A stretch of DNA of 59,854 nt from a virus (taxonomy: Duplodnaviria > Caudoviricetes), in IMG/VR virus record IMGVR_UViG_3300005512_000033, positions 1 to 59,854 of that record; one strand, 5' to 3'. The position numbers were made by a program, and so were the translations under genes. Positions 1 through 59,854 of the stretch are shown piece by piece. How positions within the stretch are numbered: position 1 is the first letter of the stretch; each line of letters starts with the position of its first letter. Below the pieces are notes generated by a model. It was given only the letters and a program-made list of their open reading frames with translations. It was not told the DNA's origin and did not search any database.

Positions 1-165
1 AGCTGCGAAGCCTGATAATTTTGTTTCTTCTTCGAAACTTCTTTCTGATGATTCTGTTTCGTAGATTTCTTTGTGCTCTTCACCATAACGCTGATATTCC
101 ATACCGAATAAAGCATTAAGGCCTGGGAGCAACTCTTTTAATAACTGAGCTCTTGAAATTGCCAT
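1..165 (-). CDS. Major capsid protein, Mu gpT-like family (N-terminal 55 aa; runs off the window edge)
   Basis: Manual translation MAISRAQLLKELLPGLNALFGMEYQRYGEEHKEIYETESSERSFEEETKLSGFAA. AGGAG RBS. Follows the scaffold and decoration genes. N-terminus recognised as typical of aquatic-phage gpT-like capsids. Confidence 0.85.
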   Translation of the reverse strand, partial: MAISRAQLLKELLPGLNALFGMEYQRYGEEHKEIYETESSERSFEEETKLSGFAA

Positions 166-177
166 GGTTTATTCTCC

Positions 178-777
178 TTAAATACCAGTACCGTTAGTGT
201 ACGCATGAGACAATGGGTTAAATTTAACCAATAAGTCTGTATATGTATCACCAACTTCAGATGTTGTTGAGCTTACAAAGTCCACAATTTTAAACGCGAT
301 AGTGTTAGTCACGTCAATAGTTGTTGGATCTGCTGCCATTGTTGAGTTACCTGTTACTGTTGAACCAGCAGTAGGATTCACAACACCAATGTTTGAACCA
401 AGAGAGGCTTGAGCCACTGCTTCGTCAGCTTGGATTTGGAATACAACATCTGGATCATCAATTACATAAGCCACAGCATCGGAAGCTACTGTACCAGTAG
501 GCCAATATTGTGAGAATAATTTTTGTTTTGTGCTTGGGTCTGTGTAAGAACATCCAACGAAAACGCCTAATGTACCAGCTGGAAATGCTGATGCATTTGT
601 TCCAACTTCGTCAACGATTTCTACTGTACCAGCAGCTACAACTGAAACTACTGAGCCATTAAAGATGTTCGCAGCATACCCAGACGCAATTTTTACTAGG
701 CGAGTAGAACCAGCATAAGGCTGACCTCCTACCAAGTTAACGGCCTTAAGACCGTAAGGTGCGGCTGTTGTTGCCAT
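178..777 (-). CDS. Head structural protein (probable capsid decoration/cement)
   Basis: 199 aa, Ala/Gly/Thr/Val-rich, APYGL start, immediately upstream of the capsid gene, AGGAG RBS. Confidence 0.6.
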   Translation of the reverse strand: MATTAAPYGLKAVNLVGGQPYAGSTRLVKIASGYAANIFNGSVVSVVAAGTVEIVDEVGTNASAFPAGTLGVFVGCSYTDPSTKQKLFSQYWPTGTVASDAVAYVIDDPDVVFQIQADEAVAQASLGSNIGVVNPTAGSTVTGNSTMAADPTTIDVTNTIAFKIVDFVSSTTSEVGDTYTDLLVKFNPLSHAYTNGTGI

Positions 778-798
778 AATAATATCTCCTTAAAGATT

Positions 799-1245
799 TT
801 AACCTTTACCAAAAGACTTAGTAGATTTTTTATCAGAGAACAATGGCATACGTGGGTCATTTTCTTTTAGGAAGCTATTATCAACAGCTTGCGCTTGACC
901 TTCTGTCTTTTGTTTATAGTATGCATTTCTTTGATCTACCATTTCTTGTGGCATTTTACAAAGTATCAAACCACCTACTTCAACAGAGTCTTTAAACTGA
1001 CTGTTTGGGTTTGACGTTAATTTAATTTCTGGGTGCTCTGAATGTTTCACAGGTTCCCAGCCTTCACGCATTTTCGAAGAAGCGTTTCTGGCATCAGGTT
1101 CATTAGCAAGAGTGACTCGAACCCATCTATAAGCCCAACCTGGCTGCTTCTTAAACTCTGGGAGCAAAGAAGGCGGTGCCCATTGCTTTGTTCTCATATC
1201 TGTTTCTTCACGAGTTACTGCTTCTCTAGTTTTTCTGTTATCCAT
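799..1245 (-). CDS. Conserved head-module protein
   Basis: 148 aa with W-x-PP and YRWVR...EGWEPV motifs typical of the gene between scaffold and capsid in such phages. Confidence 0.65.
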   Translation of the reverse strand: MDNRKTREAVTREETDMRTKQWAPPSLLPEFKKQPGWAYRWVRVTLANEPDARNASSKMREGWEPVKHSEHPEIKLTSNPNSQFKDSVEVGGLILCKMPQEMVDQRNAYYKQKTEGQAQAVDNSFLKENDPRMPLFSDKKSTKSFGKG

Positions 1246-2269
1246 TTGCGTTCTCCGTTTTTAAAAGTTCTTTTGCATATTGCTCTGGTGTTAGCTTAAA
1301 TTTCTTAGCTAAAGCTAACTGTGTTTTAGTCAATCTCACTTTTTTAGGTGCGGTCGACCGAGTTGCAGGAGCAACAACAGTAGAAGGTTTTTTAGTGCGT
1401 TGGGCAGGTTGTCCTTCCAACGATTCTTCAGCGTCCCCAAAATGATCTGGAAACAATTTATGCATCGTATCATCTATACGACGGTAATATTGGTCAGATG
1501 TTGGGTCTATACCCTCACTAACAAGTTCATCATGCAACCCCAAAGCTGTGGCAGTCATCACTTTGTTTCTGCCAAACCAGGCATTATTTTCTTGCCATGC
1601 AGCGGCTTTTGAGTCTGGTTTTGGTGCTTGAGGTGTAAAATTTTGCTGTTGTGCTATTTGTACACTATTTTGTTCCTCTTGTAAAGTATTATATTGAGGT
1701 TTCATGCCCATAGCGTTCTGTAATTTGAACTGAGCTTCGTTTAGTTTACTTTGAGCTTCAACAATCTTATCTGGGTCTCCTGAATCATATGCCTCACGGT
1801 ATTCGCGTTTAGCATAATTAACGTCGGACTCATACTTTTCTTTTAATGTTTTAAGATAATCTTCTTCACCAGTAGATAAAGTTTTCTTTAGTTTTTGGTT
1901 CTCACTAATAATACTTTGAGCATACTTAACTGCTTCTGCTCTTTCTCTATCTAGTGCTTCTTTTGCACGTCTTTCGTCGTGCCAAGCTTTTTTCAACTGA
2001 GCCATTCTTTCTTTGACTCGTGATGAATAGTCTTCCAGATTATCTTCTTCTAATTCTTGTTTTACTTTATCTGGTAGTGGGTCACGTCCCCTGTCTTCTG
2101 GAGGAGTATCATCTTCCTCTTCAATCTCAAATTCAGGTTCTGATTTAGCTTCTTTTTTAGCTTCTACAGCTTCTTCATAATCAGCTTTATCTTCAGATGA
2201 TTCAAGTTCAACTTCCGTTGTTTCCTCTTCTTCAAGTTCTGCTGGTATTTCATTAATTATATTTGCCAT
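1238..2269 (-). CDS. Prohead scaffolding protein
   Basis: Acidic N-terminus, long coiled coil, C-terminal LT..Q..LA..F.LTPEQYAK helix. Lies between portal and capsid. Confidence 0.75.
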   Translation of the reverse strand: MANIINEIPAELEEEETTEVELESSEDKADYEEAVEAKKEAKSEPEFEIEEEDDTPPEDRGRDPLPDKVKQELEEDNLEDYSSRVKERMAQLKKAWHDERRAKEALDRERAEAVKYAQSIISENQKLKKTLSTGEEDYLKTLKEKYESDVNYAKREYREAYDSGDPDKIVEAQSKLNEAQFKLQNAMGMKPQYNTLQEEQNSVQIAQQQNFTPQAPKPDSKAAAWQENNAWFGRNKVMTATALGLHDELVSEGIDPTSDQYYRRIDDTMHKLFPDHFGDAEESLEGQPAQRTKKPSTVVAPATRSTAPKKVRLTKTQLALAKKFKLTPEQYAKELLKTENANG

Positions 2270-2280
2270 ACTTTAACTCC

Positions 2281-2697
2281 TTATGCGCGTTCGTATCCGC
2301 GTGGGTCATCGACCACTGCTTCAACGGTATCGTCGTTAATAATGCGAAACTCTTTACCATGTATTTTGATACGAGTTCCAGAATATGCCCTAGTAATAAC
2401 GAAGTCACCTTCTTTACACCAAGGTCCTGTAGGAAATCTGTCTTTGTCTGCATAAGCCATATCTCCTAATTTAATAACAAATAAAACCACAGTTGAATGT
2501 TCTTCAATGTGTTTGGTTGTACCTGCTTTAATTATCCCACTCTCATACGCTTCATCAACGCTAGGCACTGCACATAAAATGCGGTAGCCTCTGACTTCTG
2601 GTAGTTGTGTGGGTTTTTGTTGTGGTTCTTCGTCGGCTTTAATGTTCTTGCCCTTGAAGTCTACAATAGTTTTATTTGGCGTAATGATCTCACTCAT
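2281..2697 (-). CDS. groES: GroES-like co-chaperonin (Cpn10)
   Basis: GYRIL...ESGII...VIKLG...KEGDFV...YSGTRIK..GKEFRIINDDTVEAVV matches the Cpn10 pattern. Start moved to the ATG 6 nt after GGAGG. Confidence 0.85.
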   Translation of the reverse strand: MSEIITPNKTIVDFKGKNIKADEEPQQKPTQLPEVRGYRILCAVPSVDEAYESGIIKAGTTKHIEEHSTVVLFVIKLGDMAYADKDRFPTGPWCKEGDFVITRAYSGTRIKIHGKEFRIINDDTVEAVVDDPRGYERA

Positions 2698-2884
2698 CAT
2701 CGTCCTCCATATTTTTTGCAAGGTCTGCAATGTGTCTTTGTGCAATCATGAGACCCCGAATAATGCCTGCACTGTTTTGGTATTGAGCAAAATCTTGAGC
2801 ATGCCCATCACCTAATGATTCTAAAATAATTTTGCGTTCTTCTTCTATCTTTTCAGCTAAAAGTTTTAACGTTCCATCTATCAT
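2690..2884 (-). CDS. Small conserved protein downstream of portal
   Basis: 64 aa, G...DF..Y....G.IRGL motif, GGAG RBS. Confidence 0.65.
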   Translation of the reverse strand: MIDGTLKLLAEKIEEERKIILESLGDGHAQDFAQYQNSAGIIRGLMIAQRHIADLAKNMEDDDE

Positions 2885-2887
2885 TTA

Positions 2888-5338
2888 CTACTCCTTCCGT
2901 GTATTTTTATTTTTTACTGCGTCAACTCCTATTTTAGTTCCTGCGATTAATTCTTGTGATTCTATCTTTCTGTTATCCATCACTGCATTAGCGCCAATCT
3001 TAGCACCAGCAATTCTTTCTTCAGATTCTAGTTTTATCTTCTCTAATTCAAGTTTAGCTTGATCTAATGCTGTATCTGCTTGCATCTTCTGAGCTTTTGT
3101 TTGAGCTTCGAGTTCCTTAATTTGCAACTCTTTTTGTTGCATTTGCAAGATAGGGTCTTGTTGTTTCTGCATGATCTCTTGTGCTTGAGCTTCTTGTATA
3201 TCTTTTTGTAGTAACTGCTGTGCTCCTTTTGCAACAACTCTTGATAGATCAAGTTCGACTGATTCGTCCATTTCCTCGTTAGGTGCTGGTAGTGGTACAC
3301 CTACTTGGTTTTCTATTTCTTTTCTGTATTGGAAAGCTAAATGTTCTGCTATGTGTGCTTCCATAGTTGCTTGTAATACTTGTGCATTTGGGCTTTGTCC
3401 AACCATTTGTTTTAGTTTTGGATCATTCATAAATGCCATATGTGTTGTGATATGTGCTTCATGATCTTGGTATATAAATGCTTTAACAGGTTTACTGTTA
3501 AGTATATTCATGTTTTCTGATACAGGGTCTTGAGGCTTAGCCTTATCAGATTGTGGAATTAGTTTATCTATATTCTTAACCCCTAATACTTCTAACATTT
3601 GTTTATTAAGTTCAACCATGTCATAAATCTGTGGGTTAGCTTGTGCTAACTGCACAACAGCTTGATATTGAACAACTTTCTGTGACATAGTTGCTGCGTT
3701 AGGATCAGACACAGGTATGACTTCTACCGTATCATAATCAGCTTGCTTAACTCTTTTACTTCCGTCAGCAGGTTCATATGTATATGATGCGTCTGTAAAG
3801 TCACGTATAATACCTTTTAAGAGTTTAAACTCTTGTTTCATTGCATAGTGAATACGAGCTTGTACAGCTGACATAACTTTAAGTGTACGTTCTAGAATAG
3901 CTAGTGTAGTACCAACTGGAGCGTTAGCTGACATATCAGATACTTTTAAATCAGCCGCTGAAGCAAATCTTCTTCCTTCATCAATGATCTGGTTCATCAA
4001 CTGATTTAAAACTTGGCTTGGCTCTTTATAAGGTAGAGCCATAATATTGTCACGGATAGTACCAGAAGGTACATCCACATCACGGAATTCTGCAGGAGCT
4101 ATTGGGGTTTCATCTCCTTTAATTCTAAGACCTCGTGATTTGAAACCACCAGGAAGGTTAGATAATGTACCCGCGTCTACCAATTGTCTTAATAGCATTG
4201 TGCCTGATTTTGCAAACGCGCCTATTAAATGAATCAAACCAAAACAGTAGAAACCAAATCCTGGCACATATCCATAATGTACAAAGTGTTGACGTTTCTG
4301 TTTAGTCTTATCATCTGGGTTCCAGTTACGTCTAATAGATAAAACTTCTTGTGTTGATCTTTCAATAGTTACAACATAAGGTAATGCAATTCCTGTTTTC
4401 TTACCGTCGTCTTCATCTTCGTAACCTTCTAAGTCTAAGTCAACGTGCATTTCTAAAATCTTAAACCTATTATCAGTTGTTGCATTGAATCCCATCTTTT
4501 CTGCAATCTTCTTTTCAACTTCTTCTAAGTTATGTGATGGTTCACCTAATTCAATATCACGGTAAAAACCTGCAACTTGTAGTTTACGTAATTCATTCGC
4601 TGTCTTACGCATTACATGTGTAACTCGTTCTGCTGATTCTAAATCTGAAGCACCATAAGGCACAACTAAATCTTCAGCAGGAATATACATAGAAACCTGA
4701 CGGTCTAGTGATGGATCAAAATAAACTTTTTTAAATGCGTTACCAGCTAAACCTAAACCCCATAACATACGCTCATGTTCAGGTCTGTACTCAGGCATTT
4801 TCTGTGTAAGCTGATAATTCATGTCGTCTTGTACACGTTTAGCAGCTTCTTCTTTCTCTTCTGTAAGGTCACCAATGATTTGTGTTTTGACTGGACCGGC
4901 AGCTGGGAATGTTTCGGTCATTGTTTCTGCTTGGAACTTAACTAGAGTTTCTGTCATGAGTGGGTGAAATACATTACATGCTCCTTCCCATGGTTCTGAT
5001 CTGTCTTCTAATTTAAGACCTAATAAATCTAAACCGTCAACGTAAGTATCTAACCAATCACGACGTGCTGATAAGTCGCTCTCATAATCTTCTAATAATT
5101 CATCAGCTAGTTTTGCTAAAGAATCTTCGTCTATCTCTTCTGCTAAGTTTTTACCAAAATCATCTTCGTCATCATCTGGGTCTATTTCAATCTCCATACC
5201 ACCTGCTCTAATGGTAACTTCTTCTGGGTCTTCGATTTCAATTTCAAGATCAGGCTCCATGCTAGCCATGTCTTTCATCATATCATCAATACCCATAGGT
5301 GCTTGAGCTATTCCCTTATCTATATCATTCGCTGCCAT
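2888..5338 (-). CDS. Portal protein
   Basis: 816 aa directly after TerL, with PWEGA..VFHP, GNAFKKVYFD and FYCFGL motifs and a Q-rich coiled-coil C-terminus. Confidence 0.9.
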   Translation of the reverse strand: MAANDIDKGIAQAPMGIDDMMKDMASMEPDLEIEIEDPEEVTIRAGGMEIEIDPDDDEDDFGKNLAEEIDEDSLAKLADELLEDYESDLSARRDWLDTYVDGLDLLGLKLEDRSEPWEGACNVFHPLMTETLVKFQAETMTETFPAAGPVKTQIIGDLTEEKEEAAKRVQDDMNYQLTQKMPEYRPEHERMLWGLGLAGNAFKKVYFDPSLDRQVSMYIPAEDLVVPYGASDLESAERVTHVMRKTANELRKLQVAGFYRDIELGEPSHNLEEVEKKIAEKMGFNATTDNRFKILEMHVDLDLEGYEDEDDGKKTGIALPYVVTIERSTQEVLSIRRNWNPDDKTKQKRQHFVHYGYVPGFGFYCFGLIHLIGAFAKSGTMLLRQLVDAGTLSNLPGGFKSRGLRIKGDETPIAPAEFRDVDVPSGTIRDNIMALPYKEPSQVLNQLMNQIIDEGRRFASAADLKVSDMSANAPVGTTLAILERTLKVMSAVQARIHYAMKQEFKLLKGIIRDFTDASYTYEPADGSKRVKQADYDTVEVIPVSDPNAATMSQKVVQYQAVVQLAQANPQIYDMVELNKQMLEVLGVKNIDKLIPQSDKAKPQDPVSENMNILNSKPVKAFIYQDHEAHITTHMAFMNDPKLKQMVGQSPNAQVLQATMEAHIAEHLAFQYRKEIENQVGVPLPAPNEEMDESVELDLSRVVAKGAQQLLQKDIQEAQAQEIMQKQQDPILQMQQKELQIKELEAQTKAQKMQADTALDQAKLELEKIKLESEERIAGAKIGANAVMDNRKIESQELIAGTKIGVDAVKNKNTRKE

Positions 5339-5422
5339 AGTTAGTTCCTAAAAAGTTTTCCTATTTGTATTAAAATTAAATTCAGTAGTATTAAAAGTAT
5401 TAGGTGTAAAGTCTTAAAAAAT

Positions 5423-6952
5423 TTATACAGCATATAAACGCTTTTGAGCAGAACTCCTAAAACCAGGTATATCATCTTCTTCATCACTTGGTAACCTTAT
5501 AAACCCACCTTGTCTAAAACGCATTAAAGCTAACGTCGTTGCGTCAACTAAGTCATCATTGGCACCTGAAGGAAAGTCGTTACACTCTTCTATAACTTCA
5601 TTTGCCCATCTATGTTCTGGAGCCCAGACAATACCTGAACTAAATAAATCAGATATAGCATTGACTCGACTGATCTTGTCCTGACCTTTTCCTGGGGTAA
5701 ATTCTCCAACGGGTATACCCATCCTTCTGAACTCTTGGTAAAGTGCAGCCCCGTTAGATTTTTTTTCAACAACAAAGGAGTCAGGTTCCCAATCTCTATA
5801 TTCTTCTATGCAAAGCTGCTTTAGCTCTGGGAATTCTAGACGTTTCTTAATTGCATTCAATAGTATTATATTATAATTATTGGTTTCTTCGTTAAAAAAT
5901 ACTCCCCAAGTAGTTAAGGCATTATAGTCTGACCTATTATTAGCCTCTTGAGCAGCATCCAATGTCATAATAACGAACTCACATGACGGTGGATTATCTT
6001 CTTCCCATATGTTCCACCACTCTCTTTTTATCAATGCACCTTCTTCTGATACTGGATTTTGCATATACTGAGCGTTCCAATATCTAACATCTAGTGCAGC
6101 ACGTCTAGCTCTTAATTCTTCCAATGACCAGAACTCTGGCCAAAGCGGTACTTCTTCACCTTTTTTAGTTTCTAGTATGGCTGGGAACTCCACTACCTCC
6201 CAATCATCTACTTCATCATTCTTAACCATCTGGTTAACTATCTGTCCTGTGAGGTCTAGCTTAGACCACCGTGTCATAACGACAATGATTGCTCCTCCAG
6301 GCATGAGACGCTGCAAGGGACCCGATTGAAACCATTCCCAGGCTGGTAAGAATACGTCTGGCTTTCCGAGTTTTGCATCTTGTTCTGAGTGAGGGTCGTC
6401 GATGATAAAGAGGTCAGCCCCGCGTCCAGCAAGAGCGCCGCCCACACCAATGGCAAAATACTCACCATTATAATTAGTACCCCATCGCGAAGCCGACTTA
6501 GAGTCTGCTTGGAGCTCAATCTCTGGAAACACATCTTTGTATGAGTCACTACCCACGAGGTTACGGACTCTACGACCAAAATTAACTGCAAGGTCAGCTG
6601 TATGCGATGCCATGATAACCTTCTTAGCCGGGTGCTTACCCAAAAACCACGCGGGAGCGAGGTACGAGATGAGTTCACTCTTTCCATGTCGAGGAGCAAT
6701 ATTGACAATAATGCGTTTTTTCTTTCCGTTAGCGATGTCTTCAAAGAGTTGAGCCAGCCGTCTATGATGTTCTCCTATAATATAGTTTGGGTATACATGT
6801 TTAATAAAGTCTAAGAACCTTTTTGCTCCGCGTTCCTTAGTTATTTCTTTTTTATATTCTGTTAATAGCTTTAAATTACGTTGCCTTTCTTTTTCAGACA
6901 TCGTTGGTAGTGCTTGTTCTAGTAAATCAAGGTCTTTTTTACTGATCGTCAT
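5423..6952 (-). CDS. terL: Terminase large subunit
   Basis: Walker A APRHGKS, Walker B IIDDP, VMTRW coupling motif, RNase H acidic motifs (LDAA, VEKK, DDLVDA). Confidence 0.96.
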   Translation of the reverse strand: MTISKKDLDLLEQALPTMSEKERQRNLKLLTEYKKEITKERGAKRFLDFIKHVYPNYIIGEHHRRLAQLFEDIANGKKKRIIVNIAPRHGKSELISYLAPAWFLGKHPAKKVIMASHTADLAVNFGRRVRNLVGSDSYKDVFPEIELQADSKSASRWGTNYNGEYFAIGVGGALAGRGADLFIIDDPHSEQDAKLGKPDVFLPAWEWFQSGPLQRLMPGGAIIVVMTRWSKLDLTGQIVNQMVKNDEVDDWEVVEFPAILETKKGEEVPLWPEFWSLEELRARRAALDVRYWNAQYMQNPVSEEGALIKREWWNIWEEDNPPSCEFVIMTLDAAQEANNRSDYNALTTWGVFFNEETNNYNIILLNAIKKRLEFPELKQLCIEEYRDWEPDSFVVEKKSNGAALYQEFRRMGIPVGEFTPGKGQDKISRVNAISDLFSSGIVWAPEHRWANEVIEECNDFPSGANDDLVDATTLALMRFRQGGFIRLPSDEEDDIPGFRSSAQKRLYAV

Positions 6953-7508
6953 CGTCTTCTATCACTTCGCCTTCAACTACCTTACCTTTTAGCTCTTCAA
7001 TCGTCTTTTTCAGCTCTTCTTCAAGCTCTTTACCTGATTTAGTGACATGTGTAACCTCTGTTTTCTTCTTAAATGCGTCTACTCCGTCTATTTCACCTAT
7101 TCTAGACCATGCTGAGATACGTTCACGGGCTGATTTAGCCGTTGCTGCCTCTTGTAATAGTCCATTTAGCACTGATAACTTAATATCTGCTAGGTCTTTT
7201 ACTACCATATGGCTGGTTGACGCTACTAACCCTGTCAAAAATGCTATAGTTTCGTTAGGATAGTTGTCAAACTCGTGTTTTAGGTCTCTATCAGTCATCA
7301 TTTCCTTAGCCATTTTAGTAGCTTCATCAACTTGATCCTTAGTTGGCTCAATAGTTTCTCCATTGAGGTCCGCAATCAACTTAATTGTTTTACTTCTAGC
7401 TAATAATTCTTCTTGTGGAGTTAATTCAGGCAAAGCATCTCTAGCTCCTTTAGGTAAAGGAATATTTTCTTCGACTGGAGGTACTATTGGTTCTCTATTT
7501 TCTGTCAT
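6939..7508 (-). CDS. Putative terminase small subunit
   Basis: Helical ~189 aa ORF overlapping the terL start. Start reassigned to MTENREP (7508) because promoter-like sequence occupies the upstream extension. Confidence 0.6.
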   Translation of the reverse strand: MTENREPIVPPVEENIPLPKGARDALPELTPQEELLARSKTIKLIADLNGETIEPTKDQVDEATKMAKEMMTDRDLKHEFDNYPNETIAFLTGLVASTSHMVVKDLADIKLSVLNGLLQEAATAKSARERISAWSRIGEIDGVDAFKKKTEVTHVTKSGKELEEELKKTIEELKGKVVEGEVIEDDDDQ

Positions 7509-7549
7509 GTGTCGCTGTTTACACCTTGAAATTGCAGCTAATAAATTGA

Positions 7550-7581
7550 ATTGTAACATAATATATAAAAAAGGGTATAAT
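7550..7581. promoter_or_regulatory. Back-to-back sigma70-like -10 elements
   Basis: Minus strand TGtTACAAT (7550-7558) points toward terS. Plus strand TATAAT (7576-7581) lies 6 nt before ATG 7588. Confidence 0.5.
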
Positions 7582-7587
7582 GTTAAA

Positions 7588-7788
7588 ATGTTTGAGTGGG
7601 TTCTATATCTGTATTTAGATAATGATCGACAGTACATAGGTAACTTCGAATCCTGTGCCCATGCTCATCAATATTTTCAAGAATGCGTACAAGGTGAACT
7701 TAAACAATGGTCAACCGCTTGCATTCATCAAGACTATTTATATTTACCAGAAGGCTTCACCCCAGTACAACCAACAACATGTCTATAG
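7588..7788 (+). CDS. Hypothetical Cys-containing protein, possibly leaderless
   Basis: C-terminal 66 aa of ORF 7363-7788 starting MFEWVLYL. No SD visible. Confidence 0.55.
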   Translation: MFEWVLYLYLDNDRQYIGNFESCAHAHQYFQECVQGELKQWSTACIHQDYLYLPEGFTPVQPTTCL

Positions 7789-7846
7789 AATGGAAAGATA
7801 CAGAATTTGGTCCAGTCAACCTATGGTCTTTAGGTAGGGCTCGTTC

Positions 7847-7996
7847 GTGAGTTGGTATTTAATAGTTGCAGTTGGGTTAATTTATTTTGCTGTTAGTGTT
7901 GAACAGTTTCTAAAAGGTAATGCTGCGTTAGGTTATATGTATTTTGGTTATGCTTTTGCAAACATTGGTGCTTATATGCTGGTGATGGAAAAATGA
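7847..7996 (+). CDS. Small two-TM membrane protein
   Basis: Manual translation (GTG start) MSWYLIVAVGLIYFAVSVEQFLKGNAALGYMYFGYAFANIGAYMLVMEK. ATGA overlap with the next gene. Confidence 0.7.
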   Translation: MSWYLIVAVGLIYFAVSVEQFLKGNAALGYMYFGYAFANIGAYMLVMEK

Positions 7997-8337
7997 CTCT
8001 ACTCACAGACGAAAACTTGAAACTCTTATATAAGACCTTCTGTCGTATGGAACCATTTAATAAACTTAATATGCCTCATGCACACCAAATCAAACTTAAG
8101 GTTACTCGACGCAAAGATATTATGGGAGAGTTTGCCCCTGAAGAAAATACTATCTATATTAGTAGTGCTCGCAATGCTCACTTCGACACAATCTGCAAGA
8201 CACTTCTACATGAGATGGCTCACTTATCCGTGTACAAACAACGAGATGAAGAATACCACAGCCATGACAACAAACGTTTTAAAAGCATCATCAGACATAT
8301 TGCCTCCTTGTATGGGTTTGACCCCAAAGAGTTGTAG
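7993..8337 (+). CDS. SprT-like zinc metallopeptidase
   Basis: TLLHEMAH zincin motif plus downstream His (YHSH...F). Confidence 0.75.
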   Translation: MTLLTDENLKLLYKTFCRMEPFNKLNMPHAHQIKLKVTRRKDIMGEFAPEENTIYISSARNAHFDTICKTLLHEMAHLSVYKQRDEEYHSHDNKRFKSIIRHIASLYGFDPKEL

Positions 8338-8538
8338 TTAACCAAAGTACTTTTTAATAATATCTAAATGGTCCTGGTACCTGGCTATTTCGTCTAGCTC
8401 TTTCTCCACAGCTTCAACGATGTCACTATGTTCTCCTATTCCTACAGGACTTGTCAAGTATATTTCAACATTAATTCTATGTTTTTCAATATGACCAAGG
8501 GCGTGCTTTTCTAACGCTGTTAATAACTTTTCTCGCAT
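8338..8538 (-). CDS. Conserved small phage protein (PVGIGEHSDI family)
   Basis: 66 aa, NVEIYL..PVGIGEHSDI motif familiar from aquatic phages, AGGAG RBS. Confidence 0.75.
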   Translation of the reverse strand: MREKLLTALEKHALGHIEKHRINVEIYLTSPVGIGEHSDIVEAVEKELDEIARYQDHLDIIKKYFG

Positions 8539-8607
8539 AATGTTCTCCTAGTAAAAGGCTAGGTTACCACACATCATTTAACAAAGCAGAAACGAGAATC
8601 ACTCTCA

Positions 8608-8637
8608 AATAAAAAGCCCGGCGAGAGAAACCGGGCT
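8608..8637 (-). terminator. Intrinsic terminator
   Basis: AGCCCGG-tttctctcg-CCGGGCT followed by TTTTATTT on the minus strand. Confidence 0.8.
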
Positions 8638-8706
8638 GTGTTACTAACTTTATAGGAATCAGTAAGGATCGAGAGGAGAGAGTAAGTAAGGAACCCTCAC
8701 TGACCT
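8608..8706 (-). ncRNA. Candidate trans-acting antisense sRNA
   Basis: Promoter at 8713-8740. 12-bp stem (8692-8703 with 8659-8670) with G-U pairs and a 21-nt C/U loop. Linker is complementary to early-gene leaders. Ends in an intrinsic terminator. No plausible ORF. Confidence 0.65.
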
Positions 8707-8712
8707 AATTTC

Positions 8713-8740
8713 ATTATATGCCAAATATTTTATTTTGCAA
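8713..8740 (-). promoter_or_regulatory. Sigma70-like promoter for the sRNA
   Basis: TTGCAA-N16-TATAAT on the minus strand. Confidence 0.7.
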
Positions 8741-8750
8741 CATCTTTTTG

Positions 8751-8896
8751 GGTCCCCTTGACGGGGGGTGTTTGTAAAGTAAGGGGGGTGGGGGGTCTAG
8801 TATTTCAATTTTTGTCTGGTAATTTGTGTAAATCTTAGTGCGTAGCGTAGCGTGGGTCCCATCTGTTGTAATGTGGTTGGTGGGGTATGGGTGGGT
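8751..8896 (+). other. G-tract-rich non-coding segment
   Basis: GGGGGG, GGGGGGTGGGGG and GGGGTATGGGTGGG runs in an otherwise AT-rich genome, at the strand-divergence point. Confidence 0.6.
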
Positions 8897-8899
8897 TAT

Positions 8900-8928
8900 T
8901 TGACATAGGTATTCGGTTTTAGTAAAAA
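8900..8928 (+). promoter_or_regulatory. Early promoter P1
   Basis: TTGACA-N17-TAAAAA. Shares flanks ttatTTGACAtag and gattcatg with P2. Confidence 0.6.
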
Positions 8929-8982
8929 GGATTCATGCATTACATATTGTGATGTGTTTATTAACTTTATAAGGAGTTTATT

Positions 8983-9204
8983 ATGAATGACAAAGTATTA
9001 AACATAGTAAGTAACATTGTTGGTTACGAAATACTAGGCAGTCCGTTTGTAGTCAACGCATTAATGAACGAAGCTAATAGGGCTATCAAACATTACGCAG
9101 AGAATGGGGATACTCCTGGCGCTGTCGTTGATCCTAAGTCTTACGCTCTTGTAGCTGAGAACGTTAAGCAACAACTCAATAAATATTTAGAGGAGAATAA
9201 ATAA
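8983..9204 (+). CDS. Hypothetical early protein
   Basis: 73 aa, TTAACTTTATAAGGAG leader. Confidence 0.7.
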   Translation: MNDKVLNIVSNIVGYEILGSPFVVNALMNEANRAIKHYAENGDTPGAVVDPKSYALVAENVKQQLNKYLEENK

Positions 9205-9350
9205 TGAAAGATATATTCGCATTGATTGCTTGTGTATGTGGTTTAGTGGCAACGTTACTGGGGTTCGCAATGAACCCCCTTGCCTACGTCTTTGTAGGTG
9301 TTGCAATAGTTCACCTAGGTATATGGTTCTACCTAACCTGGTGTGAATAG
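9204..9350 (+). CDS. Small two-TM membrane protein
   Basis: Manual translation MKDIFALIACVCGLVATLLGFAMNPLAYVFVGVAIVHLGIWFYLTWCE. TAATG coupling and GAGGAG RBS. Confidence 0.65.
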   Translation: MKDIFALIACVCGLVATLLGFAMNPLAYVFVGVAIVHLGIWFYLTWCE

Positions 9351-9355
9351 TTCTT

Positions 9356-9373
9356 GGGAGCTTCGGCTCCCTT
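9356..9373 (+). terminator. UUCG-capped hairpin (terminator-like, weak U tail)
   Basis: GGGAGC-TTCG-GCTCCC-TT right after the stop codon. Confidence 0.55.
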
Positions 9374-9467
9374 GATACCAGTTATGTGTCGTCGCCTCCG
9401 TCGAGGTCGATTTTGTCGGTTTGGCTGAGTTCAATGCGTGGGAATTCCCACGCTAAGCCCTACTTAT

Positions 9468-9496
9468 TTGACATAGCATATAACTAATTATATAAA
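9468..9496 (+). promoter_or_regulatory. Early promoter P2
   Basis: TTGACA-N17-TATAAA, followed by a 5' hairpin (atgttcgg...ctgaacat) and the TAACTTTATAGGAG leader. Confidence 0.75.
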
Positions 9497-9554
9497 TGAT
9501 TCATGTTCGGTAATTCTGCTGAACATATTTTACTAACTTTATAGGAGTGACATT

Positions 9555-10262
9555 ATGTCAAACTTAAATACAAAAACTTTAATTAATGAATCAATCGGCT
9601 TAGTTTGCAAAGGCTCTAGCATGGTCAAGCAAGGTGCTTCAATGTATCTTGATCTGGTCTTGAGATATGCAGACAAAAAGCTAATAGACAAAGTTTCAAA
9701 GTCTAAGCTAACTAAAGATGCTAACGCTGTTATTGATGACGGCTTTGCTAATATGGCAAATGAAGTCAAAGATCAAACAACGACTGCATTCTTTGAAAAT
9801 TGGGAACGAGAAAAGGGCGAGAAAATTCCAGTCAAGGTTGTAGCTGGAAAGCAATTAGTTCCTAGCGAGGATAAACCTGACATGGTATTAGAATCACGCT
9901 TAGCGTGGGCTATGCCTAAGGGCGAGTATCAATCCTTGTCTGCGACTAAGGGCGAGAACGCTGATCCAATCGGTCCTGCTAAGAAAGAGTTTTACAAGGC
10001 ATGGCGTGAATCAGCTCAAGATTACAAGCGTGACAAGTTTCGTGATCTTAAAAACGCAGTCAAAACTTTGTATGCGAAAGATAATACAGAGTCAGGCTCA
10101 AGCGTTGAAGTCTTGCCTTTCAATTCTCGCATGGTCAAAGGCTTTGCAAGTTTTGTCAAACTATACCGCAACGGTATTAAAAACGGTGACAAGCTTAATG
10201 CTCAAAAGGCAGAAAAGGTTGAATCACTAATCAATGAACTTGACAAAGTTCTTAACTCATAA
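9555..10262 (+). CDS. Hypothetical early protein
   Basis: 235 aa with its own promoter, strong RBS and terminator. No recognisable motif. Confidence 0.8.
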   Translation: MSNLNTKTLINESIGLVCKGSSMVKQGASMYLDLVLRYADKKLIDKVSKSKLTKDANAVIDDGFANMANEVKDQTTTAFFENWEREKGEKIPVKVVAGKQLVPSEDKPDMVLESRLAWAMPKGEYQSLSATKGENADPIGPAKKEFYKAWRESAQDYKRDKFRDLKNAVKTLYAKDNTESGSSVEVLPFNSRMVKGFASFVKLYRNGIKNGDKLNAQKAEKVESLINELDKVLNS

Positions 10263-10270
10263 CTCCCACA

Positions 10271-10304
10271 CCCTGTTCGGCTTCGGTCGGACAGGGTTTT
10301 TTTT
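10271..10304 (+). terminator. Intrinsic terminator
   Basis: CCCTGTTCGGC-TTCG-GTCGGACAGGG followed by T8. Confidence 0.9.
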
Positions 10305-10526
10305 CGCCCTAAATTCTTGAAACCAGTTAGATACGACGAGGTCGCTATCGTAGCCTACGACGCTAGATTATATTGCTACTGATACCAGTTATGTGTCGTC
10401 GACGTCGCTGACGCCGTTTGTAAAGTTTGCGTGGGAAATCCCACGCTACGAGGTCAGAACCATGCTATCGCTAGAGATATAATTTAGCGATGCTTTTTTA
10501 AGTCTAGTTTGCCTAGTAAACTGGGT

Positions 10527-10909
10527 TGTTCCATGCAAAACGAGGTTTTGTTCCAGTCTTTGAGGTGGGGCTTGGAACAGGTTTTTGTCAACGAGAACAA
10601 GAACTTAGTCTACTTTGTTCCAATGTTCCAGTCTTGGTACACAGGGTATGAGGTTTTGAGAAGTTTAGTCATCAAGAGGTTCGATTTTGCAGTGCAAAAC
10701 TAAACAACACAAAAAAACATCGTCCTGTTTTCACTGGAACAACTGGAACAAACTAAAAATTATTAAAATAATATAATATATAACTATATAAAGCCTAGTA
10801 AAATCAAGCACTTAGCTCAGTTCCAAATCTGTTCCAATGTTCCAATAGTAAAGTTATAGCATGGTTTTAGACTGGAACAACTGGAACAATCTTATAAATC
10901 AAGCACTTA
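10527..10909. repeat. Iteron-like array (TGTTCCA/TGGAACA x11, AAATCAAGCACTTA x2, AT-rich core); candidate replication origin
   Basis: Heptamer copies at 10527, 10549, 10573, 10616, 10624, 10735, 10744, 10830, 10838, 10873, 10882. 14-mers at 10801 and 10896. AT tract ~10752-10790. Confidence 0.7.
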
Positions 10910-11000
10910 CAACACCACTATTTTTCAGCCATTCGTAAACTAGGAGTGGAGACCACAATTCAACTCACGATATAACAACAAAAATACTTCGACTCACATA

Positions 11001-11045
11001 TTGGTAAATTAGTAAAGTTTGGTATAATATTAGTATGGTTAGAGA
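11001..11045 (+). promoter_or_regulatory. Promoter P3 (extended -10)
   Basis: aattagtaaagttTGgTATAATattagtatggttagaga; near-duplicate of P4. Confidence 0.7.
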
Positions 11046-11133
11046 TAATTACATATATTCCGTTTCGCTCTATCCAGACCGTGGGATTTCCCACGATAAT
11101 TTTTACAAGTTATTAACTTTATAGGAGAACGAG

Positions 11134-11337
11134 ATGCACAAAAAAGACTTAGAACAAATGGAGAAATACTGGGAAAAGTATCACAAATCAATACCTGATT
11201 ATCCATTAATGGATCGCAGAGAACAAATTAAACAACGCAAACTTGACAGAATATTGTCGGTTGTGTTGGTTATCTTAGTCGTTCTGTTAATCGTATCAGT
11301 AGGTATGTTGACATATCTAATGCGAGGTGGACTATGA
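11134..11337 (+). CDS. Small protein with C-terminal TM helix
   Basis: 67 aa, TAACTTTATAGGAG leader. Confidence 0.7.
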   Translation: MHKKDLEQMEKYWEKYHKSIPDYPLMDRREQIKQRKLDRILSVVLVILVVLLIVSVGMLTYLMRGGL

Positions 11338-11600
11338 GTAATAGTTTAGAAACTTCAAACACGCACTACAAAAAGCTAGAGATAATGTCAAACTATTCTA
11401 GGGACATGATGATAGAGAAAATATTAGATGACATAGTAGACAAGTTATCTAATACATACAGTGGGGACGACTTGATCGCTGAGATAGTCGAACTTAATCT
11501 TAACGGTGCTCATGCAATTAACGAGATGGACGACAAACAACTAGCAGAGAAGTGCGTAGAAATATTTGATGACAACGACGAGTGGGGAGACGAGATATGA
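11334..11600 (+). CDS. Hypothetical acidic protein
   Basis: 88 aa, ATGA coupling. Confidence 0.7.
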   Translation: MSNSLETSNTHYKKLEIMSNYSRDMMIEKILDDIVDKLSNTYSGDDLIAEIVELNLNGAHAINEMDDKQLAEKCVEIFDDNDEWGDEI

Positions 11601-11857
11601 GTATGCCAAGTATCGAAGACGAAGTATGGACGTATTGGTGTAACGAGGTTGAAGTTAATTGCCCGACACTAACAGACAAGTATCGCATGGCTGGTAAAGT
11701 TTTAGAAGAGAGGTGTGTGCCTGAGAAATATGTTAATGATGAGCAAATGTATTGTATTCAAGAACTAATCGACCACTATATCAACACCAAAGATACATCA
11801 GACTTAGTTCACATAATAGCCGACGCATTACGCAATCAGGAGGTAGACTATGATTAA
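11597..11857 (+). CDS. Hypothetical protein
   Basis: Start MSMPS via ATGA overlap. Confidence 0.65.
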   Translation: MSMPSIEDEVWTYWCNEVEVNCPTLTDKYRMAGKVLEERCVPEKYVNDEQMYCIQELIDHYINTKDTSDLVHIIADALRNQEVDYD

Positions 11858-12050
11858 CTGTATAACGTGTGGTAATGAATTCTCTAGCGATAGAGCAAAA
11901 CTAGGTTTCAAGGTTTGTCTTGACTGTGGGGAGAAGCAAGCCGAGAAAGTTAAGCACTGTGTAGCACCGATGCACAAATCAAACTACATGGTGTTCACAA
12001 ACTACGATGACTTAAAAGGCATCAACAACAAGGGGGGTTTAATCAAATGA
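11850..12050 (+). CDS. C4 zinc-finger protein
   Basis: CxxC...R..LG...CLDCGE...PMHKSNY, GGAGG RBS. Confidence 0.75.
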   Translation: MINCITCGNEFSSDRAKLGFKVCLDCGEKQAEKVKHCVAPMHKSNYMVFTNYDDLKGINNKGGLIK

Positions 12051-12199
12051 GTATCACAAACAAAGATGATTGGAAAATCATTATGCACAATCGCAAGAAC
12101 GTAAATAAAAAGGACAGGGTGTGGGAGTATCCTGAGGAAGAACAGACAGAAGACTTGTCTGACATTGAACTTGACTTTGACAGAGAGGAGGATAGCTAA
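12047..12199 (+). CDS. Small hypothetical protein with acidic tail
   Basis: Manual 50 aa ORF MSITNKDDW..., ATGA overlap. Confidence 0.5.
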   Translation: MSITNKDDWKIIMHNRKNVNKKDRVWEYPEEEQTEDLSDIELDFDREEDS

Positions 12200-12229
12200 A
12201 CACTGAACAAAAATAGTCGAACTAGGCTA

Positions 12230-12275
12230 TTGTAGAATTAGTAAAGTTTGCTATAATATAAGTATGGTGAGAGAG
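12230..12275 (+). promoter_or_regulatory. Promoter P4 (extended -10)
   Basis: aattagtaaagttTGcTATAATataagtatggtgagaga. Confidence 0.7.
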
Positions 12276-12387
12276 ATTCATAAACCATGCAAAACAAGTA
12301 AACATGCAGTTGAGATACAAAAACATGCAGTAGCAACAGAGAGCGTGGGATTTCCCACGATACATATTAACTTTATAGGAGAACGAC

Positions 12388-13299
12388 ATGCACTACGTCG
12401 AACTACAACAACCTAAACATATTACATCACTAGCCACATCAGCAGTATTGGTATCGGTGGACGTAAATGTTTGGTCAGCAACAAAACAAGACAGGGGTAT
12501 CTCATCAGAGGTAACCAAACTTAAACGAGCAGACAGTAACGCAGGTAGGTTTGTTAAGAATCTATTAGCTAACAACATCTACCACAAAGACTTGGTGAAC
12601 TATCGACAGACCATTTACAACTGGTTAAAGCGTAGCACATACCGATGGAACGTCAGTCAAGACTTATTACCTACAATCAACTTAGAGAAATTCAAATCTG
12701 AGTATGACGAACATCAGACAGAGTTTTACAGACTACTAGATGATTTTTGCGATAGGTATGACACTATTAAATCAAACATGGCTTTTAGTCAGGGTGATAT
12801 GTATAACGCAGATGATTACCCAAGCGTAGATGAGGTCAAGAGTAAGTTTGCATGTAACCTGTATGTTTCTGAAGTGCCTGAACAAGACTTCCGTTGTCAA
12901 GTAGCACAAGACTTGGCGAATGACTTGAAACTACAATATCAAAAACAAGCAGAGGAGATAGTTAAGAATGTATTACATCAACAAACAGAACGAATCACGA
13001 ATGTCATGGAAAGTATCGCACACTGTTGTGGAACGCAAGAGATTACTAAAGACGGCAAAACTACAACAAAGAAACGAAAAATCTATGATAGCACCATCGA
13101 GAAAGCAAAAGAGTTATGCGAAACAATCAGGAACTTCCAACTAACTGATAGTGAACATAGCACAAGACTTAGATCAGTAGCGAATCAATTAGACGATACC
13201 CTACAAGGTGTTGACAGTGAAAAGCTACGAGTAAGTGATAGCACAAGAGAGCGTGTTAAGAACGACGTGGAAGACATACTTTCTAAATTTCAATTCTAA
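12388..13299 (+). CDS. DUF3150-like helical protein
   Basis: SAVLVSVDVNVWSATKQD start and F...Y...G.MY...DYP motif. Family inferred mainly from its position before the AAA+ and vWA genes. Confidence 0.55.
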   Translation: MHYVELQQPKHITSLATSAVLVSVDVNVWSATKQDRGISSEVTKLKRADSNAGRFVKNLLANNIYHKDLVNYRQTIYNWLKRSTYRWNVSQDLLPTINLEKFKSEYDEHQTEFYRLLDDFCDRYDTIKSNMAFSQGDMYNADDYPSVDEVKSKFACNLYVSEVPEQDFRCQVAQDLANDLKLQYQKQAEEIVKNVLHQQTERITNVMESIAHCCGTQEITKDGKTTTKKRKIYDSTIEKAKELCETIRNFQLTDSEHSTRLRSVANQLDDTLQGVDSEKLRVSDSTRERVKNDVEDILSKFQF

Positions 13300-13332
13300 T
13301 CGTGGGAATTCCCACACATAAAGGAGAGCGTA

Positions 13333-14388
13333 ATGCACACAGTAACAATTAAAGAACTACGAACACTTATCCCAACTATTGGTAGAGAGATCACACCGAT
13401 CATACAATCCGAGCCAGGTTGTGGTAAGACATCATTACTTCATATGCTAGAGGAAGACTTGGGCGACAAATACGACTACATCTACGTCGACTGCCCAGTG
13501 AAAGATATGTCAGACATAGCTATGACTATTCCTAACCATGATACTAAAACATTGGAAAGCTACGTGGGTTCTATATTCAAACTAGAAAGTGATAAACCAA
13601 AAGTTATATTACTCGACGAGTTTATGAAATCCCCTAAGCTACTACAAGTTATCTTCACAAGGCTAATGCTAGAGAGATGCGTAGGTGATACACCACTACC
13701 TGAGGGTTCTATTGTGTTCGGCACATCGAATAACCAATCCGACGGAGTAGGCGACACTATGCTAGCCCACGCAGGTAACAGGGTTTGTATCTTGCAAATG
13801 GAGAAACCACAAGTAGATGACTGGCTAATATGGGCAACTGATAATGACATACACCCACTTATCAGAGCATGGGTTCATATGTTTCCTAGATCGCTAGCAA
13901 GTTACTTAGATGATAACCAAGAGGACAATCCCTACATCTTCAATCCGAAGAAACATCAACTGAGTTTTGTCTCGCCACGCTCATTGGCTAAGTCTTCCGT
14001 CATTGTTTCTAACAGAGACACACTAGGAGATAAGGCTACAATGTCAGCATTGTCAGGCACGATCGGCACGAGTGCATCGTCGGATATGTCAGCGTTTCTA
14101 TCGCTAGAGAAAAAATTACCTAAGTTCCAAGACATCTTAGATAACCCTGACAAGATAGCTATACCATCTGAAATATCAGCACAACTTATGGTTATGTTCC
14201 AAGCTGTGGACATACTCAAGACACAGGACGAGTTATCTGACTTCATGAAGTTTGTAAACAGACTACCAAGCAGTGAGATGCAAGCCGTGTTCTTTACCAT
14301 GATGGTTAAATCTAAGAAAGCACGAGACATAGCACGAGGTAACAAACAGATTGCTAAGTGGTGCGAAGAAAACTTTGACTTATTCTAG
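13333..14388 (+). CDS. MoxR-like AAA+ ATPase
   Basis: Walker A SEPGCGKT, Walker B LLDE, sensor I TSN, NR finger, SPRS sensor II. Confidence 0.9.
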   Translation: MHTVTIKELRTLIPTIGREITPIIQSEPGCGKTSLLHMLEEDLGDKYDYIYVDCPVKDMSDIAMTIPNHDTKTLESYVGSIFKLESDKPKVILLDEFMKSPKLLQVIFTRLMLERCVGDTPLPEGSIVFGTSNNQSDGVGDTMLAHAGNRVCILQMEKPQVDDWLIWATDNDIHPLIRAWVHMFPRSLASYLDDNQEDNPYIFNPKKHQLSFVSPRSLAKSSVIVSNRDTLGDKATMSALSGTIGTSASSDMSAFLSLEKKLPKFQDILDNPDKIAIPSEISAQLMVMFQAVDILKTQDELSDFMKFVNRLPSSEMQAVFFTMMVKSKKARDIARGNKQIAKWCEENFDLF

Positions 14389-14398
14389 GAGACTATCA

Positions 14399-15598
14399 AT
14401 GAATAGAATAACAGAAGAAACAAGACTGAAGAAAGCTCACATAGCTTTGATGAAACACCACGAGACTGCTTTGTATTCAGGCGTAATGATGATGGGTAAA
14501 AGCGAGATCATTGATGAGAATATTACGGCATACACTGATGGTGTAAACAAGAAGTATGGTCGGTCGTTTGTATCTAAACTTAAAGACGAAGAACTACGAG
14601 CATTGGTTCTTCACGAGAACTTGCACGTTGCACTCAAGCACGTCGCTAGGTTCAAGCGTGAGTTTAAGGACGATCCCCAACTGGTTAACATGTCAGCAGA
14701 TTATGTTGTCAATGATGTAATTGTAAACATCAAAGAGCATGGGTTTCTTAGACTACCCGAAGGTGGGTTGGTTGATGACAAGTATCACAACTGGTCGGTG
14801 CGTGAAGTATACAACGACTTGAAAGATATGCGTCAGAACAGACCACAAGAGTTTGAACAGAAGTATGGTGATGGTGATGGCAATACTATGGACGAACATG
14901 ACTTTGAACATGGTCAGGCTATGTCTGAGAAACAATCTAATGAACTATCTGACAGTATCGACAAGGCACTGCGTGAGGGTTCAGTATTGGCTGGCAGACT
15001 TGGTGCTAAGATTCCTAGAACTATTGAGGACTTACTAGCACCGAAGGTCGACTGGCGAACTGTGTTGAGAGAATTCATTATGTCAGTAACACGAGGAACA
15101 GACGAATACTCTTGGCGTAGGTTCAACAAGCGACACATGGTCAACGACATATACTTACCAATCACTGAGAATGAAAGAGTGGGTGAACTTGTTGTTGCCA
15201 TTGACACATCAGGCTCTATCGGCACACGAGAACTTACTGAGTTCACATCAGAACTGGTTTCAATCTGTGAGGTCGCTAATCCTGAAAAAATTAAACTGCT
15301 ATGGTGGGATACTGAAGTGCATGGTATCCAAGAGTTTGCTGATGACTATACGGACATACAAAATCAGGTCAAGCCACAAGGTGGAGGTGGCACTGACCCA
15401 CAATGTATTCCTAAGTATATCAATGATAACAACATCAACGCACAGGGTTTGATTGTATTTACTGATGGTTACTTCTATGGCACGGATAACCTTGAGTGGA
15501 GTATATCTTATCCGACACTATGGCTAGTAACAGAGAACGAGGACTTGCGTGTTCCGACAGGCAAGATTGTGAAGTATGATCGTGGGAATTCCCACTAA
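14399..15598 (+). CDS. Metallopeptidase-vWA protein (DUF2201-like)
   Basis: TAYTDG, HENLH zincin motif, MIDAS DTSGS, GGGT, FTDG. Start at MNRITEE after AGGAG. Confidence 0.88.
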   Translation: MNRITEETRLKKAHIALMKHHETALYSGVMMMGKSEIIDENITAYTDGVNKKYGRSFVSKLKDEELRALVLHENLHVALKHVARFKREFKDDPQLVNMSADYVVNDVIVNIKEHGFLRLPEGGLVDDKYHNWSVREVYNDLKDMRQNRPQEFEQKYGDGDGNTMDEHDFEHGQAMSEKQSNELSDSIDKALREGSVLAGRLGAKIPRTIEDLLAPKVDWRTVLREFIMSVTRGTDEYSWRRFNKRHMVNDIYLPITENERVGELVVAIDTSGSIGTRELTEFTSELVSICEVANPEKIKLLWWDTEVHGIQEFADDYTDIQNQVKPQGGGGTDPQCIPKYINDNNINAQGLIVFTDGYFYGTDNLEWSISYPTLWLVTENEDLRVPTGKIVKYDRGNSH

Positions 15599-15611
15599 CG
15601 GAGGTGAGAGT

Positions 15612-15824
15612 ATGAAAGAAATAATACATGAGTTTACAACGGATAGATTCGATAATGACTTACCATGGAAAGCAGTATGCTTGGTTGATGATAAAAGCAT
15701 AACAATAAAGCATATAACATGCGATGGAGTAGAACATGATGAAGATGATTTACCGCATGGCATGATTGAATCAATAAAAGATTCAGCAAGAGAGTTATAT
15801 AACGAGGGAGAATATTATGCCTAA
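15612..15824 (+). CDS. Hypothetical protein
   Basis: Start MKEIIH after GGAGGT. Confidence 0.65.
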   Translation: MKEIIHEFTTDRFDNDLPWKAVCLVDDKSITIKHITCDGVEHDEDDLPHGMIESIKDSARELYNEGEYYA

Positions 15825-15960
15825 AATAGTTTCGTGGAATTTAGTCGCTTATGATGAAGATGATAATGAGATTATAGTAGATGTTCATCGACACCATGTA
15901 GCCAATGTTATAGATGATTTTTTAACTGAAGAATTTAAGGAGGACGAAGATGAAGAATAA
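15817..15960 (+). CDS. Small acidic hypothetical protein
   Basis: Manual 47 aa ORF MPKIVSW..., GGGAG RBS. Confidence 0.55.
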   Translation: MPKIVSWNLVAYDEDDNEIIVDVHRHHVANVIDDFLTEEFKEDEDEE

Positions 15961-16105
15961 AATATTTAGAGTTAGCATAGCCCAGTATTGCAAACCTATT
16001 ACAGTGTTTGCGAAAGACGAGGACGACGCTAGAAATAAAGCAACAGAAGACCATGTTTGGGAAGTAGAAGAAGCAAGTTTTGATATTGAGGAGATACCAT
16101 CATGA
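15950..16105 (+). CDS. Small hypothetical protein
   Basis: Manual 51 aa ORF MKNKIFRV...VFAKDEDDARNKA, AGGAGG RBS, ATGA coupling to the next gene. Confidence 0.6.
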   Translation: MKNKIFRVSIAQYCKPITVFAKDEDDARNKATEDHVWEVEEASFDIEEIPS

Positions 16106-16353
16106 ATAACATACGAGGACACAAAGTTATCATAGAAAGAGAATACACATACTATTTCACATTGTTGTTTTGGTTTGTATTGGGTGCAACTGTTGGTGCA
16201 TCAGGACACAAGGCTTACCTAATGGGTATGAGTTTATTATATGACGAACCGATAACGTATCTTTGCAAACAAGGTATCGTGTATAAACAGGCTGATCCAA
16301 TTAGCACTGTGTATTTAAAAACTGACCAACAATGTATAGAGGAGAAAATGTAA
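16102..16353 (+). CDS. Hypothetical membrane protein
   Basis: 83 aa, one hydrophobic helix. Confidence 0.6.
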   Translation: MNNIRGHKVIIEREYTYYFTLLFWFVLGATVGASGHKAYLMGMSLLYDEPITYLCKQGIVYKQADPISTVYLKTDQQCIEEKM

Positions 16354-17237
16354 TGCTAGAGAATGTAACATACGACAAACTGTGTGATATTGTAAACACA
16401 CAAGAACCAATCAGAGGTAGGTATACCGAGGACTATCCTTGGGCAGACAGGAAGTATTCACCAACTAAATATTTTACTGCTCACTACGAGAAAGATGACA
16501 AGGGCGTAAATCGGATAGCTATGTTTGATGTATTCTATGGTAAAGAAAACCTTTTACTATCAGTGTTTCCTATGAACATTGTAGAATTCAATCCACATGA
16601 GAAATGGGGATACTCACAAGGCGAGACACAAATACTTAAATCACTAAACGCAACTGAGGGTTGGATGGATTATGGATTCCGAGAAGGACAAACTTTCTAT
16701 AATGAAAAACGACGTGGTGGCTTTTGCTATTCAAGGCTATTTTCTAAAGACTACTACACTGTAATACCAATACGAAAAGGTATACGATACTACATGGACA
16801 CTGACAAGGTTGTAGAAGGGTATGAGTATGACATCGTTGAGAAGATTCTTAATCGAAAGACTACAAACAAGATTAAGAAAGAGAATGCTAGTATGTTCAA
16901 GCAAGTTTTACCTTGGCTAACTTCATTATCAGCTAATGACTTGCTAGAGATAATACAAAGTGATAAGTTTAGGGATACTTCTAGTAAAGAGTATCTACAA
17001 AATAAAGATAACATACATTTTGCATTGAAAGCATATCAAAATTATCCAAATAATAGAACATACTACTTTTCTGATTCATTCAAACGTCATCTGTTAAAAC
17101 ATTATGACAAGGCAATCATACATGAACTCAGGAATTTTTATGACAATGCTTACAAAGAAAGAGTAACGCCTTGCGAGAATAAATTTTTCGCAGGTTCAAA
17201 CCACGATATTGAAATTAAACTTAGAGGGAGAATATAA
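16353..17237 (+). CDS. Hypothetical protein
   Basis: Long ORF. Start MLENV via TAATG after GAGGAG. Confidence 0.75.
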   Translation: MLENVTYDKLCDIVNTQEPIRGRYTEDYPWADRKYSPTKYFTAHYEKDDKGVNRIAMFDVFYGKENLLLSVFPMNIVEFNPHEKWGYSQGETQILKSLNATEGWMDYGFREGQTFYNEKRRGGFCYSRLFSKDYYTVIPIRKGIRYYMDTDKVVEGYEYDIVEKILNRKTTNKIKKENASMFKQVLPWLTSLSANDLLEIIQSDKFRDTSSKEYLQNKDNIHFALKAYQNYPNNRTYYFSDSFKRHLLKHYDKAIIHELRNFYDNAYKERVTPCENKFFAGSNHDIEIKLRGRI

Positions 17238-18271
17238 TGACCACTGTAAACGATAGCAAAAAACTATTTATTGACGACCACTCTCACTGGAAATATTCTA
17301 GTCTGATGGGAACTGCAAGAACATTCATTGAGGAGATCAATCACGCTTTTAAATACAAAGTTATTAACAAAGTAGATTTAAAATCCTCATGGAGTGGCTA
17401 TGAAATATCTACTAACACTGAAGATGCAAAACATAGTGGGTGGTTGATGGGTTTAGATGATGGACTACCTAGATGTATTATTATGGTAGAGAAAATAAAT
17501 CATAGAGATCAATGGGTTGATAACTACACTTACATATCGCCTAATGCAATAAAAGAACAAGGGGATAGATATAGTCTTACATCAATACACTTGAATAGGT
17601 TGATAAAGAAGATTAAAGAACGAGAAAAACATACTGACCATTTAGGTGATGAAATCAATATGATGAACTCAAGACAAATGGCAAGAGACTTATCAACAAT
17701 GATTGTAGACTTAGATAATCTAACGAATAAAAGAAACAACACTTATATTGGTGGCGTAGCATTACAATTACTTATCGAGAAAGCAACAGGTAAAGATGTA
17801 ATTATTGATGGTAATACTGCACTGCTCTATAAGGATACGCTTGACAAACTATACAAAATAAACGATGATATTGAATCAGGTCTAGAAACAGCACAACAAA
17901 GTATTAGAAAACCTTTTCACTTTTTGATAACTTCTAGATATTATGATGGGTATATTATGGGACAAGCTAAGGTGATTGACAGAGAAGATAAATTAGATAC
18001 AAGAGATCTACAAATCTTAAACATGAAACGCTATGTCGATATACAAGATTATGAACACTTTGAAAGTATCATACCAAAACTAACTATGTTTAAAGTAGGC
18101 TATGAACCTGACGACAAAAATTCAAATAAGATATATAGTGATTATTTCTTAGAAAGTAATGGTTGGTATAGTCGAGCAAACATATTCCACAAAGACTTCG
18201 GTATACTTACATATACTCTTGGTGAACATAATAATTTCAAAATGCTTACTACGATTGTAACGGATGTTTAA
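17237..18271 (+). CDS. Hypothetical protein
   Basis: 344 aa, TAATG coupling. Confidence 0.8.
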   Translation: MTTVNDSKKLFIDDHSHWKYSSLMGTARTFIEEINHAFKYKVINKVDLKSSWSGYEISTNTEDAKHSGWLMGLDDGLPRCIIMVEKINHRDQWVDNYTYISPNAIKEQGDRYSLTSIHLNRLIKKIKEREKHTDHLGDEINMMNSRQMARDLSTMIVDLDNLTNKRNNTYIGGVALQLLIEKATGKDVIIDGNTALLYKDTLDKLYKINDDIESGLETAQQSIRKPFHFLITSRYYDGYIMGQAKVIDREDKLDTRDLQILNMKRYVDIQDYEHFESIIPKLTMFKVGYEPDDKNSNKIYSDYFLESNGWYSRANIFHKDFGILTYTLGEHNNFKMLTTIVTDV

Positions 18272-18626
18272 AGAACTAGAACCAATACCACATTTTAAAC
18301 TAACAGATTATGTTCGTGTTCCTGTTTACAAGGAAGATGATGTTTATATCGTCTACGTGGCTAAAAACTTTCGTAGACGATATAGCCTAAAAACCCTACC
18401 AAGTTTCATCAAATCAAAAATCACTGTGGCTAACTGTATCGCCACAAGCTACAAAGAAGACCACGAAATAAATGCTATGGACGTATTTAATTGCCACGAA
18501 GAAATAGGTGATCCTGATACTGCATGGCGAGCGTCTGAAAGTATGTATGTTGTTATCATTCACGTTAACGACTTCTATGAATTAGCAGGAACATTTTACG
18601 ATGGCTACCCCCGAAAAGAAGATTAA
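18264..18626 (+). CDS. Hypothetical protein
   Basis: 120 aa within the operon. Confidence 0.7.
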   Translation: MFKELEPIPHFKLTDYVRVPVYKEDDVYIVYVAKNFRRRYSLKTLPSFIKSKITVANCIATSYKEDHEINAMDVFNCHEEIGDPDTAWRASESMYVVIIHVNDFYELAGTFYDGYPRKED

Positions 18627-18945
18627 AGATAAAGCTAAAAAAATTTTGACTGAACTAGGTGCTTACTTCTTCATGCCTGCGACTGGAGGTTATGGTGCTA
18701 GTGGAGTGCCTGACATTATTGCTTGTTGGAAAGGCACATTCTATGGTATTGAGTGCAAAGCCAACGGCAACAAACCGACAGCATTACAGATGAAACACTT
18801 AACTAATATACACTTTGCTGGAGGGATCAGTATTGTGGTTGACGAAACTAATATTGATGACTTAAATAATATAATTAGAAAGGCTAAGAATGAACACAGA
18901 GACAGACGGAAGGGAAGCCGTGGGAAATCCCACGAAAGCAGTTGA
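18601..18945 (+). CDS. VRR-NUC nuclease (putative Holliday junction resolvase)
   Basis: TPE...GVPDII...GIECKA...PT.LQ PD-(D/E)xK pattern. Confidence 0.88.
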   Translation: MATPEKKIKDKAKKILTELGAYFFMPATGGYGASGVPDIIACWKGTFYGIECKANGNKPTALQMKHLTNIHFAGGISIVVDETNIDDLNNIIRKAKNEHRDRRKGSRGKSHESS

Positions 18946-19174
18946 CATGGTTAATCATCCTCCACATTATAAAAGGGGGATAGAGACTATAAAAATAATA
19001 CGCTCAAAGCTAACCATGGAAGAATACATAGGTTATCTGCGTGGCACAATTATTAAATACATCACACGTCTAGGATACAAAGGACAAGACCATGACATGA
19101 TAAATGATGTAGGTAAAATAATATGGTATGCAAAAGAACTTGAAGATTATTTAAAGGAGAAAAGCCATGAGTGA
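18890..19174 (+). CDS. DUF3310-family protein
   Basis: DMVNHPPHY...IETI...G..IKY..R...KG...D..K..WY. Confidence 0.85.
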   Translation: MNTETDGREAVGNPTKAVDMVNHPPHYKRGIETIKIIRSKLTMEEYIGYLRGTIIKYITRLGYKGQDHDMINDVGKIIWYAKELEDYLKEKSHE

Positions 19175-19427
19175 TGATATTTTTATGCGAGTAAAAAGAC
19201 TTCTTGAGAACCACGTCGAGGTCTTAAATAAACATAGTATCGGCGATGAACATGCAGAAGAAGCACAAGATATTATTGATGAACTAAATATATTGATTAA
19301 AAACAAGGCATTTATTGAACACCTAGAACACGAGATTGAAGAAGAAGAACGCAAGATGGTTAGCGATGACTTGGCTAAAGAAATTCTTAACGGAAAGTTT
19401 TGTGTTGGTGGAAACTGCGAGGATTGA
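19167..19427 (+). CDS. Hypothetical protein
   Basis: 86 aa, AAGGAG RBS, C-terminal CVGGNCED. Confidence 0.7.
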   Translation: MSDDIFMRVKRLLENHVEVLNKHSIGDEHAEEAQDIIDELNILIKNKAFIEHLEHEIEEEERKMVSDDLAKEILNGKFCVGGNCED

Positions 19428-19475
19428 GAACTGGTATCAACTCGCTTTCTATGTTTTATTACCGAGGGGGCATAA

Positions 19476-19667
19476 ATGGATAGCATATTTACGCACGCAT
19501 TACTAGACTTTGAAGACAAAATAATTAAAAAATATAGGTGGACAAAGAAGGACTATGAGTGGTATATTGAAAAACATCCTTCCGACAAAATTATAAAACT
19601 GGACAAACCTGTATACAAGTCGGAGTATCACAGAGCATTAGAATTAGTAGGAGAATGTTTATTATGA
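19476..19667 (+). CDS. Hypothetical protein
   Basis: 63 aa, GAGGGG RBS. Confidence 0.6.
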   Translation: MDSIFTHALLDFEDKIIKKYRWTKKDYEWYIEKHPSDKIIKLDKPVYKSEYHRALELVGECLL

Positions 19668-19897
19668 GAGATAATAGAAGGTTAACTTTTGAGGAAAAAG
19701 TAGCACGAGTAGAAGAAGTATTAAAGAAGTACCCAAACGCAACACGGTCAAAGATTACACAGTGGACTGGATACAAAGGTAATGTACTAGACCAAATGTA
19801 TGAAGCCGGTGTAAAAATACCAAAAAAGAATCCAACAAAAAGTACAACTACACCTTGGATGAGACAATTAGGAAGTTTAAGTGGCAGACGAGATTGA
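19664..19897 (+). CDS. Hypothetical, possibly HTH DNA-binding protein
   Basis: PNATRSKITQWTG helix-turn-like segment, ATGA coupling. Confidence 0.5.
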   Translation: MRDNRRLTFEEKVARVEEVLKKYPNATRSKITQWTGYKGNVLDQMYEAGVKIPKKNPTKSTTTPWMRQLGSLSGRRD

Positions 19898-20066
19898 TAA
19901 AGCAAATGACCAAATGGAAAAAGCTATGGCTTTGACTATGAAGACTATTAACACAGAAATAAAAGAGAACGACACAGGTGAATGTATTTGGTGTGGAGAA
20001 CCTGTAAAAGATAAACGAAGATGGTGTAGCATTGAGTGTAGAGATGAACAAGAAAGGCATAGTTAG
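19881..20066 (+). CDS. DksA/TraR-like C4 zinc-finger protein
   Basis: N-terminal MADEIDKA helix (TraR-like DxxDxA) followed by CIWC...CSIEC. Confidence 0.65.
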   Translation: MADEIDKANDQMEKAMALTMKTINTEIKENDTGECIWCGEPVKDKRRWCSIECRDEQERHS

Positions 20067-20268
20067 TCCATGCACAGAGATATGTAGATATGAAGAGATC
20101 AACGGAGAACCAAGATGTATCAGTTGTTTTCGTACCTACGAGGATTTAAATAATTGGTTTTACATGACAAATGAAAGTAGACGAGAAAGAATTAAACAGA
20201 TTAAGAAAGATAGGAGAGAATATGAACGTCAACAAAAGAACAGTGAAGATATGGGAAAAGAATCTTAA
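20032..20268 (+). CDS. DUF1289-family Cys-rich protein
   Basis: SPC..IC.......C.SCFRT..D...W motif. Confidence 0.8.
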   Translation: MSVEMNKKGIVSPCTEICRYEEINGEPRCISCFRTYEDLNNWFYMTNESRRERIKQIKKDRREYERQQKNSEDMGKES

Positions 20269-20455
20269 ACAAAACTATAGATTTTTCCAACCAAACAATG
20301 CTTTTACACCAACACCAAGAACAATGCGAGAAGCATTAGGGTATAAGCAATATTATGAACTTAAGTCTAATGAATTTAATATGAAAGAAACTACTAAAGC
20401 ATATGCAATAGGAATTATTGTCTTGTTAGTATATATAGGTACATGGCTATTTTAA
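20222..20455 (+). CDS. Hypothetical protein with C-terminal TM
   Basis: Start MNVNK after AGGAG, PRTMREA motif. Confidence 0.6.
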   Translation: MNVNKRTVKIWEKNLKQNYRFFQPNNAFTPTPRTMREALGYKQYYELKSNEFNMKETTKAYAIGIIVLLVYIGTWLF

Positions 20456-20582
20456 AAACAACAGGAAATAAATGCAATAAATGCAAAAACGACGCTAAAT
20501 ACTACGACAAGAAAAAGTGGTGGTGTGGCTTTACGTTTGAAGGACATGGATACTGCAAAGCAGAGAAAGTAAAAGATAAATA

Positions 20583-22448
20583 ATGCAAATAGTAACTCTC
20601 GACTTCGAGACGTTTTACGACACAGGGTTTAGTCTATCTAGATTAACAACAGAAGAGTATATAAAAGATGATAGATTCCAAGTCATCGGGTATGCACTTA
20701 AGATAGACGAAGGTCAAACTAAATGGTTTACTGGTTCGCATGACGAACTCAAACTAGAATTAGATAAGATAGACTGGAGTAACTCAATGTTACTCTGCCA
20801 TAACACAATGTTTGATGGTGCAATACTATCATGGATATTTGACATTGTTCCCTTCGCTTACCTCGATACGTTATCAATGGCTCGTGCAATACATGGCGTT
20901 AATGCTGGCGGTAGCTTGAAAGCTCTCGCTGAACGATATAACATAGGACAGAAAGGTACTGAAGTTCTGGACGCTAAAGGTAAACGACTAGAAGACTTCG
21001 CAGACCACGAACTACATCAGTATGGTCAATACTGTAAGAACGATGTCAAACTAACCTTTGACTTATTCAAGATATTATCTAAGACATTTCCTATTGATGA
21101 ATTAAAACTTATAGACATTACATTAAGAATGTATACAGAGCCTACGCTTAGACTAGACGATGCAATACTAATTAATAGACTAGAAGAAGTACAAGAAGAA
21201 AAACAAAACTTATTAGCTGGTCTGAAGAACAGATTAGAATGTGAAGACGAAGAATGTGTACGTAAGAAGTTGGCTAGTAACAAACAGTTTGCTGAGTTGT
21301 TAGAAGAACTTGGTGTTGAAGTACCTACAAAGATTAGTCCGACTACTGGCAAAGAGACATACGCTTTAGCAAAGAATGACGTTGGGTTCATAGAACTACA
21401 AGAACACGAGAACCCTTTTATACAAGAACTGTGTGCAGTGAGACTTGGTACAAAGTCTACAATCGAAGAGTCAAGGATAGAGAGATTCTTAGATATTGCT
21501 GTGCGTAACAGGGGCAGACTACCTATACCATTAAAATACTACGGGGCTCATACAGGAAGATGGTCAGGTTCAGATAAAGTTAACTTCCAAAACTTACCAA
21601 GTCGTGACGCAAAGAAGAAAGCCTTGAAGAACGCCGTGTTGCCACCAAAAGGACATGTCATCATAAACTGCGATTCCTCACAGATCGAGGCTAGGATACT
21701 TGTATGGTTAGCAGGGCAAGAGAACATCGTTAAATTATATAGAAACGGACAGGACGTTTACTCTGAGTTTGCAAGTAAAGTCTACAACAGAAAGATAGAT
21801 AAACGAAATAAGACAGAAAGATTTGTTGGTAAAACTTGTACTCTAGGTTTAGGTTACGGTACTGGGTGGTCAAAGCTACAACATACTTTGAAAACCTCCC
21901 CACCCGGTGCTGATCTTTCAGACGAAGAATGTAAAAGATTAGTCAGAGTTTATAGAGATGTAAACAATAAAGTTATTCAGTTGTGGGAAAGATGTGATCT
22001 AGCTTTACGCAATATGGCACACTGGAGAGACAAACAACCTTATTATCTCGACAAACATAAGTGTGTATTAGTAACTAAAGATGGGTTAAAATTACCTAAC
22101 GGGCTGTATATTTACTATCCTGAATTAAGAAGAGACACAGAATCAGATAGAGAATCATACATATATTCTTCTAGACGAGGAGTCGTAAATATTTGGGGCG
22201 GTTCAGTTGTAGAGAATGTGGTTCAAGCATTAGCTAGAATTATCATAGGTGAACAAATGATAGAAGTAGCGGGTAAATATAAACCTGTGTTGACTGTTCA
22301 TGATGCTATTGTATGTACTGCACCTGAAGAAGAAAAAGACCAAGCACTAAAATTTATTATGGATGAGATGTCTAAACCTCCTAAGTGGGGTGAAGATTTA
22401 CCTATAACTTGCGAAGGCGAGTATGCAGAAAACTATGGAGATTGTTAA
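20583..22448 (+). CDS. polA: Family A DNA polymerase with 3'-5' exonuclease
   Basis: Exo I DFET, HN..FD, HTGRWS, NFQN, motif A DSSQIEAR, motif B R..GK...LGLGYG, motif C TVHD. Confidence 0.95.
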   Translation: MQIVTLDFETFYDTGFSLSRLTTEEYIKDDRFQVIGYALKIDEGQTKWFTGSHDELKLELDKIDWSNSMLLCHNTMFDGAILSWIFDIVPFAYLDTLSMARAIHGVNAGGSLKALAERYNIGQKGTEVLDAKGKRLEDFADHELHQYGQYCKNDVKLTFDLFKILSKTFPIDELKLIDITLRMYTEPTLRLDDAILINRLEEVQEEKQNLLAGLKNRLECEDEECVRKKLASNKQFAELLEELGVEVPTKISPTTGKETYALAKNDVGFIELQEHENPFIQELCAVRLGTKSTIEESRIERFLDIAVRNRGRLPIPLKYYGAHTGRWSGSDKVNFQNLPSRDAKKKALKNAVLPPKGHVIINCDSSQIEARILVWLAGQENIVKLYRNGQDVYSEFASKVYNRKIDKRNKTERFVGKTCTLGLGYGTGWSKLQHTLKTSPPGADLSDEECKRLVRVYRDVNNKVIQLWERCDLALRNMAHWRDKQPYYLDKHKCVLVTKDGLKLPNGLYIYYPELRRDTESDRESYIYSSRRGVVNIWGGSVVENVVQALARIIIGEQMIEVAGKYKPVLTVHDAIVCTAPEEEKDQALKFIMDEMSKPPKWGEDLPITCEGEYAENYGDC

Positions 22449-23035
22449 TGGTACCTGAACACTTTATAAAAGATGAAGCGTTTGCTAGCAACATAGTTAG
22501 AAAGTATCTTAACTCAAAAAAGAAAGATGGCTGGAGATACGAGGAAGAATATGAACTTAAAAGTGGGTGGGCAAGACTAGACTATTTAGTTAAAGCACCT
22601 TATGAAGGAGGGCATATATTTTTTGGTATTGAGTGCAAGAAAGCTTTATCTAGATATACTAGCTGGTCAGACTTAGCTAAATACTTTGAGCAGATGGTAG
22701 CTTATCAAACTAGACCTGATGTAAGTTATCCCATATTTTTGGCTCCAATAGTAGAAGATGAAAACATAAATAATTTTTATAAAAAATATCCGTCATATAC
22801 TAACTTAAATAACATACAAGTTTTTGATAGATTAGCAGGAAGATTAAATGTTGGTGTGATGTATATGTCTCGCACAAAAGGAAACTGGGGTGCAACACTT
22901 AGACTAAGAGACGGCACTTATTATTCAGATCATAGAGGGTTTAGAAAAGATAGACTAAAAATATCTGTGACTAAAAACTCTCATATAACAAGGGTACCTC
23001 AAAAAATATGGGGTCAAGAATATAATTATGGGTGA
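22448..23035 (+). CDS. PD-(D/E)xK nuclease-fold protein
   Basis: E...RLDY...GIECK...Q..AY pattern, TAATG coupling to polA. Confidence 0.55.
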   Translation: MVPEHFIKDEAFASNIVRKYLNSKKKDGWRYEEEYELKSGWARLDYLVKAPYEGGHIFFGIECKKALSRYTSWSDLAKYFEQMVAYQTRPDVSYPIFLAPIVEDENINNFYKKYPSYTNLNNIQVFDRLAGRLNVGVMYMSRTKGNWGATLRLRDGTYYSDHRGFRKDRLKISVTKNSHITRVPQKIWGQEYNYG

Positions 23036-23567
23036 TAGAAGCGAATACATGAAAGCTTGGTACGAAGCTAACAAAGAAAAGCATAGAGCTAAAGCAAAAG
23101 CTTGGTACGAAGCTAACAAAGAAAAGAATAAAGCTTACGATAAAGCTTATAGAAAAGCTAATAAAGAAAAAATACAAACTAGAATGAAAGTGTACTACGA
23201 GAGTAATAAAGATAAAATACTAGCCCAAAAGAAAGTTTACTATGAAAGTAATAAAGATAAATTACTAGCTCAAACGAAAGTTTGGCAACAAAATAATAAA
23301 GATAAGAGAAAGGCTGCTAAAGCAAAAAGAAGGACTGCTAAACTTCAGAGGACACCAAGCTGGCTGACTAAAGAAGCCCTAGAAAAGATAAAAGATATAT
23401 ATAAAATGGCATACAGGCGTTCACAAATAGAGGGTATAGAGTATCAAGTAGACCACATCATACCACTTCAAGGTAAAAAGGTGTCTGGATTGCATGTACC
23501 AAATAATCTGCAGATTATGAGTGCAAAAGAAAACAGAAGTAAACTTAATAAATATAAGGTAGAATAA
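23028..23567 (+). CDS. HNH homing endonuclease
   Basis: VDHIIPLQG..VSGLHVPNNLQ.....EN..K.N, with N-terminal YEANKEK repeats. Confidence 0.88.
   Translation: MGDRSEYMKAWYEANKEKHRAKAKAWYEANKEKNKAYDKAYRKANKEKIQTRMKVYYESNKDKILAQKKVYYESNKDKLLAQTKVWQQNNKDKRKAAKAKRRTAKLQRTPSWLTKEALEKIKDIYKMAYRRSQIEGIEYQVDHIIPLQGKKVSGLHVPNNLQIMSAKENRSKLNKYKVE
23052..23126 (+). repeat. 30-bp direct repeat, 45-bp period, inside the HNH gene
   Basis: AAAGCTTGGTACGAAGCTAACAAAGAAAAG at 23052 and 23097. Confidence 0.9.
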
Positions 23568-23569
23568 AT

Positions 23570-23716
23570 ATGGTAAGCGACGGCGGAAAAGGTAGTCTTC
23601 AAAGACCAACTGACAAGAAAAAGTTTGATGAAAACTACGACAGAATTTTTAATAAAAAGGAGAAGCAAGATGATAAGAGCACTAATAGTACCAAACGAAG
23701 ATTTAACTCAATATAG
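23570..23716 (+). CDS. Small conserved phage protein (GGKGS..RP...NYD.IF)
   Basis: Manual 48 aa ORF MVSDGGKGSLQRPTDKKKFDENYDRIF... Confidence 0.6.
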   Translation: MVSDGGKGSLQRPTDKKKFDENYDRIFNKKEKQDDKSTNSTKRRFNSI

Positions 23717-23861
23717 TTTTACAATTCAAGACAAAGATGCAAACGGTTTTTGGAAAGAAATAACTAAAGTTTACAGACATCCAACAGACCCTGATAAAGT
23801 GTATGAAACTATTGAAGAACTTAAAAAGGATTTAGCTAATGGCAAAGATAGTCAAGAGTGA
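23670..23861 (+). CDS. Hypothetical protein
   Basis: Start MIRALIVP after AAGGAG. Confidence 0.6.
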   Translation: MIRALIVPNEDLTQYSFTIQDKDANGFWKEITKVYRHPTDPDKVYETIEELKKDLANGKDSQE

Positions 23862-23979
23862 GAAAGCTCATGAGTCCTTGCATAAACGAACATCACAAGG
23901 TGGTCGTAGACCAAAGACAAGTACAATGAATAAAAATAAAAAGTCGTGCTTTAAAAGGTACAGAGGACAAGGAAGGTAA
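23839..23979 (+). CDS. Small basic conserved phage protein (KRYRGQG family)
   Basis: Manual 46 aa ORF MAKIVKS...KRTSQG...FKRYRGQGR, TAATG coupling to the next gene. Confidence 0.7.
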   Translation: MAKIVKSEKAHESLHKRTSQGGRRPKTSTMNKNKKSCFKRYRGQGR

Positions 23980-24635
23980 TGGCGGTATTTACATGGTCTT
24001 ATTCTAGCCTAAAGGAATATCAGAACTGCCCTAAAAAGTATCATGAAATTAGGGTTCTTAAAAACTATACCGTAAAAGAAACTGAACAAATGCGTTATGG
24101 TACCGAAGTCCATAAAGCTTTAGAAGACTATGTAAGAGACGGAGTTGAGTTAGCTAAAAACTATCAAAGATTTAAACCCTTTGTAGATAAACTAATATCA
24201 ATACCGGGTGAGAAATATTGTGAATATGAAATGGCTTTAACTTATAACAGAGAGCCATGTGACTTTAAGAGTGAGGATAGATGGGTTAGAGGCATAGCTG
24301 ACTTAGTTATAGTTGATGGTGATTATGCTTTCATTGTAGATTATAAAACGGGAAGTAATAAATATCCTGACCCTAAACAGTTACGCTTGATGGCACTAAT
24401 GTTGTTTACTTATTTTCCTGATGTTCAAAAAATTAAAGCTGGTTTACTTTTTGTTATGAAGAATAGTTTTGTCAGTGAAGAATATCTTAGAAAAGACATG
24501 GACAAGTCTTGGGCTATGTTTGAACAACCACTAAAAAGATTAGAGTCATCATATGATAATGACAAGTGGCAAGCAAACCCAACACCGTTATGTAAGTGGT
24601 GTCCAGTACAGAGTTGTGAGTTTAATAGGAGTTAG
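23979..24635 (+). CDS. Cas4/RecB-like PD-(D/E)xK exonuclease
   Basis: SYS.L..Y..CP, G..VH..LE, GIAD, DYKTG, QL, C-terminal C.WCP...C Fe-S ligands. Confidence 0.9.
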   Translation: MAVFTWSYSSLKEYQNCPKKYHEIRVLKNYTVKETEQMRYGTEVHKALEDYVRDGVELAKNYQRFKPFVDKLISIPGEKYCEYEMALTYNREPCDFKSEDRWVRGIADLVIVDGDYAFIVDYKTGSNKYPDPKQLRLMALMLFTYFPDVQKIKAGLLFVMKNSFVSEEYLRKDMDKSWAMFEQPLKRLESSYDNDKWQANPTPLCKWCPVQSCEFNRS

Positions 24636-24637
24636 TT

Positions 24638-25093
24638 GTGTATAAGAAAACGTGTATTACATGTAATACAGAGTTTGAAACCAACCACCCAAAGTATCTT
24701 AATTGTTCTCCTGAATGTAACAAAGTATATAGAGTCAACCAAAGATATGTTAGAGAGAACAATGACTGGGATAGATATTACAAACATCTTTTATCTAAAA
24801 AACAAAACCATACACTAACTGTTGCTCAATTAGTAGGCAAGACAGCAGAGCAAGATTATAAATGTGCTCTATCAGGAGTAGAACTTACTTGTATACATAA
24901 GCGTGGAACTACCATATTAACTAATGCAAGTATAGATAGAATTAATGCTGGAAAAGAGTATAATTATGATAATATTCAGATCGTCTGTCGGGCAGTCAAT
25001 AACTTTAGAACAGATATGCCGGTAGATGAATATATTGATTGGTGTATGAGGGTAGCATTTCATGGCTTACGTAAACAAAAAGAGACCATATAA
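24638..25093 (+). CDS. HNH/His-Me-finger-like endonuclease with N-terminal Zn ribbon
   Basis: CITC...CSPEC, CALSG...SIDRIN....Y...NIQIVC..VN. GTG start after AGGAG. Confidence 0.7.
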   Translation: MYKKTCITCNTEFETNHPKYLNCSPECNKVYRVNQRYVRENNDWDRYYKHLLSKKQNHTLTVAQLVGKTAEQDYKCALSGVELTCIHKRGTTILTNASIDRINAGKEYNYDNIQIVCRAVNNFRTDMPVDEYIDWCMRVAFHGLRKQKETI

Positions 25094-25379
25094 AAAAGAA
25101 TACGAACAACAAAAGAAACGTGGCGAACATGAGAATCGCATGGAACGTCAACGTGCTCGTCGTAAAATAGATAAAACAAGTAAAGATGCTAATGGAAATG
25201 GTAAGGCTGACAAGCGAGAAGGTAAAGATGTATCGCATAGAAAAGCATTATCTAAAGGTGGCTCAAATAAAAACGGTGTGACTATTCAGTCCAAATCTAA
25301 AAACCGTTCGTTCAAACGTAACTCATCTGGTAAGCTTGTTTCTGAAACAAGTAAAAGAGAACGTAAAAAAAGAACGTAA
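25062..25379 (+). CDS. Small basic HNH-like protein
   Basis: GKDVSHRKALSKGGSN...SKNRSF. Confidence 0.7.
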   Translation: MAYVNKKRPYKKEYEQQKKRGEHENRMERQRARRKIDKTSKDANGNGKADKREGKDVSHRKALSKGGSNKNGVTIQSKSKNRSFKRNSSGKLVSETSKRERKKRT

Positions 25380-25386
25380 ATATAAC

Positions 25387-25414
25387 TTGACTTATTACTA
25401 AGTTAGTATATACT
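25387..25414 (+). promoter_or_regulatory. Sigma70-like promoter for the helicase-primase operon
   Basis: TTGACT-N16-TATACT in the intergenic gap. Confidence 0.6.
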
Positions 25415-25443
25415 TATAGTGTTATTTAAACTGTAAGTAGAAT

Positions 25444-27009
25444 ATGGAATTATTACAAGACCAAGCCGTAAAACTAACTTTAAAAAATGAGTCAGCAGAT
25501 ATTATATTAAAAGATATATCTAAGAGCGAAGTTATAAAGAGAGATGATACTGTAACTGAACTACTAATTTACTGGGGTCTAGAAGAAATGACTAGACTAA
25601 ACCAGCTAGTGAGGTTTAAAAAGAATCTTCCTTCACCTATCACTCGTGACTATGAGTGGTGTGGTCTATACAAACCATTCGACCATCAAAAAGTAACGGC
25701 AGAATTCTTATCTATAAACAAAAAAGCGTTTTGTTTTAACGAAGCGGGTACAGGTAAAACATCATCTGTATTATGGGCTGCGGACTACCTAATGAATCAA
25801 GGCAAGATCAAACGTGTATTGATTGTATGCCCTTTATCTATTATGTATTCAGCATGGCAGGGCGACATCTTTAATACCTGTATGCACAGAACTTCTATAG
25901 TGTGTCATGGTACGGCAGATAAAAGACGCAAGATAATAAACTCTGATTACGAGTTTGTAATTATTAATTATGATGGAGTAAACATAGTACGAGATGAGAT
26001 TATCCGTGGTGGCTTTGACTTGATTGTGATAGATGAATGTAATGCTTATAAGTCTACTACAACTACAAGATTTAAAACTATGAATAAGATAGTTAACGTT
26101 GATACAAGGCTATGGATGTTAACGGGTACACCTGCATCTCAGTCTCCACTAGATGCGTATGGGCTAGCTAAGTTAGTATGTCCACAACGTATACCTAAAT
26201 TTAAAAACGCATGGCGTGATAAAGTCATGTATCAAGTATCTAGGTTTAAATGGTTACCACGTCCTACATCAAAAGACGATGTGTTCAAGGCTTTGAATCC
26301 AGCTATACGGTTTGCAAAGAATCAATGTCTAGATTTACCTGACGTAATGTATCAGACAAGAGAGATAGAACTAACACCGTCAGCTAAGAAATATTACAAA
26401 GCATTAAAAGATCAGATGCTAATTGAAGCTGCGGGCGAACAAGTTACAGCTGTTAATGCAGCTGCTGGACTAAATAAATTATTACAAATATCAGGCGGTG
26501 CGGTGTACTCAGACAGTCATGAAGTTGTAGAGTTTGATATAAAACCTAGACTATCTGCACTACTAGAAACAGTACAAGAAACAGACAATAAAGTATTAGT
26601 CTTTGTGCCTTACAGGCATACAATAAATTTTGTATCTAAGTTCTTAATGGATAACGGTATAACTACAGAACTGATACATGGTGATGTCAAAGCTACAGAC
26701 AGAGCAGACATCATTCAAAGGTTTCAATCTCAGGACGAACCTAGAGTCTTGGTAATACAACCACAATCAGCTTCTCACGGGGTGACGTTGACTAGAGCAG
26801 ACACAGTTGTGTTTTGGTCTCCTGTTATGTCTGTTGAAGTTTATCTACAGTGTATTGCTAGGATGGACAGGGTAGGACAAAAGAACAAGATGACTGTTGT
26901 TCACTTAGAAGGTTCTGATGTTGAAAAGAGGATGTATGGGATGCTACGGGGTAAGGTAGATCAACATACAAAATTAGTTGACTTATATCGAGAGGAAATA
27001 GAATCATGA
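25444..27009 (+). CDS. SNF2-family helicase
   Basis: GTGKT, DECN, LTGTP, HGVTLTRA, Q..AR..R.GQ. Confidence 0.92.
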   Translation: MELLQDQAVKLTLKNESADIILKDISKSEVIKRDDTVTELLIYWGLEEMTRLNQLVRFKKNLPSPITRDYEWCGLYKPFDHQKVTAEFLSINKKAFCFNEAGTGKTSSVLWAADYLMNQGKIKRVLIVCPLSIMYSAWQGDIFNTCMHRTSIVCHGTADKRRKIINSDYEFVIINYDGVNIVRDEIIRGGFDLIVIDECNAYKSTTTTRFKTMNKIVNVDTRLWMLTGTPASQSPLDAYGLAKLVCPQRIPKFKNAWRDKVMYQVSRFKWLPRPTSKDDVFKALNPAIRFAKNQCLDLPDVMYQTREIELTPSAKKYYKALKDQMLIEAAGEQVTAVNAAAGLNKLLQISGGAVYSDSHEVVEFDIKPRLSALLETVQETDNKVLVFVPYRHTINFVSKFLMDNGITTELIHGDVKATDRADIIQRFQSQDEPRVLVIQPQSASHGVTLTRADTVVFWSPVMSVEVYLQCIARMDRVGQKNKMTVVHLEGSDVEKRMYGMLRGKVDQHTKLVDLYREEIES

Positions 27010-27410
27010 GTGATGTTAACCTTGATGAATTAGTAAAAACTTATTTGACTATAAGAGATGAACGTGATAGATTGTCTAGAGAACATGATGCGAAAGATAG
27101 AGAATTGGCAAACGATTTAGCTCAGTTAGAACAAGTGTTACTAAATTCATGTAATGAAATAAATGCCGACAGTATCCGTACTGGTAATGGCACTGTAATT
27201 AAAACCACAAGAGAGAACTATGTTTGTGGGGACTGGGATAACTTTAAAAAGTTTGTTATGGAGAATCAAGCAATTGAACTATTGCAACAAAGACTACACC
27301 AGTCTAACTTTAAAGAATTTTTAACCAACCGAGACGATGAAGGCTTGCCGCCGGGTATAAGTAGTATGCGAGAATTCAAAGTCGTAGTACGAAAACCTAC
27401 CAAGTCTTAA
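27006..27410 (+). CDS. Conserved replication-module protein
   Basis: 134 aa, coiled coil then DW..F..FV...LL..R...LPPG. Confidence 0.75.
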   Translation: MSDVNLDELVKTYLTIRDERDRLSREHDAKDRELANDLAQLEQVLLNSCNEINADSIRTGNGTVIKTTRENYVCGDWDNFKKFVMENQAIELLQQRLHQSNFKEFLTNRDDEGLPPGISSMREFKVVVRKPTKS

Positions 27411-27421
27411 GGAGAAGATAA

Positions 27422-28294
27422 ATGAGTACAGATTTACAAACTATTTTACAGAACAGTTCAGCCATTGTTCAAACAGGGCTGGATGAAGATACACTTGCTG
27501 TTGCTGGCGGTGCCAGTAGTGGTGGTGCAAAGCGTATTTCGATACGTGGTAAAAACTTTCATAAAGTGGTCAACGGGAAAGAGGTATCTACAATTGAAGA
27601 TAATTTCATGAATGTCATCATTGTTAAGATGTCTCACAATGCCTCACGAACATTTTATGCATCGACCTATAAGGAAGGGGAGAAGGTGAGCCCAACTTGT
27701 TGGTCAAATGATTCAAACGTTCCTTCACCTGAGTGTGAAACTCCGCAAGCTAAATCATGCGACACGTGTCAGTTTAGTGTAAAGGGTTCAGGTATGGGTG
27801 GTACAGGGAGCGCATGTAGATTGTCCTGGCGTATAGCCGTAGTGTTACCTAATGATCCATCAGGTGATGTTATGCAAATGGTGTTACCTGCTACGTCATG
27901 CTTTGGTAAAGAAGAGGGTGGTAAATACCCATTCAGACCATATATTCAGATGCTTGCAAACAACAATGTAAGTGCCGGTAGAGTAGTAACTAGAATGCAG
28001 TTTGACCCTAAGTCATCAGTGCCGAAGTTATTGTTCTCACCCGCAGCTGCCGTAAATGCTGAAGATATAGAAGTTTTACAGAAACAAGCTAAGTCTTCTG
28101 CAGCGGAACAAGCAATTAAATTAACTGTGTATCAAACCGACTCAAAAGCTGAGGAACCTGTTAAACAGGCTCAACCTGAACCAGTGCAAACTGAGGAAGT
28201 TGTTGAAGAACCTGTAGTAAGAAAGGATTCTGAGCCAGTAGAAAAGGCAAATGATATTTCAGATATTATGAATAAGTGGGCAACCAAAGACTAG
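27422..28294 (+). CDS. Putative ssDNA-binding/recombination protein
   Basis: RISI.G..F, PTCWS.D, C..C...GS...AC, acidic disordered tail. Located in the replication module. Confidence 0.55.
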   Translation: MSTDLQTILQNSSAIVQTGLDEDTLAVAGGASSGGAKRISIRGKNFHKVVNGKEVSTIEDNFMNVIIVKMSHNASRTFYASTYKEGEKVSPTCWSNDSNVPSPECETPQAKSCDTCQFSVKGSGMGGTGSACRLSWRIAVVLPNDPSGDVMQMVLPATSCFGKEEGGKYPFRPYIQMLANNNVSAGRVVTRMQFDPKSSVPKLLFSPAAAVNAEDIEVLQKQAKSSAAEQAIKLTVYQTDSKAEEPVKQAQPEPVQTEEVVEEPVVRKDSEPVEKANDISDIMNKWATKD

Positions 28295-28302
28295 GAGATA
28301 TT

Positions 28303-28599
28303 ATGGGAAGACCATACAGCGGACAATTCTTAGTTGAGTTAGACCGAGCCGACCCTGAAAGAATAGGTGTACAGCTTGCAAGGATATGTGTAAGAGCAAA
28401 TCTACCTGCTACGCATGTTGCCAAAGCTTTCGGGGTGTCTCGAATGTCAATTCACAGTTGGTTTCGTGGTAAATATGTAAGAGAAAAGAATTATACTAAG
28501 ATTAAAAACTTTATTAAGACAGTGGAAGATGACTTGAAGACAGGTCACCTGCCGGCGAAGACGTCTAAGTTTGCAAAAGTTTATTTGGAGAGTCTTTAG
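28303..28599 (+). CDS. HTH transcriptional regulator
   Basis: ATHVAKAFGVSRMSIHSWFRG helix-turn-helix. Start MGRPY after AGGAG. Confidence 0.75.
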   Translation: MGRPYSGQFLVELDRADPERIGVQLARICVRANLPATHVAKAFGVSRMSIHSWFRGKYVREKNYTKIKNFIKTVEDDLKTGHLPAKTSKFAKVYLESL

Positions 28600-28630
28600 T
28601 ATTTTAACTTTTATATAGAAACCATGAAAA

Positions 28631-31576
28631 ATGACACAAGAATTTTACAACAAAGCACTACCTGATTCAGGAAAGAACTACTGTGTAGCTTGGGTTACAG
28701 ACAAAGGCACTATGGCTCATGAGTGGGTCGAGTCTAAAGCTGAAATACCTGACACTGTAAAATCTATTCAAGAAAAACAGGGGGAGGACAAAAACATATT
28801 TTTTGCTATATCTTCGTACATTAGTCCTGTACGTAAAGGTAGAGTAAAAGAGAAGTTAAATGTAGACTACAGACGATGCTTATATCTTGATCTAGACGTT
28901 GATCCTGAGAAAGCAGAAGCTGGTAAGACATACAAAACTAAGCAAGATGCTATAGACGCTTTAACTAACTTTATAGAAAATACAGGCATGCCTGATCCTG
29001 TATGGGTAGACTCAGGTAACGGTATACACGCATACTATTTATTTGATGAAGACATACCTATTACAGAGTGGGAGCCGTATGCTAAAAAGTTCTTAACCTT
29101 TTGTCAAAACAATAATCTGTTAGTAGACGAGAGTGTTATGTGCGACATCTCTAGGATCATGCGTTGTCCTGACACGATAAACAACAAACCAAAACGAGAC
29201 AAAGCTCCAGCTAAGATAATGTCTGATGAGTTAGTAGTCTATAAGTTTGGTATGTTCAAAGAGATACTAGGTGAGGTTGAGCTATCAGTAAATGATATTT
29301 TAAAACAAGCCGCTAAACTGCCTATGTCTGACGAGGAAAAGAAAGCCGCTAAGTTAGACAACTTCAAAGTATCGTTTGACAGGATTGCAAAAGAAAGTAT
29401 AGCAGGGACTGGCTGTGCGCAGATCGATCGCATACTACGAACTAAGCCTAACGATGTTGAATACGATGAGTGGTTCTCTATACTATCTATTGCTCAACAT
29501 TGTGAAGACAGGGCAGAAGCTATACATGAACTATCTAAAGGGCACAATGATTATTCGCCTAGTGAGACAGAGTTTAAAGCTAATGAAACACAAGGCAAAC
29601 CGCATACCTGTGAGCAGTTTAGTAAATACAAAGCAGGACTATGTGATGGGTGTAAGTTTAAAGGTAATATCAAATCACCTATCAATATGTTTAGAGAATT
29701 TATACCTGCGCCTATAGCCGTAGTTAAAAAAGATGAAGGAGGAGAACTAACAACTAACAAAGAGTTTGTAGGACTACCATCGGAAATAGCTAAGAAGGGT
29801 TGGTCTATCGGTGCTAACTCAGGTGGTATATATTATCAGCCTCCAGTAGTACATGATGAAGAAGGTAACCCAATAGCACAAAAACCTGTGCTTGCATTAA
29901 AGCACTTACTCTATCCTATACGTCGTATCTATTGTGAGAAAGATGGAGAGATGTTAGACATGAAAGCGGTGTTACCATCTAAAGCAAACAAACAAGGTAA
30001 TGAACGTGTATTTAGAATGAAGATGAACGAGCTATATGATTTGTCTAAGTTCAAAGAGATAGTTACAAAGAACGGAATTATATATGACCAAAAAACTAAA
30101 CAAGGAAGTTATATTATGGATTACATTTATGAGTGGGCAGATTGGCTTATAGACCATACTGATCCTGATATGCTACGTAAACAACTTGGGTGGGCTGATA
30201 AATGTACATCCTATGTGTTTGGTAAAACAGAAATGAGAAATGTAGAGGGGCAGATAATCGAAGCTGATACTGCATTAGCTGGTAATGCTAAGACACTAGC
30301 TAAATATATGGAGCCTACAGGCAGTTATGATGAATGGAAAAAAGCAGCTCAAAAACTAAATCAAAAAGAATTTGAATTACATGCCTTCGTGTTGATGACT
30401 GGTTTCGCATCTCCGTTGTTTGAGTTTTTAGAATGTTCTACTCCAGCTATTACTATGACTTTATACAATACAGAATCTGGTACAGCTAAGACCGGTGCAT
30501 CATTCGGTAGTATTAGTATATGGGGTCACCCTAAACCACTACATATGGTTGGTACTAAAGATGGTAAGAGAAACGCACAAGCGACACCTAATGCATTGAA
30601 TCAACGTATCATAGCTTTGAAGAATGTACCATTTTTGTTTGATGAGATGGGTAACCAAAACGGTGAAGAGACAGGTAACTTTATTCACAACGTATCACAA
30701 GGTAAACCTAAAGTTAGAATGGAAGCATCTGTAGATGAAGAGCGTCCTCATGAAGGTGAAGCATCTATGGTTGTTATCTTTACATCAAACCACTCGGTCA
30801 TAACTAAATTAGCTGGGTTGAAGATAGACCCTAATGGTGAGCTAGCAAGGGTTCTTGAGTTTAAAGTTGGTTCTCCTAGCTTACTTAAAAATGACGCTTT
30901 GATGGGGGCAGAGATATTTAATCCGTTTACTAAGAACTATGGTCATGCAGGTCGTGAGTATATTAGATACTTAATGGAAACTCCAAAAGAAAAAATAAAA
31001 GCTAGGTTTGACTACTGGGTAGAACGGTTCATGAATGACTATTCAAAAGATGCTGTGTATAGGTTCTATCACAATGCTATAGCTTGTACATTTACAGGAG
31101 CGGAAATAGCTAATGAACTAGGTATTATTGATTATGACTTAGAGCGTATCTACAATCACGTAGTTAATGATATGGTTAATACTAAGAACAATGTCATTGA
31201 GATTAACAAAGCGGATTACGTTGACGTACTACAAAGGTTCCTTAACTCTAATCACTTGGGTACTTTAACTATTGAAGATGGTAACGCTTCTGCAGATGTT
31301 AGAGCATCACACTTAGTTATTAGAGCTGATATAGACAAGAGCTTATACAATATTGAGACTAGGGCGTTTGCTGAGTTCTTAGCTAAAGAAGGTGCAAGCG
31401 TAGATGCATTCATAGAAAATATGAACAAGCTAGGGTATAAGACTCGTAAACACAAGAAGCGTATGGGTGCCCAATGGAAACCTGCTGCTAGTTTAGGTGC
31501 TGTATCTAGTATTGAGATAGAGTCTGCTAAGTTCTTAGATGAGATAGTGAAAGAAATAAATGCTGAGAACAAGTGA
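28631..31576 (+). CDS. Primase-helicase (AEP-type primase, Cys cluster, DUF927-like P-loop domain)
   Basis: LDLD, SGNG.HAY, R.MR.P.T.N.K, C...C..C, SGTAKT Walker A variant, FDE Walker B. Confidence 0.85.
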   Translation: MTQEFYNKALPDSGKNYCVAWVTDKGTMAHEWVESKAEIPDTVKSIQEKQGEDKNIFFAISSYISPVRKGRVKEKLNVDYRRCLYLDLDVDPEKAEAGKTYKTKQDAIDALTNFIENTGMPDPVWVDSGNGIHAYYLFDEDIPITEWEPYAKKFLTFCQNNNLLVDESVMCDISRIMRCPDTINNKPKRDKAPAKIMSDELVVYKFGMFKEILGEVELSVNDILKQAAKLPMSDEEKKAAKLDNFKVSFDRIAKESIAGTGCAQIDRILRTKPNDVEYDEWFSILSIAQHCEDRAEAIHELSKGHNDYSPSETEFKANETQGKPHTCEQFSKYKAGLCDGCKFKGNIKSPINMFREFIPAPIAVVKKDEGGELTTNKEFVGLPSEIAKKGWSIGANSGGIYYQPPVVHDEEGNPIAQKPVLALKHLLYPIRRIYCEKDGEMLDMKAVLPSKANKQGNERVFRMKMNELYDLSKFKEIVTKNGIIYDQKTKQGSYIMDYIYEWADWLIDHTDPDMLRKQLGWADKCTSYVFGKTEMRNVEGQIIEADTALAGNAKTLAKYMEPTGSYDEWKKAAQKLNQKEFELHAFVLMTGFASPLFEFLECSTPAITMTLYNTESGTAKTGASFGSISIWGHPKPLHMVGTKDGKRNAQATPNALNQRIIALKNVPFLFDEMGNQNGEETGNFIHNVSQGKPKVRMEASVDEERPHEGEASMVVIFTSNHSVITKLAGLKIDPNGELARVLEFKVGSPSLLKNDALMGAEIFNPFTKNYGHAGREYIRYLMETPKEKIKARFDYWVERFMNDYSKDAVYRFYHNAIACTFTGAEIANELGIIDYDLERIYNHVVNDMVNTKNNVIEINKADYVDVLQRFLNSNHLGTLTIEDGNASADVRASHLVIRADIDKSLYNIETRAFAEFLAKEGASVDAFIENMNKLGYKTRKHKKRMGAQWKPAASLGAVSSIEIESAKFLDEIVKEINAENK

Positions 31577-31760
31577 GCCTGAATGGATATTACCGTTCTT
31601 ATACATGGAAAAGGGGGATAGTTTTTTCATACCTACGACTAGACCCTCTAGCCTTATTTATACTATAGAAACAAAAGCTAAAAAAGAAAAGATAAAAGTT
31701 AGATGTTACGCTGTAGTATATGAAGGCATGCTTGGTGTAAGGACGTGGCGTGTGGGTTAA
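31560..31760 (+). CDS. Small DNA-binding-like protein
   Basis: PF..ME.GDSFFIP...GVRTWR motif. Confidence 0.7.
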   Translation: MLRTSEPEWILPFLYMEKGDSFFIPTTRPSSLIYTIETKAKKEKIKVRCYAVVYEGMLGVRTWRVG

Positions 31761-34700
31761 TTAATCTTCAGCTATTTGTAACATAACATCTATTTCAGAT
31801 ATTAAACCTTTTATGTAGGCATCTAGTTCCAGCTTTCTAAAATCTAATAATTCTTTTCTTTGTTTAGGCGTAAGTCCTGGCATACGTCTTATTTCATTTA
31901 CATAATCACGAGTAGGATTTATTTCTTTAGTTTCTATTTCTTTATATCTATCTACAATCATAGGGTCAGATGGGTTTTTATCTAAGTAACTAGCTAACCC
32001 AACAGGATTATTTTTTAAGGCATTTAATCTAGCTTCTTTCCTATCTACTATATTTTTAATTCTAGTAAAAGCTCTTTGGTCTGGTTTTGACACGTTTGAT
32101 ATAAAACTATCAAATACTTGTAAATCTCTTTTAGGATCAAAATCTTTTTGTCCTGCTATTGTTAGTCCAAGACCATACGTGTTTTGAGCTATTCGTGTAA
32201 TACCGTCTGCGTAGTTGTTTGCAAAGAAGAACATAACATTAGGACTCCAGTCGATAGCACCTTCAGTTATCTCACTTAAATATATAGCTGCATCTTTATA
32301 CATATCAGGTATGTTATCTCCACCAGTATAAGCATCGCCTACTCTAGATTTTCTTGAATTATATATCTGTTGACCAAAAGCGTTCATATTTAAGGCATAC
32401 TCTAATACTGGTCTTGAAACTGATGGAGCAAAAGAGTCTATTAAAAATGCTGCAGTATTTCTTATATCTCCACCAAAGGGATTAATTCTTGATACTGGTA
32501 ATGGTAGGTAAGAATCCATAGTTATTTCAATAAGATTACCCATTACTTCTTTACCTGAATTTTCTCTTCCTAACCCTAAACCCATTAATTGAGCACCAAT
32601 AGCTGCTAATCCACCGTTACCAAAACCCCAAGGTATTTGTATTACCATGTCTGTACCAGGTATAGCAAATCTAGCAAAACGAGTCCATCTTCTTAAGTCA
32701 TCGCCAAATGTTTTGTTTTTACCATCATCGTCGTCACCTGATAATGCTGCTGCTAATGCATAAACTGCCATTCCCATACCTATTGCACTAGCCATAACTG
32801 TTTGAGCTGCTTGTTGTCGTTTTTCAAACTTAGCTTTATATGTTGCTAATCTTTGTGGGTCATTCTTAATATATTCTGGTAGTTGAGCTTCTACATTTTT
32901 CCATCGTCTTAAGGCTGGTCCTATAGACTCTAATGCTCTCACTGCACCAGTAGCAGCTGGTCTGAAGAACATAAACCATGCACCCATAGCTCTACCGTAT
33001 TCACCAGTCTCTTCAAAGTTTGCCATACGTTTAGCGTACCCAGTTGCATATTCTCTTGCTGCTTCTTCTAATTGAGCCTTACCATATTTGTTTTTGTTTT
33101 GAGCTATAAAATCCTGTTTAGCTGTACGGTAAGCTGCGATACGAGATGCTAATTCAAATGTAAGCATTAAGCCATCAAAGAACTGAGTAATATCTTCTTT
33201 AGTGTCTATTATTGCATTTTTATTTAGTTTTTTACCTAGGTTGTTCATCATACCAGCAACAGATAAACCTTGAACATAAGCGATATTACCCCCCTCGTTT
33301 AGGTACTCCATCACATCTTGAGGATAAGTATTTCCTTTTTTAGCTTGGTCTTTAACATATTTATCTATAGCTTTAGTATTACCGTCAACAAATAAATAAG
33401 CTATTGTAGAAGTATCTTTTAAACCACCTTTAGTTACTTGCTCTGCTATAAGAGTTAAATATTCAAAACTTTCTTTTGCTCCTACATCAGCAGCTATATT
33501 GTATGCATTAGTTAAAGCATCGCGAACAAAGTTTAATACTGGGAAAGCAGGATTGAATCTAGTATGTAACTGACCAAGAGCACCAGTAATACCGTTTGCT
33601 AAATCTAGTAATGGGTGTGAATCTCTATATGTACGTCGTATAGCTTCTAATGCAGCAACATCTTTTATCTCAATAATATCTATAGAACCATCAGGGTTAT
33701 AGTGTAGTATTCTATTTCTTTTATTTAAAGCTTCTTCGTCTTTAATTTTACCTGTGTATCTATCTTCGTAGCTAAATGTAGCTACTATTTTTCCGTCTAA
33801 TAATTTTTGTTTTACTTTCTTACCATCTTTGTCTACATAATCTACTTGTGTAAGAACAGCATTTTTGATTGCTTGAGTTAATTTTCTTCTACCTGCTCTT
33901 GCTCCGGCAATAGTTGCGTCTACTAATATCTGAACAAATGGGTCTGTAGCATCTTGTTGTCCACCCTCAAAAGTGTTTTCTAGTCTTCTTAAGTCGCCTG
34001 ATAATCTTTTACCCTGCAGGTTTAACGATTCGTCAAAGTCATCTTTAGTTTCTGTTTTACCTTTTAATGGTATATAATTTTCCCACCCATATAATTTAAT
34101 TATATTTAAACCTTGTTGTGGTAAATAGTTAGACATACGGTTTAATTCGATAGAAGCTGCTTGTATATCTTTTAAAGCTATTCTCATTTTTTCTATAATC
34201 TGTCTTTGTCTTGCAGGTAGATTATTATATTCATCTATCAATGCTTCTCTTTCAGCAACTGTTAAAGGACCCTTACCGCCGCCTTTACCTACAACACTAT
34301 ATTCTAAATCATTTTCATCTATTGACTTATATTTAGCACCTTCAAAACTTAGTCCGTTTGAGTCCTTGTATTTAGAAGCTAAAGTTTCTAGTGTATCTCT
34401 TAAAGTTTGTATTTCAGCATCTGATAGATTAGTTTTAGTTGTTAATATTTTAAATATTTTTTCTCTTAATGCAGCAGCACTAACCATTTCACCTGAAGCT
34501 AATTTTATATTTTGTTTTGTGCTTAGTGGCACAAACTTAATAAATTTTACGTGCCTTCTTTCTGCTTCATGAAATGCTGTGAGCCATGATTGTAAATCTC
34601 CTACTGCTTCAGACTGCGATTGTTTTACATAATTTAAATACTCTGTAAATAATGTTACAAATCTATCTATTGGTTCTTTAGTATAGGTTTTAAGTAGTAC

Positions 34701-37700
34701 ATCTGCTCTACCTAAAGAAGTTGTAATTTGGTCAAATATATTATTAAAGTACTTACCACCTCGTATTAAAACTCCTGCATTATCTGCAAAATCTTGTATA
34801 TTTTTTATTGCAATTCTATCGTTTTGGAATAGTCTAATTAAATTAGTTCTTACTTTTTCATTGCCAAATAAAATGCCTTTTACAGTGTTATATGACCGGT
34901 TAAACCAGCTTCTATACTCTATGTCTTTAGCTCCTTTTCTATTTTCTTCTCTTATTTGTGTAGGCGTAGAGTCCACTATGTCTTTAGCTTTTTTAGGTGC
35001 AAAGGATATACCCTTACCTTGTAATGTTTCACTAGCTGGTACATATTCTTTTGATGTAATTATATTTTCAATAGATTGAAGCGTAGTTGCGGCAGTTATT
35101 CCTGGAGTAAAACCTCCAAGCGTTCTTATAGTTTTAAGTATAAAGTTAGCCATGTCTTTTAAGAAACCTGAAACTTTCCCATCACCGTACGTTTTCTTAA
35201 ATATGTCAGATTCTCTTTCTTTTTTAGACCTACCTAGAGTACCAACTAGTTTTTGCACTTCTTCGCTAGAGAACATCTCAGCAACAAATTCTTTAAATGA
35301 ATCTATACCAAACAGTTCTAGTGTAACTGGGTTTAAAGTTTGAGACACATATTCATATTGTTTTTCTAACGTGTCTAGTTCTTTTTGTAGACTTAGTGGT
35401 AGCACACTTCTATTGTCAATAATATGGTCCATCATAGAGTGCATAACTTCGTGTACTACTATCCTACCCAGCGATTCTACTCTGCCAGAAGAGTCACTAA
35501 ATTCTACTTTCTTGTTTATAACAATAGTGTTTGTTCGTGGATCAAAGTGTGCAAACCTATCACCTCTAACTACACCTAATTTTATTTTAGTGTTATATCC
35601 TGGTATTTTAGATATAACTTTAGCTAGCATGTTAGCGACTGTTTGAGTAGAGTTAAGTTTTGCTGTTGCTTTGCCTGCTATGACTTTTAAAATTTCTGCT
35701 ATAGACTTACCTGATTTTATAGCCTCCATCACGTCGTTATTTGAATCAGTTGTATTTTTATTTTCTAAAGCTTGTAGTTGAGCAGGCGTTAATGGCGTAG
35801 TGTAGTTCATACCTGCACCACGTTTTCTTTGTTTAGCGGCTTCTTGTTCTTTTTCTATTCTTTTTAACTGAGCTTTTTCTTTTCTTTCATTTAATGTTTT
35901 TTGACCAATTACTTTAGTTGCGTTACCTGACTTGTTTATAATTCTTGCCATTCCATCATAGGTATTTTTCATTCTATCCGCTACAGCTTTTTCTCTAGCA
36001 TTAAATGTTTTTGCAAATTCGTCTCGTATTTTTTTCTTATCATTAAATTTATCTAGTTCAATTTTGCTTTTTACGTTTGGCGCTTCGTTAACTATAGTGT
36101 TATATTCTTCTTGGTCTATAAAGTCTAATGGGTCATTGATAGAAAACTCGCCTTCTTCATATCCTCTTTCTTTTGCTAATTTTTGTATTTGCTTATCTAT
36201 CGCGTTTTTATCTTTTAGCCCATACTCATCGTTAGCTGCTTCAAATGCCCAGTCTTTTATTGCTTCAGCTCTTTGTTCTGCAAAGTCACGAGATCTTTCG
36301 TATGGTGCTGGCACATCTTCTTCAATAGCCCCTGTCTTTTCAAACGTCTCCGTGAACAGAGCATTTAAAGGTTGTATACCGCCTTGCTCTCTAGCTATAT
36401 CATTATATTTTTGTTCACGTCGTACTCGTTCTTCTCTAATACCTGCTATACCTGATGTTTTCTTATACATCAATTTGTAAGCTGCATCAGCTATAGTTGA
36501 GTATTCTTTTCTTTTATTTATTTCTTGGAACTGTTCTTTGGATAGATTTTTTTCTAGGAAGGAACGCACTTCACTAGCTTTAGGTTTAGCATCTTCTCTT
36601 TTATTCCATGCTTCTTTTGTATTAATGTAATTTCTTGCAAAGTATTTTGCTACTGATTCTACTGAAGTATTATCTAGTGTATCTCTAGGTACTAAACTAA
36701 AACTTTCTACATTGCCTTCTGCATCTACATTTTCTTTGATTATGTGAGTTTCTTGTAGGTTGTTGTCTGTTTGATACTTAGTTACTTTTGGTTTTAAATT
36801 ACTATCAAATACAGAGTTAGGTGTAGTTTTTATTATTGCATTTTCTGTAACTTTTAGGTTAGCTTCTGGGTCAGTACTTTCAAACTGAATAGGGTTACCG
36901 TACTGGTCATATTCTGTTCTTCTTGTAATTACAGGTGGTGTAGGGCTTGAGTAGTCTTGTAAGAATTTACCAAAAGTAAGTCCAGGATTATCTTTTTGTG
37001 CTTTTAAAAAGTCTTGTTCAGCAATATATTGTTCAAGAGTATAGTTAGGAGAGTCTTTTCTTCGCTCTTCATACTCTGCTAATTCTGCATCTGTTGGTTC
37101 TCTTTTTGAAGGTATGTTATTTAATAAATTATCTATCTTTTGATTTCTGTCTACAGAATCTGTTTTTTGTTTCTCTCTAGTGTTTCTTCTTTTAGCTTGT
37201 TCTCTGGCTATAATAGACAAGTTATCTGGGTTGTTTACAAATAGTTTTGCTGATTTTCTTAATTCTTCATCTGTAAAATTTAATACATCATTACGTTTTA
37301 ATGTAGTGTTGTTTGTGATTGTTCTTCCAGAAGCTGTGTCAAAAGCGCCTCCACTGCTAACCACTGAAGGTCGTTCAGGTGCTCCAGGTTCTTCGGTAAT
37401 GCTTGGCGTGGGTTCTCCAGGAACTTCATCGCCTCTGAGATCTGTTCGTCTGTCAATTCCAGCATCTTCTTCTCCTTCAAATAAGTCCATTTGAGGCGGA
37501 AACATATCAAGCTGCTCTGCTTCTGTTTCTTGCTGCGTTTGGATTATTTGTTGTTGTGAATCAAATAAATCTTGTTGAGCTTGTATATCTTCTTGCTGAG
37601 TAGTCTCTGGCTCATTAATAGACTCTTGTGAATTTATTATATCATCTGCTGCTTCTGATGCAGTAACTTCTTGTTGCTCTCTATCTTTTTTTCTTTTAAT

Positions 37701-38939
37701 TTCTATCTTATCGATAAGTTTGTTAGTAGGTTGTTTTTCTTCTACTTCAGCACCTAGCACCTCTTGTGTTTCTTCATCAGTTACTTCTGTTGTAGGTTTA
37801 GGCGTTCTAATACCACCAATAGTAGCAGGTATGATAGGCATAAAGAATCCACCTGCAGCAGCATCTATATATTCTTGTAAAGCTTGTCTATCTGCTAACG
37901 GTAAATCTGCTCCATACCTTTCTATCATAGTTTGTACAACTTCTACTGGTGCTTCTTGTAAACCTGTAATACCAATATTTCTAGCTATATTTAGTAGCAT
38001 ACTTCGTGTAGGAGCAGCTAATCCTTCTAATGCACCAAGACCGATTTTAATACCTAGATAGTCTGCTAATGCATGAGCAGCACTTAAACCCGCTAGTTTA
38101 CTTGTACTTAATTCTTGTATTTTTTCTATTTTTTCTTGAGGGTCATCTATACCTGCAATAGCTTCATCTACTGCACGAGATGTTACTTCACCTGTACCGT
38201 ATCTTCCAGCTAACTGAGCATACCCTAATCTTCTACCTATTTCTTTGTTAACTGTTTTTTGAGCTGTTTCTGTAGCCATGAATTTTTTAATTTCTTTTTC
38301 TACAAATTTATCAGCTGCTTCTTGTCCAGATTCTTTTGCTATTTTTTCGGCTGCTTCTTTAACGCCTTTTTTAACTAGATTTTTTGCAACTAGACCAGAT
38401 ATACCGCCTGATACTGTACCAGCTCCAGGCACAGCGCTTCCTACCATAGCGCCAACTACACCTGACAACAAAGCTTCACTAATCATACCTACACCTTGAC
38501 CAGCTACATACGGTATATAGTCAGTTAATACAGTACCTAAACCTTTGTTGAGTGCGGCAGTAAATGAGTCTGTTTCTTTAGATAGTGGAATTTGTTCTTT
38601 TTGTGCGCGGTCCATTCGGTCAAGACCGGACTGTATCATGTCTGCTGAACCAAATGCCTTACCTGTTAATACCTGAGCACCGCCAATTAATTCTTTTTGT
38701 TGTGGAATATAAGACTTAATACCTCTAATAAAATCACTAGAGTCATCATCTGCTGGAAGTGGTTGAGGTTCTTGTCCTGTTATAGGTTGTTCAGGTTGTC
38801 CGCCAGGTATAAATTTACTGACAAACTCATCCATACTTAACTTATCAGAATAATGAGTATCATAGAGTCTTTGAGTCAGATCGGCATCTGACAAATTGTT
38901 GTACATCGGGTACTGTTTTCTAAACTCGTTAATATCCAT
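31761..38939 (-). CDS. Giant internal virion/ejection protein (zincin domain; LPD38-like C-terminus)
   Basis: 2392 aa, last late gene, VVHEVMH...EFVAE zincin motif, C-terminal NP.F...NF.RD, FF.PA and N..FG..I motifs. Confidence 0.75.
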   Translation of the reverse strand: MDINEFRKQYPMYNNLSDADLTQRLYDTHYSDKLSMDEFVSKFIPGGQPEQPITGQEPQPLPADDDSSDFIRGIKSYIPQQKELIGGAQVLTGKAFGSADMIQSGLDRMDRAQKEQIPLSKETDSFTAALNKGLGTVLTDYIPYVAGQGVGMISEALLSGVVGAMVGSAVPGAGTVSGGISGLVAKNLVKKGVKEAAEKIAKESGQEAADKFVEKEIKKFMATETAQKTVNKEIGRRLGYAQLAGRYGTGEVTSRAVDEAIAGIDDPQEKIEKIQELSTSKLAGLSAAHALADYLGIKIGLGALEGLAAPTRSMLLNIARNIGITGLQEAPVEVVQTMIERYGADLPLADRQALQEYIDAAAGGFFMPIIPATIGGIRTPKPTTEVTDEETQEVLGAEVEEKQPTNKLIDKIEIKRKKDREQQEVTASEAADDIINSQESINEPETTQQEDIQAQQDLFDSQQQIIQTQQETEAEQLDMFPPQMDLFEGEEDAGIDRRTDLRGDEVPGEPTPSITEEPGAPERPSVVSSGGAFDTASGRTITNNTTLKRNDVLNFTDEELRKSAKLFVNNPDNLSIIAREQAKRRNTREKQKTDSVDRNQKIDNLLNNIPSKREPTDAELAEYEERRKDSPNYTLEQYIAEQDFLKAQKDNPGLTFGKFLQDYSSPTPPVITRRTEYDQYGNPIQFESTDPEANLKVTENAIIKTTPNSVFDSNLKPKVTKYQTDNNLQETHIIKENVDAEGNVESFSLVPRDTLDNTSVESVAKYFARNYINTKEAWNKREDAKPKASEVRSFLEKNLSKEQFQEINKRKEYSTIADAAYKLMYKKTSGIAGIREERVRREQKYNDIAREQGGIQPLNALFTETFEKTGAIEEDVPAPYERSRDFAEQRAEAIKDWAFEAANDEYGLKDKNAIDKQIQKLAKERGYEEGEFSINDPLDFIDQEEYNTIVNEAPNVKSKIELDKFNDKKKIRDEFAKTFNAREKAVADRMKNTYDGMARIINKSGNATKVIGQKTLNERKEKAQLKRIEKEQEAAKQRKRGAGMNYTTPLTPAQLQALENKNTTDSNNDVMEAIKSGKSIAEILKVIAGKATAKLNSTQTVANMLAKVISKIPGYNTKIKLGVVRGDRFAHFDPRTNTIVINKKVEFSDSSGRVESLGRIVVHEVMHSMMDHIIDNRSVLPLSLQKELDTLEKQYEYVSQTLNPVTLELFGIDSFKEFVAEMFSSEEVQKLVGTLGRSKKERESDIFKKTYGDGKVSGFLKDMANFILKTIRTLGGFTPGITAATTLQSIENIITSKEYVPASETLQGKGISFAPKKAKDIVDSTPTQIREENRKGAKDIEYRSWFNRSYNTVKGILFGNEKVRTNLIRLFQNDRIAIKNIQDFADNAGVLIRGGKYFNNIFDQITTSLGRADVLLKTYTKEPIDRFVTLFTEYLNYVKQSQSEAVGDLQSWLTAFHEAERRHVKFIKFVPLSTKQNIKLASGEMVSAAALREKIFKILTTKTNLSDAEIQTLRDTLETLASKYKDSNGLSFEGAKYKSIDENDLEYSVVGKGGGKGPLTVAEREALIDEYNNLPARQRQIIEKMRIALKDIQAASIELNRMSNYLPQQGLNIIKLYGWENYIPLKGKTETKDDFDESLNLQGKRLSGDLRRLENTFEGGQQDATDPFVQILVDATIAGARAGRRKLTQAIKNAVLTQVDYVDKDGKKVKQKLLDGKIVATFSYEDRYTGKIKDEEALNKRNRILHYNPDGSIDIIEIKDVAALEAIRRTYRDSHPLLDLANGITGALGQLHTRFNPAFPVLNFVRDALTNAYNIAADVGAKESFEYLTLIAEQVTKGGLKDTSTIAYLFVDGNTKAIDKYVKDQAKKGNTYPQDVMEYLNEGGNIAYVQGLSVAGMMNNLGKKLNKNAIIDTKEDITQFFDGLMLTFELASRIAAYRTAKQDFIAQNKNKYGKAQLEEAAREYATGYAKRMANFEETGEYGRAMGAWFMFFRPAATGAVRALESIGPALRRWKNVEAQLPEYIKNDPQRLATYKAKFEKRQQAAQTVMASAIGMGMAVYALAAALSGDDDDGKNKTFGDDLRRWTRFARFAIPGTDMVIQIPWGFGNGGLAAIGAQLMGLGLGRENSGKEVMGNLIEITMDSYLPLPVSRINPFGGDIRNTAAFLIDSFAPSVSRPVLEYALNMNAFGQQIYNSRKSRVGDAYTGGDNIPDMYKDAAIYLSEITEGAIDWSPNVMFFFANNYADGITRIAQNTYGLGLTIAGQKDFDPKRDLQVFDSFISNVSKPDQRAFTRIKNIVDRKEARLNALKNNPVGLASYLDKNPSDPMIVDRYKEIETKEINPTRDYVNEIRRMPGLTPKQRKELLDFRKLELDAYIKGLISEIDVMLQIAED

Positions 38940-38955
38940 TTTATTTAGTTTTTAA

Positions 38956-40524
38956 TTAAAACTTAGGGCCAGATAATATGCCTGCTGGGTCTTGAGGATT
39001 ATATTGCGGCATTACAGGATTTCTATTTGTAGTAACCGTACTTCTATCTGATGAACTTTGAATCACTCCTCGACCTTCGTAGGCTTTAATTAATTCTCTA
39101 CGTTTAGCATCATAAAGAGCTTTTAGTTCATCTAGTCTAATTTTTTGATTAGCATTCAAACCATCTTTAGTTCCAGCTATAGTTTCAAGTTGCCTTATTT
39201 GATTATAAATACCCTTGTTATCTTCTTTTAATCTGTCTTCTATTTTTTCAAATATAGATAAGTTTTGGTTCGTAGCTTTTAAACCAAAGTCTATGTAAGA
39301 CCTATAAGCACTTGCACTGATTCCTGCTTTCTTAAGCTCATTAGCCATCTTATCATACTCAATTTGAGTTTTAACAGCTTCAAGCCCAACTTTTTGATTA
39401 TTAATTCTTGCTCGTTCCTCTGAATCAACACCAAATTTAAATCCTGCATCTTCTTCTGCTCTATTTAGTTTTTGCAGTTCTAATGCATATCTTTCATCAT
39501 CTTTAATCATATCAAAGTACTCTTTGTTGCCTTGAGATAATCTGTCAATTGATCTGGTTAAGTCTATTGCTTGACCTGGTATTTGTTGACCTACAGCATT
39601 ACCTAAGTTCATTAAGAACTCACCAACTACAAAGTCTTTCTTCCTAGCTTGTGCTTTTTCAGAGCGTGACGCTTCTTTTTCTATAGCTTCACCAAACGGA
39701 GATGGACCTAATGCTTCTTCACGTTCTCTTTCCATTCTTGCTCTATATTCAGCAGGATCGTCCATTCTCATTTCATCAAAGTTTTTATCAAATCTAAATC
39801 TATCAACATCTAAGTCAGTGTCTTTATCTAGTCCACCTAACATTTTATCTTGAGCAGCTTCTTTATCTATTTTTTGCTGTTCTTCTATTATATCCGGTAA
39901 AAACTCTGGGAACTGAGTTCTCATTTTTTCTTTAATCATAGCTTGTTCAGCAGTAGGTTTAGTATGAAGTGTTAAATCTTTTTTATTTTCTTCTTCAAGT
40001 TTCTTAAGTATTTCTTGTTTTTTTATTTCACTCATTATGTCTGAAGCTTTTGCCTCACCAAGAAAACCTCTTTCAAACGGACCTCTAACAACATAATCAC
40101 CTTCAGCATAACCAACTACGCCCCCTTCTTTAAAGTCTGCTACATAACCACCTGCTTTTGCAAGTGCAGGTAAACCTGGCATAGCTGCTCTATCTGCAGC
40201 TGCCATTTCAGTTGGCTGAGGTACATTAGTCATATCAGGTCTTTGTGCGCCTAGATTATCAATACCACCTGTCATCATATTTTGAGCATTAGCTTGTTGC
40301 ATCAATGCTTGGTCTTTTACTGTAGGCATAGGACCCGCTGCTTGAGCTTCCATTTGTTGTTTTTGTTTATTTTCTACTTGACGACGTTCTACTTCACCTA
40401 ACACTAATATACTAGGGATAGTGCCTGGATCTTGTAGATAATTAAGTAACTTTTCATTGCTAGTTATATAGTTACCGTTTGCATCTCTAGCTCTTAAATG
40501 ACTTGCAAATCTTTCTTCTAACAT
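38956..40524 (-). CDS. Putative ejection protein
   Basis: 522 aa, helical, xxGGxV motifs, adjacent to the giant virion protein. Confidence 0.6.
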   Translation of the reverse strand: MLEERFASHLRARDANGNYITSNEKLLNYLQDPGTIPSILVLGEVERRQVENKQKQQMEAQAAGPMPTVKDQALMQQANAQNMMTGGIDNLGAQRPDMTNVPQPTEMAAADRAAMPGLPALAKAGGYVADFKEGGVVGYAEGDYVVRGPFERGFLGEAKASDIMSEIKKQEILKKLEEENKKDLTLHTKPTAEQAMIKEKMRTQFPEFLPDIIEEQQKIDKEAAQDKMLGGLDKDTDLDVDRFRFDKNFDEMRMDDPAEYRARMEREREEALGPSPFGEAIEKEASRSEKAQARKKDFVVGEFLMNLGNAVGQQIPGQAIDLTRSIDRLSQGNKEYFDMIKDDERYALELQKLNRAEEDAGFKFGVDSEERARINNQKVGLEAVKTQIEYDKMANELKKAGISASAYRSYIDFGLKATNQNLSIFEKIEDRLKEDNKGIYNQIRQLETIAGTKDGLNANQKIRLDELKALYDAKRRELIKAYEGRGVIQSSSDRSTVTTNRNPVMPQYNPQDPAGILSGPKF

Positions 40525-40528
40525 AATC

Positions 40529-41701
40529 TTAACCCTTACCTAGAATGTTATATAAACCTAGACCTGCTAGACCTAGACCACCTAGTTGTGATGCTAACGT
40601 TGGTGCTGGAGCGTAAGCCACTTGAGTAGAACCAAGAGCACCTGCAGTACCTCGTAGAATATTTGATTGATACTCCAACAGACCTCTTTGAAAATCTTGT
40701 TCTTCTCTAAACTGTTGGTATGCCAAGTTATCAATCTCTTGTTGTAATGCTTGTTTCTCTGCGCCTGATGCTGCTTGTGCCTTCAATCGTTCTAGATTTG
40801 CCATTTGCTCTGTAGCACCTAACTGCCCTGTTGCTTTTGCAGTCTCTAGCCCTGTACCTAATCCAGCTAGACCGACATCTTTGCCAAGACCTGCACCAAA
40901 CTGTTGAGCTTGTTGTCCTAGTTGAGCCGCTTGCATTTGAGCCGCTTGGTTAGCTTGTGCTGCTTGTAATTGCCTTGCTTGGTCCGCTTGGAATGTTTGT
41001 TGAGCTTGTTGGAAAGCTCTTGAACCACCTTCAGCTTGTATTTTATTTAGTAAGTCTTGAGTAGCACGATCACGCTCTGCTGTCATTAAAGCTTCACGAC
41101 CACCACCAAATGTACCTCGTCCAATAGAACCCATCGCAGCTTGTGATTTTTGAATGTCTGCTAATCTTTGAGCTTCACGTTTTTGTACATCAACAACAGC
41201 TTGTGTATATGGGTCCATATAACTTTGAGCAATACCAGGCTGAGTAAATTGACCAGTTTGTATTTGTTGTGGAGTAATTGTACCTGGTTGGTAAGCTAGT
41301 GCTCGAGTTAAACCTTGTTGAGCTGCTGTACCTGCTTGTTGACCTACCGTACCTAATGTACCTGCTGCAGTTTGAAACTGACCTGGTGTAGTCATACCAG
41401 CTACTTCTGTTTGTACCGCCTGTTGTTCTGCACTAAATGGAGCTACACGTTGTCCTGTATATGGTTGAAATTGCTTGACACCAGTTACTGCTCCTGAAGA
41501 ATCAGTCTCATAAATTTGTTTACCAGATTGTTTTAGTAACTCTTCGTAGAATGGTTGTGCGTATTCAGGTAGATTAGTAGTCACCGATTTAGTAGTTTGT
41601 TGACCACCACCACCACCGCCGCCTTTACCTCCACCATAGAACGTAAAGAAGTCTTGGTCTAGACCAAAAACAATTTTAAAAACTTTTAGTAAAGAAATCA
41701 T
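40529..41701 (-). CDS. Putative DNA injection/pilot protein
   Basis: GGGKGGG N-terminus, Y.GQRVA.F, YMDPY, FGG.R, Q/A/G-rich, C-terminal GxxxG helix. Confidence 0.7.
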   Translation of the reverse strand: MISLLKVFKIVFGLDQDFFTFYGGGKGGGGGGGQQTTKSVTTNLPEYAQPFYEELLKQSGKQIYETDSSGAVTGVKQFQPYTGQRVAPFSAEQQAVQTEVAGMTTPGQFQTAAGTLGTVGQQAGTAAQQGLTRALAYQPGTITPQQIQTGQFTQPGIAQSYMDPYTQAVVDVQKREAQRLADIQKSQAAMGSIGRGTFGGGREALMTAERDRATQDLLNKIQAEGGSRAFQQAQQTFQADQARQLQAAQANQAAQMQAAQLGQQAQQFGAGLGKDVGLAGLGTGLETAKATGQLGATEQMANLERLKAQAASGAEKQALQQEIDNLAYQQFREEQDFQRGLLEYQSNILRGTAGALGSTQVAYAPAPTLASQLGGLGLAGLGLYNILGKG

Positions 41702-41707
41702 GTTAAC

Positions 41708-42127
41708 CTACTCCACAGGTAATTCATAAAATATGAATTGTTTTTTATATCCATCTTGTTTAAATATTTTTTCCCATCCTGGTCGACCATATGACTCTAT
41801 TATCTCACAGTCATTATCCCTTGCAAACTTTTGCAATATTTCCAGCATAGGTTGTTTCCATTTAAGAAGCTTTCTGCCTCCTGTAAAATGCATAATTAGT
41901 GTTTTTATCTGTGGATACTGCCATAACTCAGTTACTACAGCTCCATAAAACCCATCACTATCAAATGCAATCCATAACTGTTGCGAGTCTTGTTTTTCTA
42001 ATAGATCTTTTTTTATATTATCTACAGTAAATCGACCGTATGTATAATCAGCTGCTCCCTTCATATAACTTTCTATCTTAGGCCATATCATTTCAATATG
42101 TTCGTGTGGTACAAAAGTTACTTGCAT
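41708..42127 (-). CDS. Conserved acetyltransferase-fold-like virion-module protein
   Basis: QLW...GA.VT....YP...L.....GG....W...FA....C..IE..GR.GW. Confidence 0.6.
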   Translation of the reverse strand: MQVTFVPHEHIEMIWPKIESYMKGAADYTYGRFTVDNIKKDLLEKQDSQQLWIAFDSDGFYGAVVTELWQYPQIKTLIMHFTGGRKLLKWKQPMLEILQKFARDNDCEIIESYGRPGWEKIFKQDGYKKQFIFYELPVE

Positions 42128-42825
42128 CTATAAAACCTTTCTTCCCACTTCTTATGCCTAAAATAAGCACTGACTATGTATGGTGTACATAATGAAATCC
42201 ATCTGCACAGCCAATTAAAAAACTTCCAGGGTTGTGGCAGGGGTCTCATAATATCTAAAAACAATATGGCTCTTGGACTATCTGTATTATTTATTGCCAT
42301 ATGGTCAAAGGTATCATCAAACAACACCAACTCACCCTCTTTCCAGTGGTAGGGTTCTTGCTCTACCAACAATGTACAGTCATTGTTTCCTGGAACTACT
42401 GCACCTAAATGCATTCTTAATATTCCTGACCACGGACCTTTATGTGGGTTTAAATAACTTTTTGGTCCTAATACTGATATATAAGCTGATTGTATGTCTT
42501 TATATTTACTCAGTATTTCTGTTATTTTAGGGGCAAACCTTTCATTGCGTTTGAACCTAATTCCCATAGCTTTGAAGAAAAACATTCTCCAGCCGTCATC
42601 CTTTGGGATATATGCTTGGTTTGGTGATACATCTTGAAACACGACCAAGTTATTATAGCTCTTTAATATATCCTTTATTTCTTCTTGAACCTCTTCAAAG
42701 TTATCCTTAAGCTCTTTAGCTACTGGAAAAACAAAGGGGTCAAAAAACTTTTTGTCACCTAAAAGCGAATGCTTATGAAACGCTTTTCCAAATACTCGTT
42801 CACCGAGTAACTTTTTAACTTGCAT
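42118..42825 (-). CDS. Aspartyl/asparaginyl beta-hydroxylase family (LpxO-like) Fe/2OG dioxygenase
   Basis: PHKGP...LRMHLG...W.EGE.VLFDDTF.H.A.N.....R.ILF.D..RP. Confidence 0.88.
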   Translation of the reverse strand: MQVKKLLGERVFGKAFHKHSLLGDKKFFDPFVFPVAKELKDNFEEVQEEIKDILKSYNNLVVFQDVSPNQAYIPKDDGWRMFFFKAMGIRFKRNERFAPKITEILSKYKDIQSAYISVLGPKSYLNPHKGPWSGILRMHLGAVVPGNNDCTLLVEQEPYHWKEGELVLFDDTFDHMAINNTDSPRAILFLDIMRPLPQPWKFFNWLCRWISLCTPYIVSAYFRHKKWEERFYRCK

Positions 42826-44759
42826 TAAGCAGGTAGAAACCTTTCTGCGTTTGTATCTTTCGCGTATTGTTTGTCATCACCCATAGTCTGCTTTCTTGCA
42901 GCTTGGATTCTATCTATCATTTCATATAACTTTTGTGCTCCAGCATCTGATGAACCATTACCCAATTCAGATACGATTCTTGCCGGTACTATAAATTCAC
43001 CGTCTGATAACGCAGCTTCTTGTTCACCTTCTATCATAGCAGGAATATCATCGCTTACGCCATCGCCTTCACCATTTAACATTTTACCATCATCTGGTGT
43101 TTCTTGAGCTAACTGAGCTATACCACCTTCGTTCATACCAGCATTTGCTGCTTGTGCTTTGATGGCTCCAATATTAATACCTGCTGGAACACCTTGTTCT
43201 TCCATTTGTTTTTTAGCTAAAACCATTTCCATAGCCCCTACTGGAGGAGGAGTTGCTACTTTTGCTGTATTTGTTTCAGCAGTTGTTTGACCACCTTGTT
43301 GGTATTTAATTGCCCCACCTTTTTTTAATCCACCTAAACCTTGTTGGTTTAAATCAGATTGTTGTGTGTCTGCATATCCTTGTGCAAGATTTAATGCTGT
43401 AGCTGGAGTTATACTCATACCTGCCTGAGCGCCTTTGTTAATAGCCTCCATATCTTCACCACTATCTTCTTCTTGTTTTTCAGGCGTGTATCCAGGTTCT
43501 TTAAATTTATATGTATCATAATAGTCTGTTTTAGACATTAAACCTTCACCAGGTTTATCACTTATTTTTACAAAGTTACCTCCTACATCAACCTTACCAT
43601 ACTCTGGTGGAGGTCCTGCTGAGATTGGATTAAATGGATGACCTGGAGGATAAGGACTTGTTGATCCGCCTAGCTGAAACTTTCTAACTTCGCCACCTTG
43701 TGCTAATAAACGAAGTCCTGTGTCCATACCTAAATTAAGACGTCTTGTAGGGTCATACATCCCTGCCGTTGAAGATTCGTATGTAGGTAAGTTTTTATAT
43801 AATGATTTTTGATATGCTTCGTAGCCTGCGCCAGCAATTGGTAATGCTGTTTTTATACCACCTATAAATTTATCGCCATCACCTGCATAACTTAAATAAT
43901 CTCCAATACCTTCTTGGCTTAGTCTATCAAATGCTTTCCCATAGTTTTCGCTTGATTGTTTAGCTGTAGTTCCTAGTGTATCTGTAATAGACTGTATACC
44001 TGACTTAATATTATCTGTAGCGTTAGTTAAAAAACCTTGTGGTTCTACGGCTGTTGTAGGTATATTATTTTGTAATGGTGGTAAAACTCTACCAGAATCA
44101 AACGTTGTACCTCTTGTTAAATCAGGACCCATTGTAGTATCAGTAGGTTTAAACCCAAATGTATTTTGATTAAATACAGGTCTAGGTGCATTTGCTACAT
44201 TTCCTACATTACCTACAGGATTTACCTGATTCATGTTAGGTCCTATTGCTGTATTAGTTGGTTGGTAAACTCTAGTCATGTCTGTACCAGCTTCTAAACC
44301 TTTAGATGTTACTTGATTTAAAGCTGCGTCATCAGCTACATCAGCTGCTGTGCCTGCTAATTCAGCACCTTGTGTACCATATCCTTGAATAGTTTTTCCT
44401 AAACTAGCTCCTCCAAGACCTCCAAGACCTCCCATAACTAAGCTTCCTAAGTCGGTATCTCCTTGAATGGCTTTAGTTGTAGCACCAGCTATAAACGGTG
44501 TAGCATATTTAGCCATAAACCCACTACCAGGAACAAAGTAATTAGCTGCAGCACCAGCTGCCATTGGTAGTAAAGAACCTATGAAGTCACCTAAGAACGC
44601 TTCTGGCATTCCTGTTTTAGGGTTGATTGTAATGTCGCCGCCGTTAGCTCTTGATATAGCCGTGAGTTGTTCTACCTCGTCAGGACGCATATGCATCAAC
44701 GTAGTATCACCATAACGACCTAAAGAGGCTATGCCTTGTGCTTGTTTTTTGCTATCCAT
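42825..44759 (-). CDS. Putative internal virion/DNA transfer protein
   Basis: GRYGDT.L.H..P.E and TINP.TG.PEA N-terminus, G.GDG.SDDIPA...LSDGEF..PA C-terminus. Confidence 0.7.
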   Translation of the reverse strand: MDSKKQAQGIASLGRYGDTTLMHMRPDEVEQLTAISRANGGDITINPKTGMPEAFLGDFIGSLLPMAAGAAANYFVPGSGFMAKYATPFIAGATTKAIQGDTDLGSLVMGGLGGLGGASLGKTIQGYGTQGAELAGTAADVADDAALNQVTSKGLEAGTDMTRVYQPTNTAIGPNMNQVNPVGNVGNVANAPRPVFNQNTFGFKPTDTTMGPDLTRGTTFDSGRVLPPLQNNIPTTAVEPQGFLTNATDNIKSGIQSITDTLGTTAKQSSENYGKAFDRLSQEGIGDYLSYAGDGDKFIGGIKTALPIAGAGYEAYQKSLYKNLPTYESSTAGMYDPTRRLNLGMDTGLRLLAQGGEVRKFQLGGSTSPYPPGHPFNPISAGPPPEYGKVDVGGNFVKISDKPGEGLMSKTDYYDTYKFKEPGYTPEKQEEDSGEDMEAINKGAQAGMSITPATALNLAQGYADTQQSDLNQQGLGGLKKGGAIKYQQGGQTTAETNTAKVATPPPVGAMEMVLAKKQMEEQGVPAGINIGAIKAQAANAGMNEGGIAQLAQETPDDGKMLNGEGDGVSDDIPAMIEGEQEAALSDGEFIVPARIVSELGNGSSDAGAQKLYEMIDRIQAARKQTMGDDKQYAKDTNAERFLPA

Positions 44760-44815
44760 AAAATTAACCTGTTAATAAGTTGTATAATACCATTAAATGT
44801 GCTACGTATAAACCT

Positions 44816-45478
44816 TTATTCACGTCCAATATACTGTATAACCCCATAAGATGAAGGTATCTCTGGGTGAGCATAAGGGCTTGTTTGTGCTGCTGTTGCT
44901 TCTAAATAGATGCCATCTTGTACACCTGATTCGTAAGCTTGTTCAGTTGCCCAATACAAAGCAAATTTATCATTTTCTAACGACTCCCATGATACAAAAC
45001 TTGCTAATATAGTAAAAGAATATACCCCTGCACTTTTTCTAGCAGGGAGAGTGTATTTAGTTGCAGAATCAGGAACATCTTCTCCGTTAACTTGTAACCA
45101 AACTACTGCGTCTAGAGCTACGTTTGCTGTGTTTACTGCTTGTAATCTATACTCAATTTTGTAAGTGCCATCAAACAAAGCATTAGCCGTACCATCTGTA
45201 TTAAATGTAAATCCTACATTATCTGCTACATTATTAAAAGCAACCAGTGTAGGAGTGTCATCTCCACCAGCTATCTGATCTGCATCTGAATAAGCCACGA
45301 TGTGAGGAAAACTAATTGAAGCTCCTCCAGCTGTATCAGCTATGGTGTTTATATTACCATTTAATCTATTAAAGTATAGACGTAGTTCATTATTAAGTTG
45401 TTCTTCTCGACTTTTAGAGTACTCGTTTGGTGCGACAATTAAGTTAGGCGTAGCAACAGGAATTATCTTTCTAGCCAT
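44816..45478 (-). CDS. Tail-associated protein
   Basis: PNL..AP.EY...LRLYFN N-terminus, beta-rich C-terminus, coupled to the upstream tail gene. Confidence 0.6.
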   Translation of the reverse strand: MARKIIPVATPNLIVAPNEYSKSREEQLNNELRLYFNRLNGNINTIADTAGGASISFPHIVAYSDADQIAGGDDTPTLVAFNNVADNVGFTFNTDGTANALFDGTYKIEYRLQAVNTANVALDAVVWLQVNGEDVPDSATKYTLPARKSAGVYSFTILASFVSWESLENDKFALYWATEQAYESGVQDGIYLEATAAQTSPYAHPEIPSSYGVIQYIGRE

Positions 45479-47643
45479 TAACCTCTCCTGCCATCTGGTT
45501 TGAAGTCAACTCGAACTGCACCAAGTTCCCATTGTGTTCCTACTGTGTCAGACAATATTTTAAAGTTCATCTGACGACCACGTGCTCTCACAAAGACTTG
45601 GTTTGTATACTGATCTATACTTGCTGTAGTTATAACATCTCTTGTTAATGTATTCCCTGCTACGTCATCAGTTGAGTTAGCTGCGCCTGGGAAGTTTCTT
45701 ACTCCTACAGTCATTTCTACTTCTGGTGTTTGAGACGCTGCAGTGACTGGGTTTATTTGTTCAGAGTTAGTAAAATTCACATCAGGTATAACTCTCTTAG
45801 TTAATACAAATCTTTCTCCATCTTCTATTGCCATGTCTGCTGACTGAATATATGCAGTTATAGCTTGAGGAGCTGCACCGTTTGGTTGACCATCATCTAC
45901 ACCATCTTCATGTTTGTAAACATACCCACCACTTGTAGCAATAGGATATTTAAGTATCTGTGAATCAAACCAAGAAGTTCTATTTAATGAACCAAAATAC
46001 CAAAGTTGTTCTTGGTAATTATAGATAACATATTTATCGATAGTATTAGATGATGCTGAACAGTAGAACCATATAATCTCATTAAACTCACCATTAAGCC
46101 CTGCAAAGAATATATCGCCTTGATTTAGATTTATGTTGTCAAATACATGTTGTTTTACTGTGCAAGGTAAGGTATTTACTCGACCATCATAGAAGAAGAA
46201 CTTATCATGACCCATCCACATTACAACGTTATTTGCTTCAGCAATCACATTAGGTCCAGCTATATTAATACTGTCAGATATTTGTTGTATAGAAAATACT
46301 TCACCCGTGCCAATAAACTGTAATGAATTTAAAGAACGGTTTGTGTATACGAGAGTTTCTTGTCTAGTGTTAAATCCTGTGACAATTTTAGAACCACCTT
46401 TAACTCGTAAAAACCCTGCTGTATTTGTTATAGTCGGTTTCCATTCTTCTGGAACAGGTCCTGTATCTGCATTAACGTCAGCCCACCTAATTAATAAAGG
46501 GTCATATTCAGCGCCAGTAGTATAGTCAATAGAAACATAAGTCCCCACTACAGAAGCACTACCACCTGGGTCTTCTATTAAAGTAACTGTAAATGTAGTT
46601 GTACTTGGTACTGTAACAACTTGGTATTCACCTTGATATTGCACAGGTGTTTGTCCACTAAACTCAACCCAGTCTAATACATCTAATCCATGAGGTGACG
46701 CTGTTGTTATTGTTGCTGTAGTTCCTACATTAGTAATGCTTGATATTGTAATTCCTGCTGTCGTATCTCTATAATATTCTGTACAAGCTAACGCTAATAA
46801 ATGTCCACTTGATGCAAACATAGATTTACCAACTTGAGTAGGTACGGCACGAGAACCAGATAATGTATTAAGAGCTACTGAAATATTTGAAAAAGTGGAG
46901 TCATAGTCCCAATAATATATAGTTCCGTCTTGAATATTCCATATTAAATCGTTATTAAATTGATCTTGAAAGATAAGTCGTTCTGGGAAAAGCACTGGAG
47001 TTGTAGCACCCGAACCCCATGCACCTCGTGACCAAGTACCAGCACCCCAACCATACCCTGCTGTTAGATTAGAATACCCAATAGATATTTGAAAAGTTGC
47101 TGTAATGGCTGTGCCACCTCCACCTGATACAGTAGACGTTGCAGCGGTATCAACTGTTATTTCAAAGCTATTACCTAATACATTTTGGCATTGAAACTCT
47201 TTATTTAAATCGCCAGCAGCGATGCCTCCAACAGCGGTAGCCCCACTAAAAGTAACATAGTCACCATCTGATGCTCCATGAGAATTAATATTTACGGTTA
47301 CTGTAGTAGAACCACTTGTTGTATCAAAACAGTTATCCGTGTCAGGTGTAGTAAACGTAGCTCTAACAGGAGTAACATCATATAAAGTTGTACCGCCCAT
47401 TACATAAAACTTTTGGTCAGTACCAATACCTACAATTTCTGAACCATCTGTTGTGCCGTAGGTATATAAACTACGTGCATCACCTTTATATTGGTCAAAG
47501 TTTATTACAGTCCAACCACCTATTTTTTCAGCAAAACCTTGTCTAAATCTAATTTTGTCACAGTCATACCAGCCACCTTCAGCAGCGTAATTAGTTCTAT
47601 CTGTGTTAAGACCTGGTTGAAAAGCTAATTTTTTTAATGCCAT
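45478..47643 (-). CDS. Tail tubular B-like/DNA stabilisation (nozzle) protein
   Basis: F.PG......Y..EG.W.D.D..RFR.G..EKIGGW start and PDGRR end. Start at MALKKL. Confidence 0.75.
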   Translation of the reverse strand: MALKKLAFQPGLNTDRTNYAAEGGWYDCDKIRFRQGFAEKIGGWTVINFDQYKGDARSLYTYGTTDGSEIVGIGTDQKFYVMGGTTLYDVTPVRATFTTPDTDNCFDTTSGSTTVTVNINSHGASDGDYVTFSGATAVGGIAAGDLNKEFQCQNVLGNSFEITVDTAATSTVSGGGGTAITATFQISIGYSNLTAGYGWGAGTWSRGAWGSGATTPVLFPERLIFQDQFNNDLIWNIQDGTIYYWDYDSTFSNISVALNTLSGSRAVPTQVGKSMFASSGHLLALACTEYYRDTTAGITISSITNVGTTATITTASPHGLDVLDWVEFSGQTPVQYQGEYQVVTVPSTTTFTVTLIEDPGGSASVVGTYVSIDYTTGAEYDPLLIRWADVNADTGPVPEEWKPTITNTAGFLRVKGGSKIVTGFNTRQETLVYTNRSLNSLQFIGTGEVFSIQQISDSINIAGPNVIAEANNVVMWMGHDKFFFYDGRVNTLPCTVKQHVFDNINLNQGDIFFAGLNGEFNEIIWFYCSASSNTIDKYVIYNYQEQLWYFGSLNRTSWFDSQILKYPIATSGGYVYKHEDGVDDGQPNGAAPQAITAYIQSADMAIEDGERFVLTKRVIPDVNFTNSEQINPVTAASQTPEVEMTVGVRNFPGAANSTDDVAGNTLTRDVITTASIDQYTNQVFVRARGRQMNFKILSDTVGTQWELGAVRVDFKPDGRRG

Positions 47644-47644
47644 A

Positions 47645-48130
47645 TTAAGCTCCAGACATAAACATAGCATGTTCTGCCATTCTACGTCTTTGTAATCCTT
47701 TTAATACACGACCACCTGCACGACAATACTTTAAAAGAACTTCTCCAGCACGCGTTTTATCACCACGGAGAAATGCCGACCGAACTGTCGAGCGCTGAAA
47801 TGTTCCCAAACCAAGATTAAAGCTAAAGCTGACAAGAGCATCAAACTCAGACTGCTTTGGTTGCACAGTACCCAACAGACGAAGTACTCCCAGCTCGAAG
47901 CGTTGTAAGTCGTATTTAAGTAATCCATCTACCTCTTCTTTCGTCCAAATTCTATTATCTTCTGGTTTTAAATCAAACTTAGCTCTATCAGCTAAATTCA
48001 TTACTAATTGTCTAGGATATAGTGCATGCCCACAGCCAACCGTCCATACATTTCCACTGCACATGTATGGCTTATACTTAACCCCCTCGAAATACTTGAT
48101 GAGGTGTATCCCTGTGTCTGATGTTTTCAC
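47645..48130 (-). CDS. Endolysin, GH24 lysozyme
   Basis: FEG....PY.C....WTVG.GH, FDALVSF.FNLG, GG.VL.GL.RRR.AE. Confidence 0.93.
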   Translation of the reverse strand: MKTSDTGIHLIKYFEGVKYKPYMCSGNVWTVGCGHALYPRQLVMNLADRAKFDLKPEDNRIWTKEEVDGLLKYDLQRFELGVLRLLGTVQPKQSEFDALVSFSFNLGLGTFQRSTVRSAFLRGDKTRAGEVLLKYCRAGGRVLKGLQRRRMAEHAMFMSGA

Positions 48131-48615
48131 TATTTTTTATCCCATCTCCTACTTCCAAACCAGAACCCTATAATACTTGCAAAGATTGCCATCTCTTCGT
48201 TACTAAAAACTATTTCCATCGCAGTAGCAAAGTCTACTCCAGATTTAATTGCCCATATCAAACCTACTATATCCACAAATAAAAGAACAAAAAGCATAAG
48301 ATAGGTGATAACGGGGCGAACACTAGCACGGAGATTAATAACCCAAGTAGACGCATTTTGCGAGATTTCAGCATCGTGTTTGTATAGTGCAAGTCTTTCT
48401 TGCGCATAGGTTTCCATCTCGACTTGATCCGTTCGGAACTCTTCGATGCGTTCTTGAGACGCAAAGCCAGCTTTAGCCATTTCCATGGCTCGTTCCATTT
48501 CCAGTCTTGCCATCGCTTGTTCATGTTTTTGGTCACCTTTATTTTTAAAATAATCTAATACGCTTGGTAAACCTGACGTTGCGAAACCTAATATACCTGA
48601 AATAATACTTAACAT
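48130..48615 (-). CDS. Putative holin (3-TM type)
   Basis: R.SVRP.ITY and IIGFWFGSR motifs, TM helices, adjacent to the lysozyme. Confidence 0.75.
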   Translation of the reverse strand: MLSIISGILGFATSGLPSVLDYFKNKGDQKHEQAMARLEMERAMEMAKAGFASQERIEEFRTDQVEMETYAQERLALYKHDAEISQNASTWVINLRASVRPVITYLMLFVLLFVDIVGLIWAIKSGVDFATAMEIVFSNEEMAIFASIIGFWFGSRRWDKK

Positions 48616-48624
48616 TTATACTCC

Positions 48625-49038
48625 TTATTTAGCTAATGGGTTAGTTGTAGCTTTTTGTAATGCTCTCATTTTATCATTAACGCCATCTATTTGCGACTTA
48701 ACCTCACTTCTAATACTAGATAACGCTGCCTCTACTTCGCGTGACGTACCTGAACTAACTGCTTTTGCTTCACGGGCTAAAGCTATAGCCTCACTTGCTT
48801 TTTCTTGTAATCTAATATTAGTTTGCATCAGCTCAACATATCTCTCACGTTGGTCATTTAATGCATCTTGTAACAGTTCTATTTTATTAGCGTCAAACTT
48901 ATTAATCACCGAAAGCATCTTGTTGTAGAGGGTTATCCCGTAATAAGCTCCTCCACCTAAAATCGGCAATGCTGTTAAGACCAGAGTTAACATCGTCCGG
49001 GAAGATAAAGTCAAGGAGAATGTTTTGTTGTGTTCCAT
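48625..49038 (-). CDS. Membrane-anchored coiled-coil protein
   Basis: N-terminal TM, coiled coil, NPL C-terminus. Confidence 0.65.
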   Translation of the reverse strand: MEHNKTFSLTLSSRTMLTLVLTALPILGGGAYYGITLYNKMLSVINKFDANKIELLQDALNDQRERYVELMQTNIRLQEKASEAIALAREAKAVSSGTSREVEAALSSIRSEVKSQIDGVNDKMRALQKATTNPLAK

Positions 49039-50011
49039 ATTCTTGTTCCTGTATAAGAGTTAAAACTTCGTTTAACTGTATTTCTTGCAGCTGAATGCCG
49101 TTGTTTAAAACATCCAGTGACATGGTAATACCAAACCCTGGAACTAATTCTTTGCCTTTTGGTACCTCAGGCGCTTGCTCTTCTTTCTCGTCCTTCTCTT
49201 CTTCGCTTTGCTTTGATTCTTGCTGCGATTCGGTTTCTTCTGAGCTGTTCGTAGTATCCTCTTTCTTTTCTTCTTTCGTCTGTTCTTGCTTCGGTTGGGT
49301 CTCGGAAGACTCCTCCTTCGGCTGCACCAAATCTGGCATAGTCGTCGTCAACACCTGCGCATTCTCCGGTGCAGTTACATTGTCTATTGCTGGAGGTTGT
49401 ACACTCGTGGAGACTTGGTTTACTGGGTCTGTTGAAGAACCATCCGAAGTTGCTTGGGGTATAGTCGTTGATAGCGGCGATACGGGATCCGTTACGCTCA
49501 TCGCGCAGCTTCTGTTTGTTTCTACCCAGTCTGTCCAAACCCCGTCTAAGTAAGGAGTTGAGCAGTTGAACTGTCTTACCTGAGTTATTGTTCCTTCGTA
49601 ACCTGAATCGCATGCTATTTCCCTACTTTCTGCAGTATCAATACAAGTCGCTGGTGCTGGGCTACAATTTTCTGAAGTAGTGATCCAAGGACCGAATGCA
49701 TTGGTTTGACAATAATAATCCCTAACTTGGTTAACCACACCAACAGTGTTAGGCTCAGTACATGCAAGCGTTCTATACTCCACTGTGTCACTACATATAG
49801 GCTCTGTTGCAAATGTTGAACAGTATGGGTCATCAGGTCGGAACCATGTGCAATAGTGATCTTCCAAAGCCACTGACACTTCAATACCGTCGCATTGCAT
49901 ACTGCCATCCAGATACCAACCGTCTTCTGTTTGATTGAACCCACAACTCCACGTATATCCATAATTACTCCACGTTGTCAGGATTATAAGGGTAAGTAGT
50001 AGCTTCTTCAT
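48902..50011 (-). CDS. Exported Cys-rich protein with acidic linker
   Basis: Signal peptide MKKLLLTLIIL, two repeats of C...E.R..AC....G...QVR...C.....W.....C. Confidence 0.75.
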   Translation of the reverse strand: MKKLLLTLIILTTWSNYGYTWSCGFNQTEDGWYLDGSMQCDGIEVSVALEDHYCTWFRPDDPYCSTFATEPICSDTVEYRTLACTEPNTVGVVNQVRDYYCQTNAFGPWITTSENCSPAPATCIDTAESREIACDSGYEGTITQVRQFNCSTPYLDGVWTDWVETNRSCAMSVTDPVSPLSTTIPQATSDGSSTDPVNQVSTSVQPPAIDNVTAPENAQVLTTTMPDLVQPKEESSETQPKQEQTKEEKKEDTTNSSEETESQQESKQSEEEKDEKEEQAPEVPKGKELVPGFGITMSLDVLNNGIQLQEIQLNEVLTLIQEQEYGTQQNILLDFIFPDDVNSGLNSIADFRWRSLLRDNPLQQDAFGD

Positions 50012-50486
50012 CTTTTACCTCAGGCTTTTTTACCTCATAGTTCTGACCATATAGTTTTTTAAATCTACCAGGTTCTAGTTCCCACCAGGCTAATCTTGCT
50101 GCATCGCCGACTGAACCACCAACAGGGCATGGACTGCCAGACATTTCCATAGCGTCCCAGACATCTGGGTTTTTACAGAGCAACGACACTGCTGCTACCT
50201 TGAGGCCCATGTCATGTAAAGCCTTCGCGTTCTTTAGTCTCACACAGTTATCGTCTGTCATAACAGTCCCCCCTGAAATCGCGAAGACACCTGTGTTAGC
50301 TCCGCCGCTAACAGGTACAGCACATACATCTTGTGAAAATGCAGACATGGACGGTGCCATGGCTGAAGGGACGGGTTGGCCTTGATATTTTATGGTAGTA
50401 GTTCCACCAGCGAAAGCATACTCTGTTACGAGTAAAGCAAAAGCAACGCCCAATGCAACGCTGAGATACCAAACGAAATTTTTCAA
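49965..50486 (-). CDS. Exported Cys-containing conserved phage protein
   Basis: Signal peptide (AFA), PSAMAP...D.C...D.NC.RLK...KVAAV.LLC...PCP. TTG start. Confidence 0.7.
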   Translation of the reverse strand: MKNFVWYLSVALGVAFALLVTEYAFAGGTTTIKYQGQPVPSAMAPSMSAFSQDVCAVPVSGGANTGVFAISGGTVMTDDNCVRLKNAKALHDMGLKVAAVSLLCKNPDVWDAMEMSGSPCPVGGSVGDAARLAWWELEPGRFKKLYGQNYEVKKPEVKDEEATTYPYNPDNVE

Positions 50487-50563
50487 TTAAATGCCCCAAA
50501 TCTATTGACTTATAAGCATTATTATACATTCTTTATTAAATTTTGTTTACTACTAATCCATCA

Positions 50564-51118
50564 TTATCTAAACCATGTAATTATTGAATATCGAGTTCCT
50601 TGAGTTACAGGCATAACTTCATGTGGATACATAAACGTAGAAGGAAACATCAATACATCTCCTTTGTTAAGTTTGTATTTTAATTGCCTATCAAAGAAAG
50701 CAAATTCACCACCTTCATAGTCGTCATTTAAATGCATAGAACAACTTACTAATCTAGGAGCTTGTAAAAAAGTATCAACATGTTGAGAATAAAATTCTCC
50801 TTCTCGGTATCTCAGTAATTCATACCCTGTATCTTCAGCTATTTGTGCATGGGTATGATTACTATTATACTTCTCAATACACTGACTAGCTATATTAAAT
50901 AAGTCATCATCTATTTTTTTCCTTATAGCACTGTCTTTAATTATATTATTGTGTGATAATCCAATAGTGTGACAGTTTCTAATATTTTTCTGTATTCCAC
51001 CGCCTGTGTTAGCATCTACCCAATCATTAGTATTTGCATATTCAGTAAGAATTTGATCACATAGGGTATTAGGGATTAAGTTTTTTATAACTTTTATATA
51101 ATTATCTAAAATATCCAT
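50564..51118 (-). CDS. 2OG-Fe(II) oxygenase (prolyl-4-hydroxylase-like)
   Basis: LLRY..G.FY..HVD, LNDDYEGGEF.F, FPS.FMYPHEV.PV..G.RYS..TW. Confidence 0.92.
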   Translation of the reverse strand: MDILDNYIKVIKNLIPNTLCDQILTEYANTNDWVDANTGGGIQKNIRNCHTIGLSHNNIIKDSAIRKKIDDDLFNIASQCIEKYNSNHTHAQIAEDTGYELLRYREGEFYSQHVDTFLQAPRLVSCSMHLNDDYEGGEFAFFDRQLKYKLNKGDVLMFPSTFMYPHEVMPVTQGTRYSIITWFR

Positions 51119-51659
51119 TATTTATCCTATCATAATAATGTTGCCAATGATCTCCGTAAGCTCTTACATAATGTAAAAATACTTGTCCATAGTTATTGCC
51201 TTTATAAGATTCTCTCCAATGTCTAGAAACCATACCTAAATATATAGCAGCTTGTCCAGGTTTTAAATTAAAACTACTTGTTTCACCGTTCGGTTTTGTA
51301 AACCATATGTCCCAATCAGTATCGCCACCTAGATGTAACGTAACACTAACTTCACATGAAGGCCTATCAGTATGAGGTTTTAAAACTTCTCCGTTTTTAT
51401 ATAATCTAGAATATGCGTATGTAGGTAACATTGGTTCTTTTAGTACATCATTCATAAATGGTACTTTTGCACATAACAAAGCTAAAAAATCTTTATAGTT
51501 ATAAGATGCAAAGGAAAGGGGGCATTGTGGATCACGAACAAAATTGTTTGAGTTGTTATTTATATCATTGACAAATTTTGTATATAAATCCTGTGCTTGT
51601 TTTAAAGTAATAAAATTATCAATAACAATATAGTTATTATTAACAAGATCTTGATTCAT
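51102..51659 (-). CDS. 2OG-Fe(II) oxygenase-like protein
   Basis: PTYAYSRLY..G..L..HTDRPSCE.S.T, HWR, Q.FLHYV. Confidence 0.85.
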   Translation of the reverse strand: MNQDLVNNNYIVIDNFITLKQAQDLYTKFVNDINNNSNNFVRDPQCPLSFASYNYKDFLALLCAKVPFMNDVLKEPMLPTYAYSRLYKNGEVLKPHTDRPSCEVSVTLHLGGDTDWDIWFTKPNGETSSFNLKPGQAAIYLGMVSRHWRESYKGNNYGQVFLHYVRAYGDHWQHYYDRINNGYFR

Positions 51660-51691
51660 TAATTAATACTTTTTTAGATATGACTGGAAGT

Positions 51692-52006
51692 TTACTCTGC
51701 CGCGGCTTGAACCGCCGCCGCTTCCTCTTCCGCGTGTATAACTGCTACTTTTTCCGCCGCCGCTGCAATCGCTGCTTCTTTAGCTGCTTGCCATACATTA
51801 ATACATGCATTTGTCCAATCTGGCAATTCTGTTATTTCATCATTTTGAATCATAGGGCTATCATATTCTATATGTCCAGTATTGTTATCATACCATTGCA
51901 ACGCCCATAGATTATTTGGTAAATTACACGAAGATAAATCTAAATCATCGTAAGTTTCACCGTCTTTACCAACAGTGCCTGTTTCTTTTATTATTATTAA
52001 TCTCAT
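51692..52006 (-). CDS. Putative tail fibre assembly chaperone
   Basis: ALQW....G.IEY motif, downstream of the fibre gene. Confidence 0.6.
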   Translation of the reverse strand: MRLIIIKETGTVGKDGETYDDLDLSSCNLPNNLWALQWYDNNTGHIEYDSPMIQNDEITELPDWTNACINVWQAAKEAAIAAAAEKVAVIHAEEEAAAVQAAAE

Positions 52007-52299
52007 TTTTTATTGTCTCCTAATAAATTTTGTTTTGCAGTTTCGGCTAATAATCTAACACTATTTTCATTAGCTTTCACCATTTCATTTCTAAATGATT
52101 CTACAGCTGCTCCAGTTTCTCTTTGTGTCCCAGAGTTTTCTACTAGTAACATAGGCATCCAAGTTATAGCACATTGGTATTCATCTACTTCTTTACCAGT
52201 ATTTTTATCAAATCCCTGTACTCTAGTAAACCACGCACACTTTAAGCCTACACACTCTTTTTTAATTAAAGGACAAAACGTTCCTTGTTCAATTCTCAT
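52003..52299 (-). CDS. Conserved Cys-rich fibre-associated protein
   Basis: CPL..K.C....CAW...CAI...P.L..EN...AVESFRNEMV. Confidence 0.75.
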   Translation of the reverse strand: MRIEQGTFCPLIKKECVGLKCAWFTRVQGFDKNTGKEVDEYQCAITWMPMLLVENSGTQRETGAAVESFRNEMVKANENSVRLLAETAKQNLLGDNKK

Positions 52300-52312
52300 T
52301 TATACCTTTCTA

Positions 52313-53485
52313 TTAATCTTTAGATGCAATAATTAAGTCTACATATTGTACAGCAAGATTAATTGCACTACCACTAAAAGTACCTGAACCACTAGAAAAA
52401 CTAAATGGGTGAGAGTGAGAACCTCCTCCACCTGTACTAAGGGTATTATAAGTTCCAAAGGTTGGTGTAGAAGAACTTAAACCATCTATAGCTGCAATAG
52501 GACCACCCCCCGCGGGACTTCGGGTTTGTATAACATGTGAATGGCTTGGAATTTGTGGTGTAGAAAGTGTTGTATTGCCAGCAGAACCAGAAACACTGGT
52601 AATAGTCACAGAACCAGTTGGAGTTTGAGAAGCAAAAGCTGTTGTAAAGTTAACAGAACCTCCTGATGATGCTGTACCAGACACCACTCTTAATGCTTTG
52701 TTGTCATGGGTTGTTTGTTTAGTCCAACCTGTTGGTGCTGTTGTTTGTTGGAATAACATCAATGTACCTGCATCAAAAGCTGCTGCAGCTGCAGATGTCC
52801 ATGTTGTACCATTAGATGTTAATACATTACCTGATGATCCAGGCGCAACAAAGTTAGGAGCTGAAGTGCCATTACCTAAGATAACATTGTTAGCTGTTAA
52901 AGTTGTAGCGCCGGTACCTCCGTCAGCTACAGGAATAGGTACAGTTTGTGCTGTAAATGCTGAAGTACCATTACCTTTAACATATCCAGTTAACGTAGAA
53001 GCCCCTGTACCTCCATTTGGTACAGTAAGATCATTAGTTAAAGTTAAGGTTCCAATTGTAGCAGTTGAAGTTTCTAAAGCTGTAATATAGTTAACTCCTT
53101 CAACAACGTTTGTAGCATCATTAAATAGTAACATTGCTTTACCCGCTGGAACGGCTACGCCTGTGCCTGTTGAGTTCTTAACTGTAATTGCATCAGCACA
53201 TCCGTTATTAACTAAATAAAATTTTTCAATTGAAGGTACAATTAAGTCTTGAGCTCCACCTGATGTACCTGTTAAGTTTAATCTCAAATTACGTGCTGTT
53301 TGAGATGCGTTTGTGTCTGTTAGTGTTAGAGTTACTGTAGCACTTGCGAATGTAACATCAGCTGAACCTGTGATAGCCTCTTCAATGGCTGTTCCTAAGT
53401 TGGTGTTAGTTGTAACACCCCAAGTACCTGATTGTTCGCCAGTACCAATTAACTCAAATTTTAAATCTGAATATGTACTTGCCAT
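52313..53485 (-). CDS. Tail fibre protein
   Basis: GEQSGTWG..TN.N anchor, GGTGA repeats, collar-like APTGW, PSHSH/HSH metal-binding tip. Confidence 0.85.
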   Translation of the reverse strand: MASTYSDLKFELIGTGEQSGTWGVTTNTNLGTAIEEAITGSADVTFASATVTLTLTDTNASQTARNLRLNLTGTSGGAQDLIVPSIEKFYLVNNGCADAITVKNSTGTGVAVPAGKAMLLFNDATNVVEGVNYITALETSTATIGTLTLTNDLTVPNGGTGASTLTGYVKGNGTSAFTAQTVPIPVADGGTGATTLTANNVILGNGTSAPNFVAPGSSGNVLTSNGTTWTSAAAAAFDAGTLMLFQQTTAPTGWTKQTTHDNKALRVVSGTASSGGSVNFTTAFASQTPTGSVTITSVSGSAGNTTLSTPQIPSHSHVIQTRSPAGGGPIAAIDGLSSSTPTFGTYNTLSTGGGGSHSHPFSFSSGSGTFSGSAINLAVQYVDLIIASKD

Positions 53486-53504
53486 TTTTATTTACCTCTT
53501 TATG

Positions 53505-53705
53505 TTATGATGTTTGACCGCTTGCAGGTACACTTGTTACGTGAATGGCCATATGTTTCTTTCCATCCCACGCGGTACCACAATCAGAGCAGGTTCCTGA
53601 ATTATATTCTTCGGCATCAACTTCCATGCCACAGTTTGCACACTCTAGGTGTGTTTCGTATTTATTTACAATTATACCATTTTTTTCTTTTGCATCCACT
53701 ATCAT
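53505..53705 (-). CDS. Zinc-ribbon protein
   Basis: CANC...CSDC, ATGA coupling. Confidence 0.65.
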   Translation of the reverse strand: MIVDAKEKNGIIVNKYETHLECANCGMEVDAEEYNSGTCSDCGTAWDGKKHMAIHVTSVPASGQTS

Positions 53706-54865
53706 GCTGCTATCTCCGTCCAGTTTGGTGTCTGTGTTGTATCGATTTCACCCCAAACTAAAGTAAATGTTTGTGTTTGTCCAGTACCCTGAACCCCTGT
53801 TACATAGACATTGGCTTTACCTATTACAGAAGCACTGCCTAATCCTGTTGTACCCGATACTCCTGTTGGGAATACTGTGGCTTTTGCTACTACAGACTCT
53901 TCACCTAGTCCTGTTGTGCCTTGAACGCCTGTAGGATAGACATTAGCTATACCTGTAATAGATGGTGTTCCAGTTTGTCCTGTAGCACTAACACCGGTTA
54001 CGTCTACATTACCTTCAGCAATAACTGATTCTTCACCAAGTCCAGTTGTACCTTGTAGTCCAGTTATACTAATTACATTATTTGTAATTAGGCTTTCATC
54101 ACCTAGTGTAGCAGTTAAACCAAACCCAACTACATCGATGTTTTGATCTGTCTGCTGTGTAGCTTGTCCTAATGCTGTAGTGCCTTGTAGTCCAGTTATA
54201 CTTATTACGTTGTTAGTAATTAGTCCTTCGTTACCAACTTGTCCTGAACCTTGTACACCTGTAGGACTTATATTTGCTTCACCAATAGTAGCTTCTTCGC
54301 CTAGCCCAGTAGTAGCAGAGGTACCATTAACTAATACAAAGAAAGTATCAGCGCCCCAAGGACCTTCACTCCAAGGACCTCCGCCCCAGCCGACATAAGC
54401 TACATCGACTGAAGTACTACCAACACCGCCAGTAGAGCTAACTCCAGTAAGGCTTATAACCTGATCGGTTTCAGGTGTTTCATTACCTAAACCACTTACA
54501 CCTGCTAGTCCAGTAACAGATATATTGTTATTTGTGATTAGACTTTCATCGCCTAAAGCACTTGTGCCTGCTATTCCAGTAACTTCAGCATTATAGATAA
54601 CAACTACATTTTCATCGCCTACATTACCTGTAGCAGTTAGCCCAGTAACAGAGACATTATTATTGGTTACTAAATCTTCTTCACCAAGTCCTGTTGTACC
54701 AGCTAAACCACTTAATGTGACTGTTGCTTTTGCAACAACTGCTTCATTACCTGCACTAGCAGTCGCAGTGACTCCATCTACATTAACTAATAATAGTTCT
54801 GTACCAAAGCTACCCTCAGACCAGGGCGCTTCACCATAGCCTGAGTATAATGTAGAGGAAGCCAT
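53702..54865 (-). CDS. Repetitive beta-rich virion protein
   Basis: ~24-aa repeats V/ITGxxGTTxLGEE, G/T/V-rich. Confidence 0.8.
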   Translation of the reverse strand: MASSTLYSGYGEAPWSEGSFGTELLLVNVDGVTATASAGNEAVVAKATVTLSGLAGTTGLGEEDLVTNNNVSVTGLTATGNVGDENVVVIYNAEVTGIAGTSALGDESLITNNNISVTGLAGVSGLGNETPETDQVISLTGVSSTGGVGSTSVDVAYVGWGGGPWSEGPWGADTFFVLVNGTSATTGLGEEATIGEANISPTGVQGSGQVGNEGLITNNVISITGLQGTTALGQATQQTDQNIDVVGFGLTATLGDESLITNNVISITGLQGTTGLGEESVIAEGNVDVTGVSATGQTGTPSITGIANVYPTGVQGTTGLGEESVVAKATVFPTGVSGTTGLGSASVIGKANVYVTGVQGTGQTQTFTLVWGEIDTTQTPNWTEIAA

Positions 54866-54877
54866 TACTAGCTCCTA

Positions 54878-55333
54878 TTAAGCAATTCTAATAATAGCGT
54901 CAGATGCGTCAGCTGTTGGGAATACAATAGTAAAGTCACCAGCAGTAGAAGTTTTATCACCACCAAAGTCTAGAACAGCAACAGCAGCATTAGATGCAGA
55001 TGAGTTATAAATCAAAGCACCAGATGCAGTAATAGTTGCAGTAGACCATGTAGTATCAGCAAAATCAGTAAACGCTGTAGTACCTGATGATGTAGGTGTT
55101 ACGTTAGTTAGTGTATTACCACCAGCTGAATAACCTGTTCCAGATGCCTCGTCAGAGTTACCTGTTACATCAGAGTAGTTTGTTGTAGCTGCGCCATATG
55201 TACCTGCAATACCTGAAGTTGCTTTAAATAGTGCAATCTTAAAAGTATTACCAGTACTATTTGTAAAATCATGTGTTCCTGTTAATAATTCTGTTTTAAA
55301 CGAGGTACACATTGCTTGTGTTAAACCTGCCAT
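54878..55333 (-). CDS. Virion structural protein
   Basis: TSFK.ELL...H, FK.AL, GY.AGG.TL, GALIYN, VLDFG.DK...A.IRIA. Confidence 0.75.
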   Translation of the reverse strand: MAGLTQAMCTSFKTELLTGTHDFTNSTGNTFKIALFKATSGIAGTYGAATTNYSDVTGNSDEASGTGYSAGGNTLTNVTPTSSGTTAFTDFADTTWSTATITASGALIYNSSASNAAVAVLDFGGDKTSTAGDFTIVFPTADASDAIIRIA

Positions 55334-55343
55334 AATTAGCTCC

Positions 55344-55634
55344 TTATTTTTCTAATAAATTTATAAGATCAGGGTACCCCGCTTCACGGAGTTTGTTTGC
55401 AATAGTCGTATTATACGACATAATTGCTTGCTTTATATAAGTAATCAGTACGCCTCTGATTTGGTTTCTAAACGCCTCAGCTTGATCCCTTATGACAGGA
55501 TTGCTTTGACTACCTACATAAATTATTTTATCCAATGCCATCTCGGCAATTTCTTCTGGTGTCATTCCTCTGTTTTGAGTAGTTATAACTTTAAATTCAC
55601 CAGGAGGAAATATATTTAAACTTTCACCTTTCAT
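55344..55634 (-). CDS. Conserved hypothetical protein
   Basis: TT.NRG.TPEE.A...IRDQA.AF. Confidence 0.7.
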   Translation of the reverse strand: MKGESLNIFPPGEFKVITTQNRGMTPEEIAEMALDKIIYVGSQSNPVIRDQAEAFRNQIRGVLITYIKQAIMSYNTTIANKLREAGYPDLINLLEK

Positions 55635-55637
55635 ATT

Positions 55638-56273
55638 TTACTTAACCGGTATCCTTTCTTGCCCACTTCTGTAAGCATCTCGTCTGTTTTTACCTTCACC
55701 TAAGTTTTGAAGAAGTCCCATAGCTTCGTTATATTTTTGAGCATATACTGTAAGTACATCGCCCTCTTCTTTCATAAACGCAGCTGCTTCCAACAATGCT
55801 CCATAGAATAAAGCACTATCAAAGTTATCACCCAACCAAGTGTTGCCAGCTGTAACAATAGACTCAGGATAATAATAGTAATGAAGCTCAGAATTGTAAT
55901 TAGCGTCCGGAGTAGGTCCGAGCAACATTGTTGTATCACTAAAAATTGCATAATACTGTGGTGCTCCATGAAAAGGTGAATCAGTATCAGGGAAAGATTC
56001 TCTAATAAAGTTTACGTCTTTATTTATTAAATATGTATATTCATTATTAGCGTTAATCACAGCAATACTAAACGTAGACAACCAATCACTAGGTAAAGTA
56101 AAATATTTATTACCGCTTGTCATATTACCTGTAACATTTTTACGTAAGTCAGGCAATTGAACTGAATTATATATGCGTTGTTCAGCCTGTTGTATAAATG
56201 TATTTATGTCTGTAGTGCTATACTGGTTTTCAGTATAAGACTGTATTGCTGCTACTAATTCTGCGTAAGTCAT
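55638..56273 (-). CDS. Head-tail adaptor/tail tubular A-like protein
   Basis: MTY.EL..AI..Y.EN, FI..AE.RI, G.P.YYA, PTPD..Y, L.YG.L.EA. Confidence 0.75.
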   Translation of the reverse strand: MTYAELVAAIQSYTENQYSTTDINTFIQQAEQRIYNSVQLPDLRKNVTGNMTSGNKYFTLPSDWLSTFSIAVINANNEYTYLINKDVNFIRESFPDTDSPFHGAPQYYAIFSDTTMLLGPTPDANYNSELHYYYYPESIVTAGNTWLGDNFDSALFYGALLEAAAFMKEEGDVLTVYAQKYNEAMGLLQNLGEGKNRRDAYRSGQERIPVK

Positions 56274-56282
56274 TCTTTATCC

Positions 56283-56450
56283 TTATGCCATTGGGCCGCG
56301 TGCTTTTGTACCTTTGGTCGCTGCACCATTACCTCGTGTTACTACACCTTCAGTCTTAACGTCCTTTTCAGGGTAGCCAGCTGTGTTTGGTGTTGCTACC
56401 ATTTCTGGTTGCTTGTAAGTGTGGTTACAGCCTTTTCTATCTTTGTTCAT
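56283..56450 (-). CDS. Small virion-module protein (RG.GAATKG motif)
   Basis: Manual 55 aa ORF ending TRGNGAATKGTKARGPMA, AGGAG RBS. Confidence 0.75.
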   Translation of the reverse strand: MNKDRKGCNHTYKQPEMVATPNTAGYPEKDVKTEGVVTRGNGAATKGTKARGPMA

Positions 56451-56459
56451 ATTATACTC

Positions 56460-56813
56460 CTAAGTTGTTGTTACAGTAACCGTGCCAACCTGTCCGGTAC
56501 CTTCTAAATCATCTTCTATGTCTGGTAAATTTAATGCGTTATTAAACCCTACCGGGTTCCAGCCATACTGATAATCTCTTTGTTGCTCCAAGTTTCTGTC
56601 AGGTCTTGGGTCTCGTACTGCCTGTGGATCGTCCACTGGGTACATGCCTTGCATGTTCTGTGGGTGGTCTGGTTCCCAACATGTTTTGCAGACTTTAATA
56701 TTTGTTTGTGTAGTTTTTATAAATAAGTCTTTTAGTTCTTTTAACTTATACTGAAAACCACATCGATCACATTCTGCTATGGCATGTTTACCTGACGTAT
56801 ATTTCCGTCCCAT
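56460..56813 (-). CDS. Zn-binding conserved protein
   Basis: SGK.A.A.CDRCGF.Y, C..CW..DHPQ, DPQA.R.PRPD. Confidence 0.8.
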   Translation of the reverse strand: MGRKYTSGKHAIAECDRCGFQYKLKELKDLFIKTTQTNIKVCKTCWEPDHPQNMQGMYPVDDPQAVRDPRPDRNLEQQRDYQYGWNPVGFNNALNLPDIEDDLEGTGQVGTVTVTTT

Positions 56814-56938
56814 TATCTAACCACCTGTGTTCTCTTTCCTTTTAATGAAAGTTTTAATACTTTCAACCACAGCTTCATATACTTTTTATTTTTATGTTTT
56901 ATAGCGGCTAAATATAGCTTTTTAATTAGCTTTTTCAT
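56813..56938 (-). CDS. Small Lys-rich peptide
   Basis: Manual 41 aa ORF MKKLIKKLYLAAIKHKNKKYMKLWLKVLKLSLKGKRTQVVR, GGAGG RBS, TAATG coupling. Confidence 0.55.
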   Translation of the reverse strand: MKKLIKKLYLAAIKHKNKKYMKLWLKVLKLSLKGKRTQVVR

Positions 56939-56946
56939 AACGCCTC

Positions 56947-57627
56947 CTACAAATATTGCCGACGAGGTGCTAATCTTAAATCGGCTTTTTCTCTATCCTC
57001 TGTTGAAGCTAACAACCACTGTTCTTCATATTCTTGTTTCAACATGACTGTTCTTGCTTCAGCACCCGGTAACTTCATACTTAAATAAAATGCTAACCCT
57101 GCTACTAGACAAGGTAGAAATCTAAAAGGTATATCTTGTGTATTTACACCGTTACCTGCATCTTCAATTCTTTTTAGTCTCCAGTATACAAACGTATAAT
57201 TATCTGTATCAGGAGCAGGCCATACATTAATCTGTGGTTGACTTGCTTGTCTATTTATCCACACTTGGATTGGTCGGCCTGTTGAGTTTTTATTTGGTAT
57301 TGTACCCCATGTAGTGGCAGAAATTCTAGTAATATTAATATCTTGTTGATTCTGTCCGGTACCTGTTCTAACGACTTGTTCAATTAAGTCAATGGTGTCC
57401 ACTGGAAGATTATAGTTGTTCGTACCAGAGGTTAAAGAGACAGAGCCTTCTTCAATAGTCCATAAATTAATACCACGATTAGCCCATTCTGCAGTAAGCA
57501 AGTTTAAGCTACGTCGTGCTGTTCTTAAATCATACCCAGTACGTAACTCTTTTCCGCATCGTTCAAATGCTTCTTCGACTAAATTATTTAAGTCTAAATT
57601 AAATGTTGCTGTTCCTGAAGTTGCCAT
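56947..57627 (-). CDS. Head-tail connector/adaptor protein
   Basis: MATSGT..F.LD....EEA.ER.G, ARRSLNL...EWANRG.NLWT, P.RF.PC...GLA.Y. Confidence 0.75.
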   Translation of the reverse strand: MATSGTATFNLDLNNLVEEAFERCGKELRTGYDLRTARRSLNLLTAEWANRGINLWTIEEGSVSLTSGTNNYNLPVDTIDLIEQVVRTGTGQNQQDINITRISATTWGTIPNKNSTGRPIQVWINRQASQPQINVWPAPDTDNYTFVYWRLKRIEDAGNGVNTQDIPFRFLPCLVAGLAFYLSMKLPGAEARTVMLKQEYEEQWLLASTEDREKADLRLAPRRQYL

Positions 57628-57920
57628 TATGCTTTCTTCCTAGTTGTCTTTTTTCTTTTTAATGATGCTACTCTTCTTGGTTTACCTGCCGGTTGACCTA
57701 GTTTTTTCTTTTGAGCTATACGAGATCTTTTCTCAGTTGCTGTCATTTCTCCTGATGTTTTAGGAGTTTTGCTTGATACTCGTTTGCTAGGTCTGCAATA
57801 AGGAGTACCGCGTTTTTCGCCTTCTTGTCTGCCACATGCTTTACCGGTTCTTACGTCTTTCCAGTCTTCTTTAAACCAGCGTTTTAATGCGGCGCCTTTA
57901 GCTGTCTTTCTGACTGCCAT
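57627..57920 (-). CDS. Small basic protein (L.RWF.E.W...CG...YCRP)
   Basis: 97 aa, K/R-rich, TAATG couplings. Confidence 0.75.
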   Translation of the reverse strand: MAVRKTAKGAALKRWFKEDWKDVRTGKACGRQEGEKRGTPYCRPSKRVSSKTPKTSGEMTATEKRSRIAQKKKLGQPAGKPRRVASLKRKKTTRKKA

Positions 57921-58084
57921 TATTTACCTTTATTCTTCCTGCACTTAGCAATAGCGCCTGATGCGTACGCGCTAGGGAAAACTTTGTATTGAGCTTTTAC
58001 TTTTCTGTAACAAGCATCTTTAACCGAGCCACCTTTTTTCATAGCAACTGGTTTCATTGCTTTCCCCATGCCACGACATTTCAT
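57920..58084 (-). CDS. Small basic protein (PSAYASG motif)
   Basis: Manual 54 aa ORF MKCRGMGKAMKPVAMKKGGSVKDACYRKVKAQYKVFPSAYASGAIAKCRKNKGK, coupled at both ends. Confidence 0.7.
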   Translation of the reverse strand: MKCRGMGKAMKPVAMKKGGSVKDACYRKVKAQYKVFPSAYASGAIAKCRKNKGK

Positions 58085-58461
58085 CATACCATGCGACCTT
58101 TTGTTTTACCGCGCACTGCGCAACCGTCACGTTTAACCATACCACCAGATTTCATTTTCTTTTTCTTGTGATCTGAATCTTTCATCATGGTGCCGTCAGG
58201 CATCATATGCATACCCTTTTTAACTTTACCGCCTTTTTTCATGTAGCCCATTTTGTTGCGTACTTCTTCAGGTAACTTTTTAAGACCTGGTTTATCTTTT
58301 GGTACAGGTTTTTTATCAGACTCTTTAAAATTTTTAGGTGGCTTTTGATCCATCTCTGTCTCACCAAAAGTTTTTTTGTCTGCTTCTGACATACCACCTT
58401 CTCTCATTTTTTTGACTTTACCACCATAAGCCATTTTTCTTTTTGATCCACATCCAGCCAT
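58084..58461 (-). CDS. Lys/Met/Gly-rich protein with MxxGG repeats
   Basis: Four MxxGG motifs, H.MPDG..M, C-terminal DGCA.RGKTKG. Confidence 0.8.
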   Translation of the reverse strand: MAGCGSKRKMAYGGKVKKMREGGMSEADKKTFGETEMDQKPPKNFKESDKKPVPKDKPGLKKLPEEVRNKMGYMKKGGKVKKGMHMMPDGTMMKDSDHKKKKMKSGGMVKRDGCAVRGKTKGRMV

Positions 58462-58465
58462 TTTA

Positions 58466-58666
58466 TTACTCCTTGTCTTTTTTTATCCATGCTTGAACAG
58501 TTTTAGTTTCGTAAATCCGAATTCCCGTCCAAACGATTGTAAATAATGCCGCTATCGCCGGTAACCAAGCTAGGACTGAACCTACTGCTGTGAATACCGA
58601 TGCTGCGTCTACTGCGTGTTTTGTTGATTCATCCATATGATTCATTACCTTTGTTAACATTTCCAT
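58466..58666 (-). CDS. Small membrane protein (holin-like)
   Basis: Two hydrophobic helices, LP.IAALFTI.W..IRIYET.TV. Confidence 0.7.
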   Translation of the reverse strand: MEMLTKVMNHMDESTKHAVDAASVFTAVGSVLAWLPAIAALFTIVWTGIRIYETKTVQAWIKKDKE

Positions 58667-58962
58667 CTCCGCCTTGCTTGACGTAGTCTTGAGTTAGGAT
58701 CTTTAGCTGCTTTTGGAAAATCTTTCATCTGCCCTGCTGATCTAGCACAGAATGACTTACGTCTCTTAGCATCTTTAGAACCTTTCTTGACTTTACCCGT
58801 TACTGCTGTTTTTAATTTAGAACCTGGGTTGGCTTTGCGATAGGCTTTGACACCTTTCTTAGTCATGCCCGCACCCTGCTTAGTCGGACGAAAGTTGCCC
58901 GACTTTACAGAAGTTTTGATTCCCATTCCTTTTTTCTTAGTTGTCTTCTTTTTCTCTGCCAT
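58654..58962 (-). CDS. Small basic protein (RRKSFCAR...DPNSR...RWKC)
   Basis: K/R-rich conserved motif. Start at MAEKKK. Confidence 0.75.
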   Translation of the reverse strand: MAEKKKTTKKKGMGIKTSVKSGNFRPTKQGAGMTKKGVKAYRKANPGSKLKTAVTGKVKKGSKDAKRRKSFCARSAGQMKDFPKAAKDPNSRLRQARRRWKC

Positions 58963-59090
58963 CAGATACAATCTCCGAGTGCTTCGAGCCATCTCCAAGT
59001 TTCTCGAGTTCTTTTATTCTCGCTCGGTACTTTCTCTGCGAGTTTAGAATCTTCATTTTTTGGTTCAGGTTCTTTATCCATTTTAACATT

Positions 59091-59372
59091 TTAGCTATGA
59101 AAAACCGTTACTGCTGTAACATTAGTTAGCGTGCAGTAAATTTGGTTAGAAAATAAAATGCCTTGGTCAGGAATAATAACATCTGATTGACCTACCCCTG
59201 CTGGAGTTTTCAATTCTAATAATGTATCGCCTGACGCTCCGTCTTTAAACACAATAGAACCTGCTGAGGCTGAAGAAATATAACTCATACCTCTTAAACG
59301 AGCTCTATGATTAACAACGGTATCAGGAGAATCTGCTGCAACAAAGACTGATGCTTTTATATCAGATTGCAT
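59091..59372 (-). CDS. Small beta-rich virion-module protein
   Basis: 93 aa, IPD.GILF motif, GAGG RBS. Confidence 0.7.
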   Translation of the reverse strand: MQSDIKASVFVAADSPDTVVNHRARLRGMSYISSASAGSIVFKDGASGDTLLELKTPAGVGQSDVIIPDQGILFSNQIYCTLTNVTAVTVFHS

Positions 59373-59384
59373 ATTCTTCTCCTA

Positions 59385-59609
59385 TTAGCCAGCTGAAACT
59401 GTTAATACACCTGAGTTATTCCATAGTTGTCCTGCAACTGATGGGTCTGATGTTGGAAGGCTAGAAATAACTACTGTTGTACCATTAATAGTTAGTGCGC
59501 CTGTAGTTGTAAGAGTTGTTGCTGAAACTGCTGCAGGGGTATTTCCGCCTACTGCACCATCAAAGCCGTTTGTAGATACGACTGGACCTGAAAAGGTTGT
59601 TGTTGCCAT
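59385..59609 (-). CDS. Head fibre/decoration-like protein
   Basis: MATTTFSGPV.S..GF start, LPTSDP.VAGQLWN.SG.L.VS end, GGAG RBS. Confidence 0.75.
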   Translation of the reverse strand: MATTTFSGPVVSTNGFDGAVGGNTPAAVSATTLTTTGALTINGTTVVISSLPTSDPSVAGQLWNNSGVLTVSAG

Positions 59610-59619
59610 TTGAATTTCT

Positions 59620-59690
59620 CCATACAAAGTTAAGCTTATCCGTCGTGTATGCGTCTGCTGGGGCAGTCTGATAAGCTGGATGTTCCCAGA
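59620..59690 (-). ncRNA. Structured RNA element (possibly the Mu-gpT-DE motif)
   Basis: Complementary pairs AGCTTATC/GATAAGCT, CTGGG/CCCAG and CATACA/TGTATG interleave as a pseudoknot. Family name is from memory and unverified. Confidence 0.55.
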
Positions 59691-59697
59691 TAATTAA

Positions 59698-59726
59698 ATC
59701 ATACGCTATTTATAGCTATTATACAA
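59698..59726 (-). promoter_or_regulatory. Sigma70-like promoter
   Basis: TTGTAT-N17-TATGAT immediately after the terminator. Confidence 0.5.
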
Positions 59727-59750
59727 CAAAAAAGGGGCTTTATAGCCCCT
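59727..59750 (-). terminator. Intrinsic terminator after pqqA
   Basis: AGGGGCT-ATAA-AGCCCCT followed by TTTTTG. Confidence 0.85.
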
Positions 59751-59773
59751 CGTTCGCGAACCTGATTTAAAAA

Positions 59774-59845
59774 TTACTTGTTACATACGTACATTGTTAC
59801 TTCAAAACCAAATCTCATTTCTGTTGCTGATGGTGTTGTCCACAT
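59774..59845 (-). CDS. pqqA: Pyrroloquinoline quinone precursor peptide
   Basis: Manual translation MWTTPSATEMRFGFEVTMYVCNK (23 aa), matching the MW..P...(D/E).R.GFEVT.Y PqqA signature with the ExxxY core. Confidence 0.95.
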   Translation of the reverse strand: MWTTPSATEMRFGFEVTMYVCNK

Positions 59846-59854
59846 AATGTTTCT

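Follow-up and report, generated by a model that had tools for sequence, protein, structure and literature searches.

The region between the late and early genes of this phage raises the question of whether a stretch of DNA without an open reading frame encodes a small RNA (sRNA) that pairs in trans with the ribosome-binding sites of the phage's own early genes. The DNA analysed, referred to here as the window, is 59,854 nucleotides long and constitutes a whole IMG/VR virus record (59.8 kb, estimated to be 96% complete) from an uncultured, aquatic, lytic-type phage. The putative sRNA gene is located in a divergent control region. To the left of ~8540 the late/packaging arm is read leftward and encodes a 66-aa phrog_1811 protein, a 232-aa protein, the large terminase and the portal, and this arm resumes at the opposite end of the record with virion genes. 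To the right of ~8980 the early/replication arm is read rightward and encodes small unknown ORFs, an AAA ATPase, a metallopeptidase/VWA protein, DNA polymerase A, an SNF2 helicase and a primase-helicase. The nearest named phages, as judged by a large terminase that is ~50% identical, are the Pelagibacter phages HTVC027P and HTVC023P, phage DSL-LC04 and 023Pt_psg01. A megablast search of 8300-9600 against GenBank phages returned zero matches, and a distant blastn search against phages returned short matches that all fall within the 66-aa gene. A Pfam scan of 84 distinct ORFs detected no integrase, repressor, antirepressor, antiterminator, sigma factor or RNA chaperone family and no lysogeny or immunity module around the sRNA, so that the earlier note's description of a phage with no recognisable integrase holds at the Pfam level.

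The earlier note had described a minus-strand unit that lacks an ORF and that contains a promoter, a stem with three G-U pairs working on that strand only, a linker and a GC-rich terminator, and all of these elements are present. The unit occupies 8740-8607 on the minus strand. Its sigma-70-type promoter (8713..8740, minus strand) is composed of TTGCAA at 8740-8735, a 16-nt spacer and TATAAT at 8718-8713; it agrees with the consensus at 10 of 12 positions, a consensus match rather than a mapped start, and has an A-rich tract upstream. With the start inferred to lie ~7 nt past the -10 element and the end placed within the U-run, the predicted sRNA covers 8607..8706 on the minus strand and is ~96-100 nt long. 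At its 5' end is a stem-loop (8659..8703, minus strand) in which UCAGUGAGGGUU (8703-8692) forms 12 pairs with GAUCCUUACUGA (8670-8659) around a 21-nt C/U-rich loop at 8691-8671. Three of these 12 pairs are G-U or U-G and become A.C mismatches on the plus strand, and the fold is correspondingly asymmetric: the minus strand folds at -31.8 kcal/mol (z -3.63, matched by 0 of 200 shuffles) and the plus strand at -23.7 kcal/mol (z -1.39, matched by 18 of 200). The stem-loop is followed by a single-stranded linker at 8658-8638 on the minus strand, within which lies the seed UCCUAUAAAGUUAGUAA (8641..8657, minus strand; mean unpaired probability 0.74) that is antisense to early leaders. The unit ends with an intrinsic terminator (8607..8637, minus strand) that has a stem at 8637-8615 with 8 pairs, 6 of them G-C, and a loop of 7, followed by UUUUAUUU with the U-run at 8614-8607.

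Coding potential is absent from this region at the level examined, as neither strand of 8539-8982 contains an ORF of at least 30 aa. A 13-codon GTG frame located at the window sRNA has lost its start in the closely related contig L139. The plus-strand copy of the leader sequence at 8641 is also not followed by ATG, GTG or TTG within RBS distance, as had been claimed. An Rfam search of 7500-13500 with E values up to 1 yielded only anti-hemB, whose 19.6 bits fall short of the cut-off of 49.5 (E 0.4), and the sRNA region did not match the C4 family. Given a promoter and terminator that are both conserved among relatives (see below), the unit is very probably a real RNA gene. Four public runs yielded contigs only; in the one that is labelled as metatranscriptomic, contigs span 8797-8986 and 9427-9592 and do not include the sRNA gene, and their extent has no bearing on expression.

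The evidence that the RNA is directed at early genes starts with the 17-mer TTACTAACTTTATAGGA, the complement of the seed, which occurs exactly at 8641-8657 and at 9530-9546, with near-copies at 11110 (one mismatch), 12364 (two) and 8958 (three) and two more matches at 28962 and 48001. These seven matches at no more than three mismatches compare with 0.53 expected, and 0 of 100 shuffles reach seven. The exact distal copy is the leader and SD of gene 9555 (235 aa; 9530..9546, plus strand), where 17 of 17 positions are complementary to the RNA and the duplex can be extended to 19 bp. The other predicted targets, likewise on the plus strand, are the leader and SD of gene 11134 (67 aa; 11110..11126), of gene 8983 (73 aa; 8958..8974, with one bulged A) and of gene 12388 (303 aa; 12364..12380). 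Full-length RNAduplex scans were noisy because they allow long internal loops, and we therefore utilized seed-segment scans together with longest-run and shuffle counts. When the 23-26-nt seed segment alone is ranked over 107 start regions, gene 9555 comes first (-25.3 kcal/mol), 11134 second (-24.1 kcal/mol), 8983 third (-22.1 kcal/mol) and 12388 fourth (-19.8 kcal/mol, tied with 24638). Over 39,884 sequence windows representing the whole genome on both strands, the same four sites rank 1, 2, 3 and 5, with rank 4 taken by a site antisense to a late gene. The genome-wide pairing background is -5.4 +/- 2.3 kcal/mol, as compared to -25.1 to -19.8 kcal/mol for the four leaders.

The longest Watson-Crick runs of the sRNA with the leaders of 9555, 11134, 12388 and 8983 are 17, 13, 13 and 10 nt, respectively. 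This bears out what had been claimed from the sequence at first sight, namely that the linker is the exact 17-nt complement of the 9555 leader plus SD (8657-8641 against 9530-9546), that it gives a 13-nt complement to the leaders of 11134 and 12388 and that it matches the leader of 8983 less well. Where the leaders differ by C or U at position 4, the opposing base in the RNA is a G and the position stays a G-U pair. All four leaders belong to the first gene after a promoter-like site, in agreement with the view that the targets head four early units, and the sRNA gene is 0.3 to 3.7 kb away from them. The similarity of the leaders to the T7 gene 10 epsilon enhancer plus SD gives some of the likeness among the targets a translational explanation.

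We gathered relatives of this locus through the 66-aa neighbour protein, through a conserved 19-nt motif located past the terminator (searched in IMG/VR) and through the same motif in metagenomes. The metagenome scan returned 79 loci; ~22 carry the cassette beside the motif, a few more are phage contigs that have no cassette there, and the remaining loci are unrelated sequences. A scan of IMG/VR with the terminator pattern returned 19 loci, 11 of which were new (L093-L103) and were rejected as unrelated chance matches, the others being already known. The cassette is represented by 11 distinct sequence variants, a D2 variant and F-type copies in L122, L124 and L169, and it is laid out as an A-rich tract, TTGCAN or TTGACA, a spacer of 16-17 nt and TATAAT or TATAGT, after which come a stem-loop, a C/U-rich stretch that is left exposed and a G+C terminator. 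Its members fall into six lineages: A (the window, the identical L112, and L139, which is A2), B (L008/L086 and L165/L178), C (L003/L082 and L180), D (L007/L113 and similar contigs, with L012/L111 as D2), E (L083/L089/L123 and L173) and F (L009/L146, L148 and similar contigs). Both promoter hexamers and the terminator are preserved in all six, while the spacers and the RNA body diverge between lineages beyond alignment.

The shape of the predicted RNA is retained throughout this divergence. Every member is 73-103 nt long and folds into a 5' stem-loop, an open linker and a terminator; the relatives carry an equivalent stem-loop with a UUCCUUUC-type loop, and the seeds across lineages are largely unpaired (0.57-0.93). 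A global alignment gives covariation support for the terminator only, where among 10 family members 3 of the 9 predicted pairs show changes on both sides that preserve the pair. The 5' stem of the B/C/E subfamily is conserved and nearly invariant, with a compensatory change in 1 of 10 pairs. Additionally, the 5' stem arm CAAGGCATAGATGA of the B and C RNAs recurs in full (14 of 14 nt) within a late gene of the same strand (L008 6328; L003 4258), so that the 3' arm of the RNA could pair with that mRNA. The earlier note had allowed that relatives might reveal the 8641 copy as the decayed leader of a lost plus-strand gene; what they contain is the same cassette. In L108 and L005 the cassette is reduced to a decayed promoter. 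As a separate observation from the single contig L108, the 15 listed start regions of its early arm lack a shared standard leader. Contigs assembled from public runs, which represent mixed populations, include one joint that skips 202 nt (8556-8759) and with it the whole RNA cassette, a T8650A change in the seed in one contig and a C9533T change in the leader at 9530 in two runs.

It had also been suggested that seed and leaders be checked for co-variation among related phages. For each lineage we determined the longest Watson-Crick run that the RNA minus its terminator makes with the start regions (-30 to +6) of early-arm ORFs lying on the opposite strand of its own contig, with significance taken from 500 dinucleotide shuffles of each RNA. 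The run is 17 nt in A and in A2, 13 nt in B and 14 nt in B2, with 0 of 500 shuffles reaching these lengths in any of the four cases, and 14 nt in D, where 1 of 500 does. It falls to 10 nt in C (9 of 500), 9 nt in E (147 of 500) and 7 nt in F (481 of 500). When RNAs and start regions are exchanged among A, B and D, runs of 6-9 nt are all that is obtained. The sequences involved are different in each case: UCCUAUAAAGUUAGUAA pairs with TTACTAACTTTATAGGA in lineage A, CUCCU(A)UAGUUAAAAGAAG pairs with TTCTTTTAACTATA..GGAG in three leaders in B and B2, and UUCCUUUCGUAGUA pairs with TACTACGAAAGGAA, 8 nt ahead of the ATG, in D. With the seed segment alone, the three early leaders of B2 are the top three of 3,490 windows and the target site of D is the top of 9,738. 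The A and A2 comparison adds little to this, as their whole intergenic region is almost identical and only the RNA loop differs.

The best target in A, B and D is, as judged by position, the first gene of the second early transcription unit, and it sits in each behind the same module of a terminator GGGAGCTTCGGCTCCC, then TTGATACCAGTTATG, then a promoter. The proteins encoded by this gene in A and B are homologous with 27% identity (E ~5e-14). In sequence terms, seed and targets do change together in lineages A, B and D, so this part of the proposed co-variation stands. Lineage C is suggestive of a match to its own leaders: the duplex is interrupted and in two parts and is the best of 4,650 windows with the whole RNA, with single segments at rank 6 or unranked. 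The proposal fails for lineages E and F, in which no RBS complementarity was found in 9.4 and 3.7 kb of early arm, respectively. Complements of the loop and linker in the 54-kb record of lineage E are confined to the RNA's own antisense and to sites with three mismatches. The leader of the orthologous gene in E is approximately the window leader minus a 9-nt CTAACTTTA box, and the E RNA is without the corresponding anti-box. One other candidate in lineage E, a 17-bp duplex with two mismatches over codons 4-10 of a 317-aa early gene (-16.2 kcal/mol), ranks second of 8,040 windows and lies away from any RBS; it was not counted.

Several further repeats are present in the early regions of these phages. 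The palindrome CGTGGGAWTTCCCACG has five copies between 9435 and 13319 of the window, and lineage E has another palindrome, CCTGACACnnTGTCAGG, at comparable places (L083 7000-9200); these palindromes look like an operator or hairpin whose specificity differs among lineages. Two promoters of the window, at ~11009-11028 and ~12238-12257, have the form TTAGTAAAGTTTGSTATAAT, in which a box replaces the -35 element and is combined with an extended -10 element. TTAGTAAA boxes recur in the early region of L083. Promoters of the TTAGTAAAGTTTGSTATAAT form may be middle promoters with an activator box.

The explanation that best survives as an alternative to an anti-RBS sRNA is that the RNA is the terminated leader of the late operon, of the lambda PR'-tR' or 6S RNA type, made from a constitutive promoter and read through late in infection by means of a phage antiterminator, with the antisense match being secondary or an added function as in StxS. 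The unit is read in the late direction and immediately precedes the late arm with its 66-aa phrog_1811 gene, large terminase and portal, it couples a strong promoter to a strong terminator, and the PR'-tR' by-product StxS is described in the available text of PMC7547250 as acting as a trans sRNA. This explanation has to contend with the sequence past the terminator. There, outside of the sRNA, the late motif GAGTGATTCTCGTTTCTGC (8604-8586, minus strand) is unique in the window and is followed 19 nt downstream by a -10-like element TGnTAACCT (8569-8561, minus strand), which in relatives reads TATAAT or TACAAT. Whatever gene comes first in the late arm, the motif lies ahead of it, irrespective of whether the contig has the cassette. 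Motif and -10-like element persist where the cassette is decayed or absent (L108, L005, L144), and they also persist in L122, L124 and L169, where an inserted gene separates the RNA terminator from the late motif. The late motif probably represents a late promoter that depends on an activator. Late transcription thus most likely starts from a promoter of its own, which makes an antitermination design like that of lambda PR' less likely. With a late motif past the terminator, and with a cassette that can be separated from it by a gene or be absent, the RNA appears not to be just a late leader; as judged from these arrangements, the RNA gene is a self-contained, dispensable module. No antiterminator family was found by Pfam in the 84 ORFs, a scan that distant or novel antiterminators could escape, and the lineage-specific match to early leaders is left unexplained by a late leader. 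Taken together, we regard this alternative as unlikely.

Other features of the late side can be noted. A G-rich element, TGACGGGGGGTGT ... GGGGGGTGGGGGG at ~8750-8800, is conserved throughout the lineages, also in contigs that lack the RNA cassette, and in lineage D a gene lies between it and the RNA. In L083, L085 and L108, tandem GTTTAACGTTTAACGTT repeats separate the late motif from the terminator or from what remains of it. Both the late motif and the cassette are absent from the 13-kb terminase neighbourhoods of DSL-LC04 and 023Pt_psg01.

A second alternative is that the 8641 copy is a relic without function, which arose when an early leader was duplicated in inverted orientation and came to lie between a promoter and a terminator whose actual role is to insulate the divergent early and late arms from one another. 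An origin by leader duplication is indeed suggested by lineage B, where similarity to the leader runs for ~25 nt with small gaps, and E and F have the cassette without any match. A relic would be expected to drift, yet the RNAs of A, B and D match their own current leaders by 13-17 nt, and between A and B the match has been kept although the adjacent orthologous protein is down to 27% identity. Furthermore, in A, B and D the match consistently involves an exposed segment of the RNA, and its orientation is in every case antisense relative to the transcription of the RNA. These properties render a relic quite improbable.

We judge it to be just as improbable that the RNA acts mainly on the host, with its C/U-rich loop and linker mimicking the 3' end of 16S rRNA, binding purine-rich host RBSs or titrating an RNA-binding protein, and with the phage leaders constituting one target class. 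Such a role would account for the UUCCUUUC-type motif being the best-conserved part of the RNA body across lineages B-F, and for its presence in E and F, which carry the motif but no phage target; known phage sRNAs also often target host genes (PMC12197685, in the text available). However, the lineage-specific extensions past the anti-SD core match phage leaders and not a general SD. Finally, the idea that a phage regulatory protein recognizes the repeated 17-mer as DNA, at each early leader and once more beside the late promoter and without any RNA pairing, draws on an early region dense in other repeated DNA sites (for example the five-copy palindrome) and is highly improbable, as the 17-mer is not palindromic, includes the SD, which is an RNA-level signal, is always in the unpaired part of a structured transcript, and varies by C or U opposite a G to give G-U pairs that are meaningful for RNA only.

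The reading that we favor, and consider fairly probable from the sequence evidence, is that of a trans-acting anti-RBS sRNA that represses early genes. For such an sRNA we infer transcription, repression, timing and biological role along the following lines. Host RNA polymerase would start at the near-consensus sigma-70 promoter and stop at the intrinsic terminator to give an RNA of ~96 nt, which the promoter suggests is made from the onset of infection. The open linker would nucleate in trans on the leader of the first cistron in each of four early transcription units. The resulting duplex would mask the AGGA of the SD and the upstream epsilon-like box, which is TTAACTTTA, the T7 gene 10 epsilon motif, in three of the four leaders, and would thereby block binding of the 30S subunit. 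In A, B and C the anti-SD lies partly at the foot of the 5' stem, and pairing would be expected to begin in the open part and extend into the stem. Degradation of the paired mRNA may follow as well. Early proteins would be limited, or shut off, as the RNA accumulates or once the early promoters are off. Possible roles include setting a ceiling on early proteins, clearing early mRNA after early-promoter shut-off and excluding superinfection by phages of the same lineage. A simple late shut-off fits oddly with this scheme, as a promoter of the sigma-70 type points to expression as soon as infection begins, and the early-to-late switch or immunity role proposed earlier is speculation.

A broader reading, which we advance tentatively, is that the RNA and leaders constitute an address system in a virulent-type phage, in which standard early leaders (enhancer plus SD) are read by a single RNA that shuts early translation, with seed and leaders co-evolving as a private code in each lineage to give heteroimmunity without lysogeny. 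A resident phage would then, through its RNA, silence incoming phages that belong to its own lineage and not those of another lineage. Should the prediction of a trans-acting anti-RBS sRNA hold, the temporal shut-off of early genes, which is run by proteins in T4, could be exerted by a single RNA. A compact natural set of orthogonal sRNA-leader pairs suited to E. coli reporters would also be provided by lineages A, B and D, and seed-leader matching alone would be sufficient to reveal regulators of this type in contigs of uncultured phages. In the main texts of the literature searched, we found no trans-acting phage sRNA directed against a set of the phage's own early leaders. Described phage sRNAs are, according to the available text of one review (PMC12197685), for the most part either cis-antisense RNAs found in temperate phages or RNAs that regulate host genes; the searched main text of this review does not contain the terms "early gene", "virulent phage" or "lytic phage".

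By analogy, the closest known system in mechanism is the c4 RNA of phages P1 and P7. This trans-acting RNA of ~77 nt, encoded in immI, blocks translation by pairing around an RBS, and its specificity comes from matching RNA and target sequences that are the basis of P1/P7 heteroimmunity (available text of PMC12197685 and PMC8546580). As c4 is portrayed there, both it and the RNA predicted here are phage-encoded RNAs that act in trans through short exposed segments pairing at an RBS. Unlike the present RNA, c4 belongs to the immunity operon of a temperate plasmid-prophage and has one mRNA target. The sRNA here has its own promoter and terminator, is matched to four early units and is encoded by a genome in which no lysogeny gene was detected. 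c4, in contrast, is processed from the very transcript that it regulates.

In position, the closest analogs are StxS and lambda 6S. StxS is a short PR'-tR' RNA that starts at a constitutive promoter, ends at a terminator immediately before the late genes and acts in trans by base-pairing (PMC7547250). It differs from the sRNA here in being a by-product of Q antitermination that acts on rpoS and stx1, whereas the phage described here has a separate late promoter-like motif past the terminator and yielded no antiterminator, and its sRNA is predicted to target early leaders of the same phage. Other antisense RNAs that repress phage genes, such as P22 sar, lambda OOP and aQ and those of PAK_P4 (PMC12197685, available text), are described as encoded in cis opposite a single target, in contrast to an RNA that is 0.3 to 3.7 kb from four predicted targets. 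The likeness to T7 concerns the targets and not the RNA: three of the four target leaders have TTAACTTTA upstream of the SD, as does the T7 gene 10 epsilon leader, for which the enhancer motif is given as UUAACUUUAA in the available text of PMC9590205, and the RNA would thus cover a probable enhancer together with the SD.

In logic, the closest analogs are RegA and RegB of T4, as in both cases one factor would address many early leaders and bring about post-transcriptional shut-off at RBSs in a virulent phage. RegA is a translational repressor protein and RegB is an endoribonuclease that cuts GGAG. The factors that perform this function in T4 are thus proteins, whereas the factor in the phage described here would be an RNA.
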